From Cyanophora paradoxa CCMP329 (Eukaryota > Plantae > Glaucophyta): a DNA stretch of 64,000 bases. Positions 1 through 64,000 of this stretch are shown one piece after another. The notes beneath the pieces are model-generated. The model made no database searches, was not told the origin of the DNA, and saw nothing but the letters and a program-made list of their open reading frames with translations. The translations under genes were made by a program, and so were the position numbers. Location of the stretch: NCBI GenBank assembly GCA_004431415.1, contig QPMI01000133.1:1-64000 (forward strand), written 5' to 3'. Positions within the stretch are counted from its first letter, which is position 1. The number at the start of each line of letters is the position of its first letter.

Positions 1-1401
1 GAGAGAGGAGAGGGGGGAGGGGCGGAGACGGGAGCCTTGCCGTGCTGATGCGTCCCGATTTGCGCTGCAGCTCTCGGGCCCTGTATCGGCGCGGCGAGCG
101 CAAGAGGCTTCCCTGCACAGCACGCGGTGCGCCTGGGCCCGCGCCGGGGGCGCCGCCCCATCGGCCGATGCGAAGGCTGCGCTGGGTCGCAGGGCGAGCG
201 CAGGCCGCTCGATCTCGCGCCGACGCTCTCGCCTCGCCTACGGCCTCACGGCGGGGCGCGCCAGATCCCTTCAGGGGGTACAGAGGTGCGCCCGAGCCCC
301 TAGAGGGGGACGGCGGGCGGGTGGGGGGGAGGGGGCGGGAGGGGGGGGGGGGCGAGAGAGGAGAGCGGGGGAGGGGGCGGAGACGGGGAGCCTTGCCGTG
401 CTGATGCGTCCCGATTTGCGCTGCAGCTCTCGGCCCTGTATCGGCGCGGCGAGCGGCAAGAGGCTTCCCCTGCACAGCACGCCGGTGCGCCTGGGCCCGC
501 GCCGGGGGCGCCGCCCCATCGGCCGATGCGAAGGCTGCGCTGGGTCGCAGGGCGAGCGCAGGCCGCGCGATCTCGCGCCGACGCTCTCGCCTCGCCTACG
601 GCCTCACGGCGGGGCGCGCCAGATCCCTTCAGGGGGGTACAGAGGTGCGCCCCGAGCCCCTAGAGGGGGACGGCGGGCGGGTAGGGGGGGAGGGGGCGGG
701 GGGGGGGGGGGGGAGGGGGGCGAGAGAGGAGCGGGGGAGGGCGGAGACGGGAGCCTTGCCGTGCTGATGCGTCCCGATTTGCGCTGCAGCTCTCGGGCCT
801 GTATCGGCGCGGCGAGCGGCAAGAGGCTTCCCCTGCACAGCACGCCGGTGCGCCTGGGCCCGCGCCGGGGCGCCGCCCCATCGGCCGATGCGAAGGCTGC
901 GCTGGGTCGCAGGGCGAGCGCAGGCCGCGCGATCTCGCGCGACGCTCTCGCCTCGCCTACGGCCTCACGGCGGGCGCGCCAGATCCCTTCAGGGGGTACA
1001 GAGGTGCGCCCCGAGCCCCTAGAGGGGGACGGCGGGCGGGGGGGGGGGGGGGGGGAGGGGGGAGGGGGGGGCGAGAGAGGAGAGGCGGGGGAGGGGCGGA
1101 GACGGGAGCCTTGCCCGTGCTGATGCGTCCCGATTTGCGCTGCAGCTCTCGGGCCCTGTATCGGCGCGGCGAGCGGCAAGAGGCTTCCCCTGCACAGCAC
1201 GCCGGTGCGCCTGGGCCCGCGCCGGGGGCGCCGCCCCATCGGCCGATGCGAAGACTGCGCTGGGTCGCAGGGCGAGCGCAGGCCGCGCGATCTCGCGCCG
1301 ACGCTCTCGCCTCGCCTACGGCCTCACGGCGGGGCGCGCCAGATCCCTTCAGGGGGGTACAGAGGTGCGCCCCGAGCCCCTAGAGGGGGACGGCGGGGGG
1401 T

Positions 1402-1443
<42 letters not shown>

Positions 1444-2078
1444 GGGGGGCGAGAGAGGAGAGGCGGGGGAGGGGCGGAGACGGAGCCTTGCCGTGCTGAT
1501 GCGTCCCGATTTGTGCTGCAGCTCTCGGGCCCTGTATCGGCGTGGCGATGCAAGAGGCTTCCCCTGCACAGCACGCCGGTGCGCCTGGGCCGCGCCGGGG
1601 GCGCCGCCCATCGGCCGATGCGAAGGCTGCGCTGGGTCGCAGGGCGAGCGCAGGCCGCTCGATCTCGCACGACGCTCTCGCCTCGCCTACGGCCTCACGG
1701 CGGGGCGCGCCAGATCCCTTCAGGGGGTTAAGAGGTGCGCCCCGAGCCCCTAGAGGGGACGGCGGGCGGTAGAGGGAGGGGCGGGAGGGGAGGGGGCGAG
1801 AGAGGAGAGGGGGGAGGGGCGGAGACGGGAGCCTGCCGTGCTGATGCGTCCCTATTTGCGCTGCAGCTCTCGGCCCTGTATCGGCGCGGCGAGCGCAAGA
1901 GGCTTCCCTGCACAGCACGCCGGTGCGCCTGGGCCCGCGCCGGGGCGCCGCCCCATCGGCCGATGCGAAGGCTGCGCTGGGTCGCAGGGCGAGCGCAGGC
2001 CGCTCGATCTCGCGCTGACGCTCTCGCCTCGCTACGGCCTCACGCGGGCGCGCCAGACCCCTTCAGGGGTACAGAGGG
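1..2078 (+). repeat. Tandem array of ~360-bp GC-rich unit (about 6 copies, open at window start)
   Basis: GTGCTGATGCGTCCC recurs at 42, 398, 761, 1117, 1493 and 1838. Length variation lies mostly in G-homopolymer tracts. Confidence 0.97.
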
Positions 2079-3819
2079 GTTAGCCGGGGGCAAGCTGCCC
2101 CCGCGGCCCTCGAACCGCGTACCCCCGGTACGCGGCCCGGGCCGACCCCCCACCACTGACGCCCTGCGAGGGCACTACCAGGGCACGTCGGCGGGTAGAT
2201 GATCTAGATCTAAATTAAAGACATCGCGGTCCTTACTGATGTATTCGCTGGGTCCCACCCTCGCTGCCCCGGCCCCGCGCGCGCCCCTAGCCTCGAACCT
2301 CGAACCACGAGCAGAAAGGGCGATCGGCCTCATTATCCAGAGCTGCGGACCTGAAGCGCTTTAAAACGCATATAGGTTTCTGTTTCAAAGCGTTGCACGT
2401 GTACCGTATACGTATGCGAATGATGCCTATGACTAGAACTGTCCTTTTTTTCCCCGTGATGCGTCGTATATTCAGGAACACCGCAGTACAGACTCCTACC
2501 TACTCCTTAGGTGGCCAAATATACGTATACTAGCCTGCCCAGGGCTCCTGCCGTCACTGGCCCCGACTCCCCAGGGCTTCAGACCCAGCAGACAGAGAGG
2601 TGGGAAGGGCGCTGAGAGCACCCGCGCAGTGATCATGAGTAGCCGACGGAGGACGCCCCCCACAGGTGATAATCTACGATGAGATTGGGCGAGGCCAAGG
2701 TTTCGAATTCGTCGGGTGGGCAGCCGGGTTCGGCATACGGAAGGAGTGAGAGGGGGTGGCGCATTGGGGGGTGGGACGCATGGGGACGGAGCTCGAGACA
2801 CCATGGGCGCCGGCAAAGGGCTGGAGGCCTAGGGGCGGGGCGCGGGGCTGGGGCAACTAGGCGAGCGAGAGAGGGGTGAAGGGGGGCCTGGGTTCGGGCA
2901 TTCGCTGACGTCGACGCTGATGGTGGGGGAGGCGGGGGTTCAGGATCGATATCTGGCCATGGGGCTGCGATGGAGGGCGAGGTACGGTGGGCCGGCGACG
3001 GCGTGAGGGGCGGAGTTGGGCGGGAGTGGCGAGCTGGAGGGGGCAATTAATTGCAAGGAGGTTCTCGGGCGCGGGGCAGCGGCTAAGGGCGCAGGCTGGG
3101 TTCGGGAACGCGTGCGCACGGTTTAGGCATGCGCAAATGGGCCCTTAAGCTTCTTGTAGTCGACGCAGATCTAGAGGAGCTATCGTTGCCTGCTGTGTGT
3201 CGGTGCTATCGAGCTGCAGCTTAACCTGCAGCACACGTGCAGCGTCGATATCTTGAACGCTAGTGCTGCAGTCCGGCCGCGGATCCGGATCCTCTGGTCA
3301 GAATATTAATGTCGTACCAAAACATGCTAGCACAACGTTATGTAGCCTTTTCAACGACTGTTAATGATATGTCTAGATAGTATAGCTGTTGTTCGTCCAG
3401 GAGCCTGCATGTGCAAGATGTTGTCTTGCATCGCACCTAGGCCTGTGCAGCTGCTGAGCCTTCCTTCAACTTTGAATTTCTGTTGACGAGGTGTAGTTCT
3501 ATGACAGCTAAATATATCGTTTGAACGCCCTTTAAAAGAGCTTTCAGAATATGTAAAGATGTCGGGGTTCAAAATTGCTCTTTTTCGAAGAAGAGCCAAC
3601 GAGATGTTCCGATGCGACAAAATCCTCAACATGTCGAATCACTCAGTGATCATGACCAGCTGACTCATCAAACCCGAGCCATGGCGACCAGTCTAGAAAA
3701 GCATAAAAGATGAATATAAAGCTTAAAAGAAGCCTGATATCATAGTATATCACTCATTGATTGAAATTCACGTGCGCCTGGGACATGGGGGTGCATGATC
3801 ATGATGAAGAGGCGAGAAG

Positions 3820-4565
3820 AGCTCTTCAAAGATGGGCGTCGGGGCCTGGAAGCTGCGGAGACTGGCCAGCCGCTGTCCAAACACCATGGGGCCTCTACGG
3901 ACGCAATTGCTAGGGGGCCGGGTGCTTTGCATATTGCTCGAGGGGTACGATGGCGCCTGAGAGACGGGGGAGCATGGAGGGGCGGGAGGGGCTCTTTGGA
4001 GATGGGCGTCGGGGCCTGGACGCTGCGGAGACTGGCGGGCCGCTGTCCAAACACCATGGGGCCTCTACGGACGCAATTGCTAGGGGGCCGGGTGCTTTGC
4101 ATATTGCTCGAGGGGTACGATGGCGCCTGAGAGACGGGGGAGCATGGAGGGGCGGGAGGGGCTCTTTGGAGATGGGCGTCGGGGCCTGGACGCTGCGGAG
4201 ACTGGCGAGCCGCTGTGCAGACGGCACAGGGTCTCTACGGACGCAATTGCTAGGGGGCCGGGTGCTTAGCATATTGCTCGAGGGGTACGATGGCGCTTGA
4301 GAGACGGGGGAGCATGGAGGGGCGGGAGGGGCTCTTTGGAGATGGGCGTCGGGGCCTGGACGCTGCGGAGACTGGCGGGCCGCTGTCCAAACACCATGGG
4401 GCCTCTACGGACGCAATTGCTAGGGGGCCGGGTGCTTAGCATATTGATCGAGGGGTACGATGGCGCCTGAGAGACGGGGGATCATGGAGGGGCGGGAGGG
4501 GAAGGCGGGAGGGGCCGGGCTCTTTGGAGATGGGCGTCGGGGCCTGGACACTGCGGAGACTGGCT
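3820..4565. repeat. 170-bp tandem repeat (~4.3 copies)
   Basis: GATGGGCGTCGGGGCCTGGA recurs at 3831, 4001, 4171, 4341 (period 170) and ~4528. Confidence 0.95.
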
Positions 4566-4600
4566 GGTCGAAGGCAGCCATCAAGAGGAGCCTCTAGTTC

Positions 4601-4667
4601 TCCAGACGCGATTGTCAAGTGGCAGCTTCAGCGCAGGAAGCTTCCAGACGCGATTGTCAAGTGGCAG
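4601..4667. repeat. 25-bp direct repeat
   Basis: TCCAGACGCGATTGTCAAGTGGCAG at 4601-4625 and 4643-4667. Confidence 0.85.
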
Positions 4668-4885
4668 TGGAGCCCGCCAGTACTAGTGCAGCGCTAGCGT
4701 CAGCCGAACCCATGTCGTAAATCGGAGGCTGGAAATTAAACTGGAGACAGTGGCATCTACACCTCGCGAAACTGACAGTGACAACGATCAGAGGGCTGGC
4801 CATTCGAACACGGTCGTACAAATATAGGAAATATTAATGGGCTAATGGGCGGGGCGATAACTAATGGGCGGGGCCAAGTGCCACC

Positions 4886-7800
4886 ACCGTGCTGTGCAGG
4901 GGAAGCCTCTTGCCGCTCGCCGCGCCGATACAGGGCCCGAGAGCTGCAGCGCAAATCGGGACGCATCAGCACGGCAAGGCTCCCGTCTCCGCCCCCTCCC
5001 CCGCCTCTCCTCTCTCGCCCCCGTCCACCTTTCGCCCGCCCCCTCCCCCCCTACCCCCGCGCTGTCCCCCTCTAGGGGCTCGGGGCGCACCTCTGTACCC
5101 CCCTGAAGGGATCTGGCGCGCCCCGCCGTGAGGCCGTAGGCGAGGCGAGAGCGTCGGCGCGAGATCGCGCGGCCTGCGCTCGCCTGCGACCAGCGCAGCC
5201 TTCGCATCGGCCGATGGGGCGGCGCCCCGGCGCGGGCCCAGGCGCACCGGCGTGCTGTGCAGGGGAAGCCTCTTGCCGCTCGCCGCGCCGATACAGGGCC
5301 CGAGAGCTGCAGCGCAAATCGGGACGCATCAGCACGGCAAGGCTCCCGTCTCCGCCCCCTTCCCCGCCTCTCCTCTCTCGCCCCCCTCCCCCCTCCCCGC
5401 CCCCTCCCCCTAGCCCCCGCCGTCCCCTCTAGGGGCTCGGGGCGCACCTCTGTACCCCCTGAAGGGATCTGGCGCGCCCCGCCGTGAGGCCGTAGGCGAG
5501 GCGAGAGCGTCGGTGCGAGATCGAGCGGCCTGCGCTCGCCCTGCGACCCAGCGCAGCCTTCGCATCGGCCGATGGGGCGGCGCCCCCGGCGCGGGCCCAG
5601 GCGCACCGGCGTGCTGTGCAGGGGAAGCCTCTTGCCGCTCGCCGCGCCGATACAGGGCCCGAGAGCTGCAGCGCAAATCGGGACGCATCAGCACGGCAAG
5701 GCTCCCGTCTCCGCCCCCTCCCCGCCTCTCCTCTCTCGCCCCCGTCCACCTTTCGCCCGCCCCTCCCCCCTACCCCCGCCGTCCCCTCTAGGGGCTCGGG
5801 GCGCACCTCTGTACCCCCTGAAGGGATCTGGCGCGCCCCGCCGTGAGGCCGTAGGCGAGGCGAGAGCGTCGGCGCGAGATCGCGCGGCCTGCGCTCGCCC
5901 TGCGACCCAGCGCAGCCTGCGCATCGGCCGATGGGGCGGCGCCCCCGGCGCGGGCCCAGGCTCACCGCCGTGCTGTGCAGGGGAAGCCTCTTGCCGCTCG
6001 CCGCGCCGATACAGGGCCCGAGAGCTGCAGCACAAATCGGGACGCATCAGCACGGCAAGGCTCCCGTCTCCGCCCCCTCCCCCGCCTCTCCTCTCTCGCC
6101 CCCCTCCCTCCCCGCCCCCCCCCCCCCCCCCCCCACCCCCCGCCGTCCCCCTCTAGGGGCTCGGGGCGCACCTCTGTACCCCCCTGAAGGGATCTGGCGC
6201 GCCCGCCGTGAGGCCGTAGGCGAGGCGAGAGCGTCGGCGCGAGATCGCGCGGCCTGCGATCGCCCTGCGACCCAGCGCGGTCTGCGCATCGGCCGATGGG
6301 GCGGCGCCCCCGGCGCGGGCCCAGGCGCACCGGCGTGCTGTGCAGGGGAAGCCTCTTGCCGCTCGCCGCGCCGATACAGGGCCCGAGAGCTGCAGCACAA
6401 ATCGGGACGCATCAGCACGGCAAGGCTCCCGTCTCCGCCCCCTCCCCCGCCTCTCCTCTCTCGCCCCCCTCCCCCTCCCCGCCCCCCCCCCCCCCCCCCC
6501 CACCCCCGCCGTCCCCCTCTAGGGGCTCGGGGCGCACCTCTGTACCCCCCTGAAGGGATCTGGCGCGCCCCGCCGTGAGGCCGTAGGCGAGGCGAGAGCG
6601 TCGGCGCGAGATCGAGCGGCCTGCGCTCGCCCTGCGACCCAGCGCAGCCTGCGCATCGGCCGATGGGGCGGCGCCCCCGGCGCGGGCCCAGGCGCACCGG
6701 CGTGCTGTGCAGGGGAAGCCTCTTGCCGCTCGCCGCGCCGATACAAGGCCCGAGAGCTGCAGCGCAAATCGGGACGCATCAGCACGGCAAGGCTCCCCTC
6801 TCCGCCCCCTCCCCGCCTCTCCTCTCTCGCCCCCTCCCCCTCCCGCCCCCTCCCCCCTACCCGCCCGCCGTCCCCCTCTAGGGGCTCGGGGCGCACCTCT
6901 GTACCCCCCTGAAGGGATCTGGCGCGCCCCGCCGTGAGGCCGTAGGCGAGGCGAGAGCGTCGGCGCGAGATCGCGCGGCCTGCGATCGCCCTGCGACCCA
7001 GCGCGGTCTGCGCATCGGCCGATGGGGCGGCGCCCCCGGCGCGGGCCCAGGCGCTCCGGCGTGCTGTGCAGGGGAAGCCTCTTGCCGCTCGCCGCGCCGA
7101 TACAGGGCCCGAGAGCTGCAGCGCAAATCGGGACGCATCAGCACGGCAAGGCTCCCGTCTCCGCCCCCTCCCCCGCCTCTCCTCTCTCGCCCCCCTCCCC
7201 CTCCCCGCCCCCTCCCTCCTACCCCCCCGCCGTCCCCCTCTAGGGGCTCGGGGCGCACCTCTGTACCCCCCTGAAGGGATCTGGCGCGCCCCGCCGTGAG
7301 GCCGTAGGCGAGGCGAGAGCGTCGGCGCGAGATCGCGCGGCCTGCGCTCGCCCTGCGACCCAGCGCGGCCTGCGCATCGGCCGATGGGGCGGCGCCCCCG
7401 GCGCGGGCCCAGGCGCACCGCCGTGCTGTGCAGGGGAAGCCTCTTGCCGCTCGCCGCGCCGATACAGGGCCCGAGAGCTGCATCGCAAATCGGGACGCAT
7501 CAGCACGGCAAGGCTCCCGTCTCCGCCCCATCCCCCGCCTCTCCTCTCTCGCCCCCCTCCCCCTCCCCGCCCCCTCCCCCCTACCCGCCCGCCGTCCCCC
7601 TCTAGAGGCTCGGGGCGCACCTCTGTACCCCCCTGAAGGGATCTGGCGCGCCCCGCCGTGAGGCCGTAGGCGAGGCGAGAGCGTCGGCGCGAGATCGCGC
7701 GGCCTGCGCTCGCCCTGCGACCCAGCGCAGCCTGCGCATCGGCCGATGGGGCGGCGCCCCCGGCGCGGGCCCAGGCGCACCGGCGTGCTGTGCAGGGAAG

Positions 7801-9244
7801 CCTCTTGCCGCTCGCCGCGCCGATACAAGGCCCGAGAGCTGCAGCGCAAATCGGGACGCATCAGCACGGCAAGGCTCCCGTCTCCGCCCCTCCCCCGCCT
7901 CTCCTCTCTCGCCCCCTCCCCCTCCCCGCCCCCTCCCCCCTACCCCCCGCCGTCCCCCTCTAGGGGCTCGGGGCGCACCTCTGTACCCCCTGAAGGGATC
8001 TGGCGCGCCCCGCCGTGAGGCCGTAGGCGAGGCGAGAGCGTCGGCGCGAGATCGCGCGGCCTGCGCTCGCCCTGCGACCCAGCGCGGCCTGCGCATCGGC
8101 CGATGGGCGGCGCCCCCGGCGCGGGCCCAGGCGCACCGCCGTGCTGTGCAGGGGAAGCCTCTTGCCGCTCGCCGCGCCGATACAGGGCCCGAGAGCTGCA
8201 TCGCAAATCGGGACGCATCAGCACGGCAAGGCTCCCGTCTCCGCCCCATCCCCCGCCTCTCCTCTCTCGCCCCCCTCCCCCCTCCCCGCCCCCTCCCCCC
8301 CTACCCGCCCGCCGTCCCCCTCTAGAGGCTCGGGGCGCACCTCTGTACCCCCCTGAAGGGATCTGGCGCGCCCCGCCGTGAGGCCGTAGGCGAGGCGAGA
8401 GCGTCGGCGCGAGATCGCGCGGCCTGCGCTCGCCCTGCGACCCAGCGCAGCCTGCGCATCGGCCGATGGGGCGGCGCCCCCGGCGCGGGCCCAGGCGCAC
8501 CGGCGTGCTGTGCAGGGGAAGCCTCTTGCCGCTCGCCGCGCCGATACAAGGCCCGAGAGCTGCAGCGCAAATCGGGACGCATCAGCACGGCAAGGCTCCC
8601 GTCTCCGCCCCCTCCCCCGCCTCTCCTCTCTCGCCCCCCTCCCCCTCCCCGCCCCCTCCCCCCTACCCCCCCGCCGTCCCCCTCTAGGGGCTCGGGGCGC
8701 ACCTCTGTACCCCCCTGAAGGGATCTGGCGCGCCCCGCCGTGAGGCCGTAGGCGAGGCGAGAGCGTCGGCGCGAGATCGCGCGGCCTGCGCTCGCCCTGC
8801 GACCCAGCGCGGCCTGCGCATCGGCCGATGGGGCGGCGCCCCCGGCGCGGGCCCAGGCGCACCGGCGTGCTGTGCAGGGGAAGCCTCTTGCCGCTCGCCG
8901 CGCCGATACAAGGCCCGAGAGCTGCAGCGCAAATCGGGACGCATCAGCACGGCAAGGCTCCCGTCTCCGCCCCCTCCCCCGCCTCTCCTCTCTCGCCCCC
9001 CTCCCCCTCCCCGCCCCCTCCCCCCTACCCCCCGCCGTCCCCCTCTAGGGGCTCGGGGCGCACCTCTGTACCCCCCTGAAGGGATCTGGCACGCTCCGCC
9101 GTGAGGCCGTAGGCGAGGCGAGAGCGTCAGCGCGAGATCGAGCGGCCTGCGCTCGCCCTGCGACCCAGCGCAGCCTGCGCATCGGCCGATGGGGCGGCGC
9201 CTCCGGCGCGGGCTTAATGGCACCGGCGTGCTGTGCAGGTGAAG
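4886..9244 (-). repeat. Tandem array of the same ~360-bp unit in inverted orientation (12 copies)
   Basis: The reverse-complement marker GTGCTGTGCAGGG recurs about every 360 bp from ~4889 to ~9228. Confidence 0.97.
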
Positions 9245-12048
9245 CTAGGCCTCGTGCAGCCTTCGCAGCGGGATTCGATCTGCAGCATGTAGGAGGCCGT
9301 CAGCGGCGCTCGGCGCAGGCGGCGGCGAGGGCTGGGAAGACCCCCGAACGAGATTTAGCATGCTGTTAGAAGGTCGCGCTGGCCCAGTCAGTCCACGTGC
9401 GCGTATCCGTGAGCCAGGAGCACGAATGGACCTGCTTTGGGACGTCAGCGGCGCGCGGCACACGGAGCTGCGAGGGCGGCGCAGGACGACGCTCCGCAGA
9501 GAACGTACATTGCATATGTCGAGTGCGCGTGCTCCAGACCCAGGCTGTAGCGGTGAATGAGGAGGCCCGGCTGTCAACAAACGCACAGATTGTGCGCAGG
9601 GCAAGGGGGGAGCGCGCCATGGAGAACGGAGCTCGCCACGCAAAGAGCTCTCTGCGGAGAGTGCGTTGGCAAGCGGCTGAGGTCATGAGCGACCGGGGCG
9701 CACGTAGCGGTGATCGCTGGCTCGTGCGCGGCTTCTGGGCCCGGGAAAACGGCAAGGCGCGGCCGCTCCGGACGCGCAACTACGCATCTATAGCGTACAT
9801 GAAGTTCGAGGATCGTGCGCACGGCCCCGTGCCTGTCGTCTGCGTGCCAAACGCCGTGGCAAGGCGAGCCGACCGCGGGGCGAAAAGGACGGAGGGCTTC
9901 GTCGAGACTGGAACTGGAGAGCATGCGCGCCGATTCAAAGCGAGTGCTGCTAGCGCCGAGCCCACGCGCGCCCTTGGAGCCGAGCTCCAGGCACAGGTTT
10001 CGAATCGCGGCACCCCCGGTGCTCTCTTCCCCCCCCCTCTCGCTTGAAGAACAAGAAAGCGATTCATTTCTCCCAGGTCGATCTTCCTGGCATGCTCCCC
10101 GGGTACGGGTGGTAGCGCCAAGCCGGCCAGCCGGCACCGGCCCGGCCCGGGCTTCTGGGGCCCGGCTTGGCTTGCGGCCAGGCTTGGCCGGCCAGACCGG
10201 ACCGGCCGGGCCGCAGCCGCGGCCGTGGGCCCGGGCCGGGCCCGGCCGGGCCCGGGCCCGGGCCCCGGGCCCGGGGCCGGGGCCCGGGGCGCCGCCGCGC
10301 CGGCCGGGCGCCCGGCCTGCGCTGCTGCGCATGCGCATGACTGCATGGGCCCGCCGGGCCGGGGCGCCGCGCGGGCGGGCCGGCGCCGGCGCCGCCGGGA
10401 CGTGGACGAAGCACCGAACCGGTTTTTGACGGTCGGCGGTTTCCCGACTCCAGCCTTAATTTCTAATTCTAAATTATCGCCCGGTACCTACGTTCGCACT
10501 GCTTCTGCCTGAAGGCTCTTTCCTTCCCAGATCCGATGTACCCCGAATCCCACGCAACTGCATTTTTCCAGCTAAGTATGCGAACCCGAAGCCTGAACTT
10601 CTGGGCGGTGGGCGACCGTGGGCCCTGAAGCCTGAAGGCTGATCATGACTCACTCAGACTCAGTGAAGGCCCGGGCCGCCCGGCCCAGCTGCGGCTGAGC
10701 TGCCCCAGGCCCCCAGCCTGGGGCCCCAGGGCCCCAGGCCCCCAGCACTGGCCAGCAGTGAAGGGCCCCGCGGCCGATTCCGGCCCCGAGTCCCGGGTAC
10801 TATTGGACGGCTCGTAGCACCCGGCTTCCGTACAAAAAAATCGAACACCCGGCTTCCGCAGCCTACTACTAGGCTACTAGCCACTACAGGCCAGTGAGGC
10901 CACCAATGGCCCACCATGGTCTGTGCCACGACTCTGTGGCACTAGTACGCCGCACTACCGGTACAGCAGTCGACCGAACCGTAGTAGTACGGTAGTACCG
11001 GTACACTGCCAGTGTGACAGTTACCGGCAGGCTGCCAGCCTGTGCCAGGCTCTGCCAGGCAGTGCCAGCCTTTAAATTTGCCAGGCCTGCGCCCTCCTCA
11101 GGAGTCAGGGACTCAGGGGCCAGGGCCTGCCAGGCTGCCAGGCTGCTGCCTCAGAGGCTCAGCCTGGGGGCCGGCCCGGCGGCCCCGGCCGGCCCGGCCA
11201 GGGTGGCCCGCCGGGCCGCCGCCCACGTGCATGGCAGGGCCCACTGCAGCTGGGCCAGGGCCCTCAGGGCCTGAGCGGCTGTCGCCGGCTCAGCGGCTGC
11301 AGGGCCTTCGCCTAGTAGCCTACTAAGCCTAGTAGTAGGCTGCAGCGCACTGCGGCAAGCTGATCATCGCCGCTGGACTCATCGCTAAGACTCTCTAGAT
11401 CTGAGAGTCGATCACGTGCACGGGATCGTCGGCCGGGCGATTTGCAAGCAGTTGCAAGCAGCCCGGCAGAGGCGTCAGCGCTGCGATTGAGGCCAAGGTC
11501 ACCCGGGTGCGCGTTCGCTGATGTGCTGGGCGTGCAGCAGCAGGCCTAGGAAGGAGCGGGCCATGCATATGCATTTGGCCAGGGAGAACGAGCCATGCCG
11601 CCGTCTTCTAGATCTAGGCTAGACGAGCCGCTGTGGGCCCGCCTAGACTGAGATCATGACTTGGTGAGTTAATGCGCAGTCATGGTTATAAGCATGCATA
11701 CTTGTACATATACATCTATAGCTATGTGAGCGGGTCTTCGTTAGGCGCGCAACATTAGCCGAGCTCGAGCCGGCCGGATTCGGAGCCTCGGACTCGAGGC
11801 TCGGAGCCGAGCCAGACCACGATATATATCCATACATGTACACGTGGCGCCGGCCAGAAGGCATATAAATATTGTGCAGTGGTCGTGCAAGCGCCGCGGC
11901 GGGCCAGAGAGCGCGAGCGAGGCATCCGTGGCGCCGCCGGAAAGAATGTTTTAACGAGCTCAAGCCCCCGAGACCCGCCAGGCCACCGCGAAGCTTAAGG
12001 CCCCTCATGATCATAATATATAACCGACACCGTCGGGCGCCCGCGCAG

Positions 12049-15000
12049 CGCAACCCTTTGCAAGTTCAAGCGCCGTAATGGGAACCCCCAACTCGAAGCC
12101 GTCTCCTGCCAAGTGCTACGCGTCCACCGACTGCTCCGGCGGGGCTGTGGAACGAGACGTGTAAGCGCCAGATTCAACCCCCGTGAAGCGCCGGCGCCGG
12201 CGCCGGCCGCGGCGCCAGAATCAGTAATTATTACAAGCTGACGTGAGCCGATGGTCAGGGCGGGGGCTGTGACTTCTGTGTGCCCTGAGAAGAACTTCCT
12301 CTCGGCGATCCCCCGAGGTGGCGGCTCATGCACGCCGGCCAAGCTGCTCTGCTACGCAAGCAGGTACCGTTCTCGCAGTCGCACCCGAACGGCATGCGCA
12401 GTTGACGACCCCGCCCGCAACGCAGCAACTGCAGCGGCGCAGCGACCGTCGGCAAGGATGCATCCGGCGCTCCCGTCACCACATAGTGCGCGCGCATGCG
12501 CAGCGCTGTTGCAATGGAGACGACTTGTACATGTTACCTCACTGGTGAAAACTCATCTTCGCGCGCAGCCAGCCGAGCGGCTTCACTACTGAGCAGGCGT
12601 TCGCTCGCTGTCCGGTGGGTTCCTACGATTCGAGATGCTCATAGCTATAGACTTAATTGAAATAATTAATCGGGTTGCTCCACTCTTTAGGGAGGAACCC
12701 TTAGTTACAAGAACGGCGACAATGGCACCTGCAACGCCGCCCAAAGCTTCGTCAAGTGCTTCAAGAGCTACGACTGCTCCGGCTCCGATTTCAGCTACGT
12801 GTTCGGTTCGGAGTGCGTTAAATTCCATCCGCGCGCGCGCACGTACCATATTATGCGCGGACTTCAATTTGCTGCCGGCTTCTGATCATGACTGGACGTT
12901 TCCTCTCCTGTTCTTGCAGCGCGACTGCTGCCGCCAATTGCCCCTCCAGCACGGCGAGCTGGAACGTGAACGGCTCCGGCACCTGCACCCGCACGGCCCT
13001 CCTCTGCTATGCGGATGCGACCTGCAGCGGAACCCCGACTATGCCCAAGGATGCGAGCGGCAATCCGTACCAGAGATAGTGCGAATCTTCATGCCATGCA
13101 CATGATGAATCTCCCCCGGCCCTCGTTCATATTTCCTCGTTCAGTCAGCCCGAGGGGACCACCAATGCCGAAGCCTGGCAGCGGTGCCCGGACAAGTGCG
13201 TGGATCTCGTCGACGTCGCCAAACGACCTTTTGCTTTTAAATATATACTTACCTTAGTCGCGCTCGGTCCACAGGACTCTTTCCTTCTGGGAGGGTGCGT
13301 AAAGAATTTTTGGGAAAGCGAATATTTGGATTTCTCACCACTTGTATGCCGGCTCCGTTCCAGGAGATCGAAGCTGCAATAATAGCGTGCAGAAGGGGGG
13401 GAACTGCTACGAGGTACGTGCAGCATTATCCAGCTCGCCATCTTTGCAACCTCCGGATCCGCTGATTGTGCAACGCGGCCGCTCCGTTCGCAGACCACAA
13501 ACTGCACGTCCCCGGACCCGGCCAAAGTCACCAGAGCGTTCAACGAGTACGCCTCGAGCTCTGTAGCGCTACTTATACATCTGCTGCTTGATATTCCAGC
13601 GCAGGTCGATGTGCCCGGATTCTGCCAACTCGTTCAAGAAAGACGGCGACCCTTACAACTCCTGCAAGCCCGCCAACCTGCTCTGCTACAGCGGCTCGTG
13701 CGCAGCTCGCCGATTCACTGATCTCAAGGGGCCATAATGTTAATCGCGGGAGATATTCCGACCCACAGGGGCTGTACGGGGACCGTTTCTGTCGGAAAGG
13801 ACGCGGCTGGAAAACCCGTCGACAAGTTCCAACCTGCAGGCGTGACAGCCGCGGAAGCTTGGGCGCGGTGTCCTGTGCGCTCGATTCGCTGCTGGAAGCT
13901 TATGATTACGCGTCCCGCCGATGACTCGTGACACGCACAGGGTGGCACGACAAGTTACAGCGAAGTGGATCCACTGGATTGGAGGGCATCTTGCAACGCG
14001 ATCAAGACTGGAGTCGAATGGTGATTTCTAATTTATCAAGCCGCACATGCAATTGCGAATTTCTCCCTCGCTTCAAATTTGTTGATATCAGCCGGTGCCT
14101 GCGGCAGCTACTCCGACACCACCTGCAAAACAACTCCTATTGCTTACGCCTTTGACAAGAGCTCGTGTCCTGCGAACACAGTCGCCATAAAGGACAAAAG
14201 CGATTATTTTGTTCGCTGCACTACTGCAAAGCTCACGTGGTGAGTCGTTCAAATCCTGTTCGTTCGAATCCGACTCTCTAAAGACCGGCGCCGGCCGGCA
14301 GCTACAAGTCAAATTGGTGCGAAGATGCAGGCACACCGACAGCCTTCGACACGTAGTGAGCGCCAGAACGATCTAAACCTAGCCTTGTGCCTAGCCTGAC
14401 AGACGCCGCAGTCAGCCGGCAGGAGTCACCGACGAGGAGGCGTACAACCGTTGCCCTGGCGGCACTCAGGGAATCAAACCAGCCGGCGTCCCAGCTATAG
14501 GGCATTCCGATTGCGTGTGGTACGGAATCCACAAGGGCATCACTTGCTACGTGCGTAGATTTCTCTCATGCAGATTATCCCTCGAGCTCTGAGCTGCAAA
14601 CGCTCGTATACGTAATTGCAGACGGACACGAAGTGCACCACCGGAATGTCCTACGCGTATTCACCGTGCGTTCGGCTCTTGGTTTCCTCCGTTCCGCGAC
14701 CCAAACAAAGAAAGCCTTTCTAGACCTGATGACGAATCCCAGCGCCAAGTGCCCGCCTGCAACGACGAAGTCAGTGCACGATGGACGGTGCAACGAGACC
14801 TCAATCAGCTGCTATGGCTCGCTGGATTGCGCAGGCGCTCCAATTGCGGTCGTGCCGACTGCCGACCAGTGCCCTGAAGGTTCAATTCGGATCTTCTGAT
14901 CATCCTCCCCAACCTTCCCGTTTCTATAATGTCTAGATCTATAATGAATTATATCTAGATCTAGAGAATGCCCGTTTCTTCGAGAATAATATCAAGAACT

Positions 15001-17947
15001 GTTGCGACGCGCATGCGCAGGGACCACGGCATCCACCAAGGACGCGGCCGGGATGTGCTCCAATCGCGCCACCTGTTTTGATGGCGAGAATTGGTAATTA
15101 AGACGGACCTTGCCGGAGGTTTTCCAAGTTCAGAAATATTTAATTTCGCTCACAAGGACTTTCTCTGCGCGCGCAGTACTGGATCAGTCGCATACGGCAA
15201 AACCGCAGATGGTTCTGTGTGCGTACTCTGCACTCGTGATCATGCTCGTCATATCAGATGCGGTCTCAAATCATTTTCAACGAGCAGGAGAAGCTGCGCG
15301 CATGTGCCCGGAGTAATCTCGGCGTTGGGCGCTGCTGCCGGGTCCACCTGCACGACCATCGCTCCGAAGTGCTTCACGACGGCCGACTGCTCTGGCGCCA
15401 GCCAATTCGGGAAGGAAACGTGCGTGACGTTCTGCTTTCTGCGGGATGCTTTCTGCTTTCTGATAAAGTTGGCGTGCAGCCCAGGAGCGAAAACGTGGGA
15501 TAAGAACACGGTTACTTGCCCACAAGGCTCGTCGAGTTTTATTGCCGGGGCGTCGACCACATGCTCTAGTCTGGTGAGCTCGAGCACGGGATCTCGATTC
15601 TTAAATTCCAACCTTCTATGGCGCCTTGACTGATCGTGATCGGTCATCGCGGCGCTCCCGCTTCGGGACGTACGCGTACTACGGTAGGCCACTTGCCATA
15701 TGACGAAGGTGCGAATGTGTTGCAAAAAAAGCCTTTTCCAGCCGCGAGTTTCGGTTTGCACTTATCGTAGCGAATTCGAATTCGAAATCGCGCAGGACTG
15801 TTCGGATGCTGGAACCACAATCCATTCAAGTTCTGCAAAGGACTGCCCGAGGTAGATGTCATCTCAAATTTTGATATCGCTCTAACCTGACATCGATATC
15901 GGCACATGCCATGATGTACAGCTCCTTCTTCTCCGGAAAAGACGGCGGCGCCGGCGCCGGCTGCGCGAGGCTTGGAACGTGAGTAATATCGTTTGCTGTT
16001 GTAGCAAAAGTTGTTGGCGGCTCACTGTCGCTCGCGCTTGGCCTGCCTGTACAGCGCGTGCTTCATGTCCGGTGGGCGCTTCTTCGCACCGAATGAATAT
16101 TAATGCATATGGCGCGGCCATTTGCCCACATTTGTGCGCAGATGACTGCACGGGGAATGCCTTTACCGTGGGGAGAGGAAGGTACTTCGACTTCAACACT
16201 TGCGGGAAGGACGCAAACGGAACCGCTTGCAAGAGCTACATCGACGACTCGGGATACATGACTTGCAAAAAGCCCCTTGTGAGTACATCAGTGATTCCCC
16301 TGGGTTCTTCATTCTTAGCTGACGACAAGATCCTACATCTGTAGATCTGCTACAAGTCTTCGTGAGCCTGCAAATGCGCTCTACAATCGGCATGTACAGG
16401 GCGTGATTCAGGTTTTTTTTCACGCAGTGACTGCACTGGAGACTCTATATTCGCTCCGAATGAACGCATGTGAGCGCTCAGCGGCTCCTTGCGTTCCTCA
16501 TCCTCGGCTTGCGACTAATTATAAAGCCCGTGTTCCCGGCGGCAAGTGACGATTGCGGGCTGGAGGTTGACAACAAGTTCTTGTATTACAACAACGCCGG
16601 CACATGCGTCAACCGAGTGCCCGTGCGTTCGAATTCGTCTGTCTCATGTAAAGTTCTGCGCGCGACCGTCGGGCAATCAACTGAGTCTTGAGCCGCTCGT
16701 GGAACCAGATTTGCTACTCGAGGTGAGTGCATTCGCGAGCGCGCGCCTTCGGTGCCTTGTTTTCATGCTTCCTGCAGCACGGACTGCGCCCCGGGCACCG
16801 ACGTCGGCGCTGGCATCTACGATTTGCTCGGCGGCTCCAAGCTTTACAACTAGTGCGCCTTTGGAGTCGATGCCGTGCATGAAGATTGCGCGCGTGAACT
16901 GGTCGCGCAGCGTTGGCGGCGCTATTGGAACTCCCATGTGTCCGTGCAGTTTATCTCGCGCCCAAACAGCTGTCATTCGCAGCGTCGCTCGCAGAGGCAT
17001 GCGCATGTGCACGCCTGACGCCCACCTCCGCAGGCAAGGATTCGACTGCGAGGGCGTACAAGGACCCCCATACCGGTGGGAATATCGATTGGTTGGCCTG
17101 ATAAAGTTACCGACGTTCCGACAACATCCCACGCAGGAAAGTGCCAGAAGCTCGCAGAGTGCTGCATAGATCCGTGCGTGCAGACACAGCGAGTCTGACG
17201 GGATTCGGGGGATTGTTGACAATGCGCTCCACAGAGGCTGCAACACCGTTGTTGCCTACGCTCAGAACAACGACCCGTGCGCGTGAATTCAATTCGCGAC
17301 TCAGAGCTCGCCCGATGGCTGATCGAAGAGCGCGTCTCCTAGGCTGACGTGCCCGCCCGTCGCGACCTTGAACAAGATGATTAACGGCGTGTACGTTTCG
17401 ACGGCGAAGATCGTCGCCGCGAAGGCCGACGGCAGAGTTACGACGCTCACTCCGGTTGGTGGGTCTTCAACCTGCGATTTCAAGTCGACGGTGATGGAGT
17501 ACGGCGTCGACGAATGTGCGGATATCAATCTCGCTGTCTTGCTGCAGCTGCGAACGCAGGCAGCCCGCTAGCGCTCAGCGGTTGACCGGCGCTCGTCGGC
17601 AGATTTCGAGCGGTACAACTCCGGCAGATCCGGCCAATACGCCCGCGTCTACGACAAGAGCACGGCCAAGTTCAAGTGCTGCAAGATCGGAATCAGCGGG
17701 AGCATCGACACGAACGCCTGCTCGGCCCCGTACGCCCGGCTCGACGACTCCGTCCACGTCGCCGCCGTCGAGGAATTCGAAGACTTGGACGTGCGCTCTA
17801 TTTATAGCTAGATCTTCCATCCCTGCCAGTTCCGGGCCGGGGTTCAAATCCGGTCCCGGTCCGTCTGAATCGAAGCCGGCGCAGGCGTTGGATGTTGAAA
17901 GCGAGGATCCGGACGTCGACCTCGACGAGGCGGACCTCGAACTCGCG
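12049..17947 (+). CDS. Large multi-exon cysteine-rich repeat protein, probably extracellular (ends approximate)
   Basis: Many short exons between GT..AG introns give recurring modules: PAKCYASTDCSGG, CTRTALLCYADATCSGTP, CKPANLLCYSG, SISCYGSLDCAGAP..DQCPEG, APKCFTTADCSGA. The last recognisable exon is acidic (ALDVESEDPDVDLDEADLELA). Start and stop were not resolved. Confidence 0.7.
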
Positions 17948-18999
17948 GTGCGAAATTGCACCGATTTCAACAGTGGCGTCTCCCATATATACCGAAAACT
18001 GATCATGGACGGTGAACGCAGTCCGCTGCGGAGCTCGAGGCGGCGATCGGGGGGGAGGATGCGTGAAAGACCCCCGGCCCTAGGCCTGCGCACTGATCAT
18101 GGTCGATATAATCAATACCGAACGTTCACCGGCCGGGCATGCCCTGGCCATGGGCGCCTTCTTTGAGAGCTCGATCGCGAGCTTCATCTCAAAGAAGACA
18201 TCGAGAATTGATGTATACGTAGACAGGTTAACGTTCCGTTGTCTAAAAAACTTCAATCTTGATATCAATTCTAGTTTCATCTGGAAGGAGAGGACAAGGG
18301 GAATGCACTATCCAGGCCTAGCCTAGGCATAATCCTGGAGGCCTGTGGAGCCCTATAGCTAGGCCTTGCTCGAGGAGGGGCCGTGGAGAAGAACCGAGAA
18401 GACTTAGAGCTTAGAGAAATCTAGGATGACCAGAGAGGGGACTAGAATGACCAGGGATTTCTAGCGTTATAATAGCACCCTGCACACAGCGTTATAATAG
18501 CACCCCTGCACACCACCGGAAATTATATAATCAACATGAATTTCCTCGATTCTAATCCATGACGTATTTTCGAAACTCAGCGATCCATGAAGTATTTTTG
18601 AATCTCAGCGAGCCTTAGCATCGAGTCATTTAGATTCCTTGCTTCAGATTTCATCGGAGAGGCCGGATCGCGGAGCCCCGGGCCCGGCCTTCCCGATTCT
18701 GATCGTGGGCCCGTCGCCGTCGACGTCTTCATGGCTTGCAATTGCGGCAACGGGCAAGCTTAAGGCCCTGAGGGCGATCGAGGCTACAGCCTATAGCCGG
18801 CCGCTCTCGAAGGCCGAGGCGGACCGGAGGCGATTAATATTGTTGCCAGCGCTGCTGGCCCTCGACCGCCTCGACTTTCTTTTTATCAATGAATTCGCAC
18901 ACACCAAGTCAATATGGCTAGGAATAGAACTGAGGGGTCCGTAAAGTGTCAAGTCGAAAGATGAGCCTACTAGTTACGCCGGGTGGAACCTATCAGCCA

Positions 19000-19237
19000 T
19001 CGGACAGGGTGGACCGCCTCGACGTGGGGCTCGATGAGCCCCTCCGCCCCTCCAGCCCGCCGCCTCCGCCCGCCCCGAGCTTAACTTTACGTTATTTTGT
19101 GTCGATAAAGAAATACGAATCGCCCCGGCCTCGGCCCGTGACCGGAAGCATTATCTAATTCGAATAGGATACTGAGCAGGCGCTGGGCGAGGCCTAGGGG
19201 TTGAGGGGGCGGAGGGGGGCGTAGGTGTGTGTGTGGT

Positions 19238-19268
<31 letters not shown>

Positions 19269-20390
19269 GGGAGGCGGGCGGAGGGAGGAAGGGGGGAGGC
19301 GGAGGGGGCGAGGGGGGGGGGGGGGGAGGCGGGCGGAGGGAGGAAGGGGGGAGGCGGAGGGGGCGAGGGGGGGGGGGGGGGTTGTTCGGGGGGGCTGAGG
19401 GCCGGCACCTCGCGGAGATGCGGTCGTTGTCCGCCGTGAAGCAAACGGAGCGGAGGAGGGGGGCGGCCCCCGCGATCGCCGCCCCCGTCGCCGGCGTGGC
19501 CCCGGGGCCCGTCTGGGGAAAGAGATGACGTCCTTCGATTTTTCAGTGCGTAAGAGCAGTGCGTATATATACGTATTAGTGAACCCGAGCATACTTTGCA
19601 TAAACAAGCTTAGATCTGAAGCTTGAATGCGAGCAGATAATTATAAATGCGCGGGCTAGCTAAAGCGATTTGCGGATCGGACCTCGAAGAAGAGGTTCAT
19701 TCGAGGTGGGTAAGAGCGAACTCGTAAAATCGAAATGAAGGTACGAGGTTACTCCTAGTCATAACTCCTAGATCTAGCTAAGTCTTCTACATAAACGTTG
19801 AATGAAATTAAGAGCAACTGCAAGTTAATAAATCAAATGCGACTCACCTCGAATAAGAGCCTCGGAGGTCGAGAAGGCGGCGCGCAGCCCGGCGGGGGGC
19901 GGCCAGGGGGACGACTCCTCGCAGGAGCCCAGGAGGGTCCTGGGAGAAGGTATTAGTATAGAAGATATTAGTATAGAAGATGATGAGCGATTAATATTAA
20001 ATCTTAACGAATTCGAACGCGTCCACTTAATCCGAGCTGAAGAGGAGTCCCGTGGGCCCAGGAGGGGGCCCAGGGGCCCAGGGGGAGGCCTAGCAATAGG
20101 GCCCCGGGCCCAGGAAGGGCCAAGGGGCCTACTGGGTGTAGGTCTCCTAGGCCTCCCTGGCGCCTAGGCCCCCTGCCGGGCCCCTTGGCCCTCCCTGGCC
20201 CCTAGGAGGAGGAGGAGACCTAGGCCCAGCTGCAGGAGGCACCAAGGATCCGGAGAACGAGGAGGAGGAGAGAAGGGGGGGGGGGGGGGGGGGGAAGAGG
20301 TGGGGGAGGGGGCCGCGGCCATGGCGAAGGAGGGGGGAGGAAGGAGGAGGAGGCCCAAGGGACGCGGGCCGGGGAGGGCCCAGGAGGACA
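19000..20390 (-). CDS. Possible small multi-exon hypothetical gene
   Basis: Exon-like segments with host splice signals (e.g. ~19409-19512, TGPGATPATGAAIAGAAPLLRSVCFTADNDRISAR; ~19848-19939). No recognisable domain. Confidence 0.25.
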
Positions 20391-20725
20391 TGGGGTAAGC
20401 TATTTAGAGGGGGACCGGCCGCGGGAGGGGGCCCGCGGACCGAGGCTCCGAAGGCCCCCGCGGAACGGAACGGGGCCGGCGACTTGGGTGGATCGGCGCC
20501 GGCGGCATCATCTGCGCCACGCCGCTGACGGTTGACTCAGTGAGCCAGCGATCGCCATGCCAGATCCTGCGGGCCATATCCTGTACATGTGGGGGCGGGC
20601 CTGCAACTCGTTCTGCAACGGGGGGCGTGCACGTGCGCCTAGAAGAGGGGGCGCCGGCATTCCCCGCGCCGCCGGCGCCCTCCGCGAGATCGATATCGAT
20701 ATCGTCGTTCCCATCAAGGACGTAG

Positions 20726-20863
<138 letters not shown>

Positions 20864-21356
20864 CTCCCGGTTCCTAAAGCCTAAGGTGGCTTGGGTGTAC
20901 GTAGCGGTAGAGTTAAGACCAAGTGTGTTCTTGTGGCTTGAGCGGTAGAGCGTGGCTTAAGCGGTAGAGTGTGGCATGGCTTGCATTGGGTGTCCTCTAT
21001 CTAAGGACGCCTTAGCCGCCTCAGGCTATCTCTCCGGACGTAGATTAGCTCTCGCTACGTAGATTAGCTCTCGCGATTAGATCGGTTCCACTGAGAGTCC
21101 ACGTACACGTACAGTTGCAGATCACACAGATCTCCCGTACAGAACGCGGAGCACAGAGCTGGACATCTGCAAATTGTTCTCTGGCACTAGAATTCGAAGG
21201 TTTTGATTAGCATAAGCAGACGAATTGATCAGCGTGCGCTAAGTTAAGCGACTTATGTTCAATCGCGATGCACACATGCACGTTTACAGCCGCAGTAGTA
21301 CTTTATTTCTGACGCAATACCAATCTACATCTGCGTGTCAATCATTGGCTGTGAAG

Positions 21357-24300
21357 TTATATCTGAAACCACGAAAGCGAAATAAAAAGCAAAAGGATCC
21401 TGCGCTCTAAAATCTCTAGGTTGATTTTAAACGATTTTCGTCGGACGATCAATTGATCATCGTTTAGAGCGCCGCTCCATACGCAGCGAAAGCAGCCGCC
21501 GCGAAAGTGGAGAGCAAGCGGAAAACACCCTGCAGAGAACACGCAGAGATTGGCTGAAACCAGAGAATATTAATATGGATTCAAGTTTTGACGGACCTGA
21601 GAGGATTTCGCAAGTACAGCGCGAGCTCCGCTCGGCCAGAATGGAATGGTACTAGTACTGGCGGCCACCGGAGTCCACCGGAATGCCTGCAAATAGAGAA
21701 CACGTTGAGAATTCGAACAAGCGACATCGCGAAAATTGATGCGCGAATTATATTAGCGTCAACGAACCGCGCCAAGAACGATCGGAATGAACGGATCGCC
21801 CCCAGGAGCCGGCTCAATGCGGAGGTCGTACTGTGCACGTGCGGTTTAATTCGGATGAGCGCGGGCTAACGTTCAACGGAGCAGGGGCTTGATTTTAATA
21901 ATAAGCTTGCAAGTACGTATGCTACGGTATGCTCACCTTCTGCCCGACTTCAAAAGCCAGGAGCGCGCGGCGGCGATTCAAAGACGGCGGCACTGCGCAT
22001 GCGCAGTGCCTCGCAGTCAGCTGGAGCAAGTGCAAGTGCGGATGCGCTAGCGCTGCGAGGTGCGCAGTCGCCTGCGCACGGAATCGGAGGACGGTTTCCT
22101 GGACGCCGTTGATTGTCTTCTGGATCACCTCCGCGTTGACGGACTCCCTCTGATCGCCGGCGCTGCTCTCAATTATCACCTTCACCTTCTGCCCGACCTG
22201 TTCACGCGTTCGTGGATTTGTAAGTACACGAGTTCAGCACGGGCCGGTTTGAATCAGAATAAAATATATATATATATATATATAATTGTGATGTTGACTC
22301 ACCTTCAGGACTTCCGTCTGCAGCACACGTGCATGTGCGCATGCACACGATCATAAGCTTACTAAGTTACAAAGAAATTTCGCAGAATCGCAAAACATGT
22401 TTGCGAACCACGATGATCTCTACAAAGGTCGTTGATGCCTGGATATGATTAGTATCGCAATTTAAATTTCGATCAATGCTTGTTTGCAGGACGCGACAAG
22501 ATTGATATCTAGAGGCGCACCACGACACTTGCACTGACAAGCGTGGAAGGGAGTTCGAGCCTGTAAATGTCTTTTCCTTTCTTATCCTTTCCCTTTGTAA
22601 AGTTGCTTGCAGTGATCTGAATTGCAACTGAAGTATCAATGCATGTGATATCGATTTGCGAAAAATGGGCTAGCTACGAATGGTGTCGATAAGGTTCACC
22701 TTGTAGTTCCCGACGGTCGCCAGAGCATTCGAGTTCTGCTCGATGAACTCCTGCACAGTGCGCACGTTTTAGCGCAAATCAAATCAAAGTCGACCGCGAG
22801 CTCGAGGGGCGCGCACCAGCGGCGGGACGGGCGTCGCTGTCGGCGAGGGAGAGGGCGCGGGGGGCATCGCCGACGTCGGGGCCGAAGGCGAGGGCGAGGG
22901 CGACGGCGACGGGGTCAGGGTCGGGAGGCTGGCGATTGGGGGGCCCGGCGTGGGCCCAGGGAGCTCCGAGGGCGACGGGGAGGGCGAGGGCGAGGGCGAA
23001 GGGGTGGGAGACTGCGCGCGCGGGGCGATCACTGAGTCAGCAAGCCGGCCGCGGATATAGCCGGATATCGATGCAGCCAGCGCCGGATTCGAACCGGCGA
23101 GCTCGAGGGGCTGGGGGAGGGCGACGGGCTCGGTGACGGCGTGGGGAATGTGACGGTCGTGTTCAGCCGGTGCGAGTAGAGGTAGTCGCCGGACCAGGAC
23201 GCGAAGAAGATCGGGTAGTCCCGCGTCCCAACACTAGTTAGTCCAGCATGCGGGAATTCAAGCACTGACTGCAGGAGATTTCTAGTTCTAGATCTGCGAT
23301 CCGGCACAATCTCCGGTCTGCGCGTGCCCAAAAGTTTTAGTGTTGGAGTCGGCATTGTCGATGTCGACATATATACAATCATCTATAGCCATAATTACAA
23401 TACACAAAATTCACCCTTCCACGAAATCGATTCGCTCCTCCCGGATCTCGGCGCCACCGGAGTCGAAGGAGGCGATGAACGCGTCGGCTTCAGCCCCACC
23501 TTCGATTTGCGCAAGAAGACGCCAGATTCCGTGCCTGATCGAGATATCGATAGCATTTATTGATGCTCAGCGATAGATTTAATTTGTACATGTACATGCA
23601 TATGCATGCGCACGTCGTCTTGATGATATCGAGTCCGTTGAAGTAAGGAATGTTGACGCCAACCGCAAATGTTGTGAAGTTCGACAAGCCCTGAAGAGCC
23701 CCCGAGGAGTCCATTGTTATCTGGCGATATCGATGCCAGCAGAGAATAAATTAAGCGTGAAATTTAATTCAAAGCTGGGACGCATGCGCATGCATACGAT
23801 AAAGAATTGCAATTGCACCAACCTTGACGATTCGAGAAGGGAGCTCCGCGAGATTTTCCGATAGGTGACGGCGCCGAGCGCCGGCGCGCATGTTCCCGCT
23901 GATACCGGCGTACGCCGTGATGGAGTTTCCGCTGACGTCGATGGCCAACGAGGCTCGCCCCGCTCGGAAACTGCCGCTGTTCGAGGGGTACGAGAGCTCG
24001 GCGACGTCCACGAGTGCTCCTCCTGCATATTCATTTAATTATATAATCAGAATTGACGGAGCTCGACCGGATTTATATAATATGGACGTTCGAATTCCGC
24101 TAGATCTAGAGCTTCTGTTTTAGAAGCTAGCTATAGCGCTGCAACTAACCTGCGGAGGGCATGCGGAGGAGGACGGCCCCGCTGGTGCCTGCGTTCAGCT
24201 GGTGGAGCGCGCGTCGCCGAGTATCAACACAGCAGGGGTCGCGCTGGGCAAGAACAAAGAGCTTCCCGTCGTGGTGTGCGATGGCCCTCGGGCTGTAACG

Positions 24301-25645
24301 GTACTCCAACGCCCGAAGACCGCGCCGACCGGCACCTGCCGAGCACCCGCAGTCGGGGCTCTTCCAGAGCGTCGTGACTGTGCTGGGTGAGGCGGCGAGG
24401 TCGAGGTAGCCGATCGCGTCATTCTGGGGAAAGCCGGACTCGTAGTTCGCCCAGAACAGCCCCGTGCTGGAGTTTGATGTCATGCCTACCACCCCCCTGC
24501 TCGAATGAGTTTGCAATTGATTGAAGATTAATATCGCAGGATGCAAAAGATCTAGAATCGCGATATTAATCGCTCGAGCTCACGCGAAAAAGATAGTCGA
24601 GGCCTCAGTGGTGGCGCCAACTTCCTTGGCATAGATGGGGCTGCCTGTGGCTGAGAGGTGGCGCGATCTCCGCCCACCGAGAGCGTCGAGCATTCCTCCG
24701 ACAAGCTCCGTCGCACACGACGCGTTCACCCGATAGATCCCGCTGTAAGATCCCGCATAAAGGCTTCCGTCGTACGTGTTAAAGTGGATGCCTGCCGATC
24801 GCGATTGCGATGTAGCGTCAACGAACGACATATATAGCTAATCTACAGCTAATTATAATTGTTAAAATTATTATAATTCATGATTCGTTTTGAAAATTAG
24901 ATGATAGTCCACGTCGACACGTCGACAGTCGGACGCTATTTCTTCTAACATATACATGCACTGTCCAGAACGTGTCCAGACAGTTCGAATTCTAGTGTAC
25001 GTAATAGCGTGGCACAGCAATTGCAAATTTTGCTTACTTAACAGCTCTTTACCGAAGCTCGCCCCTGTTCCGGTGCCGGTACCTGTGCAATATTTTAATT
25101 GCAACGATCGCGATGAATGTCGCTATCGTGACTAAAATCATCGTACTGTACATGTAATATATTAATATTTATAATTATAGGCATGCGTGTACGTATGTAT
25201 CCGTATACGTACACGTATAGGTATACGTATACGTGCGCGTACTACGGTACGCTGCGGCGCGCACCACCACTCTGAGTGGTTTTGGTCCCGACACAAAAAC
25301 TGTACTGCCCCTGCCCGAGGTCGTTCCAGCCTGGTCCGGACGGGAGCGTCGGGATGCCTGGCAGAAGGCGGTCCGCGGCCGACTGCGTCGACGCTAGCGC
25401 TGTTTGCGCGCACCGACGTCGACGATCGTGAGAATGGAATCATCATATGCATGATGATTTGGCTCATTTCAAGAAGCGCACGAACCAATTCCCGCGGAAC
25501 TCATAACAAGTAGCAGCGTGCACGTGGTGGTGACTGCAGAAACGAGAAATGGAGCGCTCCGCCATGGCCATCGGCGGCCACGTGCACGAGCCAAATCCCG
25601 CCGGCGCTGTCCATCTCGCGCACAGCTCCGAGGGCTCATGGTCAT
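21357..25645 (-). CDS. Multi-exon cell-surface protein: hydrophobic N-terminal signal, beta-rich domain, (Ser-Pro)n stalk, hydrophobic C-terminus (GPI/TM-like)
   Basis: Spliced exons include FLVSAVTTTCTLLLVMSSAGIG, AGIHFNTYDGSLYAGSYSGIYRVN, GLFWANYESG, SPRAIAHHDGKLFVLAQ, PTPSPSPSPSPSPSS, GVFRLLSTFAAAAFAA and ILLLFISLSWFQI*. Confidence 0.7.
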
Positions 25646-26423
25646 GATGGTCTCGCAGTTAGCAGCAGCAGCTGCTGCTGTGCGTGTGCATGTACGTATG
25701 CGTGTGAGCTGCATGTCCAAGGGCCAGGGCCGTACCAACGCCTACTATTACCGGTAGGCCTCCAAGCCTCCGCCTACTATTACCAGCCTGGCAAGCTGCA
25801 AGCCGCTGAGCTGCCGCCGGCCGCACTGCGCGGCAGCCTGCCAGCTGCCAGGCTGCAGGCTGGGCAGCCTGGGCTGCCTGCTAGACAGTGCCAGTGCGCT
25901 GCGCGCGCCGCGCGCCGCGGCGGTCCACATCATGACCATTGACCAATGACCATATGATGGAGTGCCCAGTGCCCAGTAGGCTGGCAGTAGCCTGGCAGTA
26001 GGGCTGGGTTCAGTGGAGCCCGCGGGTCCACTCAGTCAGCTGCAGTGGACTTTTTGCGCCAAACTCACTCAATAACTACCAGTGACTCAGTGAGTGGGGG
26101 GTACGTGCACTGGGCATTGCCCACTGCCAGCTGCAGTGCCCACTACCCAGGTAGTACTGCCCAGCACTGCGGCTGCAGTGCGGCAGTGCCGCTGCACTGC
26201 CGCGCTGATATCAACAACGTTAACTGCCGTGCGGCAGTGCCGCTGCAACGTTAACTTAGTAACAGTTTGATATCGATTTGCCGCGCTGGCCCGCGCAGCG
26301 GCTGTGCATATATCCTATAAATATGTAGTTTGCATATGTGTCTAAATATGCAGATTCGAAAGGACAGCGCGGACTCGCGGAATTTCCGAAACATCAATCG
26401 AATTCTTTGTTAATTTAGGTGAA

Positions 26424-26577
26424 TTTTGTTTTTGAGGACTACAGTGGGGCGAACGGTCGCGACTCGCGAACCCCCCGTAGCCTGGGGGCCGTAGGTGGTG
26501 ATAATAAGGACAGCAAAGCAATCACAAATCAAAGATACAGTAAACTCTCACGAAATACATATAATCAAGAGGGATCA
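26424..26577 (-). mobile_element. Dispersed retroposon-like 3' end (hairpin plus A-tail), copy 1
   Basis: Aligns with 49605-49749 and with the short copy at 39201-39230. The minus strand ends GTTCGCCC..GTAGTC.TC followed by an A-run. Confidence 0.6.
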
Positions 26578-27228
26578 TGATATCGATCACGATTCACGAT
26601 TTATATTCACGAGAATGGACACGATCAAAAGAACCGTTGAACGCAAAAGATAAGGAGAATTACCGCCGAATCGGCGCCGATTTCATTTTTTGAGAAACTA
26701 CTCACTGAGTCAGTACTAGGCTAGCTCTATTGACTATAGGCTACTAGTATAGCTAATAGCTATAGCAGTAGACTGCCAGTAGTACAGCTATAGCTACTAC
26801 TGTCACAGTGTAGGAATGCTTAAATTGCCGCGCAGTTAAATTGCCGAATTCGACCAAAACCGGAATACTAAGTTATAACTTATTACTTAAGACGCAAGCG
26901 GACACTTGCGAAAAAAATCGGGTTAACACGGCTGGCTGAGCTTGCAGTTTCGATTCAGTTCCCCGTTTTGTCGCACCCAATATGAACCCTCATGTGCGAA
27001 CACGTCGAGTGTCGACATCGGCATAGACCCGACTCACTCCCGGAGTCCGACAGCTGCCGCAGCCACTAGCTGCTGCCAGCCTGCTGGCTTAGCCTGCTGC
27101 ATGCCAGCTGCCACCGTTAACGTTGTCACGGCGTGCAGGCGGTGCAGCGCGACTCGCGGGCCCGGAAGTCGCGGCGCGCGCGCGCCGGCGGTGGCGCGCG
27201 GACCCGGACCGTCGGACTACCGACGACA

Positions 27229-27490
27229 CCGTAAAACACATAATATAAACACCGCGCCCACTTATAATTACCGCGGTACCAAAATTACCGCGCCAAAAGT
27301 TTGTAAAAACGCGGTAATTATATAATTTGGTACCGCGGAAATTACCTGCTGAGAAGTCGTGACTTAGTCGTCCCATAGAAACCTTCAATTTTAAAACGCG
27401 GTAATTTGGTACGTATACCGCAGTATTTTGCTCTAGATGGCGGGCCGGGTTTTAAAACGCGGTAATTGATGCCGCGGTTTATTAATATTT
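27229..27490. mobile_element. Degenerate MITE related to the 28558-37509 MITE
   Basis: Starts CCGTAAAAC. Carries inverted then direct subterminal units AATTACCGCG / ACGCGGTAATTTGGTAC, the same architecture as the ACGCAGTAATTTGGTAG units of the other MITE. Confidence 0.55.
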
Positions 27491-27695
27491 CTGATTGCGA
27501 TCATCGGATATCGATCGACGAACGTAGTTCCCCAAAACGACGTCGTTCCCCAAAACGCTAGATTTTGACATCGTTTGCAAACGGAGACTACGTATACGTG
27601 GCGGATTATCCGCGGATGACGTCGACGGAACTTGGCGGATATGGCGGATACTAGTAACGGAAAGTAACGGAAAGTAACGGAAAGTACTGCAGTGC

Positions 27696-27884
27696 AGGGC
27701 AGCGCATGCGCAGCGCATGCGGCAGCTGCAGCTGCAGTTTCTGTACATGTACATGTGCACAGTGCACGCGTACGTGGCTAGCGCTAGCAAGGGCAGCGCA
27801 TGCGCAGCGCATGCGGCAGCTGCAGCTGCAGTTTCTGTACATATGCATGTGCACAGTGCACGCGTACGTGGCTAGCGCTAGCAA
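27696..27884. repeat. 94-bp tandem duplication built from short palindromes
   Basis: AGGGCAGCGCATGCGCAG...GCTAGCGCTAGCAA at 27696 and 27790. Confidence 0.9.
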
Positions 27885-28779
27885 AGGCGCTAGCGCTTGT
27901 CGTAAAGGAGCACATCAGCAGCTGCTGCAGGCGGAGTCAACGCAGCCTCCGGATCCTGATCATGAATTCGAAAAGGCGATGCTAATCGAAGACGCAGCTT
28001 TAAGCTGAGGAAAATTATTCTTTTGCCTCATGATCATGCATGATCAGTGCCCTAGGCCTGCAGCTGCGGCTGAAAAATTCTAGATCTAGCATTTTTCAGA
28101 GCTTCTGTGCGCGATTCGGCGAACCCCCCCCCCCACCCCCACCCCGTGTCAGCTAGAGCTGCCCGCCACGATTTAATATTAATGTTGCAAACAGCAGCTT
28201 GCAATTGTGCAAATGTCGTACTTAATTACGTATACAATCACATGCGAGTTTTGCGCTCAGACAGACTGAAAGACGTCGACTGCGCATGCGCATGCCATGA
28301 TGCAGCTGGATCCAGAGTTCGCAAGGTTATGGATTTCTCGCGAGATTAATTTGCGATTCATCGTTGAAGGCACCGAGACCAACTTATATTTGATTACTCA
28401 GCAAATGCATCGACTCGGCGATGTCAGAAAACATCAGAACGATTATTAAATGGGGGGGGTGCGGGGGGGCTTGCCCCCCTGCTTGTTGCCGTGGCGATAA
28501 ATTGCCGAAACTCCGAATTTGATTTTTGGTGAATTACCGGCCACAGCCTCTAGTCTACCGTGTAATACTTAATTACCGCGCGGACATATCTACTGCGCTA
28601 CCATATTACTGCGCTCAAAATCTTTAGAACGCAGTAATTTGGTAGGATATACCCCCCTGGGAGCACGCCGGGAGCGTAGAGTAGGGCGCGCGGGATAGCG
28701 GCGACCGGTGGGCCCCCGCAGAGACTCCGAAGCGTGTCCGAAAACCTCCCCAAGCCACCCCGCTCGCCAGAGGGCTAAC

Positions 28780-31700
28780 ATGCAGATCCCGACGATCGGG
28801 ACCGCGCCGGAGCTGCCGGACCGCCTCCCGACGCTTCGGGTGGCTTCCATCAACACCCAGAGCAGCCGCGGCCCCAGCCGCATCGCCTGGCTCGCGACCT
28901 TCCTCCGCGAAGCTGACCCCGACATCCTGGCAGTTGTCGACCACCGCTGGCACCAGGAGGATGCCGGGACCACCGCACTCCGGCCAGAACCGGGCAGCAT
29001 CCGGGCCGCCGCCGCGGCTTTCCAACACACACATCGCATCATCGCGCGCCCGGCGCCTCTCGACCGGTCTGGCGCAGGTTACAAGCGCGGGGTCGCCTTT
29101 ATTGTTCGCAACAGGCCGCGCAAGGCAGCCGCGTTCGCCGTGCGGGAGCTCCCTCTTCCAGAGCTCGCCCCGGCGGTGGCCGACGACGTCCTCGCGGTGG
29201 AGCTGACCCTCCCGTCGCCGTCCCCCCGGCCGCCCGAGACCATCATCCTCGTAGCTATCTATGCCCCGAACGCCGCGGATAAGCAAGCCGAGCTCGCGGA
29301 AGAGCTGACCAACTGCTTCAACAGCCCGCGGTTCAGCGCCGCCCACCTCATATTCCTAGGCGACTTTAACGCGTTCGCTGACCCCGCTCTCGACTCTCGC
29401 GGACACCGGACGCACCAACCCTTCGACCATTGGGCTGATGCCCTAGCGCAGCTCGGCCTTGAAGACGTGCTCCGGCGGCGCATGCCGACGACGCCACTCT
29501 TCACGCACTACACCTCAAAAGCCGCGCCCTCCCGCTCCGATGCTGCTCGCCTTGACTACATCTTCCCTGCGCTCTCGATCGCAGACCGCGCCGTTGCCGT
29601 CGGCGTCGCTCTGTGCGCGGGCCCGGAACATCGGCCGGACCACGACGCGGTCTTCGCCGAATTCCTTCTTCCCTCCGCCGTCCCCCGCGCGACGCCTCGA
29701 TATCGCTTTGACGATCGCATCCTGCAGCTCCAGCGGTTCCGGGAAAAGGTCGAGACGATCGTCCAGCGGGCGCGCGCCGGCCACCTCGCCGGGTGGAACT
29801 ACGTGCCCGACACGGGCACGCCGGAGTGGCTCGATTGGTTCGACGCCCTCTGGGCAGAGATCATTCGGGCGGCAAAGGACACCCGCTTCGCCCTCAACTC
29901 GGCGGCCGCAGCCCAGCGGGCCGAGGTGACCGCGGACATCCGCCGCGTCGCGGAAGACCTCGCGGCCGCAGCCAACGAGTCCGAGGAACAGGGAGAACTC
30001 TTAGACATGCTGCGAGACTCAGTCTCGGAGTTCTGGGCCCTTGCTGACTCCTCCCGCGCAGCCCGCCGAGCGGCGGCGCGGGCCCGAGCGCTCGACCAAG
30101 TTCTGCGCCTCGACCCGTCCGTCGCCCGCGCGATCCGGTTTGGTGACGCCGCCCACTCGATCCCGGCCCTGCACTCGCCGGATACCGCGCCTAGACCCCC
30201 GTCCGAGCCCGAGGGGCTCACCACCGATCCCGCCCTCATAGCCGCCCGTGTCCATCGCCATTTCCAAGCTATGAATACTGCTCGTCGTCCCATGTCAGAG
30301 CATGCGACACCGTGGCCCGCCCCGACGGTGCTCGGCCTGCCCTCGCGGGGCGCTGTGCAAATACCGTCCGGGCAGCCCGGTGAGCGGCTCGAAAGTGACA
30401 TGGAATCCCCAAGCATTGCCGCGCTCGAAGCGCGCTTGCGCCGCCTTTTCTTGCTTCGCCCTGGCGCCTCGCTTTCTAAAGCCGAGGCTGAATTCCTTCT
30501 CCGGGTCTGGGACCCCCTGCCCCTGCACGCACGCCGGGCGATCGCCGGGCAAATCACATCTGGGGAAGCGCTGGAAGTCCTGCGGAGTATGAACGCGCGC
30601 ACGTCGCCGGGGCGTGACGGGCTGACTGTTAAATTCTATCTGCACTTCTGGGACATACTAGGCGACCTCGTGGTCGAGTCATTCCGCACGGCGGAAGCGG
30701 TCGGGTGCTTCTCCTTACGGCAACGCACGGGATTGATGATCCTCTTATACAAAAAGGGCGCGAGGGACAGGATCGAGAACTGGCGCCCGATTACTATCAT
30801 GCCGATCGACTTCCGGCTGTTCGGTGCCATCATGGCCCGACGCATGAACACACACGCGATGCACCACACGACATCGCCATGCCAAGCCGGCTTCATGCCT
30901 GGGCGTGCGGGCGCCGGCAACGTGTACCTGCTGCAGGCGCTGGTTAGGCTGGCCGAGCGTGAAGGGCTATGTGTCGCAGGCTTCAACAAAGACTTCCGCC
31001 AGGCGTACGATCGCGTGGAACATGTCTGGGCGCTGCGCACCGTCGCGACAATCGCGTACCCGGACGACTTCGTCTTCAAACTGCGAGCGTCGCTGAAGGG
31101 CATCCGGGTCTTCATCGTGATTAATGGGGTAGAATACGAGGTCGCTGTTCTAGTCGACTGCAGCACCCTCCAAGGAAACCCGATGTCGTGCGCACTCTTC
31201 AACACGCAGCAAGAACCGTATACCCGGGCGATACTGGCGGACCCCCGCATCCCCGGCGTCCTCATCCCGAACCCTCGCGGCGGCCCCCCCGTCCGAATCG
31301 TACTAGTCATCTTCGCTGACGACAACTTCGCGATCACCATCCTTCCGGCCGGGGACCCCGCCGCCCCCTTGCTCCTCATCCTAGCGATCGCTGACGCCTT
31401 CCATGACGTCTCCGGAGCCCTGCTGGGGTACCCCAAGTGCGCGATCCTGCCGCTGGGGACAATCGCGGGAACGGCGCCCCCCGCCTGGGCTCAGCCGTTG
31501 CTGGCAAGGGGCATTCAATGGGTACACGAAACCAAATCGCTCGGGGTACCGATCGGGCCGGACCCCGACTACAGAGCCGCCTGGCAGCGGGTGGCTGACT
31601 CCATGCTCACAGCCGCTGCCAAATTCCGCCTCACAGCCCTGAGCCTGCCAGAGCGGGTCATGATAGCGAATGTATATATCGCAGCAAAAATCTGGTACCT

Positions 31701-33567
31701 GGCCATGTTCATACCATGCCCGAGCGACGTCGAAGCCCGCATCGCTGCGATATACCGCGGCGTCATCTGGCCCGGGCGCAAGCGCGGTAGGATCAGCCAG
31801 GCAGTAGCCGCCCTCCCCCCGGAATGGGGGGGTATAGGGGCCGTAAACATACCCGAGCGGATGCGGGCGTGCGCGGGGTCCATCCTGCGCCTCCTCTGCG
31901 ACCCCACCCGCGAGGCTTGGAAGGACCTGCTCATGTACGACATCGCCCACGCGTCGAGCGCGGCCGTACGGGCCACGCTCCTGAGCGCTCCAGAGCTGGT
32001 ACTCGGCGCCTGTACCCCCCTGGGGACGGCGAGGGGGCTCCCGGCCTCCTACGCCGCCCTGCCCACGGCCCTCAAAGTCAGCAACGAAGTGGGACGAGGG
32101 CGGGCCCCTGAGTCCCTCCCAACTAGCTATGAGGCGTACCTTGCCGAGGCCCTCTGGTTCAACCCGGCCCTGTCGGAGCAGAGCTCGAGCCCCTGGGGCC
32201 GGGCGCCCGCGGACGTCAGCCTTGCAATGCGCGGGATCGGGACCGTAGCGGACCTGATCCTGGCCCTCCAGCGCCCGCTGAGCGGGCCGGTGCCGATGTC
32301 CCTAGGCCAGGCCAATCACGCCGCCACCCTGCGGGGACAGATTCGGGCACGGATGACGAGCGAGGGGCGCGGGACGCCGGACCTGGCCCTCGGCAGGGCC
32401 GCGGAGTTCCGCATCTTGGTCGGGGCGCCGGGGCCCGGGGCCCCGGCCGAACGCCTGATCCTATTCGGCGCCGCGCCCCGCACGGGGCCGGCCCTGAGCA
32501 TTCCCGTGCTCCGCGACGGCACGCTCGACGTCGCGGGGGCGGAGACGCTGGCCGCCCCCCCACCGACCACCACCCTCCGCCGCGCCGTCGTCTCCACGGT
32601 CCCGGCCAAGACGCCGTCCCTCCGGGCCCGGTTCCCGGCCGGCCGCCCCGTCTACGTCGCCGCGACGGACCGGGCGCCCTGGGTCCCGGTCGGGCTCCTC
32701 CTTGGCACGGGCCACCGCCGGAAGCGCTGGGCCGAGGCCACGATCGGCAACGTGTACGCGGCGCTGGCTAGCTCACAGGAGAACCCGGGCATCCTTACCG
32801 TGCGCCTGGGCCCCCCCCCCCCGGGTCAGACTTGGGACCGGGTATGGCGGCAAGGGGGCCGGTGCGCAGCGCTCACCGGTCCCGAGCGCCAAACGTGGAT
32901 GCTGGCCCTCCACGGGGCGCTGGCGACGGGCTCGTTCCTCCACCGATCCCGCATCTGGGACGGGCCGCAGTGCCGAATCTGCGCGGACCCTTGTGAGACG
33001 CCGGACCACGCGTTAATCGAGTGCCCGCACGCCCGCGCTTTCTGGGCAGAGCTCGTGCAGGAGATCAACACTAGGTGCGGGACGCGCCTTGAATGCACGT
33101 GGGCGCACATCCTGTCGGCTTTCTCGGCGATGCCAAGGCGCCAGGGGCCGCGGCCGCGCGCCCTCATCCCCATCCTGATCGGCATCGGCCTCCACGCGAT
33201 CTGGCGCCTGCGAGCCCGGTTCATAGCAGATCAGTCGCTGGCCACGTACCCCACCACAGCCGGGGCATGGCGGCTGTACCGCACCACGCTTTGGCTCCGC
33301 GCGTTGGACGCCAACGTACGGGCTGTATCCGCTGAGGCGGGGGTTCTCAACGTGCCGCTACCGGAGCCCCTTGACCCCGACGAGCCGGAGGCGAGCATGC
33401 TCGCGGGCCTCCTCCCGCCCTCGGCGCCCCGCCCCTCACGCGCCTCGTTCGACGCGGTGTGGGGTGCGCACGGACTCGTGTGCTGCCGCCCCGACCCCAC
33501 TCAACTCCGCATCGCGAGAGGCACGCTCACCGCAGAGCCCGAACGTTCCGACGCCGACACGAGCTAA
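28780..33567 (+). CDS. ORF2-type polyprotein: APE endonuclease, reverse transcriptase, C-terminal CCHC zinc finger (1595 aa from ATG 28780)
   Basis: APE motifs VASIN, IYAPN, GDFN, RLDYIF, PDH. RT motifs SPGRDG, NWRPIT, QAGF, DFRQAYDRV, QGNPMS, FADD. C-terminal CRIC..ETPDHALIEC. Intronless and uninterrupted. Confidence 0.96.
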   Translation: MQIPTIGTAPELPDRLPTLRVASINTQSSRGPSRIAWLATFLREADPDILAVVDHRWHQEDAGTTALRPEPGSIRAAAAAFQHTHRIIARPAPLDRSGAGYKRGVAFIVRNRPRKAAAFAVRELPLPELAPAVADDVLAVELTLPSPSPRPPETIILVAIYAPNAADKQAELAEELTNCFNSPRFSAAHLIFLGDFNAFADPALDSRGHRTHQPFDHWADALAQLGLEDVLRRRMPTTPLFTHYTSKAAPSRSDAARLDYIFPALSIADRAVAVGVALCAGPEHRPDHDAVFAEFLLPSAVPRATPRYRFDDRILQLQRFREKVETIVQRARAGHLAGWNYVPDTGTPEWLDWFDALWAEIIRAAKDTRFALNSAAAAQRAEVTADIRRVAEDLAAAANESEEQGELLDMLRDSVSEFWALADSSRAARRAAARARALDQVLRLDPSVARAIRFGDAAHSIPALHSPDTAPRPPSEPEGLTTDPALIAARVHRHFQAMNTARRPMSEHATPWPAPTVLGLPSRGAVQIPSGQPGERLESDMESPSIAALEARLRRLFLLRPGASLSKAEAEFLLRVWDPLPLHARRAIAGQITSGEALEVLRSMNARTSPGRDGLTVKFYLHFWDILGDLVVESFRTAEAVGCFSLRQRTGLMILLYKKGARDRIENWRPITIMPIDFRLFGAIMARRMNTHAMHHTTSPCQAGFMPGRAGAGNVYLLQALVRLAEREGLCVAGFNKDFRQAYDRVEHVWALRTVATIAYPDDFVFKLRASLKGIRVFIVINGVEYEVAVLVDCSTLQGNPMSCALFNTQQEPYTRAILADPRIPGVLIPNPRGGPPVRIVLVIFADDNFAITILPAGDPAAPLLLILAIADAFHDVSGALLGYPKCAILPLGTIAGTAPPAWAQPLLARGIQWVHETKSLGVPIGPDPDYRAAWQRVADSMLTAAAKFRLTALSLPERVMIANVYIAAKIWYLAMFIPCPSDVEARIAAIYRGVIWPGRKRGRISQAVAALPPEWGGIGAVNIPERMRACAGSILRLLCDPTREAWKDLLMYDIAHASSAAVRATLLSAPELVLGACTPLGTARGLPASYAALPTALKVSNEVGRGRAPESLPTSYEAYLAEALWFNPALSEQSSSPWGRAPADVSLAMRGIGTVADLILALQRPLSGPVPMSLGQANHAATLRGQIRARMTSEGRGTPDLALGRAAEFRILVGAPGPGAPAERLILFGAAPRTGPALSIPVLRDGTLDVAGAETLAAPPPTTTLRRAVVSTVPAKTPSLRARFPAGRPVYVAATDRAPWVPVGLLLGTGHRRKRWAEATIGNVYAALASSQENPGILTVRLGPPPPGQTWDRVWRQGGRCAALTGPERQTWMLALHGALATGSFLHRSRIWDGPQCRICADPCETPDHALIECPHARAFWAELVQEINTRCGTRLECTWAHILSAFSAMPRRQGPRPRALIPILIGIGLHAIWRLRARFIADQSLATYPTTAGAWRLYRTTLWLRALDANVRAVSAEAGVLNVPLPEPLDPDEPEASMLAGLLPPSAPRPSRASFDAVWGAHGLVCCRPDPTQLRIARGTLTAEPERSDADTS

Positions 33568-33628
33568 GCTGCCCTAGCTGAGCGCGAGCGGGGGCTGAGC
33601 GGGAAAACCGCCGGGCCGAGCACCACAT

Positions 33629-34579
33629 CTACGCCGCCTCCCCGTCCGGCACAGACAGACCAGCCTGGGCACAGGTCAGTGAGAGGAGACGAGGGAGCGG
33701 TGAGGCTGGGGAGCGTGCCTGCCGCAGGATGTCCAGGCACGCGGCGACAGTCTTGGCGGACTTGCACGAGCTCCCCGAGACGCCGACTACCTGATCGGCG
33801 GCGCCCGGAATCGCACGACCCCGGAACACGAAGCTCTTCCTGCGAGACCGGGGTCGCGGGGGCGAGACTCTCGGCGCTCACCGGGCGGCATGCGCACCAA
33901 GCCTCGTACACGCCGGGGACGCGCCCGGCGGAGACGGCGTAGTACTTCTCGAACCGAAGGCCCTCCCACTCCGCGTGCGAGATCTCCGGCATGCGGAGAA
34001 CTGGCGGCGCGGAGGCCGGCGGTGCACCAGCGGGCGCCGCAGCCGGCCCCTCCGGGGCGGCGACGGATGCTGGGACGGACAGGAGGGGCGTGCGGCGCGG
34101 GAACCGCTCCACCCACTCCGCACGCTGCCGAATGGCGCTCGCGACCGCGTGAACGGCCTCCGCTCGGTCACGTAGAATAAGCGCCTCACGGAGACGCAAC
34201 TCGGCGTCCACCTGCAATCGGTAGCAGTCAGCGGACGGCAGGCCGGCACGCCGCCCCACCCCGCCGCACGGAAACGCTGTCCTCGAAGCCCCAGGGACGC
34301 CCATACAGCGACTCCAGCTCGTGCGCCAGCTCGGCGGCCGTGGGGCCGGTTGGCGGGCCGTCTGACGAAAGAGCCAGCCGCACGTGCTCGACTGCGCACA
34401 AGCTAAGCGGCGGAGGACGCCATGGCGGGGCACGGACCGAAGTCTGGCGGCGAGCCCCGCTTGAAGAACCCGTTGAACACCCGGAGGATAAGAACCTCGG
34501 GTATGGCGCGCAGACCGGGCTCGGTTTTGATTCGCTTCGCTGGCTGCTCCGGGCCGTCGGCGTCGGGAGTGTCCGCCAT
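33629..34579 (-). CDS. 4-exon gene (~262 aa) ending in an RNase H1 N-terminal hybrid-binding / Cauli_VI-like domain
   Basis: Exons 34579-34438, 34391-34270, 34211-33898 and 33839-33629 are separated by GT-AG introns of 46, 58 and 58 nt and join in frame. Splicing completes KYYAVSAGRVPGVYEAW..AADQVVGVSGSSCKSAKTVAACLDIL. The N-terminus has an NLS-like PAKRIK. Confidence 0.8.
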
Positions 34580-34683
34580 CGGTTCTATACGGGGGACAAA
34601 CCGACGGGGTACAGGGATTGAGGCCCCCGGGGCCGGACCTGGGACAGGGTACACCCCCGTCTAGACTTAGAGCGGCCTCAAGG

Positions 34684-36758
34684 ATGGCGGGGAAGCAGCA
34701 ATCGATACTCGAGGGCCTCGCGCGGATGAGCCAGGCCGGCGCCAACTCCCGGACGCAGGGATCGCCGCCCCCAGCTCCGGCAACCGGGCCCGCCCACTGG
34801 CAGGCCTCGGACGGGGCCCTGCTCGGCATTTCCTCCACGATGGAGGACGACGCGTACGGCGAAGACGCCTCCGAAGTGCAAACGCTCCCCCCCGCCCGCG
34901 CCCCCCCGACGTATACACGTCGTGCGCGCGCGACCGACCGTCCTGACCATACTGGTCGCCCGACCCGCAGTCCCAGCTATACGTCGCGTTCGACCAGAGG
35001 ACCGCCAACGAGCTCATTCGGGCGCTGCGGCCCGACCAGATCCGGCAAAAGAAGGAAGGTGAGAAGGACGTGTTTGAGTACGACAAGGACGTCCTCACCC
35101 ACGACGGCCACTCCGGCCGCTTCAGCCTCCGAGGCGAGTTCAAGGTAGACCACATCCGCCGTGCGGTGGCGAACCTGCACTCGGATCTCTTCGAGGTGCC
35201 CCTCGACGAGCTGCGCCAGCGCGTGCTGGTCCGGACCGCCGGGCGGGCGGACGGCTACGTCGTCCGCTTCATCGACGATGACGGCGTCGATATCAGGCGG
35301 TCGATCATCGCCGACGAGGGCGCGATCGTGCCGCTCAAGCTCGGCCGCGCGGCCGACCCCGACCGCTTCGCGCGCGACGTGGACACCAGCATGCGCCGCG
35401 ACTACAACAAGTATCAGCGCGAGCTCATCAACCGCGGCGCCGAATCCAAGTACGTCCTGGCGGGGCACTCGTTCCGCATCGTCGGGTTCTGCACGGCCCA
35501 GCTCTCACCGGACGCGGTGCGGGACGTCGAGTACATGACCCACTTCAAGGTCGCGCTGGAGGACTCGAAGGTGCCCGAGCTGGATGGCGACGGCCAGCCT
35601 GTGATCGGCCCTGGCGGCGGCATCGTCTTCAAGAAGAAATACCTCCAGCGCGTGACGTTCCCGCGGGAGGGCGCCAAGCGCGGCTTCGTGGGCGGCGCCG
35701 ACCTGGACGGCAGCAGCCTCATCCTGTACGGCCGGGAGGACCCGCAGCCCGGGCGGCCCATGCTGGAGGGCATCCTCTTCCAGTCCAAGATCGTGTCAGT
35801 CAACGGGGTCGTTCAGGGGGCTACCGTATTTCACCCCTTCTGGCTCCCCCGCAAAATCGAGATGCTGATGACCGCGAAGGCGCCGCGGCCGAACAAGAAG
35901 GGCCACGTCCCGCGGCACCTCCAGTTCCTCTCGGAGTACAACGCGCACGTCCACGGGCGCCCACCGCCGCCGCCACCGGCGGCCGCGGGCGCCGAGGCGG
36001 CAGCGGCGGGGGCCTCGGGTGCCCCGCCCAAGCCGAAGAAGCAGAAGCTCATCACCGCCCCAGCCAAGTCCGCCCCCGCTGCCCCCGCCTCCGCCCCCGC
36101 CCCGCCCCCGGCCACCGGCACGGCCGCCGCGGCGGCGGCCGCCGTGACCGCCGCGGCGGCGGTCGCCGCGGCCGGGGCGCCCCCACCGGCGCGCGCCCCG
36201 GGCTCCGCCTTCTCCTTCCCTCCCGCCCCCGCGGCGGCTGCGCGCCCGGCCGCCCGCGAGGCCCCGCCCCCCCCGCCGACCTGGGCCCCGGGGGCCCCCA
36301 TCCAGCCGAACTGGGCCAACCTGACGGCACCCGCCGCCGCCCCCTACCAACCCGCCCCCCTGGCCGCTACCGTCATCCCCTACGGAGCGTCGGCACCGCC
36401 CGCGGCCGGCGCCCCTACCCCCGCCGAGATGGACGCCTTCTTCCTGGAGATGGCAAAGCTGCGGCAGCAGAACGCCGAGCTCCGGCAGCAGCACGCGCAG
36501 CACCAGGCGCAGCAGATGCAGCAGCCGGGGCTGGGCTCCGGCTCCATGCGGGACGGCGTCAACAAGCTCCCGGGCGGCTCGAGCAGCCTCCGCCCGGGCG
36601 CCGCGGGCCTCGACGACCTCTCCCTCCCCATCCCCACGCCGGCGGCGGCGCCGCGCCCCGTGACTGCCCCGGCGGCGGCGTCGCCGCCCGCGGCCGCCCC
36701 GAAGGCGGCGGCGGGGGCGGCCCACGCCTTCGACGCCTTTGACGACGACGAGTACTAG
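34684..36758 (+). CDS. ORF1/gag-like protein (~659 aa if spliced 34876-34970): globular N-half, Pro/Ala-rich region, coiled coil
   Basis: A long open frame at 34971-36758 follows a CTGAC branch and CCCGCAG acceptor, with an in-frame stop at 34944 upstream. RRM-like strands GYVVRF and FRIVGF, coiled coil EMAKLRQQNAELRQQ. ORF1 identity and donor position are inferred. Confidence 0.7.
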
Positions 36759-38978
36759 ATCCTCCCAGCTTAGCCCAGAACCTCTCCCGTATATCCGACC
36801 CCAGTGCCACCTAGGCCCTGTCCCTGCAGCTTCCCCCCTCTAGCCTCTTGTTATACAGCTATAGTGTTCGCCCCTCGAGCTACCTTTCCTTTCCGGCCGG
36901 CCTCAGCCCGCCTCACGCGGAATCGCGACTGCGTCGGTATCTATTTCGTAGAGCCCCATTGTCTTTCCAGCTCAACCCCACGCTTACTCCCTCATGTACA
37001 TAGCCATAGTGCTTTGCCAGGGCTCCGTTTCCGTCGATATCCCACCTTGCCTCACCGCTCACTAGTCTCTCCAGGCCCCTGGCTGCCCTGATGCCCCAAC
37101 CCTCTAGAGGGCGTCCCCATATGCATACCTCGTAGGTCTCTGACATCGCCTCCGTTCATCCGTACAATCGGTTTTCTACCTCGGTCTCTAGCACCACCAC
37201 TTATACTTACACACATACCTATTCATAGTGGCCCCGCGCCCCCGCTGTCCGGGGCGGGCGCCAGTAGAGTAGCACGCCTCGGTCACGTAGATAGAGGTGT
37301 GCTTGAATAACGCGAACGACCCCGGCGGGGTCCCCTCCTGGAACGCAGTAATTTGGTAGCGCAGTATTACCCCCTTCGCTAACAAAATTTAGATTTTCGA
37401 GGCCGATGGAACGCAGTCACTGAGTAATTTGGTAGCGCAGTAAAGCGCCTACCGGCGCAGAACTTTTGGAACGCAGTAATTTGTGGCGCAGTAGATAAGT
37501 ATTACACGGTACTCCAGCGGCAATTTAAAACATCGGCTAAAAAAGCATTCCTACAGTATTAGCTAGGCTCAGCCTGATCGAGCGGCTCTTGCTGCCGCAG
37601 TGCGCCGACTCTGCGGCCCAGACTGCGGGCCAGACTGCGGCCACAGGCCCACAGCTCAGCGGCTCGCGGAAACAGCTGGCATACTACTACTAGTATATAT
37701 AATATATGATATATAGTAGTAGGCGGCGATGCCGCAGTGATACCGGTAGCCCGGCGGTAGGCCGGTCTAGCACATATATTGCGCCGGTTCAAGTTCTATA
37801 GGAGATCTCGTGACTCGGCGTAAAGTACCCGAACTTGTTCAGGGCCGGACTCCTAAGTACAGGCTCCTAGACTTGGCATTCTGTACCCTCAGCGTGCAAA
37901 AAAAGCGGCAAAAAACAGTCAGCGCGCAGCAAGAGTTCGAAGGTCCCTAGCCAATATGTTTCGGCTCCTCCCGCTGCAGACGTCGGCTCCTCCCGCTGCA
38001 GATATGACTCGCGATTACACGTTCGTTAACAAGCATTCTGAACTGGTACACGCCCCGATCCTGACTCGTCATCACGCCGCGCGACATCCGCAGCGGCAGC
38101 TAGTGAAGCAAGTGACTCTGAGGACAAGGAGAACGCATCTGTAGCTTCTAACGATCATACAGGTGCGTGTCAGCAAGCCCCGCGTGCTGCCTAGCTAGTA
38201 CTACTACAGTAGTAGCCTGGTACTACGGCCCGGCGGTACTATTTACGGTATACGTAGTAGCGCTAATTATAAGCTCCTTTAGCTTAAGCTTAAGCTTCCG
38301 TCGCTAGGTACCGGTTGGCTCCGTTCCGAACTATTTCGACTCCTAGCGAATTACTAAGAGCACCAACGTAGAGGTTTGCTTTCAACTTTCTCAAGTTTCA
38401 ACGGTTTAAATTTAAGCCTTGAAGGCTGAAGCTAACGATCGCGAAGGCTCCCGGATAGGGTTGTAGCGCTATATTTGTTATTAAAAAATTGGTGATTTCG
38501 AATTTGGAGCGCTATATATAGATTTATTTTTTGGTGAATTACCGGCCAGTCACTAGACACCAGCACTGCGGGGGCTCCCCATGGCCCATGGGCCATGGCC
38601 AGGGGGCATATAGAAAAAAAGCCGAAGCAAATTAACTAAGACAATAAGACGAAGAAAGACAAGACAAAGAGCCAAAATCGACAATAAAAAAGGAAAGACA
38701 CAGAGACAGCTGCATACGCAGATCGAGAAGAGACATTAAGCGAACCAGACGGAGCAGATCGATATCTAGACCTCGACCGTGATGATTTATGCAGCATAAA
38801 TTAAAATGCTCATGATCAGCGGCTGATCATGAAGCTGACGTCGACGCCGATCGCGAATTAAATGGCCAAAGATCTTCAAGGCTTGAGCGGACCAGCTGCA
38901 GGCCGCTCTCACTTTTCGGAGTCGGGCGAGCTGAAGGCAATATTAATTGTTATAGCCCGCGATCGGGATCGCCCGGGG

Positions 38979-39038
38979 GCTCAGGGGCAGCCGCGCGCCG
39001 GCGGCGCCGACGCGGCCCTTGCACTCTTCCAGGCCGGC
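38979..39038 (-). pseudogene. Duplicate of the LEA gene's last exon
   Basis: CAG|GCCGGCCTGGAAGAGTGCAAGGGCCGCGTCGGCGCCGCCGGC..GCTGCCCCTGA matches 39491-39541. Confidence 0.6.
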
Positions 39039-39200
39039 CTGATAACACTACGATACACATGACACACATGACTTCATTCCGATGGGGGTTCCCTGGGGCC
39101 TCCCCTGGAAGCTTAGGCTGCAGCTGCAGACTCTGCGAACTAGCCGATTATTATATATGATCGAGGCACAGCTATTACTATACGTACATTAGTAGTTACA

Positions 39201-39230
39201 GTTCGCCCTTCCGTAGTCTCTCAAAAAAAA
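39201..39230 (+). mobile_element. Short copy of the dispersed retroposon 3' end with poly(A)
   Basis: GTTCGCCCTTCCGTAGTCTCTC followed by A8. Confidence 0.5.
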
Positions 39231-39490
39231 GTTAAAGAGCCTCGGAGTTAATTCCATTTGGATTACTAAGTTAATTTAATATTCGGCACTCTGTACACGA
39301 CCCGCGGCTCGCCTCCCGGCGCGCCCCACAGCCTCCACGTGCACTACACTGATATCGATGTCCTACCGGCTACGTATACAGGCATGGGCCGGCTGGATCC
39401 GAAGCGTCCCGAGCAACCGGTACCGGGCGGCGTTGCCCTGCCCCATATATATATTAACGACGCCTCCTCGCTCGCCGCTGGCGCAGGCGC

Positions 39491-42400
39491 TCAGGGGCAG
39501 CCGGCGGCGCCGACGCGGCCCTTGCACTCGTCGAGGCCGGCCTGCGCGCGGGTAGGTGAGAGGCGGGGCGAGGGTGGAGGGGCAGAGCTCCAGGCGGGCT
39601 ATTTATATACATATAAATAGCAGCGAGTCGCTGCGGGCGCTATTATCAACACTCTATCCGTAGGCCTTCCCCCCCGGCTCGCTCGCTCACCTTGACCTCG
39701 TCGATGCCCTCCGCGGCCTTGGCGCGGCCCTCCCGCACCCGCTCGCGCCCCGTCGCCTCCTGTCCCTCCCCGTGCACTGCTCGGGCAGCGAGTCAAGGTT
39801 GGTCTAACTAAAATCTAGAGGAAGCAGAACGAAGGGGCGCGCTGCCGCGAGATTAAGTTATACAATTAAGCTCGAGAAGCGAACGGCCCGTCTAAAAGTG
39901 GAAAAAGAGGCTCGGGATCCGGAGGAGGACTGGAGGGGGCGGGGCCGGGGGGGGGGGTACCGGCGTCGCGGACGCGATGGGCGGCCCCCTCCGCCGTGTC
40001 GCGGGCCCGCCCGGCTGCCGATCGCGAAGAGCGGGCCCGGGTAAGGAAAGGGAGGGACAGGGGAGGAGGGGGGGTACCGGCGTCGTAGGCGGTGTCCTTG
40101 GCCGAGTCGTACGTGTCCCGCGCGCGCCCCGCTGCGAGAAGGTAAGGCGAGGGACCCGTCCGAGGGGAGGGAGCAAAGGGCGGGGGGTACCGGCGTCCCC
40201 AGCGGCCTCGCGGGCGCGGCCAGCTGCGCCGCAGGCGTCGGCGTCGGCGCCGGCGTCGGGCAGGAGGCGGCGGCGGGTCGGGGAGCGCTGCGTGCACGTG
40301 CACGCTTCGGGGGCCGGGGGCGGGGGCGCACCGGCGTCGCGGGCGGACTCGGCTGCGGGTGGGCGGGTCATGTAAGAAGAAAAGAAGACGAAAATATAAT
40401 AAGATTTAGAGGAATTACAAGCTTCTAAGCTTCTACGTTTCTTAGCTTCTAGGCTTCTAAGCTTCTAAGCTTCTAAGCTTCTAAGCCTCTACGTTTCTAA
40501 GCTTCTAAGCTTCTAAGGGAAGACGGTTCGAGCCTGGCTCCTGCGGGGCGCACCGGCGCGGCCAGCGGCGTCGCGGGTGCGGTCGTAGGCCTCGCCCGCC
40601 GTGTCGCGCGCGTACTCCGCTGCGAACGAAGTTAAGGGGGGAAGAAGAATGGCCGGGGGGTACGGGAGCGGCGGAGGCCGACCGGTGCGGCCGGCGGCGC
40701 CGCGGGCCTTCTCAGCTGCGCGAGGGGGGGGCCAGGGCGCCTCGGTCCAGGGTGGGCGGGCGGGGGGGTACGGCGCCGGGGCGACGTTCACGGCTGCGGC
40801 GAACCGGTCCCGTAGGCGGCGTCGCGGGCGCCGGCGGCTGCGCGCAGGCGGGTCGGATCAGAAGAGAAGAAGACGGAAGCGATAATGTGACCTAGAGGCT
40901 TCAAAGATTCCGAATTTCTAATTTGAAGCGCGGGAGCGGCGCCGGCAGGCGGGCCCGCGAGCTCAGGCGGCGGGACGGGCTCAAAAATCTTATGAAGCGC
41001 GGGCCGCTTAAAACGGCAGATCGATGATCGGGAGGCGGCGGGGGACGAACCCGTGTCCTTGGCGTAGTCCTTCGCCCGGGCGGCCTTCTCCTCTGCCGGC
41101 GGCCGCGCGTCAGAATTGCGTCGGGCTCTAGATGCTTGGAAGAGCTCGAAAAGGAATCTAAGCTACGCCGTGACTGGCTCTACGCTCTCTAGCCTCTAGG
41201 CTTCTGAGCTGTCGGGCTCGGGCGCTACGGCGAGACTAGAGGATGGCGCGGGCTCTACATCTACGGCCGGGCGCTACCGGCCCTACGCTCTCTAGGCTCT
41301 CGAGCTTCCGGGCGCTACGGCGAGCGCTATGATAAAGCTGCAAGTTATATGAGCGGGGCTTCTTCTAGGCGACGGCGGGGCGGACCGCCGGTCTCGGCGG
41401 CGCCGAGGCTAATATAATCTTATCTAGTTCTTCGGAGCGTAGCGGCGGACCGGCGGTCTCGGCGGCGCCGAAAAAGGCGTCGCGGAGGCGGGCGAGGAAG
41501 CCCTTGGACGTGTCCTTGGCGCGGTCCTCTGCGCCGGGCGGGGGCGGGGGCGGAGTGAGCCGAGCGGGCCGAGCGAGCCGAGTCAGATCTGATCTGAGCG
41601 AGCTCGAGGCGCGCGCACTCATCTCGCCGGCCGTGTCGTACGCCCCGCGGGCGCGGTCCTCTGCGGGAGGAGGACGTCGGTGAGATCGGTCGCGGTTCGC
41701 GAGCTTCGATAGCGGCTGTAGCTGTAGGGCCCGCTGGATCGTATTCCGCAGCGCAGATTTAGATAGCTACGTATACAGAGCGTGGAGCAGAGCAGAGCGG
41801 CGAGTTATCGATCCATCGGATCGCTCACCGGCGGTCTCGTAGGCGTCGCGGGCCGCGCCCTTGGTGCGGTCCTTGGCGCGGTCCTCTGGGGGCGGGGCGG
41901 GCGGCCGGGGTCAGACGGGAAGGCAAGGGAAGCGTGCTTGAGCTAGACAGGCGTAGGCCTGATAAGGTTCTGGGTTCGAGCGAGAGGCGGCTCAAGAAGC
42001 TTGGCGGTGCTACACGCACTCATCTCGCCGGCGGTGTCGTAGGCCTCGCGGGCCGCCCCCCGCGCGCGGTCGGCTGCACACACGCGCGCGCGCGCGAGTG
42101 CGCGCCCGTCAGCAGATCGAATTCGAAGCGCGAGCGAGGCGGCGGTGGCCGGGGCCGCACCGGTCCCTTCGGCGGCCTCGTAGGTGCGCTCGCCTGCCGC
42201 GCGCGGGCACTCATGATCAGCGCCAGCCGGCCGTGAATAGTCAGCAGAGGCAGCATGCGCACCTGCGCGGCGGGCCTTGCCCCCGAACCAGCCCGTGATC
42301 CACCCGAGGAGCCCGCGCGTCTCCTCCGCCGTCTCTTCCGCGTACTCGCCTGCGCCCGCGTCAGCATTCGCTTGAAGTTGAGAGAAGAGATTTGAGAGAG

Positions 42401-43466
42401 CTCACCGGCCTGCTTGGCGGCGCCCTTGGCGCCCTCGTACGTCCCCTTCGCGTACTCGCCTGCAGCGCGCGCCGTGCGCGCGGGGATCAAATCAGAAGAA
42501 AACGGCAATCAGAAGACGATGCGCACCGGCACCGCGGGCGGCGCCCTTCGCCTTGCCCTTCGCGGCCTCGTACGCCTCGCGGGTCAGGTAGCCCGCCTCG
42601 TCGAACAGGCGCGAGACGGCGTTGCGCGTGCTCGCGAGCCAGTCCTCCGACGTGTGCTTCGCGCTGGCGACTGCGGGCGGGGTCGCGACGTCGACCGGCG
42701 GCGAAGGCGAAGGCGGATCAAATTTTGCGGGCGCACGCGTGCGTCGCCCCTTGAAGGCGCCTTCCTGGAAGAGATTGCCGATGCGGTTCGCTATGGTTGA
42801 CGCCGCGTCGCTCGTCACGTATCTGCGGCGAGCCGGCTTGGACCGCTGGGGGCGGGAATTCGAAGCGCGCGGGCGGCAAGCGCACCCGGCCTTGGTCGCC
42901 GTGCGCCGCGCATCATCCAGGATCGTTCCAGCGCGCTCCCGCAGGTCGCGGATGTTGTCCTGGGCGACAATCAGCGCGGGAAGCCACGAAAGATAAGCTG
43001 CAAGAAGCCGCGGCGGACTTTCGTGACGCCCTCGTACTCGTTGGCCCGTCGCTCCACGTCATTCAGCACATTCTCCCGGTAGCGGACCCAGTTGTTCTCA
43101 TTGCGGCTGCGCGAGGCGAGTGAGAACCGACCGCAATTTCAGCGGGCGGACACGGCGCGCACCTTCGGGTGGTGTCGCTGGGCCAGAGCCTCGGGACGAG
43201 AAGGACCAGGGCGAGCGCGATGAGCCTGCGAACGCGGCCGCGGCTTCCGGTCAGCGACGAGAATCGGCGCTCTCGGCCCATCGCGCTCGCCGGATAGAGA
43301 GCACAGATCTAGGTTACGCTTCTTTACAATTTATAGGGTTCTAGGATCCCGTACGCACGCCGCGGCGCCCCGGCGCGCACGGGCGCGCGGCGGAGAAGAG
43401 CGCGAGCGAGAAGGGGGCGCACCCGTATGTGAGGATGTTCCGAAGATCCTGCCGAGTCACCTCCAT
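39491..43466 (-). CDS. LEA (group 3-like) repeat protein with N-terminal membrane anchor, encoded by many micro-exons
   Basis: Starts MEVTRQDLRNILTYGLIALALVLLVPRLW. Repeats include GEYAKGTYEGAKGAAKQA, GRARDTYDSAKDTAYDA, EYARDTAGEAYDRTRDA and EDRAKDTSKG. Ends AGLDECKGRVGAAGCP*. Confidence 0.75.
40419..40517. repeat. Intronic (AAGCTTCT)n minisatellite
   Basis: About 12 imperfect 8-mer copies. Confidence 0.85.
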
Positions 43467-44272
43467 ACGGCGAGGACCGCTCTTATCGCCTTTGCGAGGG
43501 ACGGCGACCGCTGGGCCGACCACCGGAGCGCCTGTGCGCGTCGTGGGCGGCGGCCCCGATTGCAGCGGCCTGTCATCCTCCGCGCTCGCGAACGGCTGCC
43601 TGCGCCTGCCGCACGAACGTTGAGGGCACGCGGCACGCGGGAGCAGCGCTTGTGGACAGAGCGATTTTCCGACAAGGCGGGACACGGGCGGGCGCGGCGC
43701 AGGCGCACGAGGACGCCGAGCCACGCAGGGGGCGGGCGGGCGCTTCCGGCGCGGCGAACCTCGCTTCCTCTGCCGTCGCCGCCATCTTGCTGTCTGAACG
43801 CTCTACCCCGCTGGAATCGAACCCCCCTGCCGACCGCTTCTCTTGACCGATCGGCCCGCGGGCCGCGTCCGAGCACCAGCACGAGTGCTGAAGCGACGCT
43901 GCGGGGCTGGCAGCGAGCTCGCGCCGCCACAGCTAGAGCGGACCGGCAGTTGGACGGCCCGCTCGACCTTGCACCCAGGCCACGCTCAGCGATGGCTCAG
44001 TAGCGTTCCCAGCACCGGCTCCAGCGCGGTGGTTACAGCGGCTCGGCGGGCGCGGAAAGGAACGCTCCCGTCAAGTCCGGGAATCCAGGCTCGAGCTCCG
44101 GCACCCGAGCGATGGCGCTGAACCTGCTGTGCGCGCCTCCATCCGCGTTACATGGCCGGGGACGCGTCCCTAACTCGCCCGCAGCGGCTTGCAATTGGGC
44201 GGTTCCCGGCTCGGCCGCGGGCTACCTTCGACAAGCGGTGCGCATGCGGGGGAGGAGCGGCGAGTCGCTGGG

Positions 44273-47260
44273 ATGCAGACAGACGAGTGCGCACGAAGCG
44301 CCTCGGCCGTGTCGCGGCGCTCGCTTACGCGCCTCCCGCGCCCCTCGCGCAGGGGATCCCGGGACGCTACGGGCCGGGCGCCTCGGCCGCCTCGCGACGG
44401 CGCTCCTGCGGCGCGTCCCGTTCGCGGGGCGCCTCCTGAGCGGGCGGAAGCGCGGCCGCGAGGAGTTCGAGGCGCCGGACGAGGGCGCCGGGCCCGAGCC
44501 CGGGCAGGAGGAGGGCGAGGAGGAGGTCGGGGAGCTGCGCGCGGCGCTCGAGCGCGCGGAGGCGGCGCTGGCGGCCGAGCGCGCCCTCGACGGGGGCGCT
44601 TTCGCGTACGCGTACCCCGAGGTCCAGGTCCCGGCCGCCCTGCGGTGCGCGCAGCGACGGCGCCGGCGCCCCGCCCGCGGCCCCGCAGCTGACGCCGCCA
44701 CCGCCGCAGGGCGCCGGCGAGCGTGGCGGTGCAGACGGAGGGGGTCGGGGGCGCACCGGGGCCGCGGGGCGAGCGGGCGCGGCTGCGGGAGGCGATCGGC
44801 GAGGCGGAGCGGGCGCGGCGGCGGTGCGCGGAGCGGCGGACGGGCGTCTTCGTCGCGGCGGAGGGCGCGGCGGGGGCGGAAGCGGCGGAGGCGGCGGGGC
44901 GGCGCTGCCCGACGACGTCCTTCTGTACGTCTTCGAGCTCGCCGTGAGGGTCCGCCCGTCCCTCCCCGCGCCGGCGGCCCCGTCTCCGGCCCCGCGCCGG
45001 CGGCGGCTGAGGCGGGGCGCAGCGGGGCGGGCGGAGGGGGCGCTGCCAGAGGCGCACCGGCTGCTGTGCGCGGCGGGGCGCGTCTGCCGCCGCTGGCGCC
45101 GCCTCGCCTCCGACCCGCGCCTCTGGTCCTCCTTCCACCTCCGGCGCGTCCCCCCCCCCGCCCGCCCGCCCGCCCCCGTGCCGGCCGCTGCTGAGCGTGC
45201 AGCGCAGGGCGCACGCGCTGCAGCTGCCGTGGGCGCTGCACGCGCTGGCGGCGCTGCCGCGCTTCCGCGGCCTCTCGCACCTGCAGCTCGACGTCTTCGT
45301 CGGGGGCTCTCCGACGCCGGCCCGCCCGCCCCGGCTCGGGCCCCGTCGCCGCCGAGATCGCGCGCTGCCTCGCCGCGCTCGCCGCCCCCGGCGCCGGCGG
45401 GGCGGGCGCCGGCCCGCCGCCCCTGCCTCGTGTCGCGGCCCTCGAGCTGCGCATTTTCAGGGCCCGCCCGTACCCCGTACCCCCCCTCCGCGCCGACCTC
45501 GATGCTGACTGCGTTTTTCAGGTCCAGTACAGTATCCTGTGAAGAGACCGGGCGGGCAGGCAGGTTCCTGTACCCGAGCGGCTGCCCTGGCTGCCCGCCT
45601 GCAGCGGGGACCAGCTCCGGGCGCTCGGCGCCGGCTTCCGTGGCTCGCGGTCCGAGGCCTTTGCCAGCACCGGTCCGCAGGCGAGCGAAGCGTACCCCCC
45701 CGCGCGCCGCGGCTGACGCGTACCCCCGCACGTCCGCGCAGCGCGGCTGCTGCGCGTCGCGGAGCGCTTCCCCGGCCTGCGGCGCCTGTCGCTGCCGGGC
45801 GAGGGCCGCGGCTACTTCCCCGCCATCAAATCGCTCGGCGGGCCCTCCAGCCGCATCGAGGAGTGCGTTCTTTGGCGTACCCCCTCGCCTCTCCCCATTC
45901 TCCGGTCGCTTCAGCGTTTCCATTTCTAATCGGCATTGCAGGCTCGACCTTCACATTGCATTCTCCGAGTGCCCCGGTCGTAAACTCCGGATCCACCGCG
46001 CGGTCCGCGACCGCTCATCTGAGTCCACCCGAGCTCGCTCGAGCTCATCTGAGCCCCCCGCCTTCTCGCCCCAGTTCCCGCGGCTCAGGTGGCTCAGGAG
46101 CGCCTCGGTGGAGACGCAGGAGGGACTAGAGCGGATGCTGCAGCTTGCACCAACGCCGGCGCCGGCGCCGGCGGCCGAGGAGCTCGCGCCGGGGCCTGCC
46201 CCGGCCCCGGCGCGGGCGATTGATAGGCTCAAGATCAGCTTCATCACCTTCGACAGGGAGACCGATCCCCTTTCGGCATTACTGTCGACATACGTCGAGC
46301 CGGAGCCACTGCGCGCCTGCGTCGAGCACCTCCAGCCGCGCGCCCTACTCTTCGAAAGCTGCATGGGCCTTCATCTCCTGCAATGCGCCATCGGCCCTTC
46401 CGTCCAGTGCGGCTCCAGCCGCGCATGCCGCTGTACCCCCTTCCGCCGCCCTGACGTATGTACCCCCCTCCATCTGCAGAGAGCTCCTGATGGACACAGG
46501 GTCGCTCATTTCGCCGATGCCTGGCGATATGGAGTGGATTCCCGGTGTGTTGTACCCCCGTCCGCTCCCCGTCTTGAGAGCCCACGGCATTAACGTTTAT
46601 GTTACCCCAGGATTCCTGTCCTCGGTCCGCGAGCTCTCCCTCAATCTCGATTTCGACGACGTCGGCGAGGACGTCACGTGAGTACCCCCATAGCTATCCG
46701 TGCCCCTCGTTCCCCCCCCCCCCCCCCCCTCCAAATTCGATCGCGAGCCCTTCTAGATCTCGTCCGATCCGGATCTGCAGGTACGGGCCATATTTCAGGA
46801 GGTTTGGCGAGCTTCTGGCGGCACCCCCCGCCCTGCGGCGGGTCGTCCTCACCGGCTACGACTTCGACGCCGATCGCCTCGGCGGGGCAGCCCGCCTGGC
46901 GGAGCTGCGCGGGGCGCGCAGCCTCGGACCCGTAGTTTTCGAAGAGAGGGGGGACGAGCCGCGGGAGTGGGAGACCCTGGACTCCTCGGGATCGGCGCCG
47001 GGGCCTGGCCGCGGCTGGCTCGATCACGAGCTCCCTAAATACGTGCGCACAGGCCCGGGTGCGGCCCGGCGTCTTCTGCAGCTGATGATGAAGGCGCCGG
47101 CTTTGGGCAGGGCGAGGAGGACGGGGGGAAGGACGACGCTGCATATGGCGCCGGGCGCAGCAGCAGCGATCAGGAAGATGATGCGGACAGGGATGAGGAT
47201 GACGAGTTCGAATGTATTGCAACCATCGAACCCGCGACACCGCCGCGTACGTATACCCCT
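44273..47260 (+). CDS. Multi-exon F-box protein with LRR-like C-terminal region and acidic tail (ends approximate)
   Basis: LPDDVLLYVFEL...LLCAAGRVCRRWRRLASDPRLW, then LPRFRGLSHLQLDV, FPRLRWLRSASV, ALRRVVLTGYDF and an Asp/Glu-rich end. An apparent frameshift lies near 44895. Confidence 0.75.
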
Positions 47261-47558
47261 CGTGCGAAATCTGATCTGCCCAGAATTCGAACAGCTGCAG
47301 CTGCAGGGCCCGGGAGGCTGGGGAGGGGGGGGGGATTCAGGAGAACAACGAGGGAAAGAGGGGAGAGGAGAGGACAGGAGAGGCCTAGGACAGGAGACTC
47401 TAAGAGAAGATCTAGAGGGGAGAGGGAAGGATGGGAGGGGAGGAGAAGAGGAAAGGAAGAGAGAGAGGGAGATGAACTAGACTAGTACTAGCGCTAGCAC
47501 CGGCGGCAGCGTTTCTAGCAGCACGCAGGCGCGCTCTAAGAGCTCTCCGAGGCTAGAG

Positions 47559-48767
47559 ATGCAGGCTCTCGGAGGAATTCGAAACCGGGTTGCTCCCATG
47601 GTCCTCGTTCTCGGATTCTGGGCCGCGGCGGCTTCCGGAGCCTGCCAGTGCGGTGAGCTCGCCAGCTGCAGCGACCACCGGGAAATCGATCTTTCGCGAA
47701 CTGTCCGCTCGCCGCGATTTTCGCAGCCGATCCCGTCACGCTCACGAGCTCCTACTGGCGAGCGTCGCACGCGTTCCTCGCCACCATCGTCTCCTCGAGC
47801 GCGGCGACCGCGGGGGAACAGGCTTTCGAAGGTGCGTGCTCTAGATCTAGATCTTTGCATGCGCACGCGTTCGCACGCCCGGCCCGCGGCCGGCGCTCCG
47901 GATCCCGGCTCAGCGCTAGCGCTCAGCGCTCGCGCCGCAGCCCGCGTGTTTGAACAGTACAAGGGCTTCTTCTTGCCGAAGGATGCGAACATCGGCATCA
48001 AAACCTCGATCGGCGAGTGCGGTGCCAGCCTCCAAGTGCGCCGCGGGCCGGGCCCGCCGGCCGGCCGCGCGGGGCGATGGAGACGATTTTCGCGATCGCG
48101 AGCGATCAAATTTTCAGGTCGGGACGGCGTTCGTGATTTTCGCGAACATCGTGGATGGCGCGAACCTGGACAACGACGCCCGAGCCTTATCGAACCGCCT
48201 GCTCGACGCCAACGCCTGCCTCGTTGCCGTGCCCCAGAGCGCGGTCTCGCCCTGCGGCATGGCGTGCGCCGCATTAAATTTTCCCGGAGTCCTGCGCAAC
48301 GGCTACCTGACTCTGATTTCGCGCAGCTACCTGCGCTCCCGCTACTGGTGCCCGGGCTCCCGTCTCAATTGCGGCCTTCTGCAGAACACGGCCAACTGCA
48401 CGCTCGACACCTGCACCGGTCGATGCGCGGTCGCCCCGGACCAGGCGTTGTCTTGCTACAATCCCCAGGTTGAATTCGGCCCGCGCACGTGCTCGTGCGC
48501 CCGGCCCTCCTCTGTTCTCGGGTCGATTAATTCGATCTTTCTTATAATTATCCGATGATCTTGGAATCCGCGAGCAGAAAGGTTCCCGCGTGCCCTGAGG
48601 CGGCGCGTGTCAGCGGCGCCACGTGCGACGAGAACACGTGCGGGGCGTGCCGCGCGGAGTTCTACGGGCCGCCCCCGGCCCGCCAGCCGCTCTGCAGCGA
48701 GTCCTGGCTCGGCTGCACCCTTGGGGACGGCCTCCTGAGCCAGGCCCCGGTCGGTATCACGGCGTGA
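47559..48767 (+). CDS. Secreted TIMP/NTR-module-like protein with Cys-rich C-terminus
   Basis: Signal VLVLGFWAAAASGA followed by CQC, then SYWRASHAFLATIV, RVFEQYKG and IKTSIGECGASLQ|VGTAFVIFA. This matches the CxC...YKG...T....CG..L..G..Y.I pattern of TIMP/netrin modules. Confidence 0.65.
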
Positions 48768-49604
48768 TGACTTATATATAATTAGTACCGATCGGGAAGC
48801 TCTCGTCTATATATTCTGTTCTTCTCTTTCACTGTATAACTTAGTAATTCACTGTATATATATTTGTCTCGACGGCGGTGCGGAATGCGGCGGGGAGTGG
48901 TGGGGCGGGGAGGGGCGATATGATTATATAAGCATATATAAGCACGGCGAAGGCCTAGGGCCCCAAAAATCTGAACGAGGCATGAGAGGGCAGTCGACGT
49001 CTTGGCGTCTGACCACGTGCAACTCGATGCAGCGACCAGCTCCTCCGTCTTGTCCTGTGCGATATCGATCGTCAGTCGAGCGTTCAGCCGACGAGAACAA
49101 TTCGTGGGACCTTCGAATTCTGAAGTTCAGCTGTTTCAGCCTCGCAATTCTTATTCGCGCGTTTCGCGGCGGAGGGACCCAGCAACTGCAGGAGCCGCTG
49201 AGCATCGATGGCTCCTTGCAGGGCGGTAGTAATTATGAAAGATCGAAAGCTGCAGAAGCAAATATAGACGCCGCGTGCGCGATGGTTGCGAACGTCCAAT
49301 GAATTGCCGAACTTTCAAAGAAGTTCGGAATGAGCTGCGTATACATACTTTTGGCGCCGGCCCAGTCACTGCAGCTGCCTTAGTGCAGCTGATCATGAGT
49401 CATGGTGCGTGACCTAGCATGGTGACCACGGCGAGCTCAAGCTAGCAGCCCCAGCCGACCCGCGGCCCCAGGCCCTGCCCCCTGGCTAGACCCCTCCGCT
49501 GACTGCCAGTACGTAGCTATAGCTGAGTTTTTAAATCTTAAAAGCAAATTAAATCTTAGCTAGCTAGCTATATATAGCACTGGATCCGGAACGTTAACTC
49601 TAGA

Positions 49605-49749
49605 TTTATTTTTGAGAGACTACGGCAGGGCGAACCCCCCGTAGGTAGTAATATTAAAGGACAACAAAGTAATCACAATTCAAAGCTAAAGGGATATTGA
49701 TCGCAGACAATCGCAAGGCATATAATCAAGGGCATATAATCAAGGGATC
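49605..49749 (-). mobile_element. Dispersed retroposon-like 3' end, copy 2
   Basis: Aligns with 26424-26577. CTACGG..CCGTAG stem lies just before the A-tail. Confidence 0.6.
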
Positions 49750-49997
49750 GGACACGACACTGTGACACGTTATAATTAACTCAGCGGAAGATAAATCGAG
49801 ACACTGAAATTAAGCTCACACTATATATATAGCTGTATATTCAGCATACTTATATCTAATTATCCGTAATACGTACACAGCCTAGCTATAGCTGGGGCCG
49901 AGGCACCTCCTCAGTGCTGGTGCCTCGAGGCTGCAGCTGTGCCATGACTGGCCCAGTGGTGATATACGTATACCCCAAAACTCTTAATCTGCTAACT

Positions 49998-52900
49998 TTA
50001 AAGACTGACGATTGCACTCGGTTCCACGCCGATTTCGGTGGCGATGCCCCGAATCGTGTGGGCGAAGACGGGCGGCCCACAGATGTAGAAGAACCCTGGC
50101 GGACTTGCATTAGCTCTGGTTCGATTTGAGTGCTTTTGAATCTAGATCTAGATCTAGAGCGCCGGCGCCGTCAGAAATGAAAGAGGATTCGGTTTTCACG
50201 AACGTTCGTTAATTATTTAGATTGAAATGTGTTCATTTTAACGCAGAGCCACGTGCACGGCGCGGGGGGCGCACGGAGTGCCTTGGTCCTGTGCACGACG
50301 GAGGTACGGAGGAAGGCGGCATCGACGCGGCCCGAACGGCGGTGGGCCGCCTGCGCGAGCCACTCCGCCGAGGGCGGCTGGCCCACGAAGAGGAAGAGCT
50401 CCAGGGCGGGGCACACCGACGCGCACTGCGCGCGGGGTAGGGGAGCGGCGGCATGAGGGGCGCGCTTTGAATTCGTATACACTTATTGCCAATTGCAATT
50501 AGAATTGCAACTGCATGTGTGCCTGCAGAGAAAGCACCTCTTCGAGCCAGTCGAGCTCGGGTATGTCTTCGGCCGACTCGAAGCAAGCGACGAGCTGAAC
50601 GCGGTGTGAGCATTTGTATAAGACTCTGAGATACAGTGGTAGTTATGAGTTGATTAGAGGCCGGACCTTGAGTCGGAGCCGTGTGTTGGGGGGCGCGCTG
50701 GAGCCCTTGCTCCGGTCGAGGCCGAAGGACCGTGCGGACTTGGACCCGGAGCGGGCGGCGCGCCGCCGTCGAATGGACGCGGCTCCGGCGCCGGATCCGG
50801 CGCCGGCGGATCCGGACGGCGGGCGGGGCGCGAAGACCGCGCTGCGGGGGTTGAAAGCAGATGGGTTTCCCCCGGGGCCGGCGCCCGCCTGCGGTCGCCT
50901 CTGGTCCCCGTCGCCGCCGCCGCCGCCGTCGCCGTCGCCGGATCCGTCGGCGCCGCCGTCCCTGGCCGATGCTGACGCGGACCGCGACCGCGAGAGGTGC
51001 TTCACGTTGATGTCGAGGAAGCTCGCGGTCCCCAGCCCCGACGACTGCGTGCGAAGGACACTCGGAAATCAGAGGAAATGCGCGACCTGTAGACGTAGAA
51101 ACGGGCGATCGAACATTTGAGGACGGCGCGACCGGCAAGTTGTACAGCGATCGCGACGCGCCAGGGGCTGCGCCGCCCCGTCCCCAGGCTGACCCCGAAT
51201 CCCCGTCGAACTCCACCGGAACGACGGCGGCAGTGCTGCCCGGGCCGGAGGGCTCCAGAAGGTACTTGAAACTCGTGCGGGAGCTCTTGCTGTGCTTTGG
51301 GCTCTTCGGATCCGGATTCGAGTTGGAGGGGCTCGAGCCGGAGCTGGTCGGCCGCGGGTTCGAATCCGCCGCGGGGGGCGAGGCCGCGAAGGGGGGCGGC
51401 GCCAGCGGTTCGAACTCCGGATCCGGCGCGTGGGGCCCGCCTTGCGCTCTCCGCGGCGAGGGCTGCTCATTGTAGTCCGACACGACGTCCACCGAGTGCA
51501 CGGCGGCCGGGAGGAGGAGGAGGCTCGCGGGCTCCGGGCCCTCGCGCGGAACCAGGCGCACGACGGGGCTCGCCGCCGCCGTCGCCGGCGACAGCTGCTG
51601 GGCCTCCGTGGCCAGTTCCAGGGCGTGCTCGTCCTCCATCTTGCGGATGTGGGCGACGAGGTCGAGGAGGGGCAGGATGCCCGTCCCTGCCACCACCTGC
51701 GGCCCCGCGCGCGTCAACGTTGCGCGCTCGACCGCCTTGACCCCGGCCCCGCAAAACACTAAAAGCAACAACCCCCGATATCGAATCTATCAGAGAATAT
51801 TAATGGCAGCACCGCAATAAGGTCCCCCTCGAACGCTTTTGACCCCGCAAAATAAATTTAAATCTTCGACCGAGGGTTTGATTCTATATATCAGAGAATG
51901 GCAGCACCGCAATGAGGTCCCCCTCCGTGTCGTGCCCGAGGCGAAGACCGAGCCCGAGGGGCCCCCGAACGCTGCGCGAGATGCCGTCAGGCGCGTAATT
52001 ATAATTGTTTAAATTGAATGCCCCCTACCGAATCTGGGAGCCCAGAGGGGCGTCCAACAGGTACGGCGACATGGCTCCCGTCGGGTAGCGCCGGAGCCAG
52101 AGGTCGTGGGTGGCGCTGTAGTCGAGGTCGCCATCGGGATCGACCGAGGGGCGGCGCGCCCGCGTGGGCGCGGGGCGCGCCCCGCCCGCGTGCGCGATGC
52201 GGACGAGCGAGTAGTGGCGATGCACGTCCCGCCCGTTGATGGTGGCCGTCACCTCGAAGTGCTGCCCCAGGTAGCGGAGGTCGTCCCTGCACGGTCCGAG
52301 TCGCAAGAGCGAATCGAAACGATTAATTATAACAGTGGCACGGGGCACGAATCCGAACGCACTGGTGGTACGTGGGCGGGACGTCGCACGCGAAGCGCAC
52401 GCGGAAGACGGGGCGCGAGCTCGGGCAGACGGCCGTCCGCTCGATGACCGTCCACGTCTGCACGCCCGCCACCGCCGCCTCGTCGTCGCGGTCCCCTTCC
52501 GGGTGTAGGACGGCCACGCAAAGCTGCGTGCGCGGCCAGTATATGATTTTGTGCGTTCGACGGTGAGTAAATCCAGAAATAGAGTCCAATGCATATGTAC
52601 GGACCTCTTGCAGCATTCTGTGGGCGTGAACGCTGTGGCGGTGAGCGCTGTACCCCCCGAACGCCATCCGCCCACCGCTGCCGTACAGGAACGCGCTAAT
52701 GTCCTGGCCGATCATCGAGTGAAGGAGGGCGGTCCCTGTCCGAAGCGCACGCGTCAAGGAACTCGAAAGATAGATTGAAAACGGATACGGAAAAGGTCCA
52801 GGCAAGGCCGGGATCCGGATCACCTCCGGGGTGCGTGGACAGTATCGGCTCGACGTCGAAAACACTGCTGCAGCGTTAGCAGTGTGGCAGGGAAAGTTCT

Positions 52901-55900
52901 CTTTTAAATTTAAAGCGCACCGGTCGCCAACCAATACCCACTGCGATCCAAGCCGAATCATTCGTTCAAACTCTGACGGCGTGAGCGGCTGCTCGGGGAT
53001 CGATCAGCCTTTACATTGATGTCGACAAAAAGAGCTCTCAGAGTCTAATGATTCGAGTCGGCTCGACGAACGAACCGCGACCTTCTTGGCGTTGATGGAG
53101 TCGAAAACGACCTCCACCCGGCGCTTGTTGTAGAAAGAAACGACCTCGCCGAGCGCGAAGGCGACGGCGAGGACGGCGACCCAGAGGAGGAATGCGCTCC
53201 GGACGGACGGCATCATGAGGTGCTGGCCCAGGCCAACGTTGGCGAGCGCTCCGAGGCACACGATCCACCCGTTCACTCGGTGGGCCGTTCGGGTGACGAA
53301 CGCCCAGCGCTTTGGCTTGCGCGACAGGTGCATGTGCCTGCACGCACGAGCGCGAGATTAGAGTCAGCTGAACATCGAAGCCGTTAGAATTGCGGAGCTC
53401 AAGCGATCGACAACGACACCGCACTTGACTAGCATGCCCAGCCCGAGCTGCAAGGCGGAGTCGACGGCGAGCGCCAGGCCCAGCAAGCTGATCAAGTACG
53501 CGTGAATATTAATGGAAGATCTTGAGCGTTTTTCGATCACAACTGAAATCAAAACGGGGCCGCACCCGTGCGACTTCGCCTCTGCTGCACTCGCTCGCGA
53601 GGCAAACGCGGCAGATGCGGCAGGTACGGTGATGGACAGCGCGAGTTGCATCATCCTGCAGAGAGCGACACGGCATGCGGATCGCAGTTCGGTCAGACAT
53701 GCAGAAATTGCGAGGGAGGGCGCGATCGCGATCGCAAACCCGCGGTGAATTTTGAGCCACATTGGGATGTGCTTCAGGTGGCGCACGATGAAGATGCTCA
53801 CGGGGGCGATGACGGCCCACGAGGCCCCCATCGCAATCGCGTGGACTGCGAAATTAAAGAAAGAGATCAGGCTCGGGGCGTGATCATGATGCACATGCGA
53901 ATGGCAGCATTAATTTCATTGCCGTGCCACGGTGTACGCACCGGTGTACGCATTGTCGTAAACACGGCCCTCGGAGACGCTGAAGTCTACACTCTCTCCG
54001 GATCCAGCTGAGCTCGAGCTCGAGCTCGACGAGCCCGTGTCGGAAGCGGGGGAGTTCGAGCCGGTTCCGGCGCTCGAGGATCCAGCTGCAGATCCGGCGG
54101 CTGCGTACACGCTGGCGCTCACGCCCGCCATCGCGAAGAAATCGAGTGACCCGCGCAGGACGTCCGTCGGGCGGTGCATAGAAAACTGCGCGCGCGCGAT
54201 AGATCGCGTTACGCTCGACGCCATGATTATGCACGTTGGCTAAGCCGAGTATAATTAGATATCGATAAGCGCACCTCCGTCCCGCTCGCCCTCCAAGCGA
54301 AGATGAGAGCTGCAAAATCGAAGACGGATCAGACGCTAGTATACGTAGGCCTAATCATAATTATAAGGCGTCTACATCCTTCTCATTAATAATAATCCAC
54401 GGCCGGCTCCACGCGCGCGCACGCTGGCGGCCGGGCGAGAAGGGTTTGTCCTGCGCCGAGTCGCCCGTGTTCCACGCCCTCCGCCAGCGGAACGTCTGCG
54501 TGCCGGGCGAGCGGGACGCATCCACGAGGACCACGTCCTGTTTGGCGTCTGCCGCGGCCGCGCACGCGCAGACGTCGCGATTGGCGAGTCGGCCCGAATC
54601 GAACGCGATCGCGAGGCTTCGGATATATAATTATTCCGCGTGCGCCGCGCGCGCACCGGTGGCGGGGCCGCGGAAGCCGAAGGCCTTCGCGTCGATGGCC
54701 AGAGGCGACCCGGAGGCGTTGTGGCGCATCCAGACCACGTCGGCGTCCGCCATGCTGTTGCCCAGCCCCAGCGCCACCCACCCGTCGCAGGCGCAGGTGA
54801 CCGCCACCTCGATCTCGCGGGTCGCGACGAGCATGGACCAGCGCAAGCTCAGCACGTCGTTGAGGCGAGCGGATGCCGTGTACGCGACCGGCGCCGACGA
54901 CGTCGCGTTCGAATTCGCCGACGGCGTCGACGTCGACGTCGTCGCGTTCGCCGTCGCGATCGGGCCGGACGACGTCGCGTTGCCGTTGCCGGATCCGGAG
55001 AGGTCCTGCATGGATTCATCCTCTTTCCAGGGCGGCGGCGTGGCTATGAAGACCTGGTTTCGAAGCGATCAGTTGAGATGGATCCGGAACTATCGCGCTA
55101 ATTATAAGGAATTAAGACTCGCGCTAGCGCTCGCGATGCGTTGCTCACTGAGCGCGGCATGGTCTTGATGAAGGGGGCCCACGCCGACTCGACCATGTCC
55201 GTGAATCGCCGCGCACGGATTTCGTTCAGCACCGGAGCCGCCAGAGTGTCCCACCTGCAGCCGCATGCAGAACGAATCGGCGTTCAGGAATTCGAAGGAC
55301 CGGGAATTAACGTCTCCATGCAGGCGAACCAGTACGGGTCCGTGTCGCGGACTGTCTTTATTGTGTCTGTGATGATGGCCACCGCGAGGGGGCCCACCAG
55401 GCCCCCGGTTTGCTCCTGTGCGAAAGTATTAATCGAAGCTGAATGTGAGCTTCAAAACGATGTGCAACATTAATATTAATCAACGCAATCGAGGTGGAAC
55501 TAGATATAGCGCTAGCTATAGCTATGTAGCTATCAGTGAAAGATCTAGATAATTTCAGCTTTGATTTGAACGGACGGATGAGCACCTTTTCGGCAAGGAG
55601 GCCCACGAGGAGGTCGGCGTCGCCCGGCGAGGGGTACACGGCCTGCGCACGAGACGGCGTTCATAGAAAGTTGAGCATTATTAGAACCTCTTGCAGATGT
55701 GATGATCTTCTAATCAAACCATATGCGTGGATCGGGAGGGCGAATTCGAATGGAATCCGAACCTGCAGCGCCTGCTGGAGGGCCGCGCTCGAGGTGACCT
55801 TGTCCCACGTGGCCAGCGCCGGGAGCCCGTGGGCGGCTCGCGCCCTCCCGTAGCTCGGGAGGCGGGCCAGCCGCCCCCTCGCCAGGTCCTCCGTCCCCGC

Positions 55901-56593
55901 GTCCGGCAGGGGCCAGAGCCCGGCCCGGAGACTGCGGCGCGGAATCGGATCAGGTTATTTGAGCTTTAGATGATATGCATGGTTACTAATTAATTATATA
56001 AGTTAGATAAATTAAATCTGAAGAAGCTCTCACAAGTCGGCGTAGTGGAGGTCGGCCTTGGACGAGTACGTGGAGGCAAGGCCTCGGATGAGCCCCGGCA
56101 TCCCTTCCCCGCTCCCCTGCGCATGCGTCGCCGAGTCGGCGTCACGCGCAAAAATTGGCAACTTGCAATGGGAAATGCAATAAACCGGCACCTCGAGAAA
56201 GGCAGCGCTGTAGTACCCTTCGTAAGCGGAGAGGGGCCCCTCGGCCGACATCGCGCCGTTCGAGTCGAGCCGGGCGTAGATCTTATAATTGCGGCGTCGG
56301 CCACAGGGGTGTCATGATCAGAACGAAGCCCAACTTGGCGAGCTCGGCGGCTCGAAGCGGCAGGGGCGGCTCGCACCCGGGGAAGCAGGGTGCGGTGGAC
56401 GAGCGAAGCCGCGGCCGCGAACTCGAGGGGCACGCGCGCCTCGCCCGACGCGTTGTACTTGTATGCGGGCAATGTGGAGCCTGCGCACGCGGGCGCCCAA
56501 TCTCGGAGTCGGCAATGCCACGCGTACAGCGCGGTAGGCAGTGCAAGGCGTCGAACCGAAGAACAGGGGGATGAATTCCTGCACGGTGACGCG
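49998..56593 (-). CDS. Multi-exon fusion: animal-type heme peroxidase (C-terminal part), DOMON, cytochrome b561, cytochrome b5, FAD- and NAD(P)H-binding reductase; 5' exons not found in window
   Basis: Peroxidase: RVTVQEFIPLFFG, EFAAAASLVHRTLLP, DLARGRLAGLPSY, DADLLVGLLAE, VRDTDPYWF. DOMON: GWVALGLGNSMADADVV, FSMH. b561 His sites: VHAIAM, WLKIHR, KSHG, AHRVNG. b5: HPGG, RHS. Reductase: RHYS, GAMSPYL, RGPLG, AGTGILP, ICGPP. Confidence 0.85.
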
Positions 56594-57281
56594 CTGCGGG
56601 CACGACGGGGAAGAGTCAGAGGCCCGAGGGTTGGTTCGAAGGGATCCGAAGAGCTAAGACTTCGGAAAAGGGTATCTAGATCTAGACCGAAAGGTCCGCC
56701 CTATTTGCAAGCTTCTGTGCAGAACAGGACCTCCAATGTTTCTATTGATCTTGGAACTCCGAAGTTCTTCTTGGATAAAAACACAGGTCGGTGTGAGGGT
56801 ACTGGACACCAATTAAATCCGACATTATCCTATCTTATTCAGTCTCGCCACTTCCCTCTATCTTGAATTCTCAGTCTCCTCAGTGCCAATATGCATAAAT
56901 CTTTCATAGTTTTTATAACTTTATGCATATCTTTGCACTAACTTTATCCCAATCCTCAGTATCCCATTGCATAAATCTTTATCTTTCCCCCAAAGTTTCC
57001 CCCAAACTATGCATAACTTATCATAACTTTATGTATTCTTATCATAGTCCTATAGCTAGCTCGTTTTCCCGCGATGTACCCTGTTTTGTGCCTATTCTGT
57101 GCATCGGGAACTTGCTCGATAGCATCGCAAGCGTCATCGCGATCGGGATTGGCGATATCGATGCCATCGGGAATTTCTCGATAGCATATGCATCGGGGAT
57201 CGATAGAAAAAGGTGGTGGACGCAATCGACCCCTCGCAAAATTTGATGTCAACTTTTTATAAACGCTGTCATCCTACAAAA

Positions 57282-57832
57282 ATGCCTTTCACTGTTCAAT
57301 GCATCCCGCTGTCTAAAATGCCGCCACTGATCCCGTATCCAATTGTGGGGCAACTTCCATACCTGAGTCAAAGCAATGCAACCGCTGCAAGGAAACGAAG
57401 CCGGCTTGTGAGTATGGAAAGAGGAAGCTGAAATCGGGGAACATTACTCTGCAAGCATATTGTGCCCCATGCTTTAAAATCGTTCACACCGAACAAGCTT
57501 CCAAATTTGCCTCAAAGCCAAAGCCTGAAATCGAGTCCAAAACTTGCACCAAATGCGAAGAGACTAAGCCAATCTCTGAGTTTTACAGGAATGCTATGAA
57601 TGCTGACGGGTTCAACTCATCATGCAAAGATTGTGTCAACGAATATACTAAAATGCATGCCGAATCAATGAAGATGTGCCCAAAGATTAACGTCGAATCT
57701 AAGGTCTGTTCAGCCTGCAAGATCGAAAAGCCTGCAAGTGATTATAATAAAAGAAGTACTGCCAAAGATGGTCTATATTCAAAATGTCGCAAGTGTTTCA
57801 ATGAGACTCGCAAAAAGCACCCCAAGAACTAA
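57282..57832 (+). CDS. Protein with three ESKxCxxC..KP....CxxC zinc-binding repeats (frameshift near 57355)
   Basis: ESKQCNRCKETKP..YCAPC, ESKTCTKCEETKPISEF..DGFNSSCKDC and ESKVCSACKIEKPASDY..DGLYSKCRKC share one frame. The ATG at 57282 is in a different frame. Confidence 0.7.
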
Positions 57833-58082
57833 TACAAATTTTCGAGGCTGATGTTCCCTATTTTTTGTGCATCGTGATCGGCGATGCCATCGAGAAAAGT
57901 ACATATGTACATATTCGAAAAATGAGGTGGTGGACACCGATACACCCATTGGAGAGAAAAGCCCCGCCCACTATGCAAGATACATGCCTTTCTTATGCAT
58001 GATCTATGAAAAATAACAATAAACCCAGTCGTCAGACAAGCTGCCTTGGCTGCGCCTCTCTCATTCTTCGAATTCGAATTCT

Positions 58083-58346
58083 TTACATAGGAGCACTCGC
58101 AGTTATCTCGCTCATTTTTACCACAGTCCCGCGATTAAAAGCTTGCTCTACAATCGCTTCCTTTGTGAGTGGAATTGGAATCCCAGCAGCAATACAGGAT
58201 TGAACTTCTTTGGCTACAATGTCATCAGTTGCCGACATTGCACGACTTTTCACTACATTCGTAATCCATTCAGCTGGGGAGAACGCAATATATTCCATTG
58301 CTGACTTTTCTGTATTCGATAAAATCACTTCGTATATGTTCGACAT
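58083..58346 (-). CDS. 87-aa hypothetical viral protein resembling small phage fibre-adjacent proteins
   Basis: Intact ORF (LSNTEKSAMEYIAFSPAEWITNVVKSRA..IPIPLTKEAIVEQAF) directly downstream of the C1q-like gene. Resemblance is from recall, not a search. Confidence 0.65.
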   Translation of the reverse strand: MSNIYEVILSNTEKSAMEYIAFSPAEWITNVVKSRAMSATDDIVAKEVQSCIAAGIPIPLTKEAIVEQAFNRGTVVKMSEITASAPM

Positions 58347-58368
58347 TCTCTACTCTAAGGAAACAAAA

Positions 58369-59278
58369 TTAATCGATGGCGGTTAGCATGGCTATATAAA
58401 ATCCACATCTGTCTCCCATACATTCTGAACCCACAGCTCTACATAATCCCCGGAGAAAGTTCTGCTATTCCTCCTGTCTGCATACCTATCCAGGTCCCAG
58501 CAGGATTCGCATTGAATCTAAATTGACTCACCGTAGAGCCATTTATTTTTATTTCAAGCAGTGATATGCCACTCGAAACATTCGCTGATAAAGAAGACCC
58601 CAAAAGAATGTATATTCCTTTTGTCTGACATGTGAAACGACCATCAGTAAACGTTGATGTCCCAAGCCTTGAAAAACCAGTAGTATAACTGTTGAATTTA
58701 ATAAATGTGCTTCCTGATGCAAGTGCTGTGGTTCCATATCTTCCCATCATAGGGTGACTGTTCATTTTAACACTACTACTGAATGTGCCGGTGGTTCCAG
58801 TAACCCCTCCATTTGCTGTAAGAAGCCCTGAGAAAGTCCCAGTGGTTCCATTTACTCCTCCACTTGCTGTGAGCAACCCAGTAAATGAGCCTGTCCCACT
58901 AACTGTCGCATTTCCATTGACCCCCAAGCCAGTCCCGATCCATGCCCCGCCACTGTAAACTTGGAAAGCCGCCGAATTCCTATCAGCCGGATTAAAAGCC
59001 GTTTTGGAATCCTGTTGACCTTCATATAGATTTTCTTTGGTGACCAGCCCCGAAGAGATTGCGGGTCGATTAGATACGATCATTTGAGTAGCTTTAACGA
59101 CTCCATCAGCCTTGTCAGCTCGGAGTTCTTTGACTCTGAGTATGCTTTGGTCATTAAAAGAATCGGTTTTCGCTGTCTCAGTCGAAGGGTGGCTTGGAGA
59201 TAAATCATAAACAGTGTGTTGGACATTGTGGACAGCACTTGCACTCAAAGAAAACACAGGCGTGAATACAGTTGTCAT
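58369..59278 (-). CDS. Fibre-like protein with Gly/Thr repeats and C-terminal C1q-like domain (two apparent 1-bp deletions at 3' end)
   Basis: GTFSGLLTAxGGVxGTT repeats and GRFTCQTKGIY. The shifted frame continues LSPGDYVELWVQN..CGFYIAML. Confidence 0.7.
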
Positions 59279-59299
59279 CTTTAAATTGCTCTTTACTTA

Positions 59300-60763
59300 T
59301 TAAGCGAGAATATTATTGTTTTGGAGAGGTCCGACAGCAATCCAATGGAGTTTAAGGGTGCGATTGCTTTGGATCACACTGTTATAATTGATGTCCGAGT
59401 AACAAGTGAATATCGCAATCCAAGTGAATTTATTTTTGAACCCAATGCGATTTCCGAACTGATATTCAGCAGAGAGATATATGCTATTGGTGAAATCGAC
59501 ACTTGTTAAAATAATACTGTTTTCGAGAGTAGCAGTAATTACAGGATCACTAAAAAATGGGGTTGAGAATGTAACGGTTCCCGATACTGTGGTAAAATCC
59601 CCTTTGTAATAGACTCCGGCAGGAATTACTACATCCATTGTCCCTTGTTGCACATATGCATTTGGATTCACATAACTACCGAAATTCGTGAGCAACTCGA
59701 TGCTGTGATTGTGAGTAGGTGGCGAAGTGGGTGTGTTAATTAAATCGTCATAGTTCCCGCTTGTAGCCACAGCATGCAAGTTTGGTGTATTAACTAAATC
59801 TGTATAGCTCCCACTTGTAGCCACAGCATGCAAGGTCGGTGCAATAGGGGTGTTAGTTAAATCGTTGTAATCACCACTTGTGGCAACAGCATGCAAATTC
59901 GGCTTAGTAAATAACCTATCCCATGTCCCATTGAAAGGGAGTGTAGATTCTGATATAATTACACCTTGATCAATCCAACGAGGTATATAGCTTGTGAAAT
60001 CGGGAGGATTTACAAGATCATAGTAATTTCCTGTGTATGCTACACTACTCCAAGTCGGCTTCTGAATGATATCACTCCACTTCCCACTAAATCCCGCCGG
60101 CACATCTGTAAGCTCTTTATAGCTCACCTTTTGTTTCGGTATAGACAGCTCGATTGGTGAGAATGCACCCGAAAGGCGATTTTCAGAGGTGAAATACATG
60201 AGACTTTGACTGTTAGGGAATACATCCACGAGATTAAAGGTGAAATTCGTGGGCAATTCGAGTCGACTAATTGGGGTGTTGTCGCCTAATATAAATTCGG
60301 CGCCTGTATGCACGACCGGATTTCTTTGGATATACATATTTGATGCACCTATTACAGGTGCCACAATGGGCACATCCGAATTAACGAGATTGCAAGTGAT
60401 GGAGAAAATGGTTTTGGGGGCATACAGATTGCAATCAAAGGTAATCGTGGCGGGATCAATAGTAGGATCGACATTTGAACAGATCTGAAACATCCACCCA
60501 CCCACACAGTTGCAATTTAAATTGCGAAAGGCTGTGCCTGCCATTGCATCCACATAGCCGATCCCATTTGCAATGTCATAGATGTGACCAAACTCGTAAC
60601 CGAAAAGGTCATTCCATAGGTTAGAAGCCATAGCTCCCATCACATAGCCTTTTAGATTAACAATTAGGTCATTGGATTCACTGGGTATATTGCCATGGGT
60701 TATATAAAATTGATTATCCAATACAGCATTCTTTACTGTCGTTTCTACTATGGGTTCCGTCAT
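59300..60763 (-). CDS. 487-aa tail-fibre-like protein
   Basis: Three LHAVATSGxYxDLxNTP repeats plus related units. C-terminal VTFSTPFFSDPVITAT...LHWIAVG resembles an H-type lectin/fibre tip. Confidence 0.8.
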   Translation of the reverse strand: MTEPIVETTVKNAVLDNQFYITHGNIPSESNDLIVNLKGYVMGAMASNLWNDLFGYEFGHIYDIANGIGYVDAMAGTAFRNLNCNCVGGWMFQICSNVDPTIDPATITFDCNLYAPKTIFSITCNLVNSDVPIVAPVIGASNMYIQRNPVVHTGAEFILGDNTPISRLELPTNFTFNLVDVFPNSQSLMYFTSENRLSGAFSPIELSIPKQKVSYKELTDVPAGFSGKWSDIIQKPTWSSVAYTGNYYDLVNPPDFTSYIPRWIDQGVIISESTLPFNGTWDRLFTKPNLHAVATSGDYNDLTNTPIAPTLHAVATSGSYTDLVNTPNLHAVATSGNYDDLINTPTSPPTHNHSIELLTNFGSYVNPNAYVQQGTMDVVIPAGVYYKGDFTTVSGTVTFSTPFFSDPVITATLENSIILTSVDFTNSIYLSAEYQFGNRIGFKNKFTWIAIFTCYSDINYNSVIQSNRTLKLHWIAVGPLQNNNILA

Positions 60764-60792
60764 TATTTCTCTATTATGGCATTCTACAAAAA

Positions 60793-63700
60793 TTAAGGTC
60801 GCATTGGGAGAAGCTCGTATGTTCTGCCCTCTCGTTGTGCAATTTCCGCCATAAAGTCTGCATTTTCATTCATTATTGATTCAGCCATTCGTTCTGCTCG
60901 TGATTTTTTGGGTGCTGCCCTACTTGCTGGTGGTTGATCAGTTCTCACAACACTAAGACCATGCCCCTCGGCTGACCTCACCTCTAACCCACATCTCCTT
61001 CGGCTGTTTGGGTCACATTAAGCTCTGGTGTTGAGTATTTATTACCTGCCCTGCAATGGTTCTGTCTATGCAAGCACAACATAGAGCTCGGAATTTGTAT
61101 GCAAGCACAAGTCCAAGAGCACCGAGAATCGGCAAGAGAATGAGAAGCACTAACGTTCCTGGATCCATTCCTGGCGATCCGACTGGATTTGTAGGATTTG
61201 AGGATTATTAGGTGTCGTGTTCGGATCTGGATCAGTTGTAGGGGGATCTTTTGAATCGGGATCTGGCTTAGGTGTGTTTGGATTGGGATCGTTTGGTGGC
61301 GGTTCTGTCGACCCTGCTAATGATGTCGGCGCTGTGTATGCATTCGCAAACACGATGGGAGCCGTTGCTGGATTTCCTGTTGAAGACCCTGTAATTGCAC
61401 CATAGGTATCTGAGAGATATTTATATAATTCCTTTGTCACAGGTGGATTGCTCACAGATCGGCACACCCAAATATTGCATGTAGTATCATAGACTGTGTC
61501 CCTGATAAATGGCGGTAGAGCTGTCCCACTAAATGACTCAAAGAGCCCATTTCTCGATAGCAACCTATGGGCTGCATCACAGTTCCCACCCTCGAAATAT
61601 TTGGTAGCCGAAATTGCACCTTGCACATAAATATTGCAAGTCGAGTGCATTCCGATGCTATTTAGGTTGGGAGTGTATCTATCATCGAGCCGGACAGTGC
61701 ACACCCATGGGGAAGCGGTTTTAATATATTTCTTATCGCCCACTTCGATTACATCTGTATTTGGGTGGCTGTCAAGCTGAGTCCAAACAGCATCATATCT
61801 GAAAGTGTAATAAACTAAGAGACCATCTGTGGACGATGTGAAAGCAAAGAAGGTCATAAAGTCCGTGGATCCAAAGAAGTCAGCATTGGTCGATGTAAGG
61901 GTGACTCTGGGATAGCTCATGTTGACAGTCTCAGAAGGGTATGGAATATATGAGGTGTAATTGCGATTGAAAAGATAATAGTGAAATCCATCTGAGACAT
62001 TCGAGTGAGTGGGCAAGGTGACTGATAAGGTCTTACTTCGATTCTCAAACGTGTTCTGTATGACAATATTGCAAGTATTAATATATCGAGAATCGAAAAA
62101 GTAATTATTCGTTACTCGATTATCGATCAGAGTTGCATTGGTTCCATTAAATACGAAATTCTGCCCATTTATTCTCGTAGTATGGAGGTCGGTCACATCG
62201 AGAGGATACCTTATTTTCAAGCGGTCTTCGGGGTCAAATCGCGGAATAGTTCCTGTTGCCTTCCAATTAATAGTAAAGGGAGGAGAAAGGGACACAGGTG
62301 GGATTGGAGTAAGATTAAACTTCGCAAAATACAATCCAACAGGATATCCTGACAGAGCATAGGTCACTGTTGCATTTCCGACAAGTGTAAAGCCGGTGGT
62401 TGTTATGTTAGTTGCAACAAATGGGGAGTAGCCGGCTGGTGCATTGTTAATAGAGGTGGTCGACCCATTATTGATCACATACAAATTCGTGTCAGTTATT
62501 TCAATAGTAGGAGGGGAAACAAATGGTGTCTCAAATGTGAAATTAAAATTCGCTGGAACCGCTGCAAGGTATCTATATGTTGTTGCTGATATCTCGGATG
62601 CCTGGAATACTTTGCTTCCCCTCTGCACTACATTACTGGTGTCTTTCACATTGTGATAGGATATACTGGGAGTTGGGGAGAGCACCAACGAAATAGCATC
62701 TGGTAAATCAGACTTCGTTATATACAGTTCTTTGAGAAACTCCTTTCTAAAAGGGGCGGTCAGATCTCCAATAGTAGCCGATGACCCTGCGACCACAATA
62801 TTACAGGTGTTTGCATTCAAAGTATAAACTGTGTTCCACCTCAAAGAATTCGCCCCAAGATCGAAATTCTGTGAGAAGGGCACGATATTGCTACCTTGTA
62901 AATCTCGGTAAACCTTCACTCTGGGTTTGCTATCGAATTCAGGGGTGATATAATTGATGTTAAGAGTGAAACTAATAGTAGCTTCGGAACTCAATGAGTT
63001 GTTTCGGATGATAAGTAAATTGTATGTCTCGTTAATGACAAACGAAACCTGAAACCCTGTGGAGGTGACATTTTGGATAAATGCTTTATTAGATTCATTA
63101 TTGTTATAGATAGGATTATAATAAGTAGTGTGATCCACCAATGAAACAGTGGGTATATTCGTCTCGAAACCTGTGACACCCAACTGATCCCAAGTGAATG
63201 TATATGTAGGTTTGCCTACGTAAGCGACATAGACCCCATTTGCGAGCTGCTGAGGGTATCCCTCGACAGTGTAGGTCTCAGTTCGCGAAACTGAGCGGGA
63301 AAGATTGCTGTTAAAGTCGTTGTAGCTGATCAGAGCTCTCTCATCAGTGGGTATTTGATTGGGTCGGAGTGAGTGATTTAATGGAAGGATTAAATTGGAG
63401 GCAAACATGGAAACTCCATGCATCTCTGACCATCTCAGATTCGACAAACCAACTCGGTATGTGTTATCAGTCGCGGGGTAAATGTTCCTTTTCGATAGAA
63501 TATGGGCTAAGGTAATTGCAAGCGCTCCATCTGCTGCAAACAGAGCATTAATTTCGGATTGCAAAGCCGCGATTTCGGTAGTGTGGGTCGTGAGGGTTCC
63601 ATCCTGACTTGAATCTTTTGTGTTCTTGTTCCTCTCGAACTCCAAAAACGCCTTTACGATGTCCTTGCCCAAAAGATCGTTTATATTGTCTCTGGTAATG

Positions 63701-63999
63701 TAAACATGGTCTGTTCTCAGTGCCTGTTTCTCCGTGGTAAAAGCCGGAATTTCCTCTGCAAATGATATAGTCGTTTTATCAAGTGCTAAGGATCTCACAT
63801 TCGGAGCATTCGCACCGATAATATTTACGACGCTCCCATTTTCCGTGATCTCTAAGACAGGTTTCGCGGGGTCTAATGTGAAAACGCTCTCTGTTATCTG
63901 GGGAACCGATGCGCTCTTCTGAATCACAAAGGATTCGATGTTTAGGTTACAGGTTGCGACATTGGTGGCGAAAAACGACTCGGAGTTAAGCGAGTTTAC
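60793..63999 (-). CDS. Large fibre/adhesin-like protein (>950 aa, open at window end) with probable C-terminal TM anchor after frameshift correction
   Basis: Motifs NIYPATDNTYRVGLSNLRW, NIVPFSQNFDLGANSLRW and FTFETPFVSPPTI..TTTGF..INWKATG, then a Pro-rich stalk. The shifted frame gives LVLLILLPILGALGLVLAYKFRALCCAC. Confidence 0.75.
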
Positions 64000-64000
64000 G

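Follow-up and report, generated by a model that had tools for sequence, protein, structure and literature searches.

Introduction

LINEs are generally taught as elements with one or two ORFs carried on a single sense RNA, and those of the L1/Tx1 type insert by target-primed reverse transcription (TPRT). Antisense or spliced accessory genes are known from complex retroviruses and from some plant Ty3/gypsy elements, but these are LTR elements, unlike the Cyanophora LINE described below. Within LINEs, minus-strand transcription begins inside human L1 (ORF0/antisense promoter) and inside Dictyostelium TRE5-A (C-module), as it does in the Cyanophora element. However, these units are situated in a UTR or a terminal module, and they are not known to encode a multi-exon domain protein that shares its promoter with a sense gene.

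We have analyzed a 64,000-nt stretch of the genome of Cyanophora paradoxa CCMP329 (QPMI01000133.1:1-64000; hereafter, the window). It harbors a GC-rich insert of 8,695 bp (28646-37340) with an exact 19-bp target-site duplication, in which two spliced genes on opposite strands lie between a reverse transcriptase (RT) gene and the 3' tail. Neither this layout nor any Cyanophora LINE was described in the full-text literature searched.

Results

Insertion site and boundaries

The initial annotation of the locus, made from the sequence alone, had reported identical 19-bp flanks, no poly(A) at either end and, between them, an intact APE-RT ORF starting 134 bp from the left end; all three statements hold. 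The two 19-bp copies (Table 1) are the same sequence, runs of six or more A or T are absent at both ends, including the 3' end at 37340, and the 5' and 3' ends of the element have just one 9-mer in common. When the insert and one 19-bp copy are removed, a palindrome with 26-nt arms is rebuilt, the outer 7 bp of which are now separated by 8.7 kb. As the rebuilt empty site is a palindrome containing the 19-mer only once, the duplication is real and is not a by-product of the flanking repeat. The GC content is 62–81% within the insert versus ~50% outside, with a sharp step at both ends. All 8.7 kb belong to a single insertion and entered together. The first 5 nt of the right duplication may have originated in the element RNA through microhomology, because a contig with the G variant of the tail (see below) reaches 37345 before ending.

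No further copies of the element were revealed elsewhere in the 64-kb window by BLASTN and TBLASTN, and no RNA families were found by Rfam in 28000-38000. The flanks of the element are part of a high-copy repeat, and a degenerate 19-mer motif occurs three times in the right flank.

Table 1. Features of the element and its target site; positions are counted from the first nucleotide of the window.
Feature	Position	Strand	Basis or remark
Left 19-bp target-site duplication copy	28627..28645	.	same sequence as 37341-37359; inner part of the palindrome's right arm, split by the insertion
5' leader, 134 nt	28646..28779	+	presumed internal promoter and 5' UTR
ORF2-like gene, intact, 1,595 codons and stop	28780..33567	+	uninterrupted; Exo_endo_phos, RVT_1 and zf-RVT matches
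Apurinic-type endonuclease (APE) domain, ORF residues 23-274	28846..29601	+	Pfam Exo_endo_phos, 33.4 bits (cut-off 24.5)
RT domain, ORF residues ~590-890, FADD motif	30547..31449	+	Pfam RVT_1, 46.4 bits; aligns with L1 ORF2p residues 451-740
C-terminal CCHC zinc-binding motif (zf-RVT)	32896..33045	+	C-x2-C-x7-H-x4-C pattern
HBD gene transcript	33284..34598	-	joints confined to the RNA contig sets X15 and X17; exon tiling of P0006
HBD gene CDS	34579-33629	-	exons 34579-34438, 34391-34270, 34211-33898, 33839-33719, 33664-33629, and 3' UTR
Compact divergent promoter region (putative) between the two start codons	34580..34683	.	RNA contig ends
p659 gene transcript	34666..37340	+	RNA contigs with 95-nt joint; P0001 tiling; 3' end probable
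p659 CDS	34684-34875 + 34971-36758	+	95-nt GT-AG intron 34876-34970
3' tail	37222..37340	+	three predicted hairpins, AATAA at 37306, no poly(A); contig depth and fold
Right 19-bp target-site duplication copy	37341..37359	.	same sequence as 28627-28645

The reverse transcriptase ORF

The ORF2-like gene starts with ATG, and its open frame carries three Pfam domains. Alignment with two LINE endonucleases revealed that the motifs N, IYAPN, GDFN, D, and DH are retained, while the QE motif has Asp in place of the catalytic Glu. The zf-RVT match, obtained with the segment scanned by itself, scored 28.4 bits versus a cut-off of 27.5. The closest solved relative of the product is human LINE-1 ORF2p (E = 2e-24), with R2 at 8e-11. 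The RT is very divergent, as its best database hit, P0003, shows 26% identity; no HBD gene is present near P0003, which is encoded on an unrelated, metagenomic contig. Judged by its domains (APE, RT, and CCHC) and the target-site duplication, the element is an L1-like LINE.

The antisense hybrid-binding gene

The RNA and DNA runs used here all consist of assembled contigs, from which strand, transcript ends and copy number are not readable. The gene on the minus strand, named HBD after its predicted hybrid-binding domain, is interrupted four times, by introns of 46, 58, 58, and 54 nt. Three of these are GT-AG and one is GC-AG; they are seen as joints in the RNA contig sets X15 and X17 and in neither of the two DNA sets. 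Exon by exon, the gene reproduces the database model P0006 exactly. The stop codons of this gene and the RT ORF are convergent and just 61 bp apart, and the HBD 3' UTR is antisense to the final ~280 nt of that ORF.

The 244-aa product, which was searched first via one exon and then via the database gene-model proteins, possesses a nuclear-localisation-like motif and the hybrid-binding domain at the C-terminus, and lacks a nuclease. Residues 177–220 of P0006 match Pfam Cauli_VI (PF01693) with 25.8 bits versus a cut-off of 21. In both P0006 and the model of the second gene copy, P0007, the match covers profile positions 1–34 of 44 and is broken by a ~12-residue insertion after the conserved Trp. 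ESM features point to the same family (0.76), which is to be taken as a lead only; a PDB sequence search with P0006 gave only chance-level matches, and its AlphaFold2 model (pLDDT 39) was too poor for a fold search. Judging from this domain, the RNA:DNA hybrid generated in reverse transcription is the probable binding target of the protein.

The p659 gene and the shared promoter

The CDS of the plus-strand gene corresponds exactly to the 659-aa database model P0001. RNA contigs extend to ~34598 for the HBD gene and begin at 34666 or 34672 for the p659 gene. Both genes have transcripts separate from that of the RT and are spliced, and a divergent region of at most ~100 bp appears to act as their promoter. 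The RNA contig coverage falls at the end of the element, and the p659 transcript probably shares the 3' end of the element. The proposals of a convergent spliced HBD gene and a divergent ~659-aa gene, both located 3' of the RT under their own promoter, are thus well founded in the RNA-only joints, the tiling of the models, the Cauli_VI score and the position of the tail, the promoter function itself being deduced from contig ends.

The description of p659 as ORF1-like is not supported. No Pfam domains were detected in the protein, even at E up to 5, and neither a Transposase_22 RRM/CTD nor a zinc knuckle, esterase or PHD domain was recognised that would identify it as a LINE ORF1p. An exhaustive HMMER search of 1.84 billion representative proteins revealed only the sister protein as a relative of the N-terminal domain, and the ESM Atlas gave no usable match. 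For the AlphaFold comparison with ORF1p that had been suggested, the single-sequence AlphaFold2 model of P0001:50-400 reached a pLDDT of 35, too poor for a fold search. Besides its folded N-terminal part, which at pI 7.2 is not basic (whole protein, 8.6), the protein has a linker rich in Pro and Ala and a helix rich in Gln. In view of the missing ORF1p link, calling the element "reordered" is not supported either. Since the N-terminal domain has no relatives besides the sister, p659 is not a conserved host gene; as a guess, it may have an RNP or scaffold role.

Two signals were set aside. The sole weak HMMER match to p659, P0008, was limited to a motif of 27 residues in a bacterial repeat protein and was judged coincidental, and the "joints" at ~36080-36720 in the DNA runs were discounted as cross-matches of a low-complexity (CCG)n-like tract.

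The 3' tail and the sister copy

The last ~120 bp of the element have a DNA contig depth ~5 times that of the body and occur with G and A variants at 37314. The predicted fold of the tail (z = -2.7) was equalled by 1 of 200 shuffles. Its AATAA, 34 nt upstream of 37340, is one of just two on the plus strand of the element.

Each accessory gene occurs twice in the Cyanophora proteome, always in an adjacent pair (g1826/g1827 here and g18964/g18965 on tig00021135), and only about two full copies of the element exist. The DNA contigs carry the sister alleles across the RT and both accessory genes at even depth, unbroken after the RT stop, and span the RT/HBD junction without a break at a depth of 112–135. 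The variants at 33822, 33825, and 33835 match the residues in which P0006 and P0007 differ, those at 36051 and 36123 match the differences between P0001 and its sister model P0002, and eight further variants are located within the RT ORF. The second copy therefore has RT sequence as well as both accessory genes. Exact-match look-ups with the proteins P0002, P0006, P0007, and the RT ORF product retrieved no record. Because the sister copy shares the pair and the RT, the depth is even past the RT stop, and the multi-copy tail lies at the far 3' end, the accessory genes are inside the LINE, flanked by its RT ORF and its tail, and not behind it. Of the distinct LINE architecture put forward by the initial annotation, the two spliced genes between the RT ORF and the tail stand, while the reordering with an ORF1-like gene is not supported.

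The sister HBD model P0007 has 18 extra residues, which are the translation of the 54-nt intron of the window. At least two HBD introns are also present in the DNA of the sister copy, and the accessory introns are kept in the genomic copy analyzed here.

Discussion

Based on these results, the insert is likely a young copy of an L1-like Cyanophora LINE family in which the unit that transposes comprises, besides the RT ORF and a structured 3' tail, a two-gene module between them. According to this scheme, a full-length sense RNA would be produced from a 5' internal promoter, the ORF2-like protein would be translated from it, and the RNA, ending ~30 nt past AATAA, would then be copied by TPRT. 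On the sense template, the HBD introns, all four of them antisense, would be invisible, whereas the 95-nt sense intron of p659 would have to escape splicing there. Separate, shorter mRNAs would provide the accessory proteins, which would act in trans. The retention of a sense intron in the copies is awkward for an element copied from RNA.

A broader interpretation, which we put forward tentatively, is that Cyanophora LINEs of this kind are "complex" in the sense in which retroviruses are. They would have no 5' ORF1 and would rely on trans-acting proteins from internal spliced subgenomic mRNAs with a bidirectional promoter, one of these being a nuclease-free hybrid-binding protein on the RNA:DNA intermediate of TPRT. 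The antisense HBD gene would then be a conserved hallmark of several LINE families in this alga.

The accessory genes may instead be passenger cargo: a LINE could have picked up a pair of host genes along with their promoter and introns (through read-through and later rearrangement, for instance) and may duplicate the genes without their having a role in retrotransposition. We consider this rather unlikely. The ordinary spliceosomal introns and the separate promoter would fit host genes, and the same holds for the lack of ORF1-type or other retroelement domains in p659, for its GC3 of 0.93 versus 0.81 in the RT ORF, and for the RNA contig depth of the two accessory genes, 54–108 and 15–20 versus ~3–4 for the RT, although contig depth is a poor measure. 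However, neither gene has a LINE-free copy in the proteome, an orthologue of p659 was found nowhere by exhaustive HMMER, and a hybrid-binding domain is of obvious use in reverse transcription.

The absence of an ORF1 upstream of the RT ORF in this copy could be an artefact of 5' truncation, which is frequent among LINE insertions; a full-length member would then have an extra gene ahead of its RT ORF, and the architecture would otherwise be real. This is improbable, as the 134-nt leader is closed by a stop within 17 codons in all three frames. The fold of the leader is no better than that of shuffled sequence (z = -0.05).

A one-off 3' transduction or a nested foreign insertion, in which the LINE ends just past 33567 and the following 3.8 kb are flanking DNA or a separate element, is very improbable. 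A 9-nt inverted match adjoins both stop codons (33563 and 36766), with ~0.24 such matches expected by chance, and would fit a nested unit. Yet no tail, AATAA or A-run follows the RT stop, the HBD mRNA extends into the RT ORF across the short interval between the convergent stops, and the multi-copy tail is found only at the far 3' end. The initial annotation had named copies with an upstream ORF1 that end shortly after 33567 as the observation that would speak for a transduction or a nested insertion; in the DNA contigs, the RT and the module were equal in depth, and the junction was unbroken. Furthermore, no TIR and no target-site duplication of at least 10 nt bounds the two-gene module, and a third, LINE-free gene pair was not found in the proteome.

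That no insertion took place, the 19-bp match stemming from the repetitive, high-copy flanks with their degenerate 19-mers and the region being a resident locus or an assembly join, is hardly credible given the palindrome rebuilt by excision, the GC steps at both ends and the independent short-read contigs that cover body and tail.

If the two-gene module is indeed part of the transposed unit, an element that still transposes as a unit tolerates a divergent promoter in its interior, an antisense gene with several introns and an intron in the sense direction, and the design space of non-LTR elements is wider than has been assumed. The element may serve as a natural system for studying how a template RNA escapes splicing. 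The linkage of a stand-alone predicted RNA:DNA hybrid-binding protein to LINE replication is an idea open to direct testing. LINE machinery able to duplicate intron-bearing genes together with their promoters also bears on the spread of genes and introns in an early-branching algal lineage.

Comparison With Known Elements

The closest counterpart of the element is its sister copy (tig00021135_g18964/g18965), which has the same adjacent pair and RT-region variants from the same family; the HBD proteins of the two copies fall in one 90% cluster, and the N-terminal parts of p659 are 99% identical. Like L1/Tx1-type LINEs, the Cyanophora element has an N-terminal APE, an RT with FADD and a C-terminal CCHC motif, and its 19-bp duplication is within the typical 7–20 bp. 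Unlike them, it has no ORF1 before the RT gene in this copy, its 3' tail is structured and, in this copy, without poly(A), and behind the RT it carries two intron-bearing genes with a promoter of their own, one of them antisense.

Extra ORFs captured by retroelements have been described as ORF3s in bdelloid LTR retrotransposons (PMC5408684). In Cyanophora, by contrast, it is a LINE that carries the extra genes, and these contain introns and are transcribed independently; the words "intron" and "own promoter" do not occur in the text on the bdelloid elements.

The name of the Cauli_VI family derives from a pararetrovirus protein. Caulimovirus P6 (PF01693) and the Cyanophora protein are alike in that a reverse-transcribing element encodes this domain without an RNase H catalytic domain. 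In contrast to both caulimovirus P6 and the HBD of RNase H1, the predicted domain in Cyanophora is C-terminal in the product of a small spliced antisense LINE gene and bears the ~12-residue insertion.

Insertion site and element boundaries

The element forms a GC-rich block bracketed by an exact direct repeat (see table), whose identity on the two sides had been noted in the initial annotation. The DNA on either side is part of a high-copy repeat with nested inverted arms, and degenerate copies of the 19-mer lie nearby. This palindromic repeat (28540-28645 and 37341-37530) has a contig depth of about 2,900, compared with about 120 for the element. When the insert and one 19-mer were removed in silico, a palindrome with 26-nt arms and 92% complementarity was restored, of which the outer 7 bp are now 8.7 kb apart. 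Because excision restores this palindrome, the target held the 19-mer once and the insertion made the duplication; an accidental origin of the 19-bp duplication from the flanking repeat is ruled out by the rebuilt empty site. Tx1-type elements prefer repetitive targets. The target here is a high-copy palindromic repeat, for which this LINE may have a preference. At the far end of the window, the region 56594-64000 has a low GC content (42-50%) and was flagged as a candidate Polinton-like virus.

Coordinates of the element, its parts and its target site
Feature	Position	Strand	Remarks
GC-rich block (element)	28646-37340		62-81% GC, set in ~50% GC, ORF-poor DNA
Direct repeat, 19 bp, exact	28627-28645 and 37341-37359		brackets the element
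Rebuilt palindrome	left arm 28591-28616; right arm 37341-37366		10-nt loop; right arm = 19-mer + next 7 nt
RT ORF	ATG 28780 to stop 33567	+	uninterrupted, 1,595 codons; begins 134 bp from left end
Element tail	37222-37340/5	+	last ~120 bp; ~5x higher DNA contig depth; two variants at 37314

Reverse transcriptase gene and 5' end

The reverse transcriptase (RT) ORF, initially described as an intact APE-RT ORF close to the left end, is confirmed as such. The Pfam search revealed an endonuclease/exonuclease/phosphatase domain, RVT_1 and a C-terminal zf-RVT; the long linkers yielded neither RNase H nor any other domain. Among solved structures, human LINE-1 ORF2p is its best relative (2e-24), with R2 proteins at 8e-11; the predicted protein may be called L1-like in the sense of resemblance, not of clade assignment. 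The best database match covered 28% of the query at 26% identity, and the database search found no Cyanophora gene model for this ORF. The endonuclease motifs align with those of two other LINE endonucleases, except for the catalytic Glu of the QE motif, which is replaced by Asp at ORF residue 55 (28942-28944), although the insertion looks recent.

All three frames of the 134-nt leader are closed within 17 codons, and therefore this copy contains no ORF1; it may have been truncated at its 5' end. The 9-mer GTAGAGTAG occurs at 28676-28684 and again at 37264-37272, at distances of about 30 nt and 70 nt from the 5' and 3' ends of the element, respectively (E 0.08), probably by chance.

Structure and transcription of the accessory genes

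Two DNA and two RNA public contig sets, composed of assembled contigs rather than raw reads, were aligned to 31550-37500. The kinds of these sets are guesses by annotation; X15 and X17 were taken as RNA because spliced joints occurred only in them. The RNA sets revealed four short deletions of 46, 58, 58 and 54 nt, reading on the minus strand as GT-AG in three cases and GC-AG in one, and, on the plus strand, a single GT-AG deletion of 95 nt; the DNA sets lacked all of these joints. In an exon-by-exon check, the minus-strand exons tiled P0006 (tig00000523_g1826, 244 aa) and the plus-strand exons tiled P0001 (g1827, 659 aa), both residue for residue. The convergent spliced gene for a hybrid-binding domain (HBD) and the divergent gene of about 659 aa (p659) anticipated in the initial annotation were thus recovered, the former also by a Pfam match. 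The spliced HBD model was searched via one exon, and P0006 matched the RNase H1 N-terminal hybrid-binding domain with 25.8 bits (cut-off 21) over profile positions 1-34 of 44, with an insertion of about 12 residues after the conserved Trp. On this profile match, P0006 is a predicted hybrid-binding domain protein.

The start codons at 34579 (minus strand) and 34684 (plus strand) are 104 bp apart, and the RNA contigs of the two genes come within about 70 bp of each other, which points to one compact divergent promoter serving both. Between the HBD stop (33629) and the RT stop lie 61 bp, and the 3' UTR of the HBD gene overlaps the RT ORF in antisense over at least 280 nt. The RNA coverage of p659 extends into the element tail and falls about tenfold at the element end; therefore, its mRNA probably ends where the element ends. 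Few contigs covered the RT region in the two RNA sets, at a depth of about 3-4, compared with 54-108 for the HBD gene and 15-20 for p659, a hint, given that contig depth is a poor measure, that the accessory genes are better represented than the RT.

One of the HBD RNA contigs extends past 33284 (minus strand) by 151 nt that have no counterpart in 31550-37500. At 33284 the minus strand carries a donor-like GTGCGG, identical to the other donors of this gene, and the only minus-strand AATAAA of the element is at 29103-29098. The 3' UTR of the HBD gene may contain a long intron that spans most of the RT ORF in antisense, possibly to 29050-29210.

The p659 protein is an orphan. Among 1.84 billion representative proteins, the only relative of its N-terminal domain was the product of the sister copy, P0002, and the quality of its structure model was too low for use. 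With no Pfam family, no look-alike protein and a pI of 7.2 for the folded part, the label "ORF1-like" originally given to this gene found no support, and neither did the label "reordered". In P0002, 24 residues of the P0001 folded part are missing, and in the Pro/Ala-rich C-terminal part the translation follows another frame over about 60 residues before returning. These differences stem from indels in the sister, from assembly errors in GC-rich runs or from differences between gene models.

The sister copy and the origin of the gene module

Our analysis supports a three-gene LINE architecture, with the accessory genes located 3' of the RT as the initial annotation had proposed; the support comes from sister alleles, even depth and a terminal tail. 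The alternative, in which the gene module was acquired by 3' transduction or is a nested foreign element, is unlikely on several grounds. In the C. paradoxa proteome (EukProt), each accessory gene occurs exactly twice, both times beside the other (g1826/g1827 and g18964/g18965, the latter on tig00021135), and no LINE-free copy of either was found there. Over 31550-37500, 22 positions of the element differed between the DNA contigs and the window. Variants at 33822, 33825 and 33835 (R>Q, F>Y, S>G) are the exact differences between P0006 and its sister product P0007, and those at 36051 and 36123 (I>L, A>T) are the exact differences between P0001 and P0002, so that the DNA contigs carry sister alleles. 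Eight more variants fall within the RT ORF (31776-33291); therefore, the sister holds the RT part too.

The RT/HBD junction is crossed by unbroken contigs in both DNA sets (X12, 31550-36119; X1, 32911-36660), and the X1 depth is even (112-135) from the RT to 37240. In the DNA contigs, no RT copies of comparable identity ended shortly after 33567, as a normal LINE would have done had the module been a one-off event. Against a nested element, the edges of the 3.2-kb gene module showed neither terminal repeats nor duplications.

The 3' end of the element also argues against transduction, which would place the tail module directly after the RT ORF. Nothing tail-like was found after the RT stop; the multi-copy module, 119 nt long and present in roughly 10 copies, lies at the extreme 3' end, as is typical of LINE tails. 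Three predicted hairpins (z = -2.7) map to this stretch, and one of the only two plus-strand AATAA motifs of the element lies 34 nt before the element end. This copy has no A-tail, in agreement, as far as its 3' end is concerned, with the reported lack of poly(A). The contig of the G-variant tail goes 5 nt beyond 37340 and then stops. The initial 5 nt of the right repeat may thus belong to the 3' end of the RNA itself, an arrangement that would provide microhomology with the nicked target.

Introns retained in DNA copies

Translated in frame, the window's 54-nt intron yields exactly the 18 additional residues present in P0007, and the 58-nt intron 33840-33897 contains two of the sister-type variants. 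No intron-less form was found in the DNA contigs, which provide presence-only evidence. Antisense introns are expected to be kept because they are not recognisable on the sense template RNA; the 95-nt sense intron would have to escape splicing on whichever RNA is copied.

A separate DNA contig of 558/559 nt, found in both DNA runs, matches only 34874-34950 (77 nt, with three mismatches and one gap), a stretch covering most of the p659 intron. A paralogue of this intron, and not of its surrounding exons, thus exists at another genomic site, and the intron could be a mobile or repeated intron-like sequence.

Comparison with known elements

Only about two copies of the element exist, and any roles of its accessory genes are putative. 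It is of high interest for transposon biologists. Full-text literature searches found no published account of such a LINE, and the nearest published analogy found was the capture of ORF3 by bdelloid LTR retrotransposons (PMC5408684).

Follow-up and report, generated by a model that had tools for sequence, protein, structure and literature searches.

A candidate CYBDOM-type membrane reductase with its own NAD(P)H-binding module and a peroxidase fold in Cyanophora paradoxa, one gene copy of which is interrupted by a probable Polinton-like virus

Introduction

Among the described systems closest to the locus reported here is the Arabidopsis CYBDOM HYP1/CRR, a three-haem reductase of ferric and cupric substrates; its b561 domain carries H211, H245, H278 and H314 (spacing 34/33/36) together with K234 (PMC10784544). 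Another is human DUOX1, whose peroxidase domain is without its haem ligand, with no haem shown there (PMC7794343). DOMON ferric reductases of Naegleria and oomycetes form a further group (PMC3591440).

Here we describe a gene of the glaucophyte Cyanophora paradoxa CCMP329. The window, that is, the whole stretch of DNA analysed, comprises 64,000 nucleotides (GenBank assembly GCA_004431415.1, contig QPMI01000133.1, positions 1 to 64,000 of the forward strand). A sequence-only reading of positions 49998-56593 had proposed a single-chain, DUOX-analogous path from NAD(P)H through FAD, b5 and b561 to an extracellular DOMON/peroxidase end, serving ROS production or iron reduction.

Results

Reading of the six frames revealed a collinear exon series from 56593 to 49998 on the minus strand, with 27 exons, 4026 nt and 1341 codons. 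The frame is free of internal stops and ends with TAA at 50000-49998. All 26 introns are GT-AG and measure 56-211 nt, GC3 is 0.87, and the GC content is 0.70 in exons versus 0.52 in introns. The exons are as follows.

Exons 1-7, minus strand: 56593-56557, 56480-56377, 56281-56192, 56116-56034, 55931-55763, 55642-55586, 55415-55330
Exons 8-14, minus strand: 55254-55149, 55053-54657, 54548-54423, 54309-54275, 54185-53942, 53845-53740, 53655-53566
Exons 15-21, minus strand: 53487-53425, 53337-53076, 52988-52921, 52864-52824, 52735-52605, 52523-52363, 52286-52029
Exons 22-27, minus strand: 51971-51908, 51696-51133, 51044-50667, 50594-50538, 50425-50275, 50095-49998

The joined 27-exon model was used for checking the frame and locating residues, and the searches were run on single exons or public proteins. 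Its exon 23/24 junction is uncertain, lying in a low-complexity region where the public model takes a later donor. The public models of this gene (tig00000523_g1831 t1-t3) have nearly identical junctions except at two places, a shortened splice (52605-52735) by which the second b5 His is lost and 13 extra residues ahead of the GTG motif (51696-51740). Both are contradicted by the paralogue protein and by RNA, which back the full-length exon 19, and both look like annotation errors. A 29-nt stretch made up of the last part of exon 22 together with its donor site is repeated 95 nt further on in intron 22 with 97% identity (51785-51925), and this duplication may provide a second donor in that intron. 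Just past the stop codon, plus-strand Cys-rich reading frames at 47950-48767 belong to a neighbouring gene, probably spliced; the plus strand also carries an ORF of 1619 codons at 28708-33567.

The domains encoded by the exon series, and one residue of the peroxidase fold considered further below, are located as follows.

55020-56593, minus strand: peroxidase fold of the animal (peroxidase-cyclooxygenase) type, C-terminal portion, spanning exons 1-8 and the first part of exon 9, with an approximate lower boundary
56392-56394, minus strand: codon for Arg where the proximal haem His would be expected, exon 2; a His lies one residue earlier
54880-55019, minus strand: linker rich in Ser, Thr and Asn that carries three N-glycosylation sequons; boundaries approximate
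54140-54879, minus strand: DOMON domain, exons 9-12; boundaries approximate
53130-53845, minus strand: five-helix cytochrome b561 domain, exons 13-16
52500-53100, minus strand: cytochrome b5 domain, running from the last part of exon 16 into the beginning of exon 20; boundaries approximate
51908-52499, minus strand: FAD-binding subdomain of the ferredoxin-NADP reductase / b5 reductase family, exons 20-22
49998-51696, minus strand: NAD(P)H-binding subdomain, exons 23-27, with GTG at 51687 and CG at 50081

The open frame and the domain order that had been claimed for this series stand; the window holds the peroxidase in its C-terminal part only, and the 27-exon model of this copy has neither a start codon nor a signal peptide.

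Exon by exon, Pfam recognised DOMON (exons 9 and 10), FAD_binding_6 (exon 21) and, weakly, An_peroxidase (exon 5). The public proteins added Cyt-b5 and a strong An_peroxidase match, with E values of 1e-21 for the window copy (public model P0005) and 2e-36 for the full-length paralogue; their DOMON match had an E value of 6e-14 and NAD_binding_1 was weak (E 0.05). The b561 family (PF03188) was matched by the paralogues only, with E values of 1e-4 and 1e-3, the best score of 22.7 bits falling just under the cut-off of 23. Matches in the PDB included DUOX1 for the peroxidase and, for the b5 and reductase module, b5 and b5-reductase/FNR structures, of which yeast NADH-cytochrome b5 reductase 1 was the best. 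Pfam gave no match to the gp91-type ferric reductase domain (PF01794), and the His residues are distributed among four helices, the b561 pattern; nor did the public proteins give a Pfam match to an EF-hand. The Cyanophora protein is not a member of the NOX/DUOX family.

All the haem ligands named in the sequence-only reading were located, and the flavin motifs as well. The likely haem ligands of DOMON are a Met at 54753 and a His at 54176, the four b561 His residues are at 53843, 53747, 53570 and 53282, and the b5 haem His residues are at 52833 (HPGG) and 52637 (HS). The reductase motifs RxY, GxxS, GTG and CG are all present. Every ligand is conserved across the paralogues, and the spacing of the b561 His residues is 32/31/41 in all three Cyanophora paradoxa proteins compared, with a Lys at 23 residues after the first His, an arrangement resembling that of HYP1. 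Five hydrophobic helices are predicted in the membrane part, and the loops that follow helices 1, 3 and 5 are basic. Because five helices with positive-inside loops are predicted, DOMON would lie outside and the b5 and reductase domains inside. Structures predicted from single sequences had pLDDT values of 36-37, too low to rely on. The NAD(P)H subdomain is split by a Ser/Ala/Pro/Gly-rich insert of ~290 residues (50667-51640), and a shorter insert is found at the same place in the full-length paralogue; this insert may be regulatory.

A full HMMER search with exon 16 returned three Cyanophora paradoxa proteins and one spurious repeat protein. The three are the product of the window gene itself, in its public models, and two paralogues. 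P0002 (tig00021493_g21899) is a partial paralogue 67% identical to the window copy, and P0003 is a full-length paralogue of 1399 aa, 47% identical, which has a hydrophobic, signal-peptide-like N-terminus and the same domain order. The public model of P0002 looks truncated at both ends, as RNA covers DOMON exons upstream of its annotated start and probably peroxidase exons too. Word-based homologue searches, uninformative on distant kin, had only Cyanophora proteins among the matches listed, and the metagenome scans and the viral scan found nothing. The ESM Atlas contains a cluster named "Heme peroxidase family protein" (179 members, 1490 aa) that scores 0.98 against the full-length paralogue; it is known here by three domains only, An_peroxidase (100% of members), Cyt-b5 (97%) and DOMON (88%). 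A weaker lead in the same resource is a ciliate cluster with b5, DOMON and FAD_binding_6. Early-diverging fungi may carry similar proteins, a further lead. The architecture is not unique, being found in the paralogues of the Cyanophora paradoxa genome and in the 179-member cluster, and the latter supports the earlier suggestion that similar architectures occur elsewhere. No published description of it was found in the freely accessible literature searched; the fusion is real, and it is apparently an undescribed variant of the CYBDOM kind.

Two RNA assemblies contained spliced transcripts from the closest paralogue only. The long pieces of these contigs were 82-90% alike to the window copy and the letters at two joints translate to P0002, so the contigs were assigned to that paralogue. 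Its RNA splices at the same positions; one contig of 872 nt joins DOMON to b561, and b5 is joined to the FAD domain. No contig in the two assemblies joined the peroxidase to DOMON or b561 to b5. The window copy and the paralogue RNA differed at 35 listed places, 26 of them at third codon positions; 21 differences were synonymous and 8 codons were changed. Such a pattern would be expected under purifying selection on the pair, which does not imply current selection on the window copy.

The two junctions unseen in RNA are one reason to ask whether the locus consists of separate neighbouring genes, or whether the b561 domain works on ascorbate alone with an independent reductase half; another is that the basic residue for ascorbate binding in HYP1 is retained. 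Against this, a single stop-free frame runs through the whole series, the full-length paralogue model has the domains in the same order, and domains co-occur in the 179-member cluster. The earlier reading had named as the sign of separate genes a stop at the peroxidase-DOMON or the b561-b5 boundary, and neither boundary has one. Because these boundaries lie inside exons 9 and 16, respectively, a stop or gene break at either is impossible without new evidence, and we consider separate genes or an ascorbate-only b561 very improbable.

The catalytic residues of the peroxidase fold were compared with those of myeloperoxidase, DdPoxA, a Limimaricola peroxidase and a bacterial peroxidase structure; bacterial peroxidases taken from plasmid records served as local references only. 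Both P0003 and exon 2 of the window copy have Arg where the proximal His is expected, and in both a His is found one residue earlier. The distal residues were compared for the paralogue P0003 only, the corresponding region of the window copy falling outside the window; here Asp is changed to Ala, His to Leu, Arg to Glu and Glu to Ser, and the distal Gln alone is retained. The propionate-binding Arg is also lost from the fold. One may suppose that the fold nevertheless binds haem via the shifted His, as an extra electron carrier or a non-canonical catalytic site, since both the window copy and the 47%-identical paralogue retain this His and the paralogue also retains the distal Gln. However, the other four distal residues and the propionate-binding Arg are gone, and a one-residue shift along a helix would normally point the side chain away from the pocket. 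We regard haem binding by the shifted His as improbable; judged by its residues, the peroxidase is probably a pseudo-enzyme.

The window copy aligns to residues 244-1399 of the 1399-aa P0003, and the counterpart of the first ~244 residues is absent from the window. Going upstream from the acceptor of exon 1, the first of the series, the GC content drops to 0.33-0.45 after about 110-140 nt, and intronless genes start there.

56730-64000, no strand assigned: end portion of a probable Polinton-like virus, low in GC and multi-copy, whose left edge is approximate (56.70-56.74 kb) and which extends past the window

The genes of the element include three on the minus strand that are fibre-like, of 925, 487 and 279 aa; there is also one gene of 87 aa, and a Cys-rich one of 78 aa resembles phage endonuclease zinc fingers. 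One of the fibre-like proteins has tail-type repeats and another has a weak H-lectin match; a Polinton-like virus of Cyanophora is reported to have phage-tail-repeat and H-lectin fibre proteins (PMC12220804). The assignment of the element rests on its low GC, its multi-copy depth, the fibre-like genes within the window and that report. In two DNA runs (2019 and 2024), neither necessarily independent of the assembly, one contig spans 54814-56826 without differences, and the DNA depth increases three- to four-fold from about 56.73 kb. The clean spanning contigs and the rise in depth indicate that the junction between gene and element is real and that the element is multi-copy. The possibility of an assembly chimera at this junction was ruled out by the clean bridging contigs in the two runs. 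Other copies of the element show small variants near 56796-56862 and 57356-57495.

Transcripts of the window copy were not seen: the two RNA assemblies held no long-piece RNA contig at least 99% alike to it, and its words were next to absent from four RNA runs. Since the RNA depth was low (2-6), the missing RNA is weak evidence; it suggests that the copy is silent. The sequence-only reading had overlooked the viral insertion and the absent transcript. The copy is interrupted in its 5' part by the probable Polinton-like virus and is probably silent or truncated.

A separate matter from the mechanism of the protein is whether the window copy is alive after all, with the virus lying wholly within an intron and being spliced out or excisable, or with a shorter form made from a downstream start. 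The 1341 codons without stop or frameshift, the intact ligands, the position of the insertion upstream of a normal acceptor site and the public models beginning at downstream ATGs all speak for it. The other introns, however, are only 56-211 nt long, the two RNA assemblies had transcripts of the paralogue only, and the words of the window copy were nearly absent from the four RNA runs. A live window copy seems to us doubtful but well within consideration, and we keep to the reading that the virus interrupts this copy, with silencing as the likely consequence.

Discussion

The account that we lean towards, with somewhat more than even confidence, is that the gene family encodes a CYBDOM-type single-chain trans-membrane reductase that is fed from NAD(P)H by domains of its own and bears a peroxidase cap, and that the window copy of the gene has been interrupted. 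From the ligand residues and from analogy with known proteins, we infer how cofactors would be bound and how electrons would move. In the cytosolic reductase domain, FAD would accept hydride from NAD(P)H and hand on single electrons to the b5 haem. From there, electrons would travel via the inner and then the outer b561 haem to the solvent-exposed DOMON haem, which would reduce an acceptor outside the cell or in a lumen; by analogy with HYP1, ferric or cupric chelates are the most likely. The peroxidase fold, with its catalytic residues lost, would serve as a structural or binding cap. The path from NAD(P)H through FAD, b5 and b561 to DOMON that had been proposed earlier is consistent with the ligands and topology; the peroxidase, with Arg in place of its proximal His, should not be read as an active terminus.

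An alternative is that the chain is a functional DUOX analogue ending on oxygen, producing superoxide or H2O2, with the disabled peroxidase fold structural as in DUOX. Reduced DOMON-type haems, for example those of cellobiose dehydrogenase, can feed Fenton chemistry, which counts in its favour. The overall layout is also shared, including the haem-less peroxidase homology domain (PMC7794343). However, the membrane core is b561 rather than a NOX ferric reductase domain, EF hands are absent in Pfam, the characterised CYBDOM reduces metals (PMC10784544), and a Met/His DOMON haem has no free oxygen site by established chemistry. We therefore think a functional DUOX analogue unlikely. The DUOX analogy originally drawn is sound for the layout, and the missing haem ligand of the DUOX1 peroxidase adds to it; as to ROS production or iron reduction, nothing favours ROS over metal reduction. 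A bolder form, to which we likewise give a low probability, would make this a family of eukaryotic oxidases, undescribed so far, that generate ROS and carry four haems and FAD in one chain; in it the DUOX design would have been reached independently on a b561 core and the peroxidase haem site independently lost.

If the CYBDOM-type reductase is what the family encodes, the fusion of b561 with b5 and an FAD/NAD(P)H module would stand beside the NOX/FRE family as a second and independent way of exporting electrons across membranes at the expense of NAD(P)H. It would offer a one-gene system for testing such export, whereas the characterised DOMON-b561 protein is run by ascorbate. The parallel loss of peroxidase residues would allow the role of the haem-less domain of DUOX to be compared on two unrelated scaffolds. 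The target for bench work is the intact paralogue g3689 rather than the interrupted window copy, and the locus itself is a plain example of a host gene interrupted by a probable Polinton-like virus.

With the cytochrome b5 reductase / nitrate reductase module, the Cyanophora protein shares a b5 domain followed by FAD- and NAD-binding subdomains, but here the module comes after b561 and its NAD subdomain carries the ~290-residue disordered insert. The Naegleria and oomycete DOMON ferric reductases likewise combine an outer DOMON, membrane haems and FAD/NAD(P)H in one chain, although their core is a ferric reductase domain and neither b5 nor a peroxidase fold is described for them (PMC3591440). 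DUOX1 and DUOX2 have in one chain an extracellular peroxidase homology domain in which the canonical haem ligand is missing, a two-haem membrane domain and a cytosolic FNR-type dehydrogenase (PMC7794343), and the Cyanophora protein differs from them in its b561 membrane domain, its added b5 and DOMON and its lack of EF hands. The CYBDOMs share with it an outer DOMON haem with Met/His ligands, a five-helix b561 with two His pairs similarly spaced and a basic residue after helix 1. CYBDOMs are fed by ascorbate, however, whereas the Cyanophora protein has a peroxidase fold at its N-terminus and brings b5 and FAD/NAD(P)H domains of its own.
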